Source: Vezdaea acicularis (taxonomy: Eukaryota). From it: DNA of 64,000 nt. Under the pieces are notes generated by a model, which saw only the letters and a list, made by a program, of their open reading frames with translations, was not told the origin of the DNA and did no database searches. Shown here piece by piece: positions 1 to 64,000 of this stretch; the first letter of the stretch is position 1, and each line of letters begins with the position of its first letter. Location of the stretch: positions 1-64,000 of the forward strand of contig JAPEUI010000005.1 in the NCBI GenBank assembly GCA_026025075.1, read 5' to 3'. Position numbers and translations under genes: made by a program.

Positions 1-1560
1 TAAGGCTTCCTACTGCGGGACACCGTATCTGGCGCGCAAACTGAACTTGGTTCGTATAAACTCTTTGGGCGTCCGACATGACACTAATATGATGCGATAG
101 ATCCTTATGATGCACATCAAACAGACACTGCCTGATATCAAGGCTCGGATCTCTTCTTCTCTACAAAAATATACTGCTGAACTAAATACCCTGGGCGACT
201 CGATGCTAGGCAACAGCGCCAACATCGTCCTTAACATCATCACAGAGTTCTGCAACGAATATCGGACAGTCCTAGATGGCAACAACCAAGAGCTATCAAG
301 CCTTGAACTCTCAGGCGGCGCTAGAATCAGTTTTGTTTTCCACGAGCTGTACTCCAATGGTGTCAAGGCTATCGATCCTTTCGATCAGGTGAAAGATATC
401 GACATTCGGACTATACTCTACAACTCTTCCGGCTCCTCACCTGCACTCTTTGTGGGCACCACTGCATTTGAGCTCATTGTAAAGCAACAGATCAAACGGC
501 TTGAGGAACCCAGCCTTAAATGCGTCTCGCTCGTCTATGACGAACTCGTCCGAATCCTGACCCAGCTCCTCAATAAACAACTCTTCCGCCGATATCCCCA
601 ATTGAAGGAGAAGTTCCATCTTACCGTAATCGCCTTCTTCAAGAAGACCATGGACCCGACGAACAAGCTCGTGCGAGATTTGGTCTCCATGGAGTCTTGC
701 TATATCAACACTGGCCACCCAGACTTCCTAAATGGACATAGGGTTAGTAATTTATCCCCATTTATGTACACTGCGCGGAACAGAGCGCCTCATTCCATCT
801 CTGTTTGAATGAGAGTATCTAACCAATCTGCGTAACAATCAGGCAATGGCAATCGTCAACGACCGCCACAACCACAGCAAACCAGTGCAAGTCGACCCCA
901 AAACAGGAAAACCCCTACCGCCCCAGCAGGGCGCCGTGCAGGGCCGCTCAAGCCCCACCATGGACTCCATGAGCGACCCGAACGGCGGCTTCTTCGGCAG
1001 CTTCTTCGCCAGCAAGAACAAGAAGAAGATGGCGGCTATGGAGCCGCCGCCTCCCTCGCTGAAAGCTAGTGGTACGCTAAGCGAGCGCGAGGGCGTCGAG
1101 GTCGAAGTTATTAGTGAGTTTTTTTTCCTCTGTGGTGGCTTGAGGTTTTTGTGTATGGTGCAACGGACTGATTTGTGTTTAGAGCTCCTGATTAGCTCGT
1201 ACTACAATATCGTGCGACGGACGATGATCGATATGGTCCCGAAAGCCGTCATGCTTAACCTCGTACAGTGAGTCCTTTCCACACAACCTTTCTCCCACCC
1301 CTTCTTCCCCCCTCCGTCCCTTTCATTCTCTCTTTTCCCCCCAACATCAAGTGTATCTCTGACTAACCCGCCCTTTTTCCCCCTCGCACAGATTCTCCAA
1401 AGACGAAATGCAGCGCGAACTCCTCGAGAACATGTACCGTAGCAACGACTTCGACGACCTCCTCAAAGAAAGCGATTACACCATTCGTCGCCGCAAGGAG
1501 TGCCAGCAGATGGTCGAGAGCCTCAGTCGTGCCAGCGAGATCGTTAGTCAGGTACAATGA
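1..1560 (+). CDS. VPS1: Dynamin-like GTPase Vps1, middle and GED domains; 5' part lies outside the window
   Basis: Translation CGTPYLARKLNL|ILMMHIKQTLPDIK, ELSGGARISFVFHE, YINTGHPDF and C-terminal DMVPKAVMLNLVQ|FSKDEMQRELLE...RASEIVSQVQ* (TGA 1558-1560). GT-AG introns at about 50-100, 743-842, 1115-1182 and 1268-1391. Confidence 0.95.
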
Positions 1561-2239
1561 GCGGAAAATTCGTTGGGATCGTGGACTGGTGGGTTGTTGG
1601 TGTTGTGCTTCTTCTCTTGTTTGGGGGACAAGCTCGGTGCGTAGGGGATGAGGGGGAGTGGTGGAGTGTGCTGGACTGGTGTGGGGTGGAATGGATGGAG
1701 CGGGGCAGGGGTTAGACAAGTCCGGTGGATGACCGTGTTTGACGGTGCGATATGCCCGAACGCACCGGCAAGTCGATATCTGAGCGCGAGTATGTGTGTG
1801 CGTGGATCTGATACCTAGAATGCTTGGTTCCTATTCTGTTGCTCCCCTCCTTCGGGACATCATCTTTCTTTCCCTTATCTCAATCCGGACCCCCCGGGCC
1901 CCATGTGCTAGGCTAGGCGTCCGTAGGTAGATTCACAATGTCATCACAGTTAGCGCGACCATACACGTCCTCTTTCTTTAGCTGCTAGTTTTCTCTCTAG
2001 CTTCGTGTTTTGGAACAGTGGGGATCGTGACTTAACTCGTGGACTAACATGAATACGCAAGGAGCCTTGAGTGCAAGATACGCCTTACTTCCGGCCCTGT
2101 ACATACGTGGACTTTGACTTTATGCATCGAGTATTGGGGTTGGAGGTAATGGACGATCTTGCGAGCCCGCCCGCTAAGACTTCAAGAAAAAGAGGGGGGG
2201 GTGAGCCTACGACGCAAGATCAATGGAACAATAATCGAG

Positions 2240-2660
2240 CCGCTCACGTGGAGGAAGGGGGAAGTAACGTGGCCCTTAAGTTTTTGCGGTGGGTGTTGCG
2301 GGGGAATGACTTCATACCCAGCTAATATCCGGCCGCTTCGCCGCGGGACATTTGCTTCATGATCGGGCATCGCCATATAATGAAACGGGATAGAAAATTG
2401 AACCGCTCACGTGGTGTGAGGGGCAAGTAACGTGGCTCTTGAGATTTTGCGTTCGGCCATGCAGCTTCATCCGCAGCAATCATGCAGCCTTTTCGCTGTC
2501 CGGCTTTAGCTCCACGGTCGAGGAAGGCATGAGATGGTAAATTATGAAGCAAAAGGATGAGTTGGAGAGAGCTATCGCGGGATGGGAAAGGCGACGAGAA
2601 TGTGGAAGACTCACGTTACTCTACCCCTTCTGCACGTGCCCCTGAGATTTCGTGTCGGAG
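2240..2660. repeat. Three related ~50-bp cassettes, each CACGTG-N15-AACGTG or its inverse
   Basis: Cores at 2245-2271, 2408-2434 and 2612-2638, with similar downstream flanks (gcccttaagtttttgcg / gctcttgagattttgcg / cccctgagatttcgtg). Confidence 0.8.
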
Positions 2661-2714
2661 TTTGTAGATTGCCAATCAGATTGTCAATCTGGTGTCGAGA
2701 TTGATGATCTTGGA

Positions 2715-3670
2715 AACCTCACGTGGGGTGGCACTGCTGCACGTGGTCGAAGTGGCTCACAAAAAGGCATTTAGCGCTAGTGAAAGAAGATGGATAACCT
2801 TCTTTCACGTCATCCTGAGAGTCACAGTTTCCTAATTAGGAAGCGTCTTCAGCTTCATACTGCTCGCCGTGAGGATTGGAATTCAAGATCTCATCCAGCT
2901 CAAGGGGGCCGGCTCGAAGGATGCTCAAAACGCAACGCAAAAGTGAAAAGGCCACCTGTGGCAGCGCTGCCGCACGTGGTTGAAGTGGCTCACAAAAAGT
3001 CGTTTTACGCTAAAGAGAGAAGATGCGTAACCTTCTCCCAACGTCGAGCTGGAGGGCAAGACTTCCTAATTAAGAACTATCTTCAGCTTCATGCTGATGG
3101 CTTTGAAAATGGGAATGCAAGACCTCATCCAGCTCCGGGAGGGAGCGGCCTGGAGAATGCTCAAAGTGTGACGCAAAATTGAAAGGCCTACGTGCAGCGG
3201 CACATCGCACGTGGTTTAAGTGGTTCACAAAAAGTCATTTTACGCTAGTGAAAAGAGATGACTAACCTCCTCCAATGTCGAACTGGAGGGCAAAACTTCC
3301 CGATTAGGAAGTATCGTGAGCTTCATGCTCTTGCGGTGAGAATGGGAATTGCAACTCAAGAACTGATACAAAGTAGAGAGGTGTCCTGGAAGGTGACTAA
3401 AACGCAACGCAGAAGTGGAAGGCCCACGTGCGGCAGCGCCGCCGCACGTGCTTAAAGTGGTTTACAAAAAGCCGTTTTACGCTAGAGAAAGAAGATAGGT
3501 AACCTTCTCCCGATGTCGAGCAGGAGGGCAGAACTTCCCGATTAGGAAGCATCGTGAGCTTCACGCTGCTGCGATGAAAACGATAATTCGATTTCATGGA
3601 CTGATGCAAAATAGGAAAGCGTCCTGAGAGATGCCCAAAACGCAACGCAGAAATGGAAAGCTCACGTGCT
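2715..3670. repeat. Diverged tandem array of four ~235-bp units rich in palindromes
   Basis: Anchor GCACGTG-..-AAGTGG-..-ACAAAAAG recurs at 2739, 2972, 3207 and 3444 (periods 233, 235, 237). Shared blocks include CGCTA, TAACCT, TTCC..ATTA.GAA, AGCTTCA and, in three units, AAAACGCAACGCA. Confidence 0.92.
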
Positions 3671-4082
3671 GTCATGTGTTCTTTTTGGCTGATGGGTGGG
3701 CCTCTCTGCTTGGACGTCGAGGGGGAACACCCCGAGGATCTGGTCAAGCGAGGTATCGTTGAGTCTATATCTGTGGTAGAGGTACCTTCGGCCTAGGGCA
3801 GACCCGGTCAGTGAGGGGTAAGACTAATATATTCGGACTTGGAACGTTATGTGATTACCTCAAATACCCTATACCTATGTGTGACGTTTCCCAAACTGAG
3901 CGGCTGCCTTTCCTCCTGAGGTCATATATGCTCGAAGTGGCAGATTATACATTTCCCATACTAGCGAAAGGGGTCAGAACATTTTCAGCTATCAGACAGC
4001 TCCCAACTCTTATGTAGGCTGTGGGACTTACTCTACCTATATACAGCACCGCATTAACTCAATGCCTTCCTCCGCTTTCGAC

Positions 4083-5298
4083 TTATGGTAAGACAATATA
4101 CCGCTCCAAGCTCTTTGGGATTGCCCCCAACAGGCCCTTACTCTCCAGCCACTTCCTCGAGAAAAGCCTGTCGGCATACCTGTACGCGCCATCACACAGC
4201 ATTGTGACGACTGTCTTTCCTGGGCCCAGCAACTCTGCAACCTCCTTTGCCGCGACGACATTGAGTGCACTGCTCGCGCCCAAGTACAAGCCCTCCTCGT
4301 CTAAACAGCGGTAGACCATCTCGATGCTCTTCTCATCCGAGATATGCAATGCTCCGTCCACACGCTCAATCTCCATTGCCAAGTTGTCCGTCACACGCCC
4401 TTGCCCGATGCCCTCTGTGATCGAGCTCCCGGTCCTCTCTTTCAGTTTTCCGCCGCTAGTGATATACGAGTGGAGCACACTCCCTGGCGGGTCCGCAAGG
4501 TAGCACTTCACCCTCCCATCCGAGACCGTCTTGAGATATCTCGTAACGCCCGCCAGCGTCCCCCCCGTCCCAGTTGAGCACGTAAACGCATCAATATCTC
4601 CCTTCGTCTGCGCCCAGATTTCCGGTCCCGTGCCCTCTATGTGCGCCTGCGCATTTGCCGTATTGTCGAACTGGTCCGTCCAAATTGCCTTCCCATGCCC
4701 AAGCCTCTCTGCGTGCCGCTTCGCCTGATGATTATAGTTCTCCGGGTTGTCATACGGCACCGCGGGGACGGGGAAGACTTCGGCGCCGAGCAGTCGTAGC
4801 AGGTCGATCTTGCCTTGTGATTGTGTGGCGGGCATATAAATCACAAGCTTGTAGCCCTTAGAGCGGCAGACGTGCGCGAGCCCAATACCGGTGTTGCCTG
4901 CGGTGCCTTCGATCACTGTCCCGCCGGGTTGGAGGGCTCCTGATTCTTCGGCGGCAACGACGAGGGAGAGCGCTGCGCGGTCCTTGACGCTGCCACCTGG
5001 ATTTTGGAATTCGGCTTTGCCAAGTACATTGCAGCCAGTTTGTTCAGAGAGGCGATTGAGGCGAATGAGGGGCGTGTTGCCAATTGCTTCGAGACAGGAT
5101 TGTGAGTTGCGAGGAGACAGGTATTGGGTGCACTATCTGGGTGCACTATCTGGGAAACTTACCTCCTGTGAGACCATGCACTACGCCTTGGGCTTTCGAT
5201 ACTGCAATGCCATAGTGATTTGAGGCCTCCATTTCTGCGGCGGTGGCGGCTGCACGGACGGCAGTGGTGCTGAGCTGCCGCAGACCTGTTCTGAACAT
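4083..5298 (-). CDS. cysB: Cysteine synthase (O-acetylserine sulfhydrylase, PLP-dependent) with a probable mitochondrial presequence
   Basis: [24 protein letters not shown] (PLP lysine), [20 protein letters not shown] and ITEGIG. N-terminus [17 protein letters not shown]. One intron at 5087-5162. Confidence 0.93.
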
Positions 5299-5696
5299 CA
5301 CCACTGATCCCAGTGTAGTAGAGTGCGATAATGGCGGTAAAGAAAGTGGTAGGGTCCTAAAAAATCTGCCATAAATTTTGCCCGTTCGTAGGTCATCGAT
5401 GTCGCAATTCTGCGGTTGACCAAACGAGGATAAGCGCATGACAGGGGTCGGTGAGTTTATCTTAGCGTCGTTGCATAGTGTTTGTTTACGTTGACAAGGA
5501 TGACCTCCGAGAAATGCGATGACCTTGAATTAGATACCGACAGAACGTACAATTCTTTCCAAAGCGCATGCGAAGCTTACAAGGCGACAGCTCTTCACCT
5601 AATATATTTGGAGCAGTATTGCTCTCTCTAAAGCGATCATCTGCGACCAAAGCTTGTCGAGCTTCACCCTGAAAGTTTGGAGATTGTGTACTCAAG

Positions 5697-8600
5697 ATGC
5701 CGGGCCGCATCTCTACTCGATCGCGACAGTCCATACCGACGAGCGGCCTCTCTAGTAAAGCATCCTCTCAGACGCTTAATAACCGCCAGTCCAATTCTTC
5801 ACGAGTCTCATCACCAGCCGTCACGATCCCCGAAGATGGCCCGACGTCGAACGTGCGCATCCAGGTTTGTGCCATCTTCGGAGATGCCCAGCGCACAATA
5901 GCAGGACATCGCAAGCTGGCAGTGAACTTGCGCAAAGTACAAGAGAGGTGCTGCTACGAGCCGGTGAGGATAAAGCCGAAGAAGGGAGAGTCCCAGGAAG
6001 AGGATGGCATGGGTGAGCAGGACTTCAATGCCGAGGTTTTGCGGTGTACGCTGAGGCTGCTGGGAGTAAAGAAGAGTGAGACCGCAGCAGATCGAGTGAT
6101 CAGGTTTCTCGGGCTCTTCTTGAAGCATGCGAGTGACAAAGGTGCAAGCTGTCCATCACCCTCCCTGACCTTCCCACCTGACAATATGCAGATATATCAC
6201 TCCTCCCTCAACCACCTTCAGAAGACGACGTCTACCCAGAAACACCTTCAACTCGCCTCACTACTCTCCTTCTAAGCACCATCCTACCCTTTCTCAACTC
6301 CAAAGAAAAGACTGTCCGCTACCGCACCACCCAGATAGTCTCCCATACGATCAACACCGTCGACTCCATCGATGACGACCTGTTCCACCTTCTCCGACTC
6401 TCCCTCCTAAAGCGCCTCCACGATAAAGAACCAATGGTGCGCGTCCAAGCGGTCCTAGGTCTCGGCCGCCTCGCCGGCAACGAAGCCGATGACGATGAAC
6501 AGGAAGACAGCGACTTCTCCATGACCTCTGATCACGGCAGCGGGCTGCTCGAGCGGCTCCTCGAAGTGCTCCAGAACGACCCAAGCGCCGATGTGCGCCG
6601 CTCGCTCCTCCTCAACCTTCCACTCACGCCCGGCACGCTGCCCTTCCTCCTCGAGCGCGCCCGCGACCAAGATCCAGCCACCCGCCGGGCGCTTTACTCG
6701 CGCCTGTTACCCGCGCTAGGCGACTTCCGCCACCTGAGCCTGAGCATGCGTGAGAAGCTGCTGCGGTGGGGCCTTCGCGACCGCGACGAGAACGTGCGCA
6801 AGGCGGCCGGGAAGCTCTTCCGCGAACGCTGGATCGAGGACTGTGCTGGGACGCTCGCCGCCACTGATGACACCGGTGGAAAGCCCAAAGAAGGCGAGGC
6901 GCAGCCGCCAAACTTCGAGGGTTTGCTCGAACTGCTCGAGCGCATTGATGTCGTCAACTCGGGCGTGGAGAACGGCGTGGCGCTCGAGGCTATGAAAGGC
7001 TTTTGGGAGGGGCGCGCGGACTATCGCAATGCCGTCGTGTTCGACCAGGAGTTCTGGGGAAGCTTGACGGCCGAGTCGGTCTTCATGGCGCGATCGTTCA
7101 ACTCGTTCTGTCGTGACGCCGGCGAGCACGGAAAATACGATGACCTCGTCGACGAGAAGATGCCAGAAGTCACCGCGCTGGCCTTCTACCTCGAGCGCTA
7201 TCTTGCCGCGCTCATGACCTCGCTGGCTGCAGCGAAGAATCCGCCGACTGAGGGAGCAGAAGAAGACGTCGATCCCGTGGAGGCTGAGTTTATCGTCGAG
7301 CAGCTCTTGCATATCGCCAGCACGCTCGACTACAGCGACGAAGTGGGGCGCCGGAAGATGTTCACGCTGCTCCGCGAGACGCTCGCGATGCCTGACTTGC
7401 CTGATGAGGTCACGCGGCTGGTCGTCTCCGTGTTACGGGACGTGTGCGGCGGCACGGAAGATGCGGAGCGCGAGTTCTGCGCTGTGGTCCTCGAGGCCGT
7501 GGCTGAGGTGCACGACACGATTATGGACCCTGAGGCTGACGTCGAAGGCGGAGAAGACGAAAGCTTCCACTCCGCTCGCTCCGAACTGAGCATCACGCCG
7601 ACTAAAGCCTCGATACCGTCCAAGAAAGCACCGAAAGGGGGGCTGGAGGAGGAAGCTGAAGAAGACCCGGACGCCGCGGCCGACGCAAAGGCCATCAAAG
7701 AAATTCTCGTCAACCTCAAATGCCTCCTCATCGCACAGGCAACGCTAAGCCACGTCTACACGCCACTCCAGAGCAACCCTTCCCTGCTCAACCTCCTCAA
7801 CAACCTCATCATCCCCGCCGTCCGCTCGCATGAGGCGCCCATCCGTGAGGCCGGGCTGCGTTGCCTAGGCCTGTGCTGTCTGCTCGACCGCTCCCTCGCG
7901 GAGGAGAACCTCGGCCTGTTCCTACACTGCTGGGCGAAAGGGAGCGAAGCCTTGCAAGAAGAAGTCCTCGGTGTCGTCGCGGATCTCCTGCTCAGCCACG
8001 GGCCAGGCTTGCTCGCCGGTGACCCTGCGATGACGGCGACGACAACGGCGACGCCCGGCGCCAAAGAAGCCCCCGCCGTCGCGAGGCAGGTCAGTAAGAT
8101 GTATACGCGCGCCCTGCGCTCTACGTCCGTGGATGTGGCGGGGATGGCTGCCATCGCGCTGTGCAAGCTACTCCTCAGCCAGGTGTTGCGAGAGCCGGAA
8201 CTGCTGAAGCAGCTCATCATCGCGTACTTCGATCCCGAAACGAAAGGCAACCTCAGGCTGCGCCAAGCGCTGAGTTATGCGCTACCGGTGTTTAGTCATT
8301 CGCGTAAGGAGAATATGCGGAGAGTGGGAGAGGTAGTGGGAGGGGTCGTGCGCGGGGTGGTGAGTAGGTGGGAAGAAGACGGCGGGGAGGAAGGCGAGGA
8401 AGGCGTCAATTGGGGAGTCCTTGGAGGAGTATTGGCGGAGTGGACGGACGAGCGGAGGGGCGTGTGGAACGTCGAAAAGCTGGGTGGAATGAGCCTCACA
8501 GAAGGCGATCGAGATGCCGATAGAGACGCCGAGGAAGCCAGCGTTCACCTCACCCTCGCGCTCGACACGCTCGAGCGTCTCAACGAGAAGGGTCTCGGAA

Positions 8601-9081
8601 GTAAGCCTTATCCCTCTCCCTAATCTCCTTTTTGGCAGGACGACAGACTAATGTCCCCGTAGAAGAAGAACGCAAAACCCTCGCCTCCCTCCTTTCGAAG
8701 CTACACCTCGCGCCCAACAACCCTCCTGCCACACTCCTCGCACTGCAGACCCTCCTCGAGGAGTCGCTCGCGAGCCGCGTCTTCTCGGACGCGGCGGGAC
8801 GTAACGCCCTGCTTAAGCTAAATGCCAGCGTGGCCAAGATCCTAGCGGCGAAGGGTGTAGCAGAGGTTAAGGGGACGCAAGAGGCAAAGGAGGGGGCTGA
8901 GGAGGAGGGTTTGGATGAAGAGGTCGAGGAGGTCACAACGGAGGTGGAGGAGCAGGTGGTCGGAGATGACGGGCAGGAGGGAGTGGGAGGGATGGACCGT
9001 CTGTCGACCGAAAAGGACGTGGTTGATTCGTTGGTGGATGAACTGCTTTCTGATGGGGAAGACGAGACGGGCGGGTTTTAG
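5697..9081 (+). CDS. YCG1: Condensin non-SMC subunit G (Ycg1/Cnd3/CAP-G), HEAT repeats
   Basis: IFGDAQRTIAGHRKL, LQNDPSADVRR, LLERARDQD, LDYSDEVGRRKMF and LRQALSY motifs. Introns at about 6142-6191 and 8601-8661. Confidence 0.92.
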
Positions 9082-10050
9082 AGTTATCATGCTGTGCGTT
9101 CTTTGCTGTGCGTCTTTCCGATTCGATTTCTGCAGGCTTGCGGCGTGTACTACCAGTCAAGATATCCTCAATCAGCGCGACACGATACACTCCCGACCAC
9201 ATCATGAGAGAAGAAGCTTTACAATTTCGCAATAATTAAAGGTACAACCTTACATCCCGGCCTACACCCGACCCAGCAAAATACCCAGCTACAGTAGAAG
9301 CCTCCCTATACCCCGAAGCTACCATGCACTCCCCACACCACCCAAGGTATAAAGCCATCGCTATCGCTCCACCCCTTAAAACCCCCTACACCTCCCCCCC
9401 CCCTTTTTTTCCCAGAACCATGTCTTTGTCCATACCCATTACATATTGTCCGCAAGTGAAGTGGTATCTTGTCCAACCAATGTTCCGAAGAGAAAAGCCC
9501 TCCCGCCGAGCAGCCGCAGCAAAACGCGAGGAAATGCAAGAGTGTGGCGAACGTGAAGAGAAGAAAAAGAAACCGCTTGGGGTGATGGTGTAGAATACGG
9601 CCACGTCGTGCGAAAGCGAGGTGTGTATTAAAGAAAAACGAGTTGAGAAGAGTGGCCTGGTAGCCAGGAGGTGCGAGAACAATGCACCAGGGTGGACTGA
9701 AAAGAGAAAAGGAGGGGCAAGAATGACAGAAAAGCGAAAGGAAGATCTCAATTTGGTTCCACAACAGCAGCAGCAGCAGCAACACTTTTGATATCCCACC
9801 AACACCAACCCGTCTGCAATGCTACCCGCTTGCCCCGGATACAATTCATCGTCCCGTTTCCGTTTTGCAAATGACAGTGAGTTGCTTGTAGAATGACGCA
9901 CGCAGAGTCGAGGATAAAACCAGAATTCCGCAGGCTACCTTTATCACCCACCGCCCCACGCGCCTTCGCCGAGTTCATGCAATTTGTTATCAGCCGCGTT
10001 TTTTTCTTCTTTTCTTTTGTATATATGGTATACGGTGAGCGAGTGAGGGC

Positions 10051-12182
10051 TTATGCCGGAGATTGATTGGTACGATCACCGTTGAGTCGTTCGCCGCGAG
10101 AATTGTCGTTCATGGTCAAGCCGCCGAGACCGGTCGAAAGGAACGAGAATGGGTCGTGCATTTGTTCCTGTTGGTTATTGTAGAAACCATTAGCAGGGCC
10201 GGCGGACGCTGGCCCATGGTTCTGACCGTGCCCGCCAGCGGAGTTGAATGCGCCTTCAGCAGCACGGCTGTCGAAGGGCCCAGCAGAAGCGGAGCCATGA
10301 CTTGGACCGAAGTGGGTGTTGAGGTTATGGTATGGACCGGTTGCAGCTCCAAGACCGGATGGAAGAGCATAAGTGCTTGGCGGGCCACCAAAAGGCTGGC
10401 CAGGGAATCCGCCAGAGCCAAAACCACCAGCTGGCGCAGCGAAAGGTCCAGGTCCCGGGGTTCCTGCAACAGAGTGTTGAGGGGTCATAACGTATTGAGA
10501 TTGATTGTCCATGGGAGAGTTGAAGCCAGACTCAGCAACGACAGCTGCAGTTGCACGGCTTGCTCCACAACGGAGACAACTGACGTTCTTGGCGAAGTTA
10601 TGGTAACCGCAGCCATCCGCTCCACATTTCCAATCACCAGCACGGAATGGCACCATACCGCCACCCATACCGCGAGAATGGCCCATGCCAGGACCGTGGC
10701 CTCCCATGTGCGGAGGTTGTTGCATCATCGGCGGCCCATACCCATATCCTGAAAATCCCATATGATCCGCGCCAGGCCCTGCAGATACAGCAGGGAAGGA
10801 GCATCGGAAGCAGGCAGTACGACGTTGGAAGTTGGAGAAACCACATTGCGGGCAGCTCCAGTCGCCCGGACGAGGCCGATTCTTGCTAGGTGGGAAGGGG
10901 GTAAGAATCTCAGCGGCACGGTCAAGGACGCGGCTGGAGGATGGCGACACCTCGATAGCCTTTTCGTTTAGTGCACGTCCGTTCATGCATAAGCTTTCTG
11001 CCGCCTTTTTGAATTAAGAACAGATTAGTGATGTGAGTACGGCGATGGAATTTCAAAAGAATCCAGTGTACTCACCTCTTCGTGCGATGAAAACACAGCG
11101 AACCCAGAGCCTGTTGGCTTGTGCTGGTCTGGCGTCCGCAGAGTCCAGAACGCAATCGGACGGCCACCGAACTGGGTAAACCAGCTCTCGAGCTCGGATT
11201 GAGTGGTATCGTGAGGAAGGCCACTCATGTGGAGGACTTTGCTTCGCTCGTTGAGGAAGGCACGAACATCTGCTCTAGCGTCCAACGGCCTCGTTAAGAC
11301 ATCCGGATGGTCCTGTGGAGGCTGCGACTTGCGGATCAAACCACGAAGCACCCGAGTCAAGGTGATAGCTTCTTCCATAGCACGTCGTGGTGAGGCAGGG
11401 GCCAAAGCTTGCAGATGGAATGGTAGGTTATGCTTGATCGGGGCGGACGATACGACCGGTTCGACCTCAAGAGCAGCGCAAATATTTGCCAGAGACGAGG
11501 GGCCAAAGGGAAGGGACTCGGGGTGGTGCTGCTGCCAGCGTTGATATTCGGTGCGGAGATCGAATGTCCGAGAATGCTGAAGATACGGTGGCAAAACTAC
11601 GGCCTTGTCGCGGGCTTCTCGAGGTAATTGGACTCGAAGCTCCCACGCGTCGAGAGTGACAAATGCAAATTCGAGGGACTTGCTGGTGACGTGTTCATTG
11701 ACGAACTGATCGATCTGGGTTATGGCATCTCGGAAAGAGCCAGATCCTCGAACATGCTCCCACGTCAAAGTGGTGAGACTCGCTAGAGATTTTATATTGT
11801 CAGTCTGTGACTGCGAGAAATGTTCCCGCGGTCGATAGGGCAAGGTATGATGCCGAACACATTGCAGTAGCCAACTTACTGCACAGAGGAGTGATTGGTG
11901 TGTTGACAGGCTTGACGAGAACACTCTGGCGTGCAATCTAAATTTTGCCGTGTCGAATTAGCTCTTGTCTCCGACTTCCGAAGGCCGATTGACCACAGCC
12001 AAGACCAAATCAAATGCCAGTCATACCTCATCGCAAGTCTTTGCATCCAGCAAAATCCATCCCAACTCGATAACCTCGGCGGAATCCTTGGTGACGTAGA
12101 CTCCGTGCTCATCGCAGGTAGTGGCGGCGTGCAGAACCAGGTACCGGTCCAAGTTTGGCTGTTGTGCCTGTACGGTCGACAT
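10051..12182 (-). CDS. NRP1: Nrp1/ARP-like RNA-binding protein: exonuclease-like N-terminal domain, RRM, two RanBP2 zinc fingers
   Basis: LHAATTCDEHGVYVTKDSAEVIELGW; RRM VLHMSGLPHDTTQSELESWF...GSGFAVF; fingers RPGDWSCPQCGFSNFQRRTACFRC and RAGDWKC...YHNFAKNVSCLRC. Three introns. Confidence 0.88.
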
Positions 12183-14360
12183 GGCGAAGCAGAAACGGCA
12201 AAGGGGCACAAAACAGATGCAACGAGTCAAAGGGCAGAGACGGTGCGTAGATGGAATGGCAGGCTCCCTCAGCGTGGTCGAGAGGGATGTTGAAGGAGGG
12301 AGGGGGGAGGTGTGTAGGGAAGAGGTCGGAGAGGGAGAGGTCGGGTAGTCTAGAGTCAAAAGGAGGCGACCCCCAGAGACAGTCTATTCTTTGCCGACTT
12401 GCGCTTGAGGTCAGCTGTCGGGCTCGACGGCGGATGAAGCTCGCACTCACCTTCGTTTCGCGGAATGGCCGTGGATAGGTTGGCGGAGGGAGATGGGAGA
12501 CGTGGTGGAGCTCTGTGGGTTGAGAGAAAGGTGAACGCGCTGCCCGGCTCGGCCAGACCAACTTTTTTTATTACGCTGACTTTCTCGGGTCGCACCTGTC
12601 ACTCCGCTCTCGTCTCGTCACACTAAAGCATGAGCTCGACCGGGATCCCTTCACAGATGACAGCACACGGATGGGTGGCGGGCAGATGGGGAGGGGGATC
12701 GCATTTATACGGGGTTCTGGCGCTGTACAGCTTCACATCCCCCTATACCGGCGGCCTGAGGGCGCGATAAGTGCGCGCAGCAAGGGCGCCGGGAGACGGG
12801 GCCTCCGATGGTACCTGGTCACACAGCTCGAAGCGACGTTTAGGAGTTGCTGCTTGCTCGAGCTGTGCTACTGTGCTGCTGCTCCGCTGCTCTGGTGCTC
12901 TGGGAGCCGCCATGTGGAGGTGTTGAGCAGGAGAGGCTGTCGACTGATGATCCGCCATGGCTTTCCGGAAATGAGCCGCTGCATCCAGCTCTAATGCACG
13001 TACAAAGCATGGCACAGTCCTTGTACTTTAAGTACATAAGGTACTTTCCTACGACCGTGATACCATCTGGCGCCTCGCGACTCGCGACTTGCGACTTTTG
13101 CGTTCGTCCGCCACTGCAACTGCTCCTCCACCTGCTCCTCGACCTCTTCCTCTTCTTCCTCTTCTTCCTCTTCGTCATTCCCCCACTTCCCCCTTCCACC
13201 TCCTCATCCTCCTTCTCCTCTTGTCTCGCCGTGTCCGCCTGTTCGCTTGCGAATGGCCACTCCGTCCTTGGCGTACGCGTCAACACCATGCGAAGATGAC
13301 GGAGAGTAGAGCATAGCACCGCACCGGATATACTTTGGCAAAGCCGAGCGTTGCCGCGATAGCTGTCATGCGTCGACACAAACCCCTCCCGCGATCCGAG
13401 CTCATCCAAGTCCAAGTCCATATCCCATGTCTATCAGACCCGCGGGAGACGCAAGTCGATGCGAAAAATGGCCTACCGGTCGACGGGCCCGCGAGTGGCC
13501 AGAGGGGGGGGCAAAGGCCACCGATTCGTCCAGACGCTCGGTACGCTGTGGCTGGGCCCATGCGCTGCATAGTTCATCTCCTCTTGTGCAGCGGCCGATT
13601 TTTCCATCCGTCTTTCTAGAAGACCGATCCTGATGCGCGACTCTGCACACGAATGCGCCCTGCTGCACCGCCAATGCGCTGCAGCAGTCGACGAAGGCTT
13701 CCATGAGGATTCCATTTGACGCCTCTTCCTAGGAGAGAACTCCCATGTCTTCCCAAGAACCGTAGGAGCATGACCCGACGTGCATCCAGCGTGGCCGTCC
13801 AGACCGAGAGGTTCGCAGGACCTGCTCTCAAAAAGTCCCCGCTGCTGTTATCAACGAAGGATTCCGCTCGCCGCCCAACTTAAGGTTTTGTAAGAGAGCC
13901 ATGCAACCCAATCCAGGGAGCCCAACTCCCGTTGCTCCCTCAAATGATGATGCGCGTGGCCGGCTGCCAGATCCTTCGGTTCATCCGGTACGATGGAGAA
14001 TGCAGAATTTATCCATCCGTCATTTGCTCTCCGCAATCTTCAAACGCTCTCGGGGCGAGATCCGAACGGGACAGATGTAGATTCAAGGTTATCTGGCAGT
14101 CTAGCCAGTGACCACAGCTTCAACCATTCATCTTCTTGTTCGTTCGTTGCTTGCAATGCTGCGTTTCAGATCTATCTGTGTGGTCTATACACATATGGAG
14201 CACGTGTTTGGCGGGGCTTGGCATCGTGGGAAGCGTGAATGACAGCCAGCCAAGCATCGCGAGGGAGAGACAAGCTCGCTACAAAAGCAAACTTGAAAAG
14301 CGCTGGACGCATAATACATGATCTTCCATTGTGCATCCCTTTGATGTCTTGCGAATAACC

Positions 14361-16105
14361 ATGAAGTTCCTCAAGCATATTCGATCCAGGTCCAAGCTCC
14401 GGAGTCAGCCGCAAGCATCGCATTATGGAGCCTCGGCTTACCCCACACATTTCGAGCCTCCAAGTAACCTAGCACCGGACAAGGCAGCCGGGCTGCCTGA
14501 GCGCGTGCTCGAGATTATCTTCTCCTTCGTCTGCCCGCATAGCGATGACGAGACTTTTAAGACGTCTGAAGAGTCCATGTCCGAGCATGGATGCATGCTA
14601 TGCGACACGCGCGACCTGGCGCATGCCGCGGCTGTGTGCAAGAGGTGGAGGAAGATCGCGCAGATGAAGCTGTGAATACCTCCCCCCTATTTACTCTACA
14701 AGATCGAGGACTAATTCTCCATTCGGAACAAAGGTACCACAGCGTGCGTATCGATGCCGTTCACTACTGCGGACTCGAGCAGGTCCTCGCCGAGAAGCGC
14801 AAACGCCGCTCGTGGTTCGAGAAGAACGCCGAGCCCGAGTCCGCGCCCTCTAAGCGTCTCAATCTGTTTCAACAAACTGTGAGGAGCAATCAGAAGCTAG
14901 CGCTGGCCGTCCGATATCTGAAGATTCACTACATGACACGCGAGATGAGCAAGACGGACCTCACGCTCGTGGCCTCGGTCCTTCCCAACCTTATATACAT
15001 CGACCTGCCCGAAGGTTTCTTCAGCGACGACCAAACCTGCCGACCCCTCCGCGCCGAGCTACAGAACCGCTGCCCGGACATACGGAGGATGAAGTACAGC
15101 GATGGCGCCGCACAGAGCTTCACCGAGCTTGGCTCCGGGCGGTTCTGGCAAAACCTCGAGGAGCTGGAAGTGGCGGGGCTCAGTCTGGCCCCTACCACCT
15201 TCCTCGCCGTCCTCGATTCCATCCGTACCCTCCAGGCCCTCACTCTCACCGACCTCTCCTGGCTAGATGACACGATCTTCCAGCCAACTCCTGGGGTCGC
15301 CGCCTTCCCCACACTCCGCGCCCTCTCCCTGCACAGTATCCCCAACCTCACCCCTCAGGGGCTCTCCATCTACCTCGCCCGTCCCACCACCCGCTCCACC
15401 CTCCGCACTCTCTCCCTAATCAACACCAATATCCCGCCCTCCGCCCTTCCAGCCCTCCTCTCCCCCCTCACGAACCTCCAAACCCTAACCCTAACCGCCA
15501 CCGTCTCGCACCCCCTCCCCCCAACCACGCCCCTTCTAACCTCCCCCACCCTCCAAACCCTCCACTACGAAATCACCTCCGCACCCTCCTCCACCGGCGT
15601 CGTCCCACCCGCGGAATCATACTACGCCCGCCTCATCACCGCGCTCCACACAAACGCCCTCCCCGCCCTCTCAACCCTCTACGTCCGCGACCCCTCCTTC
15701 CCCGAAACCCTCCTTCTCACCCCTCCCGCCCCCGCCTTCGCCACCTCAGCGCAGCATCAGCAGCAGCAGCCGGCTCCAGCGCCAGCAAGGAACCACACCC
15801 TAGCCGTCTACTCCAAAGGCGAGGACAGTCTGGAATGGTCCTTTACCTCTCTGCCAGCTGGCGACGACGACGGCGCATTCGGCGGTATGAGCATTAGTGG
15901 TCCGGCCAGCGGTGCCGGGAGGCCTATGAGCGGTATGAGCAGCTTGAGCGGACGGCTCAGTCCTGTGCTTGGGGGTGGGGCAAGGAGGAGCATGTTTGTC
16001 GCGAATGGGGCGGGGGATTTCTTAGCGGTGCCGGGAGAGGGCGGGACCGGTGCGGATAGGGGGAGGAGTGGAGGCGCGGGAGGGGATAGGTGGGGCTGGG
16101 AGTAG
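14361..16105 (+). CDS. Fungal F-box protein with an LRR-like C-terminal region
   Basis: LPERVLEIIFSFVCPH...CMLCDTRDLAHAAAVCKRW F-box-like segment, then LxxLxL repeats. Intron at about 14672-14733. Confidence 0.8.
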
Positions 16106-16296
16106 GAGACTTGGGGCATAGTTGATCTCAGGTGTGGAAGAGGGGGGGTTGGTATAGTTGATTCTAGGGATTTTGGGTGTTGGGTGTTGGGTTTACAGGG
16201 AAGCGCGTTTTTTCATATACCGCCATATAGCGCATGCCTCCATAGTCTACATCATCTACGACACCATTGCCTATATCTTGCACAGTCACAATTACG

Positions 16297-17153
16297 CTAC
16301 ACCACCACTCCTGCCTGCCCGTTCCCCCTCTCCCCACGCTCCCTCCTAGAAAACCTCACCCCACCCACCAGGCCCGCTCCGCCACCCAGCCCAATCGCAG
16401 CCACGGTCTTGTTCCGCGCGACCCACCGCCCCAGTGGACTGAACCATCGTCCTACTGGCCCGAGCACGGTCCGCGCGAACCATGGCGTCGCCCATACGCT
16501 GCCGGCGATGCGAAGGGGCAGGAGGGCCTTCGTGAGGACGTACGCCGCGGCGAGCTCGACCGCTATTCTTGCCACTTTAGGCGGATTTCTCGTGGCCTCC
16601 TGTGTCCCATCCATATCTACTTCCTCTCGCCTTTGTTCAATCCAGCCGTCCCCTTTGCCCCTGTCCGCAGAGTCCGGGGATGCACCATCGTCATAATCAA
16701 GCCAACCCTTCCTAGCCAGATACCGCGCCCAGCGGTCCAGCGCGCGGCCAAAGTACTTAGAGTCCAGCAGCGGGGCAGGGAGCCAGTCGAGGGAGTGGAA
16801 GAGGGCGAAGAAGGTGAGGAGGGGCGCGATGGCGGTGAGTTCGTGCAGGAGGAGGAAAGCGGTTAGGTGGGGGAGGGGCGCCGAGCGGAGCGGTTGCGCG
16901 TAGGTTTGGAATCGGCGGGGGACTGAGGGGAGGATTAGCTGGGGTAGTGCAAAGGGGTAGGGCGGAGGGAAAGAAGAAGATGAGAGGAGAGGAAAGGGGG
17001 AGTACGTCGGGAGAGAATACGGTCGATCCGCGACTGCGCCTTTGCGGTTGAGGACGGTGATGGGTTAGTGGAAAGAACGCGTCGGCGGGCAGCGCGGAGA
17101 TGTATTGGACGCTGAAAGGGCCGAAGCGGGCGGAGCAGCCGTGGTTGCAGCAT
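16297..17153 (-). CDS. MRX11: FLILHELTA-family mitochondrial membrane protein (Mrx11-like)
   Basis: Removing intron 16923-17005 gives ILSRLPRRFQTYAQPLRSAPLPHLTAFLLLHELTAIAPL...ELAAAYVLTKALLPLRIAGSVWATPWFAR. Arg-rich presequence. Confidence 0.8.
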
Positions 17154-17678
17154 GTTGCGCCCGTTCGAAGTGACTGATTGAGGGGATGCAGGAGGTGGTA
17201 TATATTGTGCGAAGCGTTACCCCAGATAGACCGACAGTACAGGGCAGCAATCGGCTTATATAACGCCGATTTAAGCCTGCATAGAGCAGTCATGGGATAG
17301 GCACGTTCATGTCATTTAGATCATCAGCGAGTCTTCTCAATTGGCAGATTATGTCGTTCTTGGCTGCCTCCAACGCTTGAAGAGAAGGTTGTTAGTGACG
17401 AAGTTTCGCTCGGAGGTCGGGAGTAGGATTGACCGGTCTCTTTCGGTCGTGCCACCCAAGTCCGCCAGTGAGGATCACCAAAATTCAAAAAGCTCCTAAA
17501 TAATTCACGTTTGATGTTCGTATGAAAGACACAGGGAAAGGAATTTCTATTCATTTTCCATTTCTTAAGATCTATTCATATCTAGCCTCTCATGCCTTAT
17601 CCCATTTCATCCGATCGTGTACTTCGTGTAATCGCTCTACTTTTTGAAATAATGAAGTCTAGAGTTTGAGGCCACATT

Positions 17679-18494
17679 CTAAGGCTTCTCGTATATCCAG
17701 TCGAACTCGGCGTCCTTGTACTCGAGGACCTCACCCTTGCCGAACCAAAGAGCAATTTCATTCTTTGCGGTCTCGACGCTGTCAGAGCCGTGGCACACGT
17801 TACGGCCGACATCCTATTGACAAGGTCAGTTGTCATAGCGGATACACATGTTGGTCATCACGACTTACAATGGCGAAGTCACCACGGATGGTGCCAGGGG
17901 CAGATGCAAGAGGGTTGGTAGCTCCAAGCAACACTAACAAAGGCCAGAGTCAGTAGCCGCGGCTTATCTTTGATAGAAAGTCTCTAGTATTCAACTTACT
18001 GCGGCCGGTCTTGACGGCATCTCTACCCTCCCAAACCATAGCACAGATGGGTCCGCTTCCCATGTCTATCGAGGAAATCCCATCAGCAAAGCCCGTCTAT
18101 GCACCGTCATTGGGGTTCTGGTATATACACTTGATCAACCCAGGAAAGAAAGGCTTCTCGCTGAGATCGGCATCTTTCCGAGTCAAAATGTTAGTGGCAT
18201 TGCGTCTTTGCAATTGTAGCTAAGGTTGAACAAACAATGCTTTTCGAGGTGGGCCTTGGAAGCGTTCATGAGCTTCATAGCGACGAGCTTATAACTAGCA
18301 AGAGAGTTAGCAATTGCACTACGCAGAGGTCGCACAAAGATCTCACCCTCTTTGCTCGAAGCGAGTGATGATCTGACCTACGAGGCCCCGCTGGACGCCG
18401 TCCGGCTTAATAGCTATGAAGCTATATGCCAGGTCAGCAAAAGTAATTGGAGTGCACTAATCCAATTGAGTGCCTACGTCTGTTCAGAAGCCAT
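17679..18494 (-). CDS. NDK1: Nucleoside diphosphate kinase, 7 exons; absent from the ORF track
   Basis: Manual splicing gives [153 protein letters not shown], including the catalytic HGSD motif. All six introns are GT..AG. Confidence 0.96.
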
Positions 18495-18987
18495 TTCAAG
18501 ATGTTGCTGTCTAGATGCTTGAGCTTGGCGAAGGTATGCTACAGTCTTGGGGCTGACGAGTTTGTAGATAGGAGGGTCGGGGGGATTTTGTGCGTTTTGT
18601 TGTTGTGCGGGCTGCCCATCCATTCCCTAGCTATCCCGTTTTGTGGTGGGGCAGACTGCACAACGAGAAGCGTTTGGCTGGTGGGGCACGAACCGAGACG
18701 CGGCTGCATAATCCTGCACAATTCAATAGGAGCCACGTTGAGCTAGCTGCTTTGGGGCTGTTTCATATTTATCGGCAGAAATGTTGTTGGATGTGCAGGT
18801 GCACAGTTTCAGGCCAGACGAAGGCATACTCAAGCTTTCTTTTGCTTGGCGAGGAGCTTAGGAATATATCAAAATCCTCTTGCGAGATTATCCTGTTTGA
18901 TGGTCGCGTTTGTTTTTCCCTTCCGTTCTATCTGTTATATTCCCTCGGGTTTGCCACCGCTGAGCGTGGTCTCTACTGCATGACAAG

Positions 18988-21956
18988 ATGTCCTCGCCAG
19001 TGCGATGGACGGCGTTATTTATAATCCTGTCCACCCTTAGCTGCCTTTTTACTCCCGCTGGTACGTATTCACATGGTGTTCTGCTTCGCGTTATTCAAAG
19101 ACTCCCCCGTTAACGCAATTGGCGCGTGCAGTCATGGTAAAACACGACAACTTCAAAACCTGCAATCAGTCGGGCTTCTGCAAGCGGAATCGCGACTATG
19201 CGGACAAGGTGCACAACTATGGCCCCTCTTGGAATTCTCCCTACAAGGTTGAGCAATTTCGACTCGAGAGAGGCCAGCTGGGTGGTACAATCCTGAAGAC
19301 GACGGGGAAAGGGGGTGAGACGGTCCGGTTACCTCTTACGATCACGTTCCTGAAATCGGGCGTTGCCCGCGTCACAATCGACGAAGAGAAGCGACAAAAG
19401 GGCGAGATAGAGCTTCGTCATGGGAGTCAAGCTCGAAAGGAACGATATAGTGAGGCGCAGGACTGGGTGATTGCTGGCAAGATAGACTTGAGCGAGGACG
19501 TCACCTTTAGTAAAGATAACGAGCCTGGTTACACAAAGATTTTGTACGGGCCAAACCACAAGTTTGAAGCAAAGATCCGGCACGAGCCCTTTAGTATTGA
19601 GTTCAAACGAGACGGCGAGACGCAGATCAAATTCAATGACCGAGGTCTCATGAATGTTGAGCATTGGAGGCCGAAGATTGAGAAAGCGGCTCAGGAAGGC
19701 GAGGAGGCCCCAGCCGAGACTGAGGAAGACGAGAGCACATGGTGGGAGGAGTCTTTCGGCGGAAACCAAGACACCAAACCTAGAGGGCCCGAAGCCGTCG
19801 CTCTCGATATTTCCTTCCCTCAATACGAGCACGTTTTCGGAATCCCTGAGCATGCAGGCCCACTGTCTCTAAAGGAGACTAGAGGCGGAGATGGAAACTA
19901 CAATGACCCTTATCGGTTGTACAATGCGGATGTTTTTGAATATGAAGTGGATAGCCCGATGACCCTCTACGGAGCGATCCCTTTCATGCAAGCGCACCGG
20001 AAGGACTCGACAGTGGGCGTGTTCTGGTTGAACGCAGCGGAGACCTGGATTGACATTGTCAAGAGCAAAAAGTCGACAAATCCGCTGAGTTTGGGCAATA
20101 AGGGGAAGACTGAGACCCAGACCCACTGGATATCCGAAAGTGGCATAATGGACGTGTTTGTCTTCCTCGGACCTACGCCAAAGGATGTCACAAAAGCATA
20201 TGGTTCATTAACAGGTTTCACGGAGATGCCTCAGGAGTTTTCTCTTGGGTACCATCAATGCCGGTGGAACTATTTCACCGAGGACGCCACTAAAGAAGTC
20301 GACCGCAAAATGGACAAGTTTGCTCTTCCCTACGATGTCATTTGGCTTGATATCGAGTATACAGACGGGAAGAAATACTTTACCTGGCATCCTCTCGCCT
20401 TCAAAGACCCTCTTTCAATTCAAAAGCAACTTGATAAACGCAACCGCAAGCTCGTGCTTATCATTGACCCTCACATCAAGAACGAAGGTGACTATCCTGT
20501 TGTCGACGCCTTGAAATCCAAAGACCTGGGCGTCCATAACAAAGACGGCGCCATCTACGAAGGGCATTGCTGGCCGGGGTCATCCCATTGGATTGACTGC
20601 TTCAATCCTGCGGCTCTTAGCTGGTGGGCCTCGCTCTTTCAGTACTCTTCTTTCAAAGGCACGACCCCTAGCACCTTCATCTGGAACGACATGAACGAAC
20701 CCTCTGTTTTCAACGGGCCCGAGACCACGATGCCGAAAGACAACCTGCACCATGGCAACTGGGAACACCGTGACGTCCACAATCTCAATGGATTAACCTA
20801 TCATCTTGCGACCCACGACGCCCTTATCTCTCGGAAGAAGGGCGAGCCAAACCGTCGCCCCTTTGTGTTGACTCGATCTTTCTTCGCCGGCTCCCAACGC
20901 CTCGGCGCCGTCTGGACGGGCGACAACCTCGCCAGCTGGGACCATCTCGCAGCATCGTTCCCCATGCTCCTCAGTCTAGGCGTCAGCGGCTACCCCTTCG
21001 CCGGCGCCGACGTTCCGGGCTTCTTCGGAAACCCAACCAAGGAACTACTCACCCGCTGGTACCAAGCCGGCGCATTCTACCCCTTCTTCCGCGGACACGC
21101 GCACGTCGATACCCAGCGCCGCGAGCCCTACCTCGTCGGCGAGCCCTACCTCCCCATCGTCTCCGCAGCCCTGAAGCTGCGATACGCGTTACTCCCGGCT
21201 TGGTACACGGCCTTCCACGAGGCCTCTGTAGAGGGGAACCCCATCATCCGTCCGATGTACTGGGTACACCCCTCGATCGAGCACGGCTTCGGCTTAGACG
21301 ACCAGTTCTACATCGGCTCGACGGGCCTGCTCGCCAAGCCCGTGACAGCTGAGGGCGTCGAGACCATCGACATCTACCTCCCAGACGACGAGGTCTATTA
21401 TGACTACTTCGACTACAAGACCTACGCCGGGCACGGCCTGCATATCATGCACGCGCCATTGGCGAAGATCCCGCTTCTGGCGCGAGGCGGGCATATCATC
21501 CCCCGTCGTGACCGCGCCCGCCGCAGCTCCGGCCTCATGAAATGGGATCCCTTCACGCTTGTCGTCGTCCTTGCCAATAACGGGAGTGCAGAGGGGACGC
21601 TCTATCTGGACGACGGCGAGAGCTACGAGTTCCAAAACGGCGCCTACATCCATCGTAAATTCGTGTTCGACCCCCAGAAGGGCACTCTGCGGAGTGAAGA
21701 CCTTTTCGAGGGCGCGAAGACGAAGGAGGCGGAGAAATATCTCAAACTCATGAAGCAGGTTCGTGTGGAGAAGGTCGTTTTCGTCGGTGCGCCGCGCACG
21801 TGGAGCGAGAAGACGAAGGTGGGCGTTAGGGAGGAGGGAGAGAAGGAGAGGAAGGTGAAGTTCACGTTTAATGAGGGGACTGAGGGCCGGGCGAGCTGGG
21901 CGGTGGTAAGAGACCCGGCGGTGGCTATTGGCAGGAGTTGGACTATCTCTGTATAA
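18988..21956 (+). CDS. GLS2: ER glucosidase II alpha subunit (GH31)
   Basis: Signal peptide MSSPVRWTALFIILSTLSCLFTPA; intron 19061-19131; VKHDNFKTCNQSGFCKR, YHQCRWNY, WLDIEY, catalytic WNDMNEPSVF, WTGDN and FFRGHAH. Confidence 0.96.
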
Positions 21957-22074
21957 CTTGTAGCGTTGTAGTTGGGAATGAACATGTATTCAGTCTACGC
22001 TCAATTACCAGCCCAAGACTGTGTGCGAACACTGGTGTGTGGAGAGGTGTGTTCGTATGTTCTGGCTGAGGCGA

Positions 22075-22147
22075 GGGTGATGTGTGGTGATGTGTGGTGA
22101 TATAAGGTGATGAAGTGACACGATCCAATCCAATCCAATCCAATCCA
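22075..22147. repeat. Simple repeats (GTGATGTGTG)2+ and (ATCCA)5
   Basis: Read directly in the intergenic sequence after GLS2. Confidence 0.85.
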
Positions 22148-22359
22148 CCACGACCTCTCAATCCTAAACCCTCCCACCCTCTCTCTCTCATAACCCATCC
22201 CCCCTCTCCAAACCCCATCAAGCACCTTCAAACCATCCCGCATCCTCCCTCCCCCCTCGCACCTCCACCTCACTCCTGAGACCACACTCCAAGCTCCTTA
22301 CTCCCGCATAGTCCGTTCTCCACGATCTGCACGACTTGTTTAGGCGTCGACGAGGCGAG

Positions 22360-23559
22360 ATGTCCGGTTTACCACCCACCGACGGCCACGTACGAGAGGG
22401 GATGGGGTCGGAGCCGCGGTCGTCAATAGTACCTGTAGAGGGTATGAGTTCTTCACCACCTTCAGCACCACCACCCTCCTTACCCTCCCCGCCCTCCACC
22501 ATCAACGACACATCCCCACCTTCCAAAGCCCTCTCCGCCTCCCTAAACGCACAACAATCCACGCTCCTAACGGGCGAGTTACCGGATGCGGCGTTCCTCA
22601 CGGACCAGTATCTGGCGCGAGGGTTCTATTCGGGATGTGCTTTGGGTTGTGGCATGAGTAGTAGTACCAGCAGTAGTGCCGTCAGTACAGGTACTAATGC
22701 CAGTACCAACACCAACACCAGCACAAATACCGAGGTAACACTCTCTCCAGAGACCAACACAACACCAACACCAACACCAAACCCATCCTGGTTCTGGCCC
22801 CCCCGCGCCACCCGCACACTCTGGCGTCTCTACACCAGCACACCCCCCCTCCCATCCGGCATCCCAAATTACCCCTCCATCGCCGCAACCCTAACCGCGC
22901 TATACACCCCAACCTTCAACCGCGGATCCTACACCCCGCACGACATCCAAACTGCGCTCCTACCCTCTCCGCCCCTACCACATCCGCCCACTCCGGGATT
23001 CAGCCCTGAAGAACTACGGCTCGCGCGCGAGTTGTGGATCCAGTTCTCGCTTGGGACCAGCGAAGAGGTCTTCGTGAGTATAGCACGTAGGATGAGTGCG
23101 GCCTTCGGCGGGTTGTTTGGGAGGGGGGAGGGGTTTAGTGCGGAGGAGTGCGCGTGGGTGGTGCAGCAGGCGGAGTGGGAGGAGCGGGAGTACTTCTCGC
23201 AGTGGAGCATGTGCGAGCGGAAGAGGGTTTGGGTGCGGTGGATTACTTGCGTGCCGGTGGAGATTCGTTCTCAGAAGTGGTCGTGGTGGCAGCAGCAGCA
23301 GCAGCAGCAGCAGCGTTCCAGGGAGGTGGAGGAGTACAGAAAAGTCTGGTATGAGTACGTAGCGGGGAGGTTGGAGAGGGATTTGTGGGGTGTTTGTGGA
23401 CGGAGGTATACGGCGAGGCAGGTGGAGTGGTGTGTGAATGATTGGGAGGCGGAGGTCGGGGTTAGGGATTTGGTGGAGCCGGGGTGGCGAGCGGAGGGAC
23501 TGGTGAGGGTGTTTGGGGAGGAGGCGGTTTTGGTGGATGGGTTTATGATGGGGGTTTGA
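22360..23559 (+). CDS. Intronless orphan protein (~399 aa) with a low-complexity N-terminus and three putative Myb/SANT-like repeats
   Basis: Open frame from ATG 22360. Recurring W/F-[PS]...W...IA/VA..L/M...R..[YF][TS] pattern, plus a polyQ tract from a CAG run. Confidence 0.55.
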   Translation: MSGLPPTDGHVREGMGSEPRSSIVPVEGMSSSPPSAPPPSLPSPPSTINDTSPPSKALSASLNAQQSTLLTGELPDAAFLTDQYLARGFYSGCALGCGMSSSTSSSAVSTGTNASTNTNTSTNTEVTLSPETNTTPTPTPNPSWFWPPRATRTLWRLYTSTPPLPSGIPNYPSIAATLTALYTPTFNRGSYTPHDIQTALLPSPPLPHPPTPGFSPEELRLARELWIQFSLGTSEEVFVSIARRMSAAFGGLFGRGEGFSAEECAWVVQQAEWEEREYFSQWSMCERKRVWVRWITCVPVEIRSQKWSWWQQQQQQQQRSREVEEYRKVWYEYVAGRLERDLWGVCGRRYTARQVEWCVNDWEAEVGVRDLVEPGWRAEGLVRVFGEEAVLVDGFMMGV

Positions 23560-23784
23560 ATGCTAAGGTGGGGGAGGGGGATATCAGCGAGGGTCTTTAG
23601 TGGTGTGTGGGTTGGGTGGAAGGGAGGTGGGTGTGATATGAGAGATGGGCTACCGGTGAAGCTCGAGCACGAGAGAAAGACATGTGCGGGTGAAACCCCA
23701 GCAATTCTCTTCCATTGACCCAGCCTCGTTCGCAATGGGTATCCGTGATGTGTTTTGGCCAGGCAGGGCAGCCATGTACCCCAG

Positions 23785-24986
23785 CTACTCTCGTTCTTCC
23801 CCATCTCTCCTTAACCAGCTGAGCGTCTTCCTCCAATCCGGCCCCTGCTCCCGACCGACCACTCCGGCTTTGAGCAGGAGGTTCCACGTCATGTCAATGA
23901 TGGTCGCCGCGACGCCTCTTACCCCTTGCGTGAACCGCACGCCCTTCAGCCACTCTTGCGCATCTTCCGCCGTGTAGTCAAGCTCCGTGGAGATGTACGT
24001 CACAGCCTCTTCGTGGTGGTCGTTGAAATAGGTGATTCCCTCATCGAGCTTGCTCATGAAGCTGCGTAGACGCGTGTTACTCGTCGGCTCGGGGACGGTG
24101 GTATCATTTGATACGATGAGCCAGCTAGGCCATGGGGTAGGCAACTCGCCTATCTTCTTTATCCGATCATTCCTCTTGTTTTCGTCAAGCAAGGTCGGGT
24201 CGGCGTAGTATCGCTTTGAAGTGAAATGTTCCCACATGAAGAAATCGGCTGTGCCCGAGTTCACGCCGGCGCGGAGGGCAGCAAAGGTTTGGAGGGCGAC
24301 GGGTGTGAATGGTGGATCTGAGGTGTTAGAAGATAGCCAGGAGTGGCCATTGGCAAGTACGAAGGACATGATATCTGATCCGCTGTTGGCAGTTGCCTTA
24401 GCCTGTGCGCTCGGTTGAAACGGAGGCGGGTAGGGTGCATCGGGTCGGTGGAAAAATGGACAGACCTTCCAAACCGACTGATGCCAACTTTCTTCCCCCT
24501 GAGCTGCTCCACACTCGTGATATCTTTTCTGTTGGCACCAGTGCTAATCGCCCATCCTATCCACTCCTCGTCAGCCTCATCCCATCAAGCACCAACCGTC
24601 TCCTAAGTATCCATCGCCAGAGTGAAAGAATAATGACATACTTAACGGTGTATCCACATACGTCCCTACAAGGCTATATCCACCCTCTTTGCCTTCCGCC
24701 CGCGCCCTCGCCAGCCCAGCTATCCATCCCTCTGTAAGTCCGATGCCAACGTCTATCTCGTTCGCGCGGATGGCGGTGATCATGTGTCCGGTACCGCTGG
24801 GAAACGGAATGAGGGTAGCTTTGAGGGAGAAGCGGGTCACAGCGAAGTGGAGGGGGGTGGAGAAGTGCTCTGCAGACATTATCTTTTAGTAAGCGGGGAC
24901 TACGGCTAGGATTAGGTTAACATTGAAAGTGAAGACGTACCAGGCACGAAGCCTATCCGTAATGGAACGTCAGCAGCCGTTTCCAT
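23785..24986 (-). CDS. Ca3427-like periplasmic-binding-protein type II fold protein (NMT1/THI5-like superfamily)
   Basis: LRIGFVP|EHFSTPL, FPSGTGHMI, DVGIGLTEGW, GISRFG|SGSDIMSFVL, ADFFMWEHFTSK and PTPWPSW. Three introns. Confidence 0.82.
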
Positions 24987-25325
24987 GATCGTTTGGTGAA
25001 TTGTTAAGGGGAATATAAAAGAGCACGGAAAAGTTGAGATGGCCGATAGTGGGGGGGGGGGGGAAGGTGGGACACGATTAGCCGATCGGGTCCGCTTGGC
25101 GATCAGGTACGCTTTGCATATTTTGACGTCAGGAGTGGGAGGCCACCTCCCCATTCCGGAGCTCAGCGAAGCAACATCGGAGGCATCCATGGGAGATGCC
25201 TAGGGTGTTCGTCTGAGCATGTTGCGTCTTGCAGCAGCACATAGCGTCAGAAATGCGCTAGCGACCACAAAACCACAGCCTTCACGTTTACTCGGTGATT
25301 GATGGAGTCGAAGAACCGGCTTCGC

Positions 25326-26882
25326 TCAGGCCAGTATTTCCATATCCTCAGTCTCGCTATCTTCAATGACGACTTCGATCCGGTCTGTAGGCTGGGCAAC
25401 CCCAGATCTTGTCAGACCGTTGCGCTTCGACTCCAGCAAATCCATAGACATGTCTGAGAGTGTGCTTCTGACGGACATGACATCTTCATCGTCGTCCGGT
25501 TCTCTGTAAAGCCAGTCATCTTCCGAGGTGTCCAATTTCAGAGCTGCATTTGTTCCTGTTTCGTCGTCGTCCTGGTCCCCGTCCGAGCCATCCTCATCGT
25601 GAACGTCTTCGTCATCGTCATCGTCACCCTCATCATCATCCACGTCCATCGCTGCAACAAGCTTCTTCGCACCCTTCGCCTCCTTGAGCTTCTTCTCCCG
25701 TGGCTTCTTCATCAGTTTCGCGAGTTCCGTCCCGCCACGACTGCGTAGACTGAGTTCTTGAACCACCTCGATCCAACGTACCTGTAATTGGCACGATGGA
25801 CATGTGCCTTCCGTGGGTATCAGCACGTTCTCGTCCTCCCCTGCCAAGAAATGCTTTGAAAGACATGTGAGGTGTGATACAGCGTTACAGTCGCCGTGCG
25901 GACAAGTAACAGCCATGTTTCGCTCCAGCTTCTGAACGTAAGCATGGCAAACGGCGCAGCTGACGTCCTTGTGGTCGGCGAGCAACTCCAGACTCTTTTC
26001 CACGTGCGCTTTGACGGGATTGTAGCTGACGTCGATACCCTCAATACCGCCTTTCCCAATTGTATCCGCTTTCTTGGGTCGTCGAGGTTGTGAGCTCGGT
26101 GGAGGAGCACTAGGGTCATCCGCGAGTGCTGGGACTTCGTCACGCTTCATATCTAGAAGTATTCTGATCCCGTCGCGGATGTTGCCCTGAACGCGCTCGG
26201 CCCATCGCAGCCAGACTTGGTAGATGTCTTCGGAGAAGAACCTCACTTCAAGCGGCAGCCGGGCAAAAGCGTCCACGCGCAGGAGGAGATGCAGGTTGCT
26301 GAGCTTGTCTGTGATGGATACGCGTGGCTTCGCGGGCCGTCTGCGCGTCCGACCAGATCTGGGGGAGGTGCGCACGTTGGTGTGTCGAACGGTGATGCGT
26401 TCCTCGGCGGATATGTGACGGGTGAGGTGGGTATTCTGCCAGGCCCATCTTTAGGAGCATTAGTCGCGTGAAAACAGGCAAGCAAAAGGATTGATTCAGT
26501 CGAGCTCAATTGGGAGAAGCTCTCACGATAGCATCAAGAAATCGCAGGTCTTCTCAACGGGGTAAGCAGTACAAAAGAAGTCAAGCAGACCAGGTCAGTA
26601 GAGGTAAACAAGCAAGCCAAACGCGCAAAGGAAGAAAAAAGCGCAGGCGTACTCGAACTGCAGAGCAGCTATCTTGCTGGGAAAGCCGGAGACGATGCAA
26701 ACCATCTCCCATGGCCGCAGGGTATCGCGCGAGGTCCTGACGGCGCCGCCCTTGGAGAGGCCGTTGTGCTGCGCGAGACGACGGACGGGATTTGGCGTTG
26801 ACCCCACGTAGAGGGCGCCATGGCGGATCGTGGACCGTAGGAGGTAGCAGCAGTAAAATGCTGGAATCGGCTTCAAGTCCAT
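25326..26882 (-). CDS. SLX1: Structure-specific endonuclease subunit Slx1 (GIY-YIG plus C-terminal RING/PHD-like domain)
   Basis: FYCCYLLRS...[17 protein letters not shown]...[28 protein letters not shown]-terminal CAVC...CPHGDC...HLTCL...CPSC. One ~204-nt intron at 26449-26652. Confidence 0.95.
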
Positions 26883-28906
26883 CGCACGGTAAGGTCAGTT
26901 GTGAACATCGTTGCTTGAACAGTCGTCGTCCTTAAGGTGCAGCTGCGGGCGAAGTTTGATATTCGAGTGCCGCGCCAAGGTCCAGACCTTCCCCAGGGCG
27001 TGTCGTGCCTGCCGATCAAACGCGCGCTAAACCGGAAGAATGGGCTTGGCAGCTACGGCGTGCTCTTCGGACCACTCGCGCTGATGATACGTCCAAATCA
27101 CCTGACCTGCGCACAATACGTATCATCGCAGCGCGAGTAAGGGCGGCGGCTGGGCGCTTGATATCACGACGCCATGGAACAGACCGTGGCAAGGCCAGTG
27201 GCGCCAAGACTACTCCCATCGAGCCCTCCGCGGAGTGCAGACATCACCGCCGTCCGCACCTCTTTCTTCTCCGTAGCCTCTCGTTCTCACCAGCAAATTC
27301 CCCTCCGTGGGCAGGTTTGGCACGATCTCCGGTGATTGGACGGAGGCGGCAAATAACTCGCAACGTCCGGCCGGGGCTGTTCTGGCCTGTCTGGCGCTGC
27401 CCGTTCCGGCTGGCCCGCTAGATCCGATCGGGGTGTTCCCTGCCAGAACTGGAGGACCCGTCCGCGTCGCCGCCCTTTCGCCGCTCGTGTCTGGTATCAA
27501 TCGCGCACGCCCCTCCCTCTCTCTCCGCTCGTCCGCGCCCCAGGAGCGTTGGTCAAACGAGAGGTCAAACTTTGCTCGGCGGTGCGGGCGCGCGCTGTTT
27601 TTCTTTTCTTTTCTTTGCTTGTCTTCCTTTTCCCTTTTGGTCTGCTGGAAGAGGAAGAGCGACGTGGCCCACGGATGAGCGATATCAGCATCAGGCGAGC
27701 GACACGAGGGAAGGGTGATGCATGCGGGCGAGGAAGGGGGAGCGAGGGGAGAGGAGGGAGGAAGCAAGCCGGAGATCACCTTCGCAGAGGACGAGGGAGA
27801 TATGCCTCTATTGCTCAACGTTCCATGATCTCCCTCTCCTCCTCCGCAAAGACCAATATTTCCACTTTCGCCGCGGTGCATGCAGAACGTCTTCTCCTCC
27901 CCTCTTCCCTCGGTTCCCCAACCCGCCCGCCCTCTCCTCTCCCATTGACAAGTGACTTGCGCCGCCGCGACTCCTGTCCAGTCGCACGCCCGTCCCTGTT
28001 GCGCCATCTGCATCACTTGCGTGCAGACGACCGACGGCCGTGATATCGCAGGTACCAAGTACGTACAAGAACGACGCCCTCGAGCCTTCCCATCCCCTCC
28101 CCCGTCCATTGGCTGCTCGTGCTGGCCCATCAGATGCGCTGCGTTGGCGCGCCCATGCCTTTTGCCTTGCCCGTCGTCACTCAGACCTCGGGTGCCCTTA
28201 CTTGTTACTTTCTGCCTCAACTCCTCCATCGGGAGGGGCCCTTCCCCGACCGGCGCACGGCCGGATGAGCGATACGTAAGGTCGACTCGAGCCGCAGAGG
28301 CGGAGGAGGGTGCCCCGTCATCGTGTTCTTCTTCGACTATCAAAAGGCGCCGTTGCGGCAGAAAGGGCTGGCCAAGATATTGACGGTAGCAGGCTCTGCG
28401 CGCGCCGGAGCGCGGAGTGACGGAGTGTGGTTAGTGCATAGTATAGTCGAGCGATAGACTCGCCGGATCAAACAATAGTGCTCGTGGCTCGTCGCCTTTT
28501 GCCCTTTGCCCTCTGCCCTCTGCCCTTCGTCCGTTGCTCGTCGCTCGTGTTGGTTCTTGTCGTGATGACGGGGTCTGCCCCCATCGCTGCATCGCATCTC
28601 GCCAATTGCGGCGCGCCCCCCTCGCTCTGGCCCAGACAAAGCCTGGTCCCTCCCACCTTTCGCTTGCACCTCGACCGGCCATCCCATCTCTCTCTTTTAT
28701 ATCCTCTCACGATAATCCAATTCCCACCGCCGACGCTCCTTCCCCGACCCAGCACCGGCCCATCCTGCCAGCGTGCGCCCTCTGCTCTTCACTGTATCAT
28801 ATTCGCGTCACCCTCGCTCCCCAGCCACCGCTCTTTTTTCCCTTCCGTTTTCCTCAACACACGCTCGAGAAAGCAGATCCGAGATATGTCTCGCATCGAC
28901 CACTAG

Positions 28907-34460
<5,554 letters not shown>

Positions 34461-34605
34461 ATCTCTATCATCTCGCCTCCTCCTCCTCTCCCTTGTTTCC
34501 CTACTCCTAATTCTGCGATGGAGAACAGAGGAAAAGGAAGAATGAGGGCTTGGTAGCTAGCAGCTAACTGGCTTTTTACCGCGCGCGAGCGGGTTAAGCG
34601 CCTTG

Positions 34606-34648
34606 TATCATTATCATTATTATCATTATTATTATTATTATTATTCAT
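34606..34648. repeat. (ATC/ATT)n trinucleotide microsatellite
   Basis: tatcattatcattattatcattattattattattattatt in the 3' region of the KDM5 gene. Confidence 0.85.
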
Positions 34649-35289
34649 CCCTTTTCTTGTTGAGTCGTGGTTTGGTTGGCTCTTGCTGTGGTCTATTGTG
34701 CTTTGCTTGCTTGCGAGACGACGTTGCTCGATTCTGTCTCGGTCTTGGCACCCACGCTGCTGTGGTGGGAGTCAGGGCACTTACTTACCTAATCACCTAC
34801 CCTCCACCCTCCCCTCTGGGTTTGTTCGCTAGCTCTCCTCTTCTGGGTGGTTGGTCGCTTTAGGGGAGCGTTAGGAGGAAAAGGGGGGGAGGGGGGGGAG
34901 AAGAGGGATGCATGGGAGTATGTATGGAGGACGGACGATGGGGGCGTGAGGCCTTAGATTCTCGGGGCGGCTTGCTGGGTGGGTATAACCATCCCTCCAC
35001 CGTACTACTCGGAGAGCTCGGAGGAGGGGAGGGAGGGTGGGGGTGGATATGGAGAGTGGATAGATACGGTCGGTATGAGAGAGAGAGAGGGGGGGGGAGG
35101 GTTTATGGGGTACACGGGTGGAACGGGTCGAATAAGTGAGGAAGATTGAGATGATATCCAATACGGCTATTTCCCGTCACTGCGGGGGAGGGGGCGGTGG
35201 AAGAGACTACCCCACCACGCTAGAACTAAAATCTTCTCCTTCCGCCCGCTTTCCCTCTCTAACCCTCGCTCCACCCAACCCTCCCACCC

Positions 35290-38000
35290 CTATATTTCCC
35301 TCCCATCCCCCCTTCCCTCTCCCTCCCTCAAAGCATCCACTCCATCCAACAAACTCCCCCTAACAAACCTCTCCCCAACCCTAAGATCCACAAGCGGCCT
35401 CCCTTTCTCCCCCCTCACACCCCTTCCCTGCATCAACGCGCCCTGTCCCTCTTTCCCCCGAGAAGCGAGGAGGCCCGTAAACCCCTCTTCCTGGCCATCA
35501 AGCTGAGCGTGGGGGACGGAGGAGTTGGAAAGGGGGGGAGCGCCATTTGTTGAGGTGGATGGTCTTGCTCCTCCTCCGCTGGGTTCTGCTGCGGTGGGTC
35601 CGGCGGCAGTGGGGGTGGTGCGGGGAGGTTTGTAGCGAGCGGGTTTCGCGGTGGAGGGGCGGCGCCAGGTGGTGCTGCTCGGTAGCTTTATCGCGGTTTC
35701 AGGGGAGGTAGCGGCATCCACTAGGGCGCCCCCCGCAGCGGCGAGGTCGGGTAGGGGATGGTATCCGCGGCCTTTGCGCTGGTGCTGGGGCGGTTCTTGG
35801 TAAGCTGGGTGGGAGAAGTCGAGGAGGGGTTTCGGTTTCGGTTTTTGAGAAGGGGTGCGGTTGAGTGTTGTTGTTGTTGTGGCGGGGGTTTGTTGGGTGT
35901 GAGAGGTTGCGAGGAGGGTGGAGCCGGGGGTGAAGGGGTTGGAGGCGGGGTCGTTTGCTGGGTTCTTCTGCGCGTCTAGGGCGGCGCGGCGGTGGGAGTA
36001 GGTTCGGCCGAGGAGAGAGGTGGGGGCGAAGGGGATGTCTTTGTTTAGGCCGCTATGCTCGTCTGCGTCGGAGGAGGGCGGGGAGTGGGTGCTGGGGTTT
36101 GAGGGGCTGGCTATTTTGGAGAGTCGGGTGGGAAAGGAGGAGGGTGGAGGGGAGTGCTGTCCCCTTGCTGTCGAGGGCTTGCGGGCATGGGATGCTCGTT
36201 GCGGGGAGGTATGCTGGCGTGGGGACGAAGGCGGCAGCGGGTCGGCGATGGTGTTGGAGAATTCTTCCGTGGTCAAGAGCGGCTGGAAGGAGCCGATCTG
36301 GTAGGGGACCGGCCCGTCGGTCGAGGGAGTCTGTTTATGCTGAACGCGTTTGCTCGCTGCGCGGCTCAGACCCTTATACGTGGGTGATTTGGGGTGCTCA
36401 GTCTTCTTCTGGCCCTCGCCCATGCGGTGCACGAGGTACCAGCTCCGCCACTGCTGCACGGCGCTGTACCACTGCGAAGCAAGGCGCTTATCGTTCGTGG
36501 CGAAGAAGTGGACGAAGGTCGTCTGGTCTGTAAAGAGCGACGATTTCTGTTGCGACTTGATGGCGAAGCAATGCTTCTTGCCGGGCCGTATGACTTTCTT
36601 CAGCTGCGATGCGGTGGGCGTGTATATGTCAAAGTCCGAGAGGTGGCACACGTTCGCGGTGTCTTTCTCCGAGGCACCCTCCTTCTTGGATATCTGAATC
36701 TGCCCGTCCTCGCGCAGGGTGAGGCATTGCTTCTTCCATTTTCCGGGACGCTGCGAATAGTTGATCTGGACTGTCATCGGCTCAGGCTGGTCTTCTGGAA
36801 CTGACTTTGCGTCCAATTCTGCGTCATCTCCATTTTTGGCGGACGAGACGAGCAGTAGAGCGTTTGCAGAGTCGCGGTCCCACGAGTTCATTATGTCCCG
36901 GATGTGCTCATAGTTGCGAATAGGACGTTCGAGTCCAATCTTTAGGTAAGACTCCAAGAGGACAGATGCGGAAATGTCGACAGGTTGGCTGAGGATGTTT
37001 GCGGCAGATCGGATCAGGTCAACAGGTGTAGTCTCGGGTGTCACAGGGAGATTGATAGATGTGTGTTGGCAGCGTATTGTGACCCTCTGGGTTGACTGTT
37101 AGGACGATTTAAGGAGTAGACATGACAGCAACTAACCCGTTCCCCAGCATTGACAGCTGATATCGGAGCATCCACCCCGACCGCCACGTCTGCCCCGCCT
37201 CCTCCATTTGGATCTATAAGCTGATCGTTATAGGAAGTTTTCTCGCCATCTCCTTTCCGTGACGCACTCGGCAAGCCAGTCTTCGACCTTGTCTTTGCCC
37301 AAAACCCAGGGCGCTCTTTGACAGGGCTTGTCACTTTCGACTGATCCCCGGGCGGTGGCCCTTGTGCAAGCCCATTCGACAAGGCAGGGTTCGAACGAGA
37401 CCGCATCTCAGCTCGTTCTTCGATAGTCTGTCGCGCCGTAGGTTGTATCCTCTCCAGCCCCTCTACCCAGCGGTTCCTCCTCTCCCTTTCGCGGGACCTG
37501 AACTCAGAACCCTCATCATTCCTCAATTCTTCCGTCTTTGTCTGATCTCGAGCACCTTCAATTTCCGCCCATGATCGCGTCTCTTGCCGACCAGCCTCCT
37601 TCATCTGCTCTTCTTCCTCTTGCCTATTTGGTTCAGCTGCTGGGCGCGCCCGCCCCTCATCGCGACCGCCAGACCGTCTGTTAGAAACTGCAGGTGAACT
37701 GTCTGAGTCATATGCTCTGCGCGATCGCGGCGGCGTCTTGAAAGGATTGTCGATGGCAGGCGTTCTTCTAGTCTGCTGCGTCGGTAATGGTGGGGGAGCG
37801 CCAGGGCCAGTGGAAGTTCGATGCCGGTGGTACCGTGACATGCTCCGTGCAATTGCATCGCTCTTCGGCGGAGAGACATGATGAGCGGGTGGTAGAGGCG
37901 GGACGGTCTCGTCGAGCTTCGCGTTAGCTGCTTTGCGCACAGAGCGGTAACGGGAGAACTTCTGCGCCTGGGAAGGCTGGGTTTCAACGTCAGCGGCCAT
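35290..38000 (-). CDS. Uncharacterised fungal protein with a central Ras-association-like plus PH-like region between disordered termini
   Basis: KFSRYRSVR, DAPISAVNAGER|RVT, LERPIRNYEHIRDIMNSWD, CHLSDFDIYTP, CFAIKSQQKSSLF...FVHFFAT...WYSAVQQWRSWYL. Intron at about 37087-37135. Confidence 0.7.
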
Positions 38001-40048
38001 TTTCGTTTGTTTTGAGGCTATCGCCGCCGAGCAAGGGCTAATTGATGATCGTGACCGCCCATTGAAGTTGTACTCAAGAGCGCATTTTAAAGCCCTGAGT
38101 CCATCGAGACACGTTTGGCAGGGCTGAACGATGGGATTGCCCCAATTTCGTGATTACAGGGGGTCTTTTCCTAATGGCAATTTGACGCGACGTCAATAAC
38201 AACCACCGAAAATCGCGTGCGCTTCATTTCCGGATTGAGCAGCGTGGAAAGACCTTGGGAGGAAGACTCGCACACAGACATAGATACTTCAAGGGAGGGA
38301 TGCCGTCACGGTATATCTGTATATGGGCAAGAGAGACGGGACAGACTGAGACGAGGTGGCTATTCGTGTGGATCTGTCTGATCTTTCGTAACGTTAGAGC
38401 GTCCACGTCATTGACAATCAACTTCGTGGAAGAGAAGCATCAACGTCCGGAGCGTAAGTTTCGTAGACCACGTCCAAGAATTCAAATTCGACGGATAGTG
38501 CTCTGCATCAAGCATCTAATGCTACAATCTTGAGATACATGCGTGCTGCTATGCCAGCGCGTCTTTGTCCATCGCGACGGACGTCCACAAATCTCTTCTT
38601 CACGCCCACCCATCAAGGGCAGACCGCAATGAAAAGAAAAAGCGACTCGAGTCGAGAGAGTAGGGTTCCAAAAATTCCCTGACGATTCGAAAACCACCAG
38701 GAGCAGTCAAATAGTTGTAGTTTTCAACTAGCAAAAACGCAATCTCGGACGAATCCTCACTGATATGCGTAACACCCCTGCACGAAGATGCGGAGGGAAG
38801 AAGAGAGTGAGAGGGACGGGCCTTTTATAGACGAAAGGGCTACGGCGGCCCAGGCAGCAGCTGAACACAACACGCTAGTATTGCCAAGAGATTTCTTTCG
38901 GTCGCGCCTAACACCCGATGGGGAAAGGTCAATTCCAGGCATGTCGAGTATCAGTATCAACAGAGTCACGCATTGGTGGCCACGGCGAGGAACTCAGTCG
39001 GCCTCAGGTGCTGCGACGGGCGAAGATCTGCTCTTCCCGACCCCTATTCAAGCAGTGATCGCTGCAACTTGTCGTTGGGGATTGCTCGCGAAGGTGTAGC
39101 ACGGCTCTTTCCTTCACGCTTACTGTTTACTCTCTCTTGGACCAGGCTGAGGTCCAACTTATCCCTTTCTCATATACATTGGGATCCATTATCTTGCCTC
39201 GTACGCCCGACCCGTGACGGCCTTTTCGTCCGGCTCGCTAGGCTTCCTACTCGGCCATTCTTCCGGCAGATTTATTACACGCGAATTCCGAGCTATGTCA
39301 ACCTGAGGCTCGAGCTTCTTCCAAGCCGATCCTTCCCTCCTGCGTCGCCAGCTTTTTCTTCTTCAGCATGGCAGCAGTCATTGAAAACCCTCAGTCTGGG
39401 CGGAGCTCTGTGCGTCAGCCAGCTCGTTGGCTCTCTCGCTGTAGCGACACGAAAATTTGTTGCCACCAAGGTCAGCCATTCATAGCGCTCCCAATGGTCG
39501 CTGCGTGGTATCGGCGTCCCCAACAGGAGGATAACGAAAGCATGGAAGATTACTGGTCTTCCTACTGCCTGCATGGCGCAGCTGCTCTGCACCATGAGTG
39601 GTCTCAAGTCTTTCGTTACTACATTCTCGTTCACAATTCTCTCCATCTATTTGTCAGTATGCTGATTTCAGCAACTCGTCGTTTTCGCGAATCTAAATCT
39701 CAAATTCAATCGCGTCGTTCTTGGAGACCGCTCTATCAGTTCCATTCATTGTCTGTGCGCCTTGCGCGTCATTCCGGGCCTAGGGTCCTAAAAAAGCCTC
39801 ATGGCTTGTCAAGGATCAGTTGGCTTCCCTTAGTTTCCCATGTGCTTTAAGCGCAATCAATGTATTTTGCGTTCCATGGTACACGATGAGACTATTTCCG
39901 AGTTTTCTCTTTGGTTGCTATAAGACCCTGAAGATCCGGACCCTTCCCGGAGCGCGGCGCCGGATCTTCTTCTCTCCGCTATCATAATTTCTTCAGCCCT
40001 CCACAGCCCGAATCTGACATTCGTTTTAATCAAAAGCATCATTAATCA

Positions 40049-41130
40049 ATGTCTATTGGAGCTGCTGCCGCGGCCGCGGCATCGGTGGCTCTTTTAGACG
40101 CCGCCGCTGGCGCCGGGGTCCCGTTCAGCTTCTATCAAACGGGTTCCATTCCCGTTAATACCTCTGAGACAGACCTCGTCGTTCGTCCCCCAAACCCAAA
40201 TGCTGGCTCCTCTTTATACTTAACAGTCTCCAGGTGTTAAACTGCTCGGGGCGATTACCCGCATCGGGTTATCCCACAGACATCTTCCGCACTAATTTCA
40301 CAACTCTCTTCTCATTCTGTGAGATGGGCTGCATATGCGAGGGCGATTCGTTGACTCCGAACTGCAAGCTGCCATTTGCTGGCTCAAACGTATCAGACTT
40401 CTCTCAATTCAATTCTTCCGGCACCTGCATCAGTAATTGCAATTGCATAAGCGTCAAGGCAGCCAATATTACAATCTCTATGAATGTCAATACTAGTCGA
40501 AGCTCCGAAATCACCAATATCACACTACCTGGAAATGTTTCCTATCCTGCAAATGAGACGACGGTCCCTCTTAATGTGACTATACTGAAGGATATGACTT
40601 CACCTGGACAGACGTCATACAATGGAACTATTACTACGGTTCCTCAGAATACGACTAATGTAACATGCCCTAAAGGGCCCTTCCCTTCTGGGACTTCGGC
40701 GAAGAATTATCGCTTTCCTTACCCGAAGGTAGACATTAGCTGTTACCCACAGAACACCCCTCTCTGGACACTTATAACGCCGGACTTCGACTCAACAAAT
40801 GCTCAGCTTTGTGACCAATGCCCGGAAAAGTTTGTCTAATCTCCCTGCATGTGCAGAGCCTATGCTAACAGAGACTGATAGCTATGGGCCTGATCCCGAC
40901 TGCAAGCTTCAGTGTGTAGTCCCCGCGTTACCTTGAAAGACTCTTGCTAATCGTATCTTAGACCAATCCCACTTCCAGGCCCGTGCTGCAACCCTGGTCA
41001 GGGCTGCTACTTCGTCACAAAGCTGAGCAAACGAGAGGAGAGTGTTCTGACGACAGGAAAGAGGGGCGACAAGAGAAAGGCTGTGAAAAGGTTCATCTCG
41101 GCCGCTGAAAACGTTCTATGGCCCGAGTGA
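40049..41130 (+). CDS. Putative secreted or surface cysteine-rich glycoprotein (orphan); true start uncertain
   Basis: Three plausible introns (about 40181-40233, 40830-40881, 40912-40962) join an Ala-rich N-terminus, 16 Cys, many NxS/T sequons and a C-terminus ...PCCNPGQGCYFVTKLSKREESVLTTGKRGDKRKAVKRFISAAENVLWPE*. Confidence 0.65.
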
Positions 41131-42487
41131 CAGCGGGAACCTGGGTCGCTAAGCTCATTTGCTTCGAGAGCATGATATTAATGATGCGAATTCAAAAATT
41201 CTATGTCCATGTTAATCTTGTTGAGGAGTTGGGGGGAAGCTTCGGTGTTCTTTAGAGGTTGGGTCATCACTCTTAAGCTTCCTTACTCCCCGTGGATGGT
41301 CGGTCCAGGCGTTGTGGTAATGAACAGTCTCATGCTCACAATCTGGGCCATGTCTTTTATTCGGGTTCGTAGCTTTCATGAAATGATTATCTCTAAACAA
41401 TCGATCAACTTAAAACTCCTATATTGTCTCGTGTTACTAGCCATAGGGCTTCGCGTGAGCCAAATCGCCCTTCCCACTTCCAAAATCATCCACCCTTGTG
41501 TCTCGATTCTAATTCAAGCAAAACTCCAAGGGAATATCATATCAGACCCATCTACACTGATGATACTTCTTTTATAACTCATCTCCATTTCATCCCATGT
41601 TAACTTCCCGATGTAGTACATGAACGACCCTCAAATTAACATTAAATCTCCATGTAAAAATTGGGGTTGGATTCGCCAATCTCGAAAATATCTCCAGAAG
41701 AAAAAAAGGCAACTTAATTATAAATCTACAGGAGGAACCCGAAAAGAAGAAAAACACCTTATTCGATGCCGGAAAAAAGCGTGGAAAAAGCACAGAATTT
41801 TTCGAAACCCTGTTGACATAGATGCGTCTGGACTCTCTGTGACCGCATGTGCGAGTCCTCGGAATTGTGCAAGGCGGTGAGCTCGCGAGAGCACGCCATG
41901 TGGCGCTTATCATATCGGTACAATATTCAAACTCACGAAGCATCTATAATGACCAATTGATTGGAATATCAGGCGTGAAATGCACGATAAGACTGCTATA
42001 GATACTGTTCCAGCGGACTCCTACAAATCCAAAACCTGCAGAGAGGAAAAGCCGACAAATGACCGCATTGGTCTCGCTTGATTCCTCCGAGGCAAAGTCA
42101 CACCATACGTAGCTCGGCACCACTCCTACATGATACACCAGGAAAGTTGACCACTCGACCGCAACATGATTTCCCTCCCGACATAAGCCGAACATCTGCA
42201 TGTCGACGAAAACCGCCCACCTTCGACATGGAACAGTTTCCTAGCTAGCAACGACTCCGTTGCAAGAACCCTCCCGCAAGTGTCCAATTCGCTTTCAAAG
42301 AAGCCCAGGAATTCGCCGTCGATTGGTCTGGACATCGGACTGCCGGGAGGATAGAAGAGCGGCAACCTCCCGGCGTGCCACGAGAAGTAACCGCGTCCAT
42401 CGAAGCTCCATCTTCTACTCTTCGTCGATTGCCGTACGACGTCGCATACCTCCACGACGCTCTTGCCTCCAGGCCGTCCTATATACC

Positions 42488-45364
42488 ATGTACGGTCTAT
42501 TGTCAAACATATGGGAGAGCGCCAGAGGCTTTCTAAGCCCAAGCGCAGTTTTCAGAAAGCGGAAGCTCAATTTTATAACCATCCATTGTATGCTACATGC
42601 TGAATCCCATTGGCCAGGCCATGTGCATTTGACTAGAGCTGACTGCGTTGATGTTGGAAGACCTGTACATATTAGCATCAGTAATTGCTGGATCAATTCT
42701 TATATACCCTGCCGGTGGCCTGGCCTACATCGACACCATTTTCTTCACCAGTGGTGCTTCAACCCAGAGTGGACTTAACACGTAAGTCGCGCTGTCCATA
42801 AAGTCTCCTCCCGGTATGTCGAAGCTAACACTGGCTCCTAGTGTAAACGTCAATGAGATCAATACCTACCAGCAGGTTGGTCAATTGCTAAGATCATTCT
42901 CTGCGGTATAGGGTTCTAACTCAAAATTGGTAGATCGTTCTGTACCTTATCCCCATGGTCACAACGCCTATATTCATCCATGGATCTGTCGTCTTCATCC
43001 GACTGTATTGGTTCGAGAAGCGCTTCCAAGGCATTGTTCGAGCCGCCCGAGAGATTCGCCGCTCGAAGTCTCGCTCTAGGTCAGAGGCTAAAGGAGAGAG
43101 AGATGTTGGGAGAGAAGAGCTGGGTGTACGAGGGAGAAGCATAGTGGTATTGCGCAATAACAAGGTGGTACCAATCGACCAGTTCGATCACGCTAAAGTG
43201 GGCAACGCTACGAGTCAGGTCGAGAGTGGAACTTCCAGTGGCGATGGGAGTAGCAATGGCGATGCCAGAATGCCTAGCGGAGAGAATGCGCGCAAACCAT
43301 CGGACCCTACCCAGCAGCCCTTCCACCGCGACATTCTATTTGCGGACGAGATCAAACCTGCGGACGTACATGAAGCAATGCGTGTCCCAGACGAACGATC
43401 TCCGGAAGAGCACATCGCATTCCTTGAAAAGCAGCGTAACACCACCAAGGAAGGAACTCTGCGCATCCCTGGACCTCGCGACTTTGATAGGGGTGATAAG
43501 CCGGAAGAATTGAATGACGAAGACGGTGGGCCTCTATCACGCAACTATACCACCAACATCCAACCGCCGGATCCAGTTCTAACCAATGTGGATCACCTGA
43601 ACACCGATGACCACCCAGTTAGAAGGCATATCGCGATCGATGACTCGAACCATCCGGTGAAGGCCGCTGAGCATGCCGTGGCGTCACCGTTCAAGTTTCA
43701 CAACAAGAATCGTCCTAGTGATGAATATGATGGTACCTCCACGATCGGCCGAACGCTTTCTGGACTACGAAAACGAGCGAAAAGTGGAAACTTCATGGAG
43801 ACTTTCTCCTTCTCCAAGACACAGAAGAGTTCTGAACACATCCCTTATCTCAGCTGGGAACCTACCGTCGGCAGGAACTCGGCTTTCCTTGACTTGACTG
43901 AGGAGCGAAGGGAGGAATTGGGGGGTATTGAATATAGGGCTTTGAAAACTCTAGCGGTCATTCTAGTTGGTAAGAAACTCAAAAAATGAACGACCTGTAT
44001 CCTTACTGACACATCTTGCAGTATATTACATCGGATTTCATGTGTTAGCTATTTCTGTACTTTTACCATGGATCAAACGTTCCGGAACGTACGGTCCAAT
44101 CGTAGACGGCGATGGAGTGTCGCGTACGTGGTGGTATGCGCCAGATGTACTTCATTGCTCATGGTCGTAACTAATGACAAATTTCAGGGGCTTCTTCTCA
44201 AGCGCAACGTTATTCAACGACGTCGGGTTTACATTGACGCCTGATTCATTCATTTCATTCCAATCCGCATACGTCCCCATGCTTTTCGGAACCTTCTTAA
44301 TCATCATAGGCAATACGGGCTTTCCCTGTATGCTACGCTTTGTCATTTGGGTTACATCTCTGTGCGTTCCTATAGGTAGCGGTGTCTGGGAAGAGCTTAA
44401 ATTTCTTTTGGATCATCCTCGGCGGTGCTTCACCCTACTTTTCCCTAGTAAAGCGACTTGGATTCTCTTTTGGATTCTGGTTCTCCTGAACAGCATAGAT
44501 CTCATCTTCTTTATTATCCTTGATGTAAGTGTACCCCTATAGCTTATGTTCCTAGAGATTGATTCTAACTAATTACCCCTTCAGCTCAACGACCCAACCG
44601 TAACCTCGCTCTCTCCAAGTATACGTGTTCTCGCCGGCTGGTTCCAAGCTGTCTCCACACGTACGGCTGGAACAGCCTCTGTCAACATCGCCAACCTGCA
44701 TCCCGGCATCCAAGTCTCATACCTCATCATGATGTACATCTCCGCCTTCCCCGTTGCTATTAGCATGCGTCGGACAAACGTATACGAAGAGAAATCTCTC
44801 GGCGTCTACGGCAGCATGTCTGAGGAAGCCGCAGATGACGAAGAGCCCAGCTATGTCGGGGCTCATCTACGAAGACAGCTATCTTTCGACTTATGGTATA
44901 TCTTCTTGGGTATGTTTATCATTGCGTGCGTTGAGGGCAAGAATATCCAAAACACCAACAACTATGCTTTCACTCTTTTCAGCATTTTATTCGAGATTGT
45001 ATCTGCCTATGGGACCGTCGGCCTCTCACTCGGCTATCCCAATGTAGACACTTCGTTCTCAGCCCAGTTCTCAGTTGTGAGCAAACTCATCATCATCGCT
45101 ATGATGGTTCGCGGGAGGCATCGTGGATTGCCATACGAGCTCGACAGGGCAATCTTACTGCCCAGCGACGCGCTGCATCGCAAGGAGGACGAGGACGCTT
45201 CGCGTAGGGCGATGGCAAGAAGGAACAGCGGGCTAAGCTTGGGTGGGATGAGTAGGCGGCCCAGTGAGGGAAGAAGTGTGAGGAGACCAAGTACGGGTGA
45301 TGTGAGAGATGGTGGAGCCTGGAGGCCTGAGATGTCGGGAATTAGGGAGGAAAAGAGGGATTAA
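42488..45364 (+). CDS. TRK1: Trk-family potassium transporter
   Basis: LNFITIH|YLYI, SGASTQSGLNT, VVFIRLYWFEKRF, PYLSWEPTVGRNS, ELGGIEYRALKTL, FNDVGFTLTPDS, LLDHPRRCFTLLFP, STRTAG, FEIVSAYGTVGLSLGY and RGRHRGLPYELDRAI. Six introns. Confidence 0.95.
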
Positions 45365-46772
45365 AGGTGAGGTTGTCAATGGGAATTTTAGACTGGCTAT
45401 CATGGGTGATGGTGGCGTCTGGCGCTCTACTAGGGGCGGTACATATTGAGCGGTCACGAAAACGCGTTGGGAGTTCCGATGTCACGATAAAGAAGCGCGT
45501 CATGTCCTCGCGCAGTTGTACATATTTGATCCGCGCAACATTGAATGTAAATCTCAATTTTGTACATTTGCTTTTCTTGAATGCAAGAAAAGTCTGCTAC
45601 TACTGTTCCGGTGTTTTTTCTAGCATTCTTCAAGCCATTGAAGGAATTAAGCTCTCTCTCTAGAGACCCAGACGTGGTACGTAATGCTCTCGCCTTGTCT
45701 CATATGATGTAGCTATCCACCCTCCGATGGATGGCGCTCTCTCTTCCCTATTGAAGTCCTTAGCTTACTGCAAGGTGAAGTGACAGGCCGGGAGTTCTCA
45801 TTCACATGACTGCAAACGCTACTTCAGTCCCTGCAGTGATGCAGCCTCATTACAGCATGGCAGGGGGCGGCTCGTCATGTGTTGTGTCGAGTTAGTGCGT
45901 GTTCAGAGCGCGCTTTGTTTCAGGGTCAGTAATCTCAACGTTCAGAAGTGAGTTCACGTGGACAACACTCAGCCCACAACACCGGTGTCAGATCATGCCT
46001 GAACACCGCTAGGACAACGTGGCGTCATACTGAACGTTGATCTGAACACACGACAGCCGCGTGTGTGTGTTGAGCGTCGCCTATAAAAGGCCGCTCACCC
46101 CCCCGAGTCCTGGTTCTTCTCTTTTTTTCCCTAGGCCTGGCAGTCACCTCCTCCGACTGTCTGTGCCACCCACGCCCGGCACAGTAGATGGGCTCACCCC
46201 ATCTACTGTGCCAACCCCCTCTCTCTTCCCCTCTATATATATATATACATAAACACCAGAACGTCTGCTTCTTCCGCCCCATTGCGGCAAACCATCTCAA
46301 ACCAAACCATGGTTTGTTTGCTTTGGGGTGGAAAACTCCATTTGAGCCACTTCAGTTCGAAGTGGGGTCTGAATAGACTTTAAACTATCACAACTTCGTC
46401 GGGAGCTAGAGGAGGACGAGGTTACCACGTCCCCCTCGCAGGGAGAGCTAGTTCCGCTCTTCTTGCTAGGCGGACAATTCCTCGGCAATGATCTCGTTCC
46501 CCACTTCCTGGACCAGAAATCGGTCCCCTCGCAGGAGGGCAGGAGGAGCGGGGGAAACGATCCACACCCCGCAGCAGGAGCCGGTTCCCCTGTTAGCCAC
46601 GCCGCTAACCACCCCCTCTGCTTGAAGATCTTTATATCACAGTGGGGAGCCGGCTCCGCTCTCCTCGCCAAGCAAGCCTGCCTGGAAGAAACCGACGCCA
46701 AACTGATCCTCAAGTCGAGATTGGGGTCCGCCTGCCTTGTTCGACAACGGGAATAAGATCATCTCTTCAGAT

Positions 46773-46920
46773 CGTCCGCCACGAAACCATGACCGCCAGA
46801 CGCTCCCCGTTCGCCGCCACGAAACCATGACCGCCAGACGCCTCCCGTTCGCCGCCACGAAACCATGACCGCTAGACGCCTCCCGTCCGCAACGAAACCA
46901 TGACGGCCAGATGCCTCCCC
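46773..46920. repeat. 38-bp minisatellite, ~4 copies
   Basis: GAAACCATGAC at 46783, 46821, 46859 and 46894 (periods 38, 38, 35). Confidence 0.92.
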
Positions 46921-47529
46921 GCCCTCTCGTCGCCCTCTCATCGAAAGACAATCGGCCCATGTTACATGTTCATCATTGGGCCCTTCTTCAGCAGCAAACC
47001 AATCGAAACCGAACGCCTGCAAGAACGAAGGTCTCCTCGCCCTCATCGGCGACTCCTGGGCTCATGTTCGGACGCCTTCCGAATGTTTATCCTGCGTCAA
47101 GCCCTCCGAACGTTCGTGCAGACCAAGTCGTTTTCCGTCAAACTGAACTTGTCATCTTACGTCTCGGCATGCCTCGCCAACAAGTCAATCGAAACAGAAA
47201 ACTCCCAACATCCAAACCCAAGCGTCTTCCAGAGTTCAAAGCCTCGACGCCCTACGCACGACTATACCCACTAGCCTCGACCTCTGAGGAGCCGTCCGAA
47301 ACGACGTTAAACTAACTTTATATATATAACACGCGGAGAGAGGCCTCCTTAGAGCTCACCACTTCTACGCCGAGACTGGAAAGTCTATAACTTCAAAAAG
47401 ACGTCGGGGCGCTGGTTGCAGCCAGTAAAAGAAGACAGGGCTGCTAGGAGACAAGCCAAGGGGCTTGGTCTCTTCTTTCCCCGACTTTAGGGCGGCTGTT
47501 CAACCAGTCGGGACAACGCCCGGTCGGGG

Positions 47530-47935
47530 CCCCGTCGCCGTTCCGGAGAGCTCTCCAGTCCAGCCATTGATGTACTGGATGGGCCTAACCGAGGACGGAC
47601 GTGGGAGTTAACGCCTTCTTGCCCCACCTATGGGGGGCTGCTTTCTTGTCCCACCTAAGGGGCTTGGGGCCCTACAGTTCAGCCATCGATGGCTTCTGGA
47701 TGGGCCTGAGCGAGGATGAAAGAAGGGGTTTGCGCCTTCTTCTCCTCCCCATGTGGGTCCACCATCTCATAACACATGGGGGCCTGTCGTCGTTCCGGAG
47801 AGCCCTCCAGTTCAGCCGTGGATGGCTTCTGGATTGTGATGAGAGAAGACGGAATGAAGGTGTTTTCGCTCTTTTGTCCCACCTATGTGGGACCGCTTTC
47901 TCGTCCCACCTATGGGGGGCTGCCTCTTGCCAACC
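47530..47935. repeat. Degenerate direct repeats (2-3 copies) with internal CCCACCTA sub-repeats
   Basis: GTCG.CGTTCCGGAGAGC.CTCCAGT.CAGCC at about 47534 and 47786; CAGTTCAGCC..GATGGCTTCTGGAT also at about 47675; CCCACCTA four times. Confidence 0.8.
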
Positions 47936-48134
47936 CTCCATGTGGCTGGCTGGTGGGGGCTTTCGAAGAGGAGCCAAAGAAGCGACGGCGGCTGGGAGCG
48001 GCTGGGAGCAACGATCAGATGTTGCTGGCGGAGACGGTGGAAGAGGCGTCCGAAGAAGCGGCTTCAATATACTACGATCTGGGACATTTTGCTTTTAAGG
48101 AATCTTTCGTCACGATACCAAAAACCCCGTCTCC

Positions 48135-48492
48135 ATCTCCTCCATTACAAACTATCGTCCTCTTCTCCTTTCGCCTTCGATGGTACACCGAGCCTCGCCG
48201 CCATCGTCCTGTTCTCCTTTTGCCTTCGATGGTACACCGAGTCTCACCCCGCTCCTCCATTACAAACTATTACCCTTTTCTCCTTTCGCATTCGACAACT
48301 ACTAAATCACTACGAGCTTCAAAGTCGTCCAACAACAAAAATCTACCAGTACCAAGTGCGGTGTTCAACAGCGATTACTCAAACGAACGATGTCGCCCCC
48401 TCTTCTCCCTTCCTCGACCACAACAACCGATGTTCACCAGCAATCACCCAAACGAACGGTATCGCTCCCGCTTTCTTCCTTCCTCGACTGCA
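48135..48492. repeat. Nested short direct duplications
   Basis: CTCCATTACAAACTAT twice; TTCTCCTTT.GCCTTCGATGGTACACCGAG twice; GTTCA.CAGC.AT.AC.CAAACGAACG...CTTCCTCGAC twice. Confidence 0.82.
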
Positions 48493-48643
48493 AATTAACT
48501 TGACTCACTATCTTCGTCGACTCTTCAGAAGAGTGTTGGGAGGAAATCTTAGAACGTTGTGCATTCATGGCGCAAGTGTCTGGTTTAGAAGACAGTTGTA
48601 CATGACGAGAAGATCCTTGTTAGATTGGATATCCTGGGAGGAT

Positions 48644-48745
48644 CACTAGAGCGCTTGAGTACTAGAACGCCAGAACACTAGAGCATTAGAGTTCTAGAGC
48701 ACTAGAGCTTTAAAGCAGATGAGTTTTTAGAGTCTTTAGATTAGA
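48644..48745. repeat. Degenerate 8-bp tandem repeat, consensus CACTAGAG
   Basis: cactagag cgcttgag tactagaa cgccagaa cactagag cattagag ttctagag cactagag ctttaaag, then decay. Confidence 0.85.
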
Positions 48746-49473
48746 ACAGCGAAAGATTTAGAAGTGAAGATAATTTCAAGTCTTCTCCATAACAATATTT
48801 CACTCTGCCATGCGTGAAGTGAGTAACCAAATAACCCCGCCCGAGGCTACCCCACCCAATCAATCCTCCTACTATTTTGTGAAAGAGCCTAGATCCTTGC
48901 GCCATTACCTCTCCATACGGGTTTACTGCGCTCTTGACATTGCGAAGCTGGAGAGCTCCAGTGAAACTAATTCTCAAACAGTAAAGTGACAAATGATTGA
49001 TGAGGCCATGACCTGGCCCTAAGAAAAGGGGGGAACGTCTAATCATCTCCACGCCAGACCGCGATCATGCAGTGAACGGTGTAACTTCTTCATGAGTTGA
49101 TGTTCTATGCGCTCTCAAACATGCTCGGAGAGTATCCGACCGAGCCTGTGAAGAGTCAATTCATCAAGTCGTCGAAAGTTATCATGAGCTTAGCTACACA
49201 GGGTGTTTGCGCTAACTGGATTACAACGTCTCATTTTATGTATGCTAAAGCAAGCAAGACAAACGATGAAGAGGGTTCACCTCGAGCAGCGAACCGACCC
49301 AAAGAGGTGCTCTAGGGGCGGGTATGCCCTCTAATTATACCCCCTGCTCCTTTCCTCACAACGCATTAGCCCATCCGCTCCCTTCTCAATCCCGTTCGCA
49401 GGGCCAGGAAAGGTTAAGATCTGGACAAGTGAGTAAGACAAGGCCTCGTCTAGTCTTAGAAGCTATTTGTGTG

Positions 49474-50331
49474 TCACGGCAGGTATGAAACAGAATGCTG
49501 TCGTCTAAAGATAATTGGATTGACTTGGATATACGTTACTTCTACCCGAACGTTGGAGTCTCAAGTCCTCATGTGCCTTCTAGAGGTTATGCAATCCACC
49601 GCTTCCTTGCAGTCACACTGTGTCACGCCAGCCAACACATACGCGCTCTTTTCCAAGGTTTTGTCGTACGCAGTGTGCGAAAAGATTGGGGAAATGACTT
49701 GAAGTACACCGCAGTCGGTAAGTGTACCCCATCCGCAAACTCGGCCAGCCCGCTCCTCCTGATAGTAAGTCATCTCCTACTTCCCCCTCGCCGAATTTTT
49801 GGAAATCTAAGTGCGGCTTTCCGTTCCATTCTTGAAGGTCCCTATAAGTTTCCTCCTCGCCCTTTTGACTACACCAACGTGCGGCTGCAAGGCGTGATGG
49901 TCCGGCCCCAGATGATAGTCGAAAGTGATTTTGGGGCTTGGAAACCACGGAATGTTTGATCGAATCCTGAGAGCTCCACGACGTTGCAAGCCAGGGGGTG
50001 ATAGTGAGCAGAAACAACGTGTGCGAGGAGCGCCTCTCGGGGCTTCCCCGGGACTTAAAGTAGGTTGTTGCTTTGTCCTCAAGGTTAAGTCTCGTCTAGC
50101 GCAGATTGGGCAATTCTGAAAAGGAATGTCTGGTGGTTGAGGGCGACTGCTTCCCTCAATTTGCTCCCCATTATCCGCGACTGACCTGCCATCATTCCCA
50201 TTGATCACCCCATCTATTAGAGGAAGTCCCTTATGTAGAGTAATCGATGGCGCTACTCGACCCTCTGATTGTCTAGGAGGACCTGGTGGGTGAACTCTTC
50301 GATACTTGACTTTGGAAGAGGAACCAGTCAT
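49474..50331 (-). pseudogene. Possible stop-interrupted or frameshifted orphan coding sequence
   Basis: One frame runs from ATG 50331 through two TAG (49807-9, 49777-9) and one TGA (49561-3) to TGA 49474. No recognisable domain. Confidence 0.3.
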
Positions 50332-51341
50332 AGTAAAGACGTGCTGTGAAAATAATGGAGGATACTTACCAATCAGTTCGTACGAGAATTGCGCCGCTGA
50401 GTAAACGGCAATACATCTTTGCCTGTAAATGAGCCTTGATTTATAGAGCGACATAACACTATCAGGCTGGTGTTCAGATAGAAAACCTGAATAACTACTG
50501 AACAACACAGTAGTTGGATGCAGAGAATCAAAGAAAAGTCACGAGCAGGTTCTTACAATAGTACCTTAAGGCAGCTAAGGATTGGGGTCATTTAGGCATA
50601 CATAAACGGCCTTAACACCACTGTGTGCATCACTGAAGTATAAAATCTGATACAAAGCGCAGTAGAACAAAGCCGAAATTTATGTGGGCGCTTATGCCAA
50701 GAATTTTGCTTCTCAAACCCTGTCAAACCTTCAGCATTGCCTCAACTGATTAAAATGACGGAAGTTTACCCATGGCTTTGTTCATGGTGCCAAATGGCCG
50801 AAGGAACATTTTTCTGAATGTTGAGCTTGCTCTTTTGGCCACTCTTCACGGAGAAAGAGTGGCTTAATGGTGTTCCCCAATATCCGAGCCAGTCCTGCAG
50901 CCATCAGACGCAACAGAATAAGCCGATTTCTTCATTATGCACCTGCCTGAGGGCCCCTAATGGCTTATAGTGTTTTGCTGTTGGGGCAGTCTAGTTCAAC
51001 TACCCATGGAGCAGATATACAGCCCACACTTTGGCTCATCTCAGCTTTGTCTGACTAGAATGACATCTTTCTTCAACTCACCGAAAAGAAAAGCACTCTC
51101 CTCACTCTGTTGCTCCGTGTAGGCGTCAAACACCGTAATGATCTGTGAGAGGGATAGCGTTCCTTCGCACTTTGTCCTGGCTCGTTCTACCCTTATGGAA
51201 AAAGATGGCCCAAAGAGCTGAACTCCGTTATCGTGTGAAATAAGCCTGCTGGTAATGATTATCTGCTATGTTGTGCTTTTTTTAGGCTTAACTTTGTCGA
51301 ACATTGAATTAGTGCTACCTTCGTGGTGCTGGATTGGTCCT

Positions 51342-53504
51342 TTAGGCTCGCTCAGCCTCCATCCTGGCCCTGATATCCCTTACTAAAGCCTTGGCTTCTT
51401 CTACTTCCACGCCATCTTGAGCTAGCTCAGTTGCAAGTTCCATGGCTCTCGCTTGGTCTCCTTGACTAAACTCCCATCGCGCAAGCCACATTCTTGCTTT
51501 ACTGGTGGTCGCTGTTACTCCAACTCCTTGTCCTGCCATTTCGTCGTCCCCACTAGGTCCATCTTCTTGTGCAAGTACTAGCTCCATATATGCCGCGGCC
51601 TCGGTGCTGTTATTCATCTTCTCGTACATCAACGCGATCTGGTACAATAGCTCGGGGTCCATGATTCCATTACTGACAGGTGCTTCGACGGAGCTAAATG
51701 AATTACTAGACTGATCCCAATAGCTGCCGGCTATCAACGCCCGTTTGTATGCTTTTACAGCGTCAAACGGACGATCCATCTTACTGAAGCAACTTCCAAC
51801 TGCCTGCCACATCTTTGGGTCGTAGGGTTTAAGAGATGCTGCTCGCTGATAGTAGAATAAGGCGTAATAGTGCATTTCTAGGACTTCATAAGTCTGACCC
51901 AACCCATACCACGCACGATAGTCTTTTCGATTAACGTCTACTGCACGACGATAACTTTCTATCGCGGCGTGCGTGTTCTTCATTTCCACGTACTCGTGCC
52001 CCATGAGCGTCCAAGCGGATAAGAAGCTCCGGTCCAGCGTCAGTGCACGTCTGAAGTACATGACTGCCTTTTCGTGCTCCGACTTCAATGAGTAGTAATT
52101 TCCGACAACACAGCAGGTTTCTGGTCTGAATTTATCTGTAGTTGTTGCCAGTTGAGCAAGGAATGCAAGTTTAGGCCTTGATGCCATTACGTAGAGTATG
52201 TTGGAATAGTGATCTAGGGAGTCAATTCGGTATGGATCCTCATGAATCAGAGTCGAGAATATATTTTCGGCCTCTTCAAACTCTGTCGGCTGGGTTAGCA
52301 TTGTCACCAACAGCATGCACGTGGAACCAACCTCTAGAATGATAGTACAGAAGCGCCCTTTGGGTCTTTAAGAACTGGCTGCTGGGGAATATATCGTCTA
52401 GAGCAGACAATTGGTGATGCACTGCATCATTGCTCTGATACAATTCCTGGTTGGAGTACATATGGAAAATAAGTGTCATAATATTCTGTGGCAACAGTGG
52501 GACTATATGGCTAAGCTGTAGGAACGATTAATCGAGGAGCTGGGATGGTCGGATATTGTAGCTTACGTCGTCCGTACTTTCCAGAAGATTACTTAGCTCT
52601 TGCCATGCACCCCAATTGAATGGATAAGCATTTACGCTCCGTATTAGCCATTCCTTTGCTTTAGTCTCGTTCTTTCCTTTCGCCAGGACGATTCCATACC
52701 TTTCCTGAGTAAGTTTCGCATTCCACGGGAAGTTTTAGGATCTCACAAGTATTCAAGCCAGCCCTGTCCAGAACCCGGCAACTCGCTTCTAGCGGAAAAC
52801 CATGTCTCTAATCTCCGACTGATACCAACGATCTCTTTATTCACTGTAGCTCCTCCGTCAACTGGCCCAAGAATCATCTCACTATCTTCGTCTTTCCGTT
52901 TCTCACCCGCCATGAACTTGGCGTATAGAGACAGGAACAATGACCGCTGGCTGAGTCGTGGAAGGGCACTGGCAGCACCCCCTATCTTCAATTTATCCGG
53001 AATCACTGGCGTCACAATCTTTGATTTGCCTTTCTGCTGAAGTGGGGTCTTCACTGTAGTAGGAGGCGAAGATGAAGCAGCAATAGGGCCAAGTGGGAGA
53101 TTGTCGGGCAAGAACACAGACGCACATCGATCATATTCACGACAGTCAAAGAATGACTTCGCAAGGAGATACTTGTGCGCTTCTTGGGCTTCCAAAACCG
53201 CTTCATCGGGATCCACATTTGCTGTCATTGCAATGGGTACTGGGTTTCTCAATTGTGCGGGATCGCCCTCAGACATCTGAGAGTCGGGCTCTGTATCTGT
53301 CGGAGACACATCAGGGATGGCAAAAGAATTGAGAAGTTCGGACGCCCTAAAATGACATGCTTTAGCTTTCTTCAAAATCAGGATCAATTCATCCTGAGCA
53401 TACCATTTTGCAGACTGGTATAGACATCTTTCAGAACATTTGACTGCGGCATCCTGCAGCATCTGGCGAAGCTGGTCCCTGTCTCGATCACTAAATCCCA
53501 CCAT
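51342..53504 (-). CDS. CDC23: Anaphase-promoting complex subunit 8 (Cdc23/Cut23), TPR repeats
   Basis: [66 protein letters not shown] and [13 protein letters not shown]. Four introns. Confidence 0.96.
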
Positions 53505-53640
53505 TGTCAAGATTGTAGGAATAGAAAATCTTAAGCGTGATAGCGTATGTATTTGTCACTTCAGCATTTGGGACTGAAACTCTAAACCTTGATTGGTTGT
53601 CACTCGTGTAACAACGGATGCAGTCCTTGACCTGTAATGT

Positions 53641-53723
53641 TGACGCGTTCATGCAATACTCCGAAAGACCCGCGATCAAACGAAACGATGCTCGTCAGAA
53701 TCCAAAGACTTCATTACGCGTCA
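53641..53723. promoter_or_regulatory. Two ACGCGT (MCB-type) sites in inverted context in the CDC23/ERG20 divergent promoter
   Basis: TGACGCGT at 53641-53648 and ACGCGTCA at 53716-53723. Function is inferred only. Confidence 0.35.
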
Positions 53724-54029
53724 AGCAACACAGAGAACGAGATGAGCAAACTCTGTCGCACCCATAATATCTATAACATCCAACACGACGCACGATGGCC
53801 CCCCACTAGGACAACCGGTGCGGAAAATTCCGCGTCCGGCAGAAAAACGCCCGTTACACCGCCGGGAAACACTTAGGCCCCGTCTCCGGGTCCGTATTAT
53901 TTCATGGAGCGCTCGAGCATAAGACTGCTCTGAATTTAGTTCCCTTCTGGGTTTCAGCCCTTTGAAAGCGTTCATGAGAGATACTAGAAACAACAAAATT
54001 GCAGTAGGCTTCGCTTCAATTAGGTCAAG

Positions 54030-55120
54030 ATGGCCTCACCCCGCGCCGAGTTCGAAGCAGTCTTCCAAAAGCTCGTAGACGAGCTGTGCGAGAACGTGAA
54101 GGAGTACAAGCTTCCTGAAAATGCCGTAGACTGGTATAGAACGGTCAATAGGCACTTCTTACAGGCACAGTCATCTGCTAACGTCCAATTGCTCAGTCCC
54201 TTCTTCATAATACCCAAGGCGGTAAATACAACCGGGGGACGTCAGTAGTTGATTCGTCAAAGATTCTATTAGCACGTCCGTTGTCAGAGACCGAATACTT
54301 CCATTCTGCTACGTTAGGATGGCTCACAGAGCTCCTTCAAGCATTTTTCCTGGTATCGGACGATATAATGGACTCATCCAAAACCCGCCGAGGGAATCCT
54401 TGCTGGTATCTCATGCCGAAAGTTGGTATGATTGCCATAAACGACGCGTTCATGCTCGAAGCCAGTATCTACTTCCTCTTGAAGAAACATTTCAGATCTC
54501 ATCCCGCTTACATCGACCTCTTTGAGCTGTTCCACGAGGTGGCATTCCAGACCGAGTGTGGACAAATTTGCGATCTCCTGACGGCCCCTGAGGACCATGT
54601 AGATCTGGATTCGTTCAGCATGGACAAGTATACCTTCATCGTAATCTACAAAACAGCATTCTATAGCTTCTATCTCCCCGTTGCGCTTTCCCTTTACATC
54701 AACAACCTCGCCACGCCCAAGAACCTTCAGCAAGCGAAGGACATCTTAATCCCTCTTGGAGAATATTTCCAAATCCAGGACGATTACTTAGATGCATTTG
54801 GAGCACCCGAGACCATCGGGAAGGTCGGTACGGATATTCAAGACAATAAGTGCGGGTGGGTGATCAACCAGGCATTACTACTTGCGACACCAGAACAGCG
54901 TAAGACCTTAGATGCAAATTACGGGCAGAAGGACGCAAATAAGGAAGCCGCAGTAAAGGATGTCTTCGTCGAGATGGACCTCGAAGGTAAATACAAGAAG
55001 TATGAAGAGAAGAGAGTAGGCGAGATACGAGAAATGATAGCCAAGGTAGATGAGAGCGAAGGGATGAAGAAGGAAATTTTCGAAGCTTTCCTCCAGAAGA
55101 TTTATAAGCGGACGAAGTAG
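54030..55120 (+). CDS. ERG20: Farnesyl pyrophosphate synthase
   Basis: [68 protein letters not shown] and C-terminal KIYKRTK. One intron at about 54144-54196. Confidence 0.97.
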
Positions 55121-55221
55121 AAAGGGAATTCCATAGCAAGATATAGGGTTGATTTCAAGTTCATAGACTACTGGGGTCAAGCCATATTTACTATTACAAT
55201 GTATATGCTTAAGAGGAATCA

Positions 55222-57021
55222 TTAACGATCGTCCTCTTCGTCGTCAACTCGAGCTCGCTTCGTTTTCCTCTCATCCTCCTTCTCCTGCACACCATACCTC
55301 TTCTCGCCTCTGACCCCCTCTGTATCAATGGTTGACAAGAACTTGTCCACTCCAAATGCATCTCCAGAATCTTTCTCAAATTGCACGGGGCCGCTCCGAG
55401 CCTCCGCTTCCGCAGCTCCCTTGAACCCCTCTTTTGCCCTCCCTAAAACCTCAAATCTGCTACTCTTCTTGATTCTCTCCATCTCATCTGCACCATCTCC
55501 CTCATCCTCATCATCCACGCCGCCAACCTGCGTATTTGGTCGATATATGCCCTCAATCGCATCTCTAGCGGCGAATAAGGGTTTGTCGTACGGCTGATCC
55601 TCGTTGAAGCCCATGCTAAACCCAGAAGTCTGCCCGAATAGCCGGCTATCAAACATACCCTCCTTGCTTTGGGTAGGCTTTGCAAGACCTAACGCCACTT
55701 TCTCGGAGATGTCGCGGTTTTGCTCCCTTGCCAGCATCTGCACTCGTCTCTCTGTGCCCATTCGTGACTGACGTAGCTTGCGTTGAGCATCTTCACGGCG
55801 TTCTCGACGTAGTTGCTCTCGCTCTCTCACGGCCATATCTTCGTCACTGTCGCTTCGGTCCGACGCGGATGAGTAGCTTCGACTACGACTTCTTGCGGAA
55901 GAGCTTCGGCGTCCACGACCAGCACCAGACCTCTCTTCGCGAACCTTCTTGGCGAGCTGCCGAAGATGTTCTTCTTTCTCCGCCTTTTCGCGCTCGGCAA
56001 GCCGTTGTTGCATAAGGGCACGCTGTTGTACCTCCTCACGGGCTTTGCGATCTGCAATTGCGAGTGCTTCCGTGAACGGGGCAAACTTGTCGTTGATTGT
56101 GACGTCTTGTAATCCTCGCCCATCTGCAGCTAGACGTTTGTCTAAAGGTACCGTATAACCTTTTGGATTCTTCCAGTTCGAAATTGGTGGTGGAATCTTC
56201 CATGCTTCTTGGTCCTCAGCGGTTAATTTGCGGGGCGGAGAGTGCATGACTGGTGGCGGTGGAGATGGTGGTCCACGAGGAATCTTCTTGTGCTTAAATT
56301 TAGGCGGCTCCATAGGGTCAACTTGTTTCTCCACAATCTGCATGATTCGGTCGTTTTTACGACTGTTGTCACCCATTTGGTTGGCAGGGGTGTATCGGAC
56401 ATACGTAGGATCTTTTCGAGTGACGCCTTTGACATTCTTGGGTTTCTGGGCTGTGACCGCTCCAGAAACGAGGATCGCGAGGGCATTCTTGGTTCTCTCT
56501 GTAGAGGCTGCGACTTCCTCCTCAGAGGGTCGCTCGAGGGAGATTTCTCCAACATCAGCTCGTTGCCTAAGAGGGATGAGATCTTTAAAGGAAGCATGGA
56601 CTATCCGCTTATCGTTATGCCCTTGTCGCGCTATAGCATCGTATTTGACTTTGCCCGTGGCATCGACTTGTACTGCGAGGGCATTGCTGCTGCCTCCGCT
56701 TTTACGGCCCATATCGAGGGGATACTGTGCCACAGGAATTTCGGGAAAGGCCCCTCCATCGCCATAGTCTTCTGGTGCCCGTGGGCGCCATCCTGAACGT
56801 TTCCCATATGGTGGCGGTCCTTGCCTCTGCAGGACTGGGTTAGCTGGGACTGTGCAGAGGAGTGATGGAAACCTTGCCTTTAGCACCAGTTGTGTCTGGT
56901 CAAGTTCTCCAGGACCAAGTACTCGCAGTCCCCTTGAGCCCGTGTGGCTTGGTAGCTCCTCATCTTCCTCAGTGTATTTTGGCTTAGGAAGAGCTTTGGA
57001 AAGTGCTGTTGTGAGAGCCAT
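55222..57021 (-). CDS. PRP45: Splicing factor Prp45/SKIP (SNW domain)
   Basis: DGGAFPEIPVAQYPLDMG, DPMEPPKFKHKKIPRGPPSPP, WKIPPPISNWKNPKGYTVPLDKRLAADGRG and RDISEKVALG. One in-frame 51-nt intron at 56827-56877. Confidence 0.96.
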   Translation of the reverse strand: MALTTALSKALPKPKYTEEDEELPSHTGSRGLRVLGPGELDQTQLVLKARFPSLLCTVPANPVLQRQGPPPYGKRSGWRPRAPEDYGDGGAFPEIPVAQYPLDMGRKSGGSSNALAVQVDATGKVKYDAIARQGHNDKRIVHASFKDLIPLRQRADVGEISLERPSEEEVAASTERTKNALAILVSGAVTAQKPKNVKGVTRKDPTYVRYTPANQMGDNSRKNDRIMQIVEKQVDPMEPPKFKHKKIPRGPPSPPPPVMHSPPRKLTAEDQEAWKIPPPISNWKNPKGYTVPLDKRLAADGRGLQDVTINDKFAPFTEALAIADRKAREEVQQRALMQQRLAEREKAEKEEHLRQLAKKVREERSGAGRGRRSSSARSRSRSYSSASDRSDSDEDMAVREREQLRRERREDAQRKLRQSRMGTERRVQMLAREQNRDISEKVALGLAKPTQSKEGMFDSRLFGQTSGFSMGFNEDQPYDKPLFAARDAIEGIYRPNTQVGGVDDEDEGDGADEMERIKKSSRFEVLGRAKEGFKGAAEAEARSGPVQFEKDSGDAFGVDKFLSTIDTEGVRGEKRYGVQEKEDERKTKRARVDDEEDDR

Positions 57022-57313
57022 CGCGATGTGAAAGAGTATAAAGAAAGCTTTGGCCTAGACGAAAGACCCTTTGACGAAGATCGCGTAGGGATCGCCGTTC
57101 TGGGAGAAAGTGTATGAATGCGCCCACAACACCGACTTTGGCGTAACAAAGGCTGAATACATCTCTTAGTCAATTTAACCCCAGCCTAAAATGCCTGTAC
57201 AATAAAAATCTTATCGCTCATTCTTGCTTGCGTGGCTGGGCCATTCGTGGATCGTCAAGCTTTAACGTCCTTTCACCTTCACCTCGATTTAACATTCAAC
57301 TTCTGCGCCCAAG

Positions 57314-58684
57314 ATGTCCCGATCCCTATGGAATCCCGACAGCGTTCGCGACGTTGCGGAATCCGTTGGCCTTGCTTCACTCTCCGACGACATCACCGGA
57401 GCACTCTCCCGCGACATTGAATTCCGACTCTCCTGTGTCCTCAGCGAAGCTCTCAAGTTTATGAAGCACAGCAAGCGCACCGTCCTTAGCACCTCAGATG
57501 TGAGCTCCGCCTTGCGTGTCCTCGACATCGAGCCTCTGTACGGATACGAATCTACGCGTGCTCTCCGCTTCGGTGAAGCAAGTATCGGACCAGGGCAGCC
57601 TTTGTTCTACGTGGAGGATGAAGAGGTGGACTTCGAGAAGCTCATCAATGCGCCTCTCCCTAAGGTACCCCGCGAGATCAGCTTCACCGCGCATTGGCTT
57701 TCCGTCGAAGGGGTCCAACCGTCAATTCCGCAGAACCCCACAACCGCAGACTCGAGGGCGCAAGACCTTGCGCCCAAAGGGCCAAGCGCGAATCCATACC
57801 TCCCTGCTCTGGCTGGCGAATCGATGGCCAGCTCCACCACCAGCAAACCTCAAGTAAAGCATATCCTCTCACGCGAGCTTCGAGAGTACTTCGAGCGCAT
57901 CACAACAGCTTGTCTAGCTCTTCCCTCTTCTCCCTCCTACGAGTACCAGTCGGCGGCTTTTGCCTCTCTTAGCAGCGATTCCGGTATCCAACAATTAGTG
58001 CCATACTTCCAACATTTCATCACCGAAAAAGTCACGCATTCTCTATCCTCAATTCACATCTTAACTCAGACGCTTCATCTAACAGCTGCGTTGCTTTCGA
58101 ATCCTTCGATCTATCTTGCCCCTATTGCAACTTCTTTAGTACCCCCAATTCTAACATGTCTCATTGGGCGCAACATTGGACCAGCTCATAATGCAGATCA
58201 TTATGCCGTCCGAGATCTGGCGGGAAGCGTGCTTGCTCTGCTGTTAAAGACGCATTCGGGACCGCAAAGCACAGTACCGGCAGCATCAGGCATTGCGCCG
58301 AGGCTAGCTAAGGCATGTATAAAGCACCTGCTTGATCCAGGGAACCCACTCAGATCCTTGTACGGGTCTACACTGGGACTGAGACTTCTTGGGCCAAGAG
58401 TGGTAAGGCATCTGCTGATGTCAAATCTTGCAGTCTTAGGGGATGAGAGGTTAAGAGAGCCCCTTAATGGTGACCAGGAGCAAAGACTAGATGCCGAGAA
58501 AGTGATTGGCGCGGCTGTCGCTGCATTAGGAGTCTTGGAAGAAGAAAGGCAAAGAAGAGGCGTGGAGGACGGGGGTTTAGGTAGCGAAGACAGGGAAAAA
58601 CTGGAGAGGAAAATTGGAAGTCTCTTTACAGACCAAATATGGGGTTTGGGAAGGATAGGACTGGTCAAAGCTATAATATCATAA
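57314..58684 (+). CDS. TAF6: TFIID/SAGA subunit Taf6
   Basis: Histone fold WNPDSVRDVAESVG...EALKFMKHSKRTVL...IEPLYGY, then AHWLSVEGVQPSIPQNP, KHILSREL and GIQQLVPYF. Confidence 0.95.
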   Translation: MSRSLWNPDSVRDVAESVGLASLSDDITGALSRDIEFRLSCVLSEALKFMKHSKRTVLSTSDVSSALRVLDIEPLYGYESTRALRFGEASIGPGQPLFYVEDEEVDFEKLINAPLPKVPREISFTAHWLSVEGVQPSIPQNPTTADSRAQDLAPKGPSANPYLPALAGESMASSTTSKPQVKHILSRELREYFERITTACLALPSSPSYEYQSAAFASLSSDSGIQQLVPYFQHFITEKVTHSLSSIHILTQTLHLTAALLSNPSIYLAPIATSLVPPILTCLIGRNIGPAHNADHYAVRDLAGSVLALLLKTHSGPQSTVPAASGIAPRLAKACIKHLLDPGNPLRSLYGSTLGLRLLGPRVVRHLLMSNLAVLGDERLREPLNGDQEQRLDAEKVIGAAVAALGVLEEERQRRGVEDGGLGSEDREKLERKIGSLFTDQIWGLGRIGLVKAIIS

Positions 58685-59491
58685 GCTTTGTAGGGATGCA
58701 TGAGCAGCATGGATTAGCACAAGGCGTTGTGGTATTCGTAAGCATCTTCATGGTGGGGAAATGGCATACTGATCAGGCGCAAATAAAAGGCCGCAATTAG
58801 CTATGCAACCTTTAGAGACTTCAATCACTTTTGTAACCTATCAAAGCTGAGTGCGCCCTACTCATCTTGCCTCCTGCCACTTTTATCTTCGGGTTCTGTG
58901 CTTTGTGGATGGATTGAGGGTGTAAACCACTATATCGTCCGCCAAATGGAAAGGAGGTGAAGGGCATATGCCGCAATTAGGCGGATTAGCCATAGTAGTC
59001 CGCATAAGAGGTATCCTACAGGACGGTAGGCCGACTGAACGGCGCCCCCCTTTAAACACCCACCACACTGCGACACCATTGTGCCACAGCAATCGGTATA
59101 AGGATTATTGGCAATGAAAACCATATGTTAAACCACTCATACGAACCACGTTGACTTGGCCTTGCTTTGCTTAATGCTGCAGGACGTTTGCTCGAGCATA
59201 AAACTTGGCGCATTCGCAGGAAAGCAAGAGGAATTAAATTAGGTTCTCAAGCTGCAAATAAGGCTTGGGCTAGAGCGCCGGCCAGCCTAAGCATCAGTCT
59301 TGAATGTAGGACGCTGCACCGTACGTCGATAGTAACGGATGACGGCACTTGCTGAAGACAGAATTGGGCGCTATGGACGCGGAACTTAATAGAAAGAATT
59401 GTATTCTCCTTACGTGATGTACAAGCCTAAAGTAAGGTCCACGATGCTCGACCTTCATCTTCCCGCCTTCCCTCCCAAACCCTCCCACCAC

Positions 59492-60233
59492 CTACATGTA
59501 CGCCAGTATCCCCGAGCTCGCCACTGTCATCCCCACCACAGCCCAGCCCGTTTGTTGAACCCTCTTGTTGCTAATAGACATCCCTGTATCCCAGACTAGA
59601 TGCCTGATTCCGTTCCAGCTATGGAATGAAAACGGCAGAGAGACCAAAAACTTTGTGATAACCTTCGCTGCTACAGGCCATGTCGCAAATGCCGCTGCGA
59701 TCGATGCGCTCTCCAGGTGCCATCCAAATAGCGGAGCTACCACATAGGCGGTGCTGAAGAGGTATAGGCTGCCACTCAGGATTGACCCAGTGATCCGGTT
59801 CAGGGCCGACAGTATCCATGTTACTTGCGGGCGGTAAACGGTGAGGTGAGGGGACGTGGGCCGTCGCAGACGCTGTGCGGCAAGGATGGAAGTGCTTGCA
59901 TCGGAAGAGCTGAGGGATGCATTTTCTGGGTTGGAAGTTGTTGATGTGGGGCTTTGAGAGGGATTGTTAGCTCACTCGATGGCAATGGATTCACTGGAGC
60001 AGGCGCAATGGCTCCGTCTGATGGTGAAGACGAGCATACCGTGATTTAATGTTAGTGTAACGAGCTAGAAGGATAGAGGACGGAGCTCTGAAGCCATTCC
60101 GTGTTATTGCGGATAGTGAGAGGGAGTGTGCTGCCGTAGCGGTCATGATGTCAGAGGAGATCTAGTGTCATCGTTAAAGATGTGATTGCTTACTATTCCG
60201 GCAGGATGCTCGGAGCATCCTCTGAGAGATCAT
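59492..60233 (-). CDS. SDH3: Succinate dehydrogenase cytochrome b560 subunit
   Basis: After two introns: MISQRMLRASCRN...LAAQRLRRPTSPHLTVYRPQVTWILSALNRITG...PFSFHSWNGIRHLVWD. Confidence 0.93.
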
Positions 60234-60719
60234 AGCAGTGGCGCTCAAGAGGTTACAAGAGCTGCGGGGTGAAGGTGTGGTGGGCGCAAAATCATGAAAT
60301 GAATGATTTGAGGAGAGGTTATGCTTGAGGTTACTTTGTCCGAGGCCACGATACTTGGCGCTAACTCAATTCACTATGAATAATCGACGAATCACAGGCT
60401 ACGGATTGTTGTTATGGGGGGCAATTCTGGACTTTAGCCGAGGAAGGTTGCAACCTGACTAGACTAGTTGCATCTATCAACTCCTTGTGCTATACATGCC
60501 AACTTATGGCCAGTGGGTGCAAGCGCACCGTCTATATCCCTGAATACATTCTCTATTAGAGACATTTTTCCCATGTTGCAGGTCTTGGAAAACAACGGCA
60601 CAAATAACTCCATTAGTTGCAGGCCACCCGACGCCCAATGCTGTCTCGCAATAGTCCTACCCTATATACCTCCGCTACTAGATGCTCAATGATGGACATT
60701 CTTCAGAATCATGGCAATC

Positions 60720-64000
<3,281 letters not shown>

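Follow-up and report, generated by a model that had tools for sequence, protein, structure and literature searches.

A repeat array between two convergent genes

The window, that is, the whole 64-kb stretch of DNA that was analyzed, opens with the 3′ part of a gene for a dynamin-like GTPase (positions 1–1560, forward strand, stop codon at 1558–1560), which matched Dynamin_M (E 1e−70 on 101–805) and which we take to be VPS1, a name that goes back to the original prediction and to features of the family. Beyond a 2.5-kb intergenic gap lies a cysteine synthase gene (4083–5300, reverse strand, 5′ end approximate; PALP, E 8e−72), whose best named homologues were those of Stictis (86%) and Gomphillus (85%); homologues from many further classes reached 82–85%. 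The host is a Pezizomycotina fungus, and an assignment to the Ostropomycetidae is no more than a guess. As predicted, the two genes converge on the array described here, and the gap that holds it has a GC content near the window mean and a CpG observed/expected ratio of about 1. The gene for the condensin subunit Cnd3/Ycg1 (5673–9081, forward strand) lies 2 kb from the array, probably by coincidence. A second repeat region of the window, at 46178–48488, contains a 35-bp palindrome (46178–46212) and a 38-bp tandem repeat (46776–46921); diverged direct repeats were also seen in the window at 47526–47922 and 48137–48488.

The whole array (2233–3680; 50% GC, CpG observed/expected 0.96) comprises three upstream cassettes, four units of about 235 bp, and a terminal dyad with a short spacer. 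Tandem Repeats Finder reported a period of 234–238 bp with 3.2–3.6 copies and 74–75% matches at 2731–3669, and the original count of four units spaced by 233, 235, and 237 bp was borne out at about 75% identity. When the units were aligned, 123 of 241 columns were invariant, and the units were separated by indels of 1, 2, 3, and 5 bases. The E-box CACGTG is strongly concentrated here: 10 of its 16 copies in the 64-kb window fall within 1424 bp (binomial P 2e−13). The E-box pairs 13–14 bp apart in the units, the three cassettes, and the terminal CACGTG at 3663 are all present as originally described. Beyond that description, we found an outer motif, GCAACGCRAAAA, flanking many of the pairs, a partner for the terminal E-box (CACGTG-N4-CATGTG, 3663–3678), and a family of related sites throughout the genome.

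Cassette 1 (2245–2292, forward strand) has E-boxes at 2245 and 2266, the second reading AACGTG, across a 15-bp purine-rich spacer, and a right outer motif at 2281–2292 (family model match, E 2.5e−3). Cassette 2 (2384–2455, forward strand) is a near-complete dyad with E-boxes at 2408 and 2429 (15 bp), a right outer motif at 2444–2455, and a weak left one, and it matched a model built without the window units at E 1.4e−4. Cassette 3 (2612–2658, reverse strand) is an inverted E-box pair at 2612 and 2633 (15 bp) with an outer motif at 2647–2658. The four larger units all run forward. Unit 1 (2715–2947; E-boxes at 2720 and 2740, 14 bp) has no outer motif on either side; unit 2 (2932–3183) has a left outer motif at 2932–2943 and E-boxes at 2953 (CACCTG) and 2973 across a 14-bp spacer; unit 3 (3168–3419) has a left outer motif at 3168–3179 and E-boxes at 3189 (TACGTG) and 3208 across 13 bp; and unit 4 (3404–3657) has a left outer motif at 3404–3415 and two exact E-boxes at 3425 and 3445 (14 bp; model match, E 1e−3). 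Units 2–4 have kept the left outer motif, and the right one is absent. The terminal dyad (3642–3678, forward strand) consists of an outer motif at 3642–3653, CACGTG at 3663, 4 bp, and CATGTG at 3673 (E 2.4e−4). In total, four places in the array matched the family model built without window units (E 1e−4 to 3e−3), and all seven half-sites of at least 14 bits in the 64-kb window fell at 2266–3668, with none in three shuffles.

The original prediction also described a second palindrome in each unit and likened the layout to a budding-yeast point centromere (CDEI, 80 bp, CDEIII). The four copies (2828–3549) start where predicted, at 2828, 3062, 3296, and 3534, although the consensus given fails for the first copy, which begins with T instead of C. 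Genome-wide, only these four sites were found, all in the four window units, and in conservation the palindrome scores barely above the sequence around it (0.82 vs. 0.76); its constant layout is therefore attributable to shared descent, a possibility the original prediction had itself raised. The 82–83-bp spacer is, as had been stated, not AT-rich (40–48% GC). The 26-bp GC palindrome and the 235-bp period likewise hold in the window but do not extend to the family, where the median period is 154 bp and the spacer is asymmetric. BLAST searches with the array and with unit 4 matched the window only. It is thus the paired E-box motif that is dispersed, and not the 235-bp unit.

A genome-wide family of phased E-box dyads

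Exact pairs of the form CACGTG-N13–15-CACGTG occurred 60 times in the assembly (18.95 Mb, 315 contigs), compared with a single match for the reversed control, and 59 of the 60 had a gap of 14 or 15 bp. Over the whole genome, gaps of 1–12 bp yielded 14 exact pairs in all (control 9), six of them at gap 4, and gaps of 16–40 bp yielded 19 (control 10). Relative to about 0.76 matches per other gap, gap 4 was enriched (P 1e−4) and gaps 14–15 were enriched far more. Three of the 60 pairs (C46:65979, C76:16024, and C120:1003, where C and L numbers denote contigs of the assembly and stretches fetched from it) lacked outer motifs and were dropped as chance occurrences.

Alignment of the flanks showed that the repeated object is a dyad of about 66 bp, in which the outer motif GCAACGCRAAAA is followed by about 9 free bases, TCACGTG, a spacer, and the mirror image. 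Its half-site is a module of about 30 bp running from the outer motif to TCACGTG, with the outer motif 9–10 bp outside the E-box; in 50 of 61 elements, a T directly precedes the E-box on the left. The central spacer, normally asymmetric and purine-rich, measures either 14–15 or 4–5 bp, which places the E-box centers 20–21 or 10–11 bp apart, at two helical turns or one; both classes coexist within single arrays. Searches with half-site patterns returned 49 and 43 matches, with none in the controls, and revealed new loci, many with the 4–5-bp spacer. Facing half-site pairs numbered 7, 3, 21, 39, and 1 at distances of 10, 11, 20, 21, and 22 bp, respectively, and none occurred elsewhere up to 60 bp. 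In other words, 70 of 71 pairs keep helical phase at 10–11 or 20–21 bp, the remaining one being at 22 bp. Between neighboring dyads, no helical phasing was detected (Rayleigh p 0.27–0.57 at 10.4–10.65 bp; 0.045, uncorrected, at 10.0 bp). The array period has a median of 154 bp (range 96–436, n = 67), 20 of 47 neighboring dyads are less than 147 bp apart, and A- and T-tracts face each other across each inter-dyad linker.

In the alignment of all loci, the dyads were also strand-biased (301 G and 369 A vs. 77 C in the spacer) and were co-oriented within most arrays. Two arrangements on contig C1 stand out: three E-boxes at 10-bp steps (L026:4290–4315, locus C1:151789), apparently a 10-bp tandem duplication, and two E-boxes 31 bp apart, accompanied by a single outer motif (C1:210429–210465).

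A weight matrix derived from 61 elements outside the window was used to scan the fetched stretches, and a locus was kept if it had at least two half-sites or one of at least 18 bits. The scan yielded 195 half-sites, which group into 43 loci spread over 35 contigs, with 1–17 units per locus and 4 or more units at 13 loci; the figure of 43 is a lower bound. Because most loci were first found by their E-boxes and the matrix was trained on 61 such elements, these counts are partly circular. The exact-pair counts at gaps 1–12 and 16–40, the search by outer motif only (see below), and BLAST with a two-unit copy are free of this circularity, and the last returned 21 matches at 10 loci, all of them known dyad arrays. 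C248:107146 fell below the threshold as a family locus, and an adjacency of contigs C260 and C261 was rejected on the results listed. Control stretches around other genes gave one match in 116 kb and none in 63 kb. That only match in 179 kb of control loci is a degenerate dyad (L091:239–308), which together with a further E-box pair, 11 bp apart (about L091:660–690), lies 0.6–1 kb downstream of the CBF1 gene on C270. A scan of JGI metagenomes gave 25 single matches, none with the left outer motif and none above 24 bits (up to 71 in this genome), and viral contigs gave one family match; we read these as chance, and absence of the family from other fungi does not follow.

None of the 43 loci lies in a predicted coding segment. 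By gene orientation, 12 loci are convergent, 18 tandem, and 5 divergent, with 8 unresolved, compared with 19, 28, and 10 for other gaps, in assignments from a simple Markov model of which a few will be wrong; the position of the family is intergenic and without orientation bias. Pfam searches on 122 neighboring frames identified unrelated genes, and genes lie a few hundred bases from the arrays. The mean density is about one locus per 440 kb, with four loci within 132 kb on C1, three within 23 kb on C13, and distances of 11–62 kb between loci on C1, C13, C24, and C113. Large arrays seemed to be more frequent near contig ends, a suggestive impression that is not used as evidence here. The arrays have 50–54% GC and show no CpG loss (observed/expected about 1), and an argument from CpG decay was accordingly dropped. 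A CENP-O gene adjoins the locus at C24:67760, probably by coincidence.

Motif conservation and a candidate binding protein

Within the family, conservation is selective for the motifs: the E-boxes are held and the linkers drift. A pattern containing only the outer motifs gave 31 matches (control 0), representing 28 sites, of which 27 have E-boxes 20–21 bp apart and the 28th belongs to the short-spacer class. At these sites, 50 of 56 E-boxes are exact (8 of 336 bases changed), and the linkers and spacer have consensus identities of 39%, 50%, and 52%. When 16 of the 17 units of the largest array, on C99, were compared pairwise, identity was 0.94 and 0.96 in the E-boxes, 0.59 and 0.56 (ungapped) in the outer motifs, and 0.27–0.43 in the linkers. 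Palindromes are thus better kept than spacers as far as the E-boxes are concerned (94–98% vs. 27–52% for linkers), but only barely for the second palindrome of the window. In one study, three moss-metagenome runs contain contigs that match the window array at about 94–95% identity, and in this one relative the array sits at the same place. None of the 40 listed differences (there are 63 further) falls in the four covered E-boxes, those of cassettes 1 and 2, numbers that are too few for a test.

The genome contains eight bHLH matches, one of which is the orthologue of Cbf1 (E 1e−19 to yeast Cbf1), with an intact His-Glu-Arg basic region across an intron; any of the seven other bHLH genes could encode the dyad-binding protein instead. 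The literature describes a 5′ T flank as selecting Cbf1 over Pho4 (PMC4482085) and yeast Cbf1 dimers as cooperating with a 10.65-bp period and peaks at 11, 22, 32, and 41 bp (PMC7229839). The dyads resemble these cooperative pairs of S. cerevisiae in the helical phase of CACGTG and the 5′ T, with optima of 11 and 22 bp in yeast compared with 10–11 and 20–21 bp here (PMC7229839). They differ from the yeast pairs in that a second motif is included, so that four sites make up a dyad of fixed layout, and in being arranged in arrays, homologous between loci, and without promoter bias.

From the sequence patterns, our leading although tentative explanation is that the family constitutes dispersed, phased platforms for Cbf1 plus a partner, acting as chromatin barriers or transcription roadblocks; for this apparently undescribed kind of chromosome element, a barrier is the likelier role and a centromere the less likely one. 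Two Cbf1 dimers would bind each dyad cooperatively on one face of the helix, and a second factor, a candidate Cbf1 partner, would bind the outer motifs. APSES/KilA-N proteins are encoded in the genome and offer no more than a lead to this factor. Runs of dyads would then form tightly bound, nucleosome-poor blocks serving as barriers or roadblocks between unrelated genes; Cbf1 is described as a transcription roadblock at yeast centromeres (PMC9371891). The units may have spread by transposition or ectopic copying, followed by local tandem duplication, and selection would have kept the sites and their spacing and left the linkers to drift. The window array is best explained as a locally amplified, somewhat decayed member of this family, whose unit would have grown to 235 bp and lost its right outer motif on the way. 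The original proposal of a sequence-defined, bHLH-loading chromatin element is supported by family-wide conservation and phasing, but not in its centromere-like form. Several findings count against the barrier explanation: a density of one locus per ~440 kb is low for an element that would separate genes in general, distances between neighboring dyads lack helical phase, degenerate copies exist (at the CBF1 locus and in unit 1 of the window), and, as expected of a mobile element, the linker is homologous and the 3′ end the same at ten loci.

Mobile elements, centromeres, and other readings

The linkers of those ten loci, all of which contain dyads, are 70–81% identical in BLAST over units of ~150 bp; their 5′ ends vary, they contain variable internal sub-repeats, and 4 of the 8 copies that were aligned carry an AGCGC-like hexamer at each end. 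The homologous linker, the common 3′ end, and the end hexamers suggest mobile spread. The family might accordingly be a selfish non-autonomous mobile element or a dispersed minisatellite, its dyads kept for moving, as sites for a transposase or a host factor, and not for host use, a reading with which the local clustering of loci on C1 and C13, the presence of one Helitron and four MULE-domain loci in the genome, and the position of three loci in a duplicated cassette, upstream of its Ulp1-like genes, also agree. We nevertheless consider it rather unlikely. Even decay is expected of old selfish copies, in contrast to the E-boxes, which far exceed the adjacent linkers in identity; several loci, including the window, have the dyad in common but not the linker; and young near-identical copies occur only inside the duplicated cassette, with no target duplication established. 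No family site was found within 20 kb around the Helitron, within 31 kb around the four MULE-domain loci, or within 19.5 kb around two further Ulp1-like copies, and the Helitron and MULE-domain loci examined yielded no autonomous partner sharing ends. The platform explanation draws support from a duplicated segment present as three paralogous copies, each of which has a dyad at the same position even though the local sequence has been rebuilt each time.

Among known elements, MATE/AMA1 of Aspergillus nidulans is by description similar to the family, being a dispersed Pezizomycotina repeat with clustered inverted short motifs and replicator activity; MATEs differ by description in being multi-kb, Mutator-like, and flanked by target duplications, and in carrying another motif, and no family site lies near the MULE loci of this genome. 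The gypsy Su(Hw) insulator, the rex sites of C. elegans, and the ISX-borne MSL sites, chromatin elements of animals spread by mobile DNA, are likewise clusters of sites for a single factor, orientation-independent and structural in role; they belong to other kingdoms and other factors, and the likeness is one of analogy only. Non-autonomous Helentrons (DINE-1/HINE) are dispersed and non-coding and have central tandem repeats, sub-repeats, and short palindromic ends, as here; differences are that neither 12–15-bp subterminal repeats nor a TT target was shown for the family, that there is no link to the one Helitron of the genome, and that conservation is motif-selective (PMC4067079).

Several repeats and genes were observed in or beside these loci. 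The single Helitron Rep/helicase copy is broken by stop codons (L173:2387–6496, on C267). The Ulp1-like genes are tandemly duplicated, with two Ulp1/C48-like protease domains (PF02902, E 0.003, below the cut-off), and lie at L043:4554–8852 and L043:1–1161 (both reverse strand) and L045:3798–4976 (forward strand), with broken copies on C46 and C243; the ESM Atlas gave no usable match for the protein. L043 also contains a 330-bp inverted duplication (9402–9731, 83%) with two dyads in opposite orientation and a 102-bp palindrome (1744–1845, 90%). A MITE of ~270 bp with 36-bp terminal repeats and at least 40 copies lies in or beside four family loci (L023:3578–3849, L032 about 7290–7530, L043 about 9234–9328, and L045 about 3313–3413), with a 100% twin at C108:2590–2868. 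Scoring of 40 of 69 candidates showed the MITE in the C99 and C33 arrays to be nothing more than a common dispersed family. Its presence beside family loci may mark open chromatin. Other small repeats adjoin the loci on C55, C90, C119, and C160, and right beside the C82 array lies an inverted repeat (L024:3492–5153; arms 87% identical over 427 bp) that contains tandem repeats, along with a 500-bp bin at 18% GC.

Compared with the barrier explanation, a centromeric role appears doubtful. Centromeric units marked by sequence might have arisen in this lineage separately from those of budding yeasts, with mobile-spread, phased Cbf1 dyads recruiting the kinetochore: the large arrays (4–17 units) would be short Cbf1-marked repeat centromeres, one per chromosome, with the small loci as relics, or all the loci would be units of a repeat-based polycentric fungus. 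The 13 loci with at least four units are of a plausible order for a chromosome number, and the median period of 154 bp is of nucleosome scale. We know of no holocentric ascomycete. Cbf1 is described as binding CDEI of yeast centromeres (PMC13017519), and the ~440-kb mean spacing resembles the ~400 kb between dispersed Tyba tandem arrays among genes in holocentric Rhynchospora (PMC10954556). Tyba arrays, however, are ~20 kb long and CENH3-bound (PMC10954556), whereas those here are under 3 kb and heterogeneous. Four loci in 132 kb on C1 and three in 23 kb on C13 do not fit a centromere, nor do arrays of 50–54% GC with genes a few hundred bases away, given that a high AT content and a lack of ORFs are common in the fungal centromeres described so far (PMC7385547). 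The genome also has HP1, Pre-SET, three Argonaute loci, and two matches to the Yippee/Mis18 family, as would be expected with epigenetic regional centromeres.

The likeness to point and proto-point centromeres lies in the Cbf1-type box, the short defined element, and a possible derivation from mobile DNA, Ty5 LTRs being described there as carrying Cbf1 sites (PMC13017519). Of four point-centromere features tested, the Cbf1-type site and its protein were found and three were not: instead of one locus per chromosome there are 43 loci, several per contig; there is no AT-rich CDEII in the spacers or the arrays; and there is no CDEIII at all loci with CBF3, the second palindrome being confined to the window and NDC10_II unmatched (weak evidence, since the control was silent too). 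The symmetric double E-box is a further difference. The original analogy therefore fails on the private palindrome, the spacer composition, the four loci in 132 kb, and the heterochromatin and RNAi genes. The 2.5-kb gap also lacks the long, AT-rich, gene-free repeat block of a Pezizomycotina regional centromere.

Less probable still is that the loci are sequence-assisted replication origins, at which Cbf1 would clear nucleosomes and the A/T tracts of the outer motifs or inter-dyad linkers would position ORC. The loci are intergenic, orientation-independent, and several per contig at 11–62 kb, and tracts face each other across the linkers; against this, the count over 19 Mb reaches only 43. The insertion seen in Orc4 is short, rich in Gly, Ala, and Ser, and by eye not the sequence-reading helix, although the helix region lay outside the alignments; this helix is reported to be absent outside Saccharomyces-related yeasts (PMC7560902). 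Ordinary enhancer-like clusters controlling adjacent genes, in the manner of a Cbf1 regulon, are very unlikely. In yeast, cooperative Cbf1 sites are a normal feature of promoters (PMC7229839), and the sulfur genes are under Cbf1 control (PMC4482085); a cysteine synthase gene adjoins the window array and a degenerate family copy lies 3′ of CBF1 itself. However, only 5 of the 35 resolved loci are flanked by two 5′ ends, compared with 12 that lie between 3′ ends; the window array itself is located on the 3′ side of cysteine synthase, and the locus neighbors have no common pathway.

That the dyads are hairpin RNA genes, or the array a repetitive protein-coding gene, can be dismissed as highly improbable: the elements do fold as ~70-nt hairpins, stabler on one strand (50 of 61), with 140 G-U vs. 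54 A-C mismatches in the arms and a sub-threshold microRNA-model score for one perfect palindrome (Rfam, 7 loci), but the strand difference was equaled by shuffles, the covariation term was −0.33 kcal/mol, no Rfam family reached threshold at the 7 loci and no tRNA was found, and arm covariation was no better than with shuffled partners (inner 136 vs. 131.7 ± 8.4, outer 540 vs. 530.7 ± 8.7; 1000 shuffles). The arms do not covary; therefore, the dyad is not a hairpin, and its symmetry lies in motifs of double-stranded DNA. A 132-aa open frame overlaps units 1 and 2, but the frameshifting 1–5-base indels between units and the lack of a Pfam match for this frame argue against coding, in line with the non-coding character originally proposed.

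The element family is real, probably functional, and apparently undescribed, although its parts are known from yeast; a literature search, mostly without subscription papers, found no such element. To our knowledge, filamentous ascomycetes do not use long sequence-defined chromosome elements, their centromeres being epigenetic and their origins motif-less. A 66-bp, four-site element with quantized spacing at more than 40 loci provides a short list of defined targets, and the dyad predicts a new partner of Cbf1. If the arrays were to bind CENP-A, they would represent a second origin of Cbf1-marked centromeres. As platforms for Cbf1 and its partner, they may show mobile DNA turned into chromosome infrastructure.
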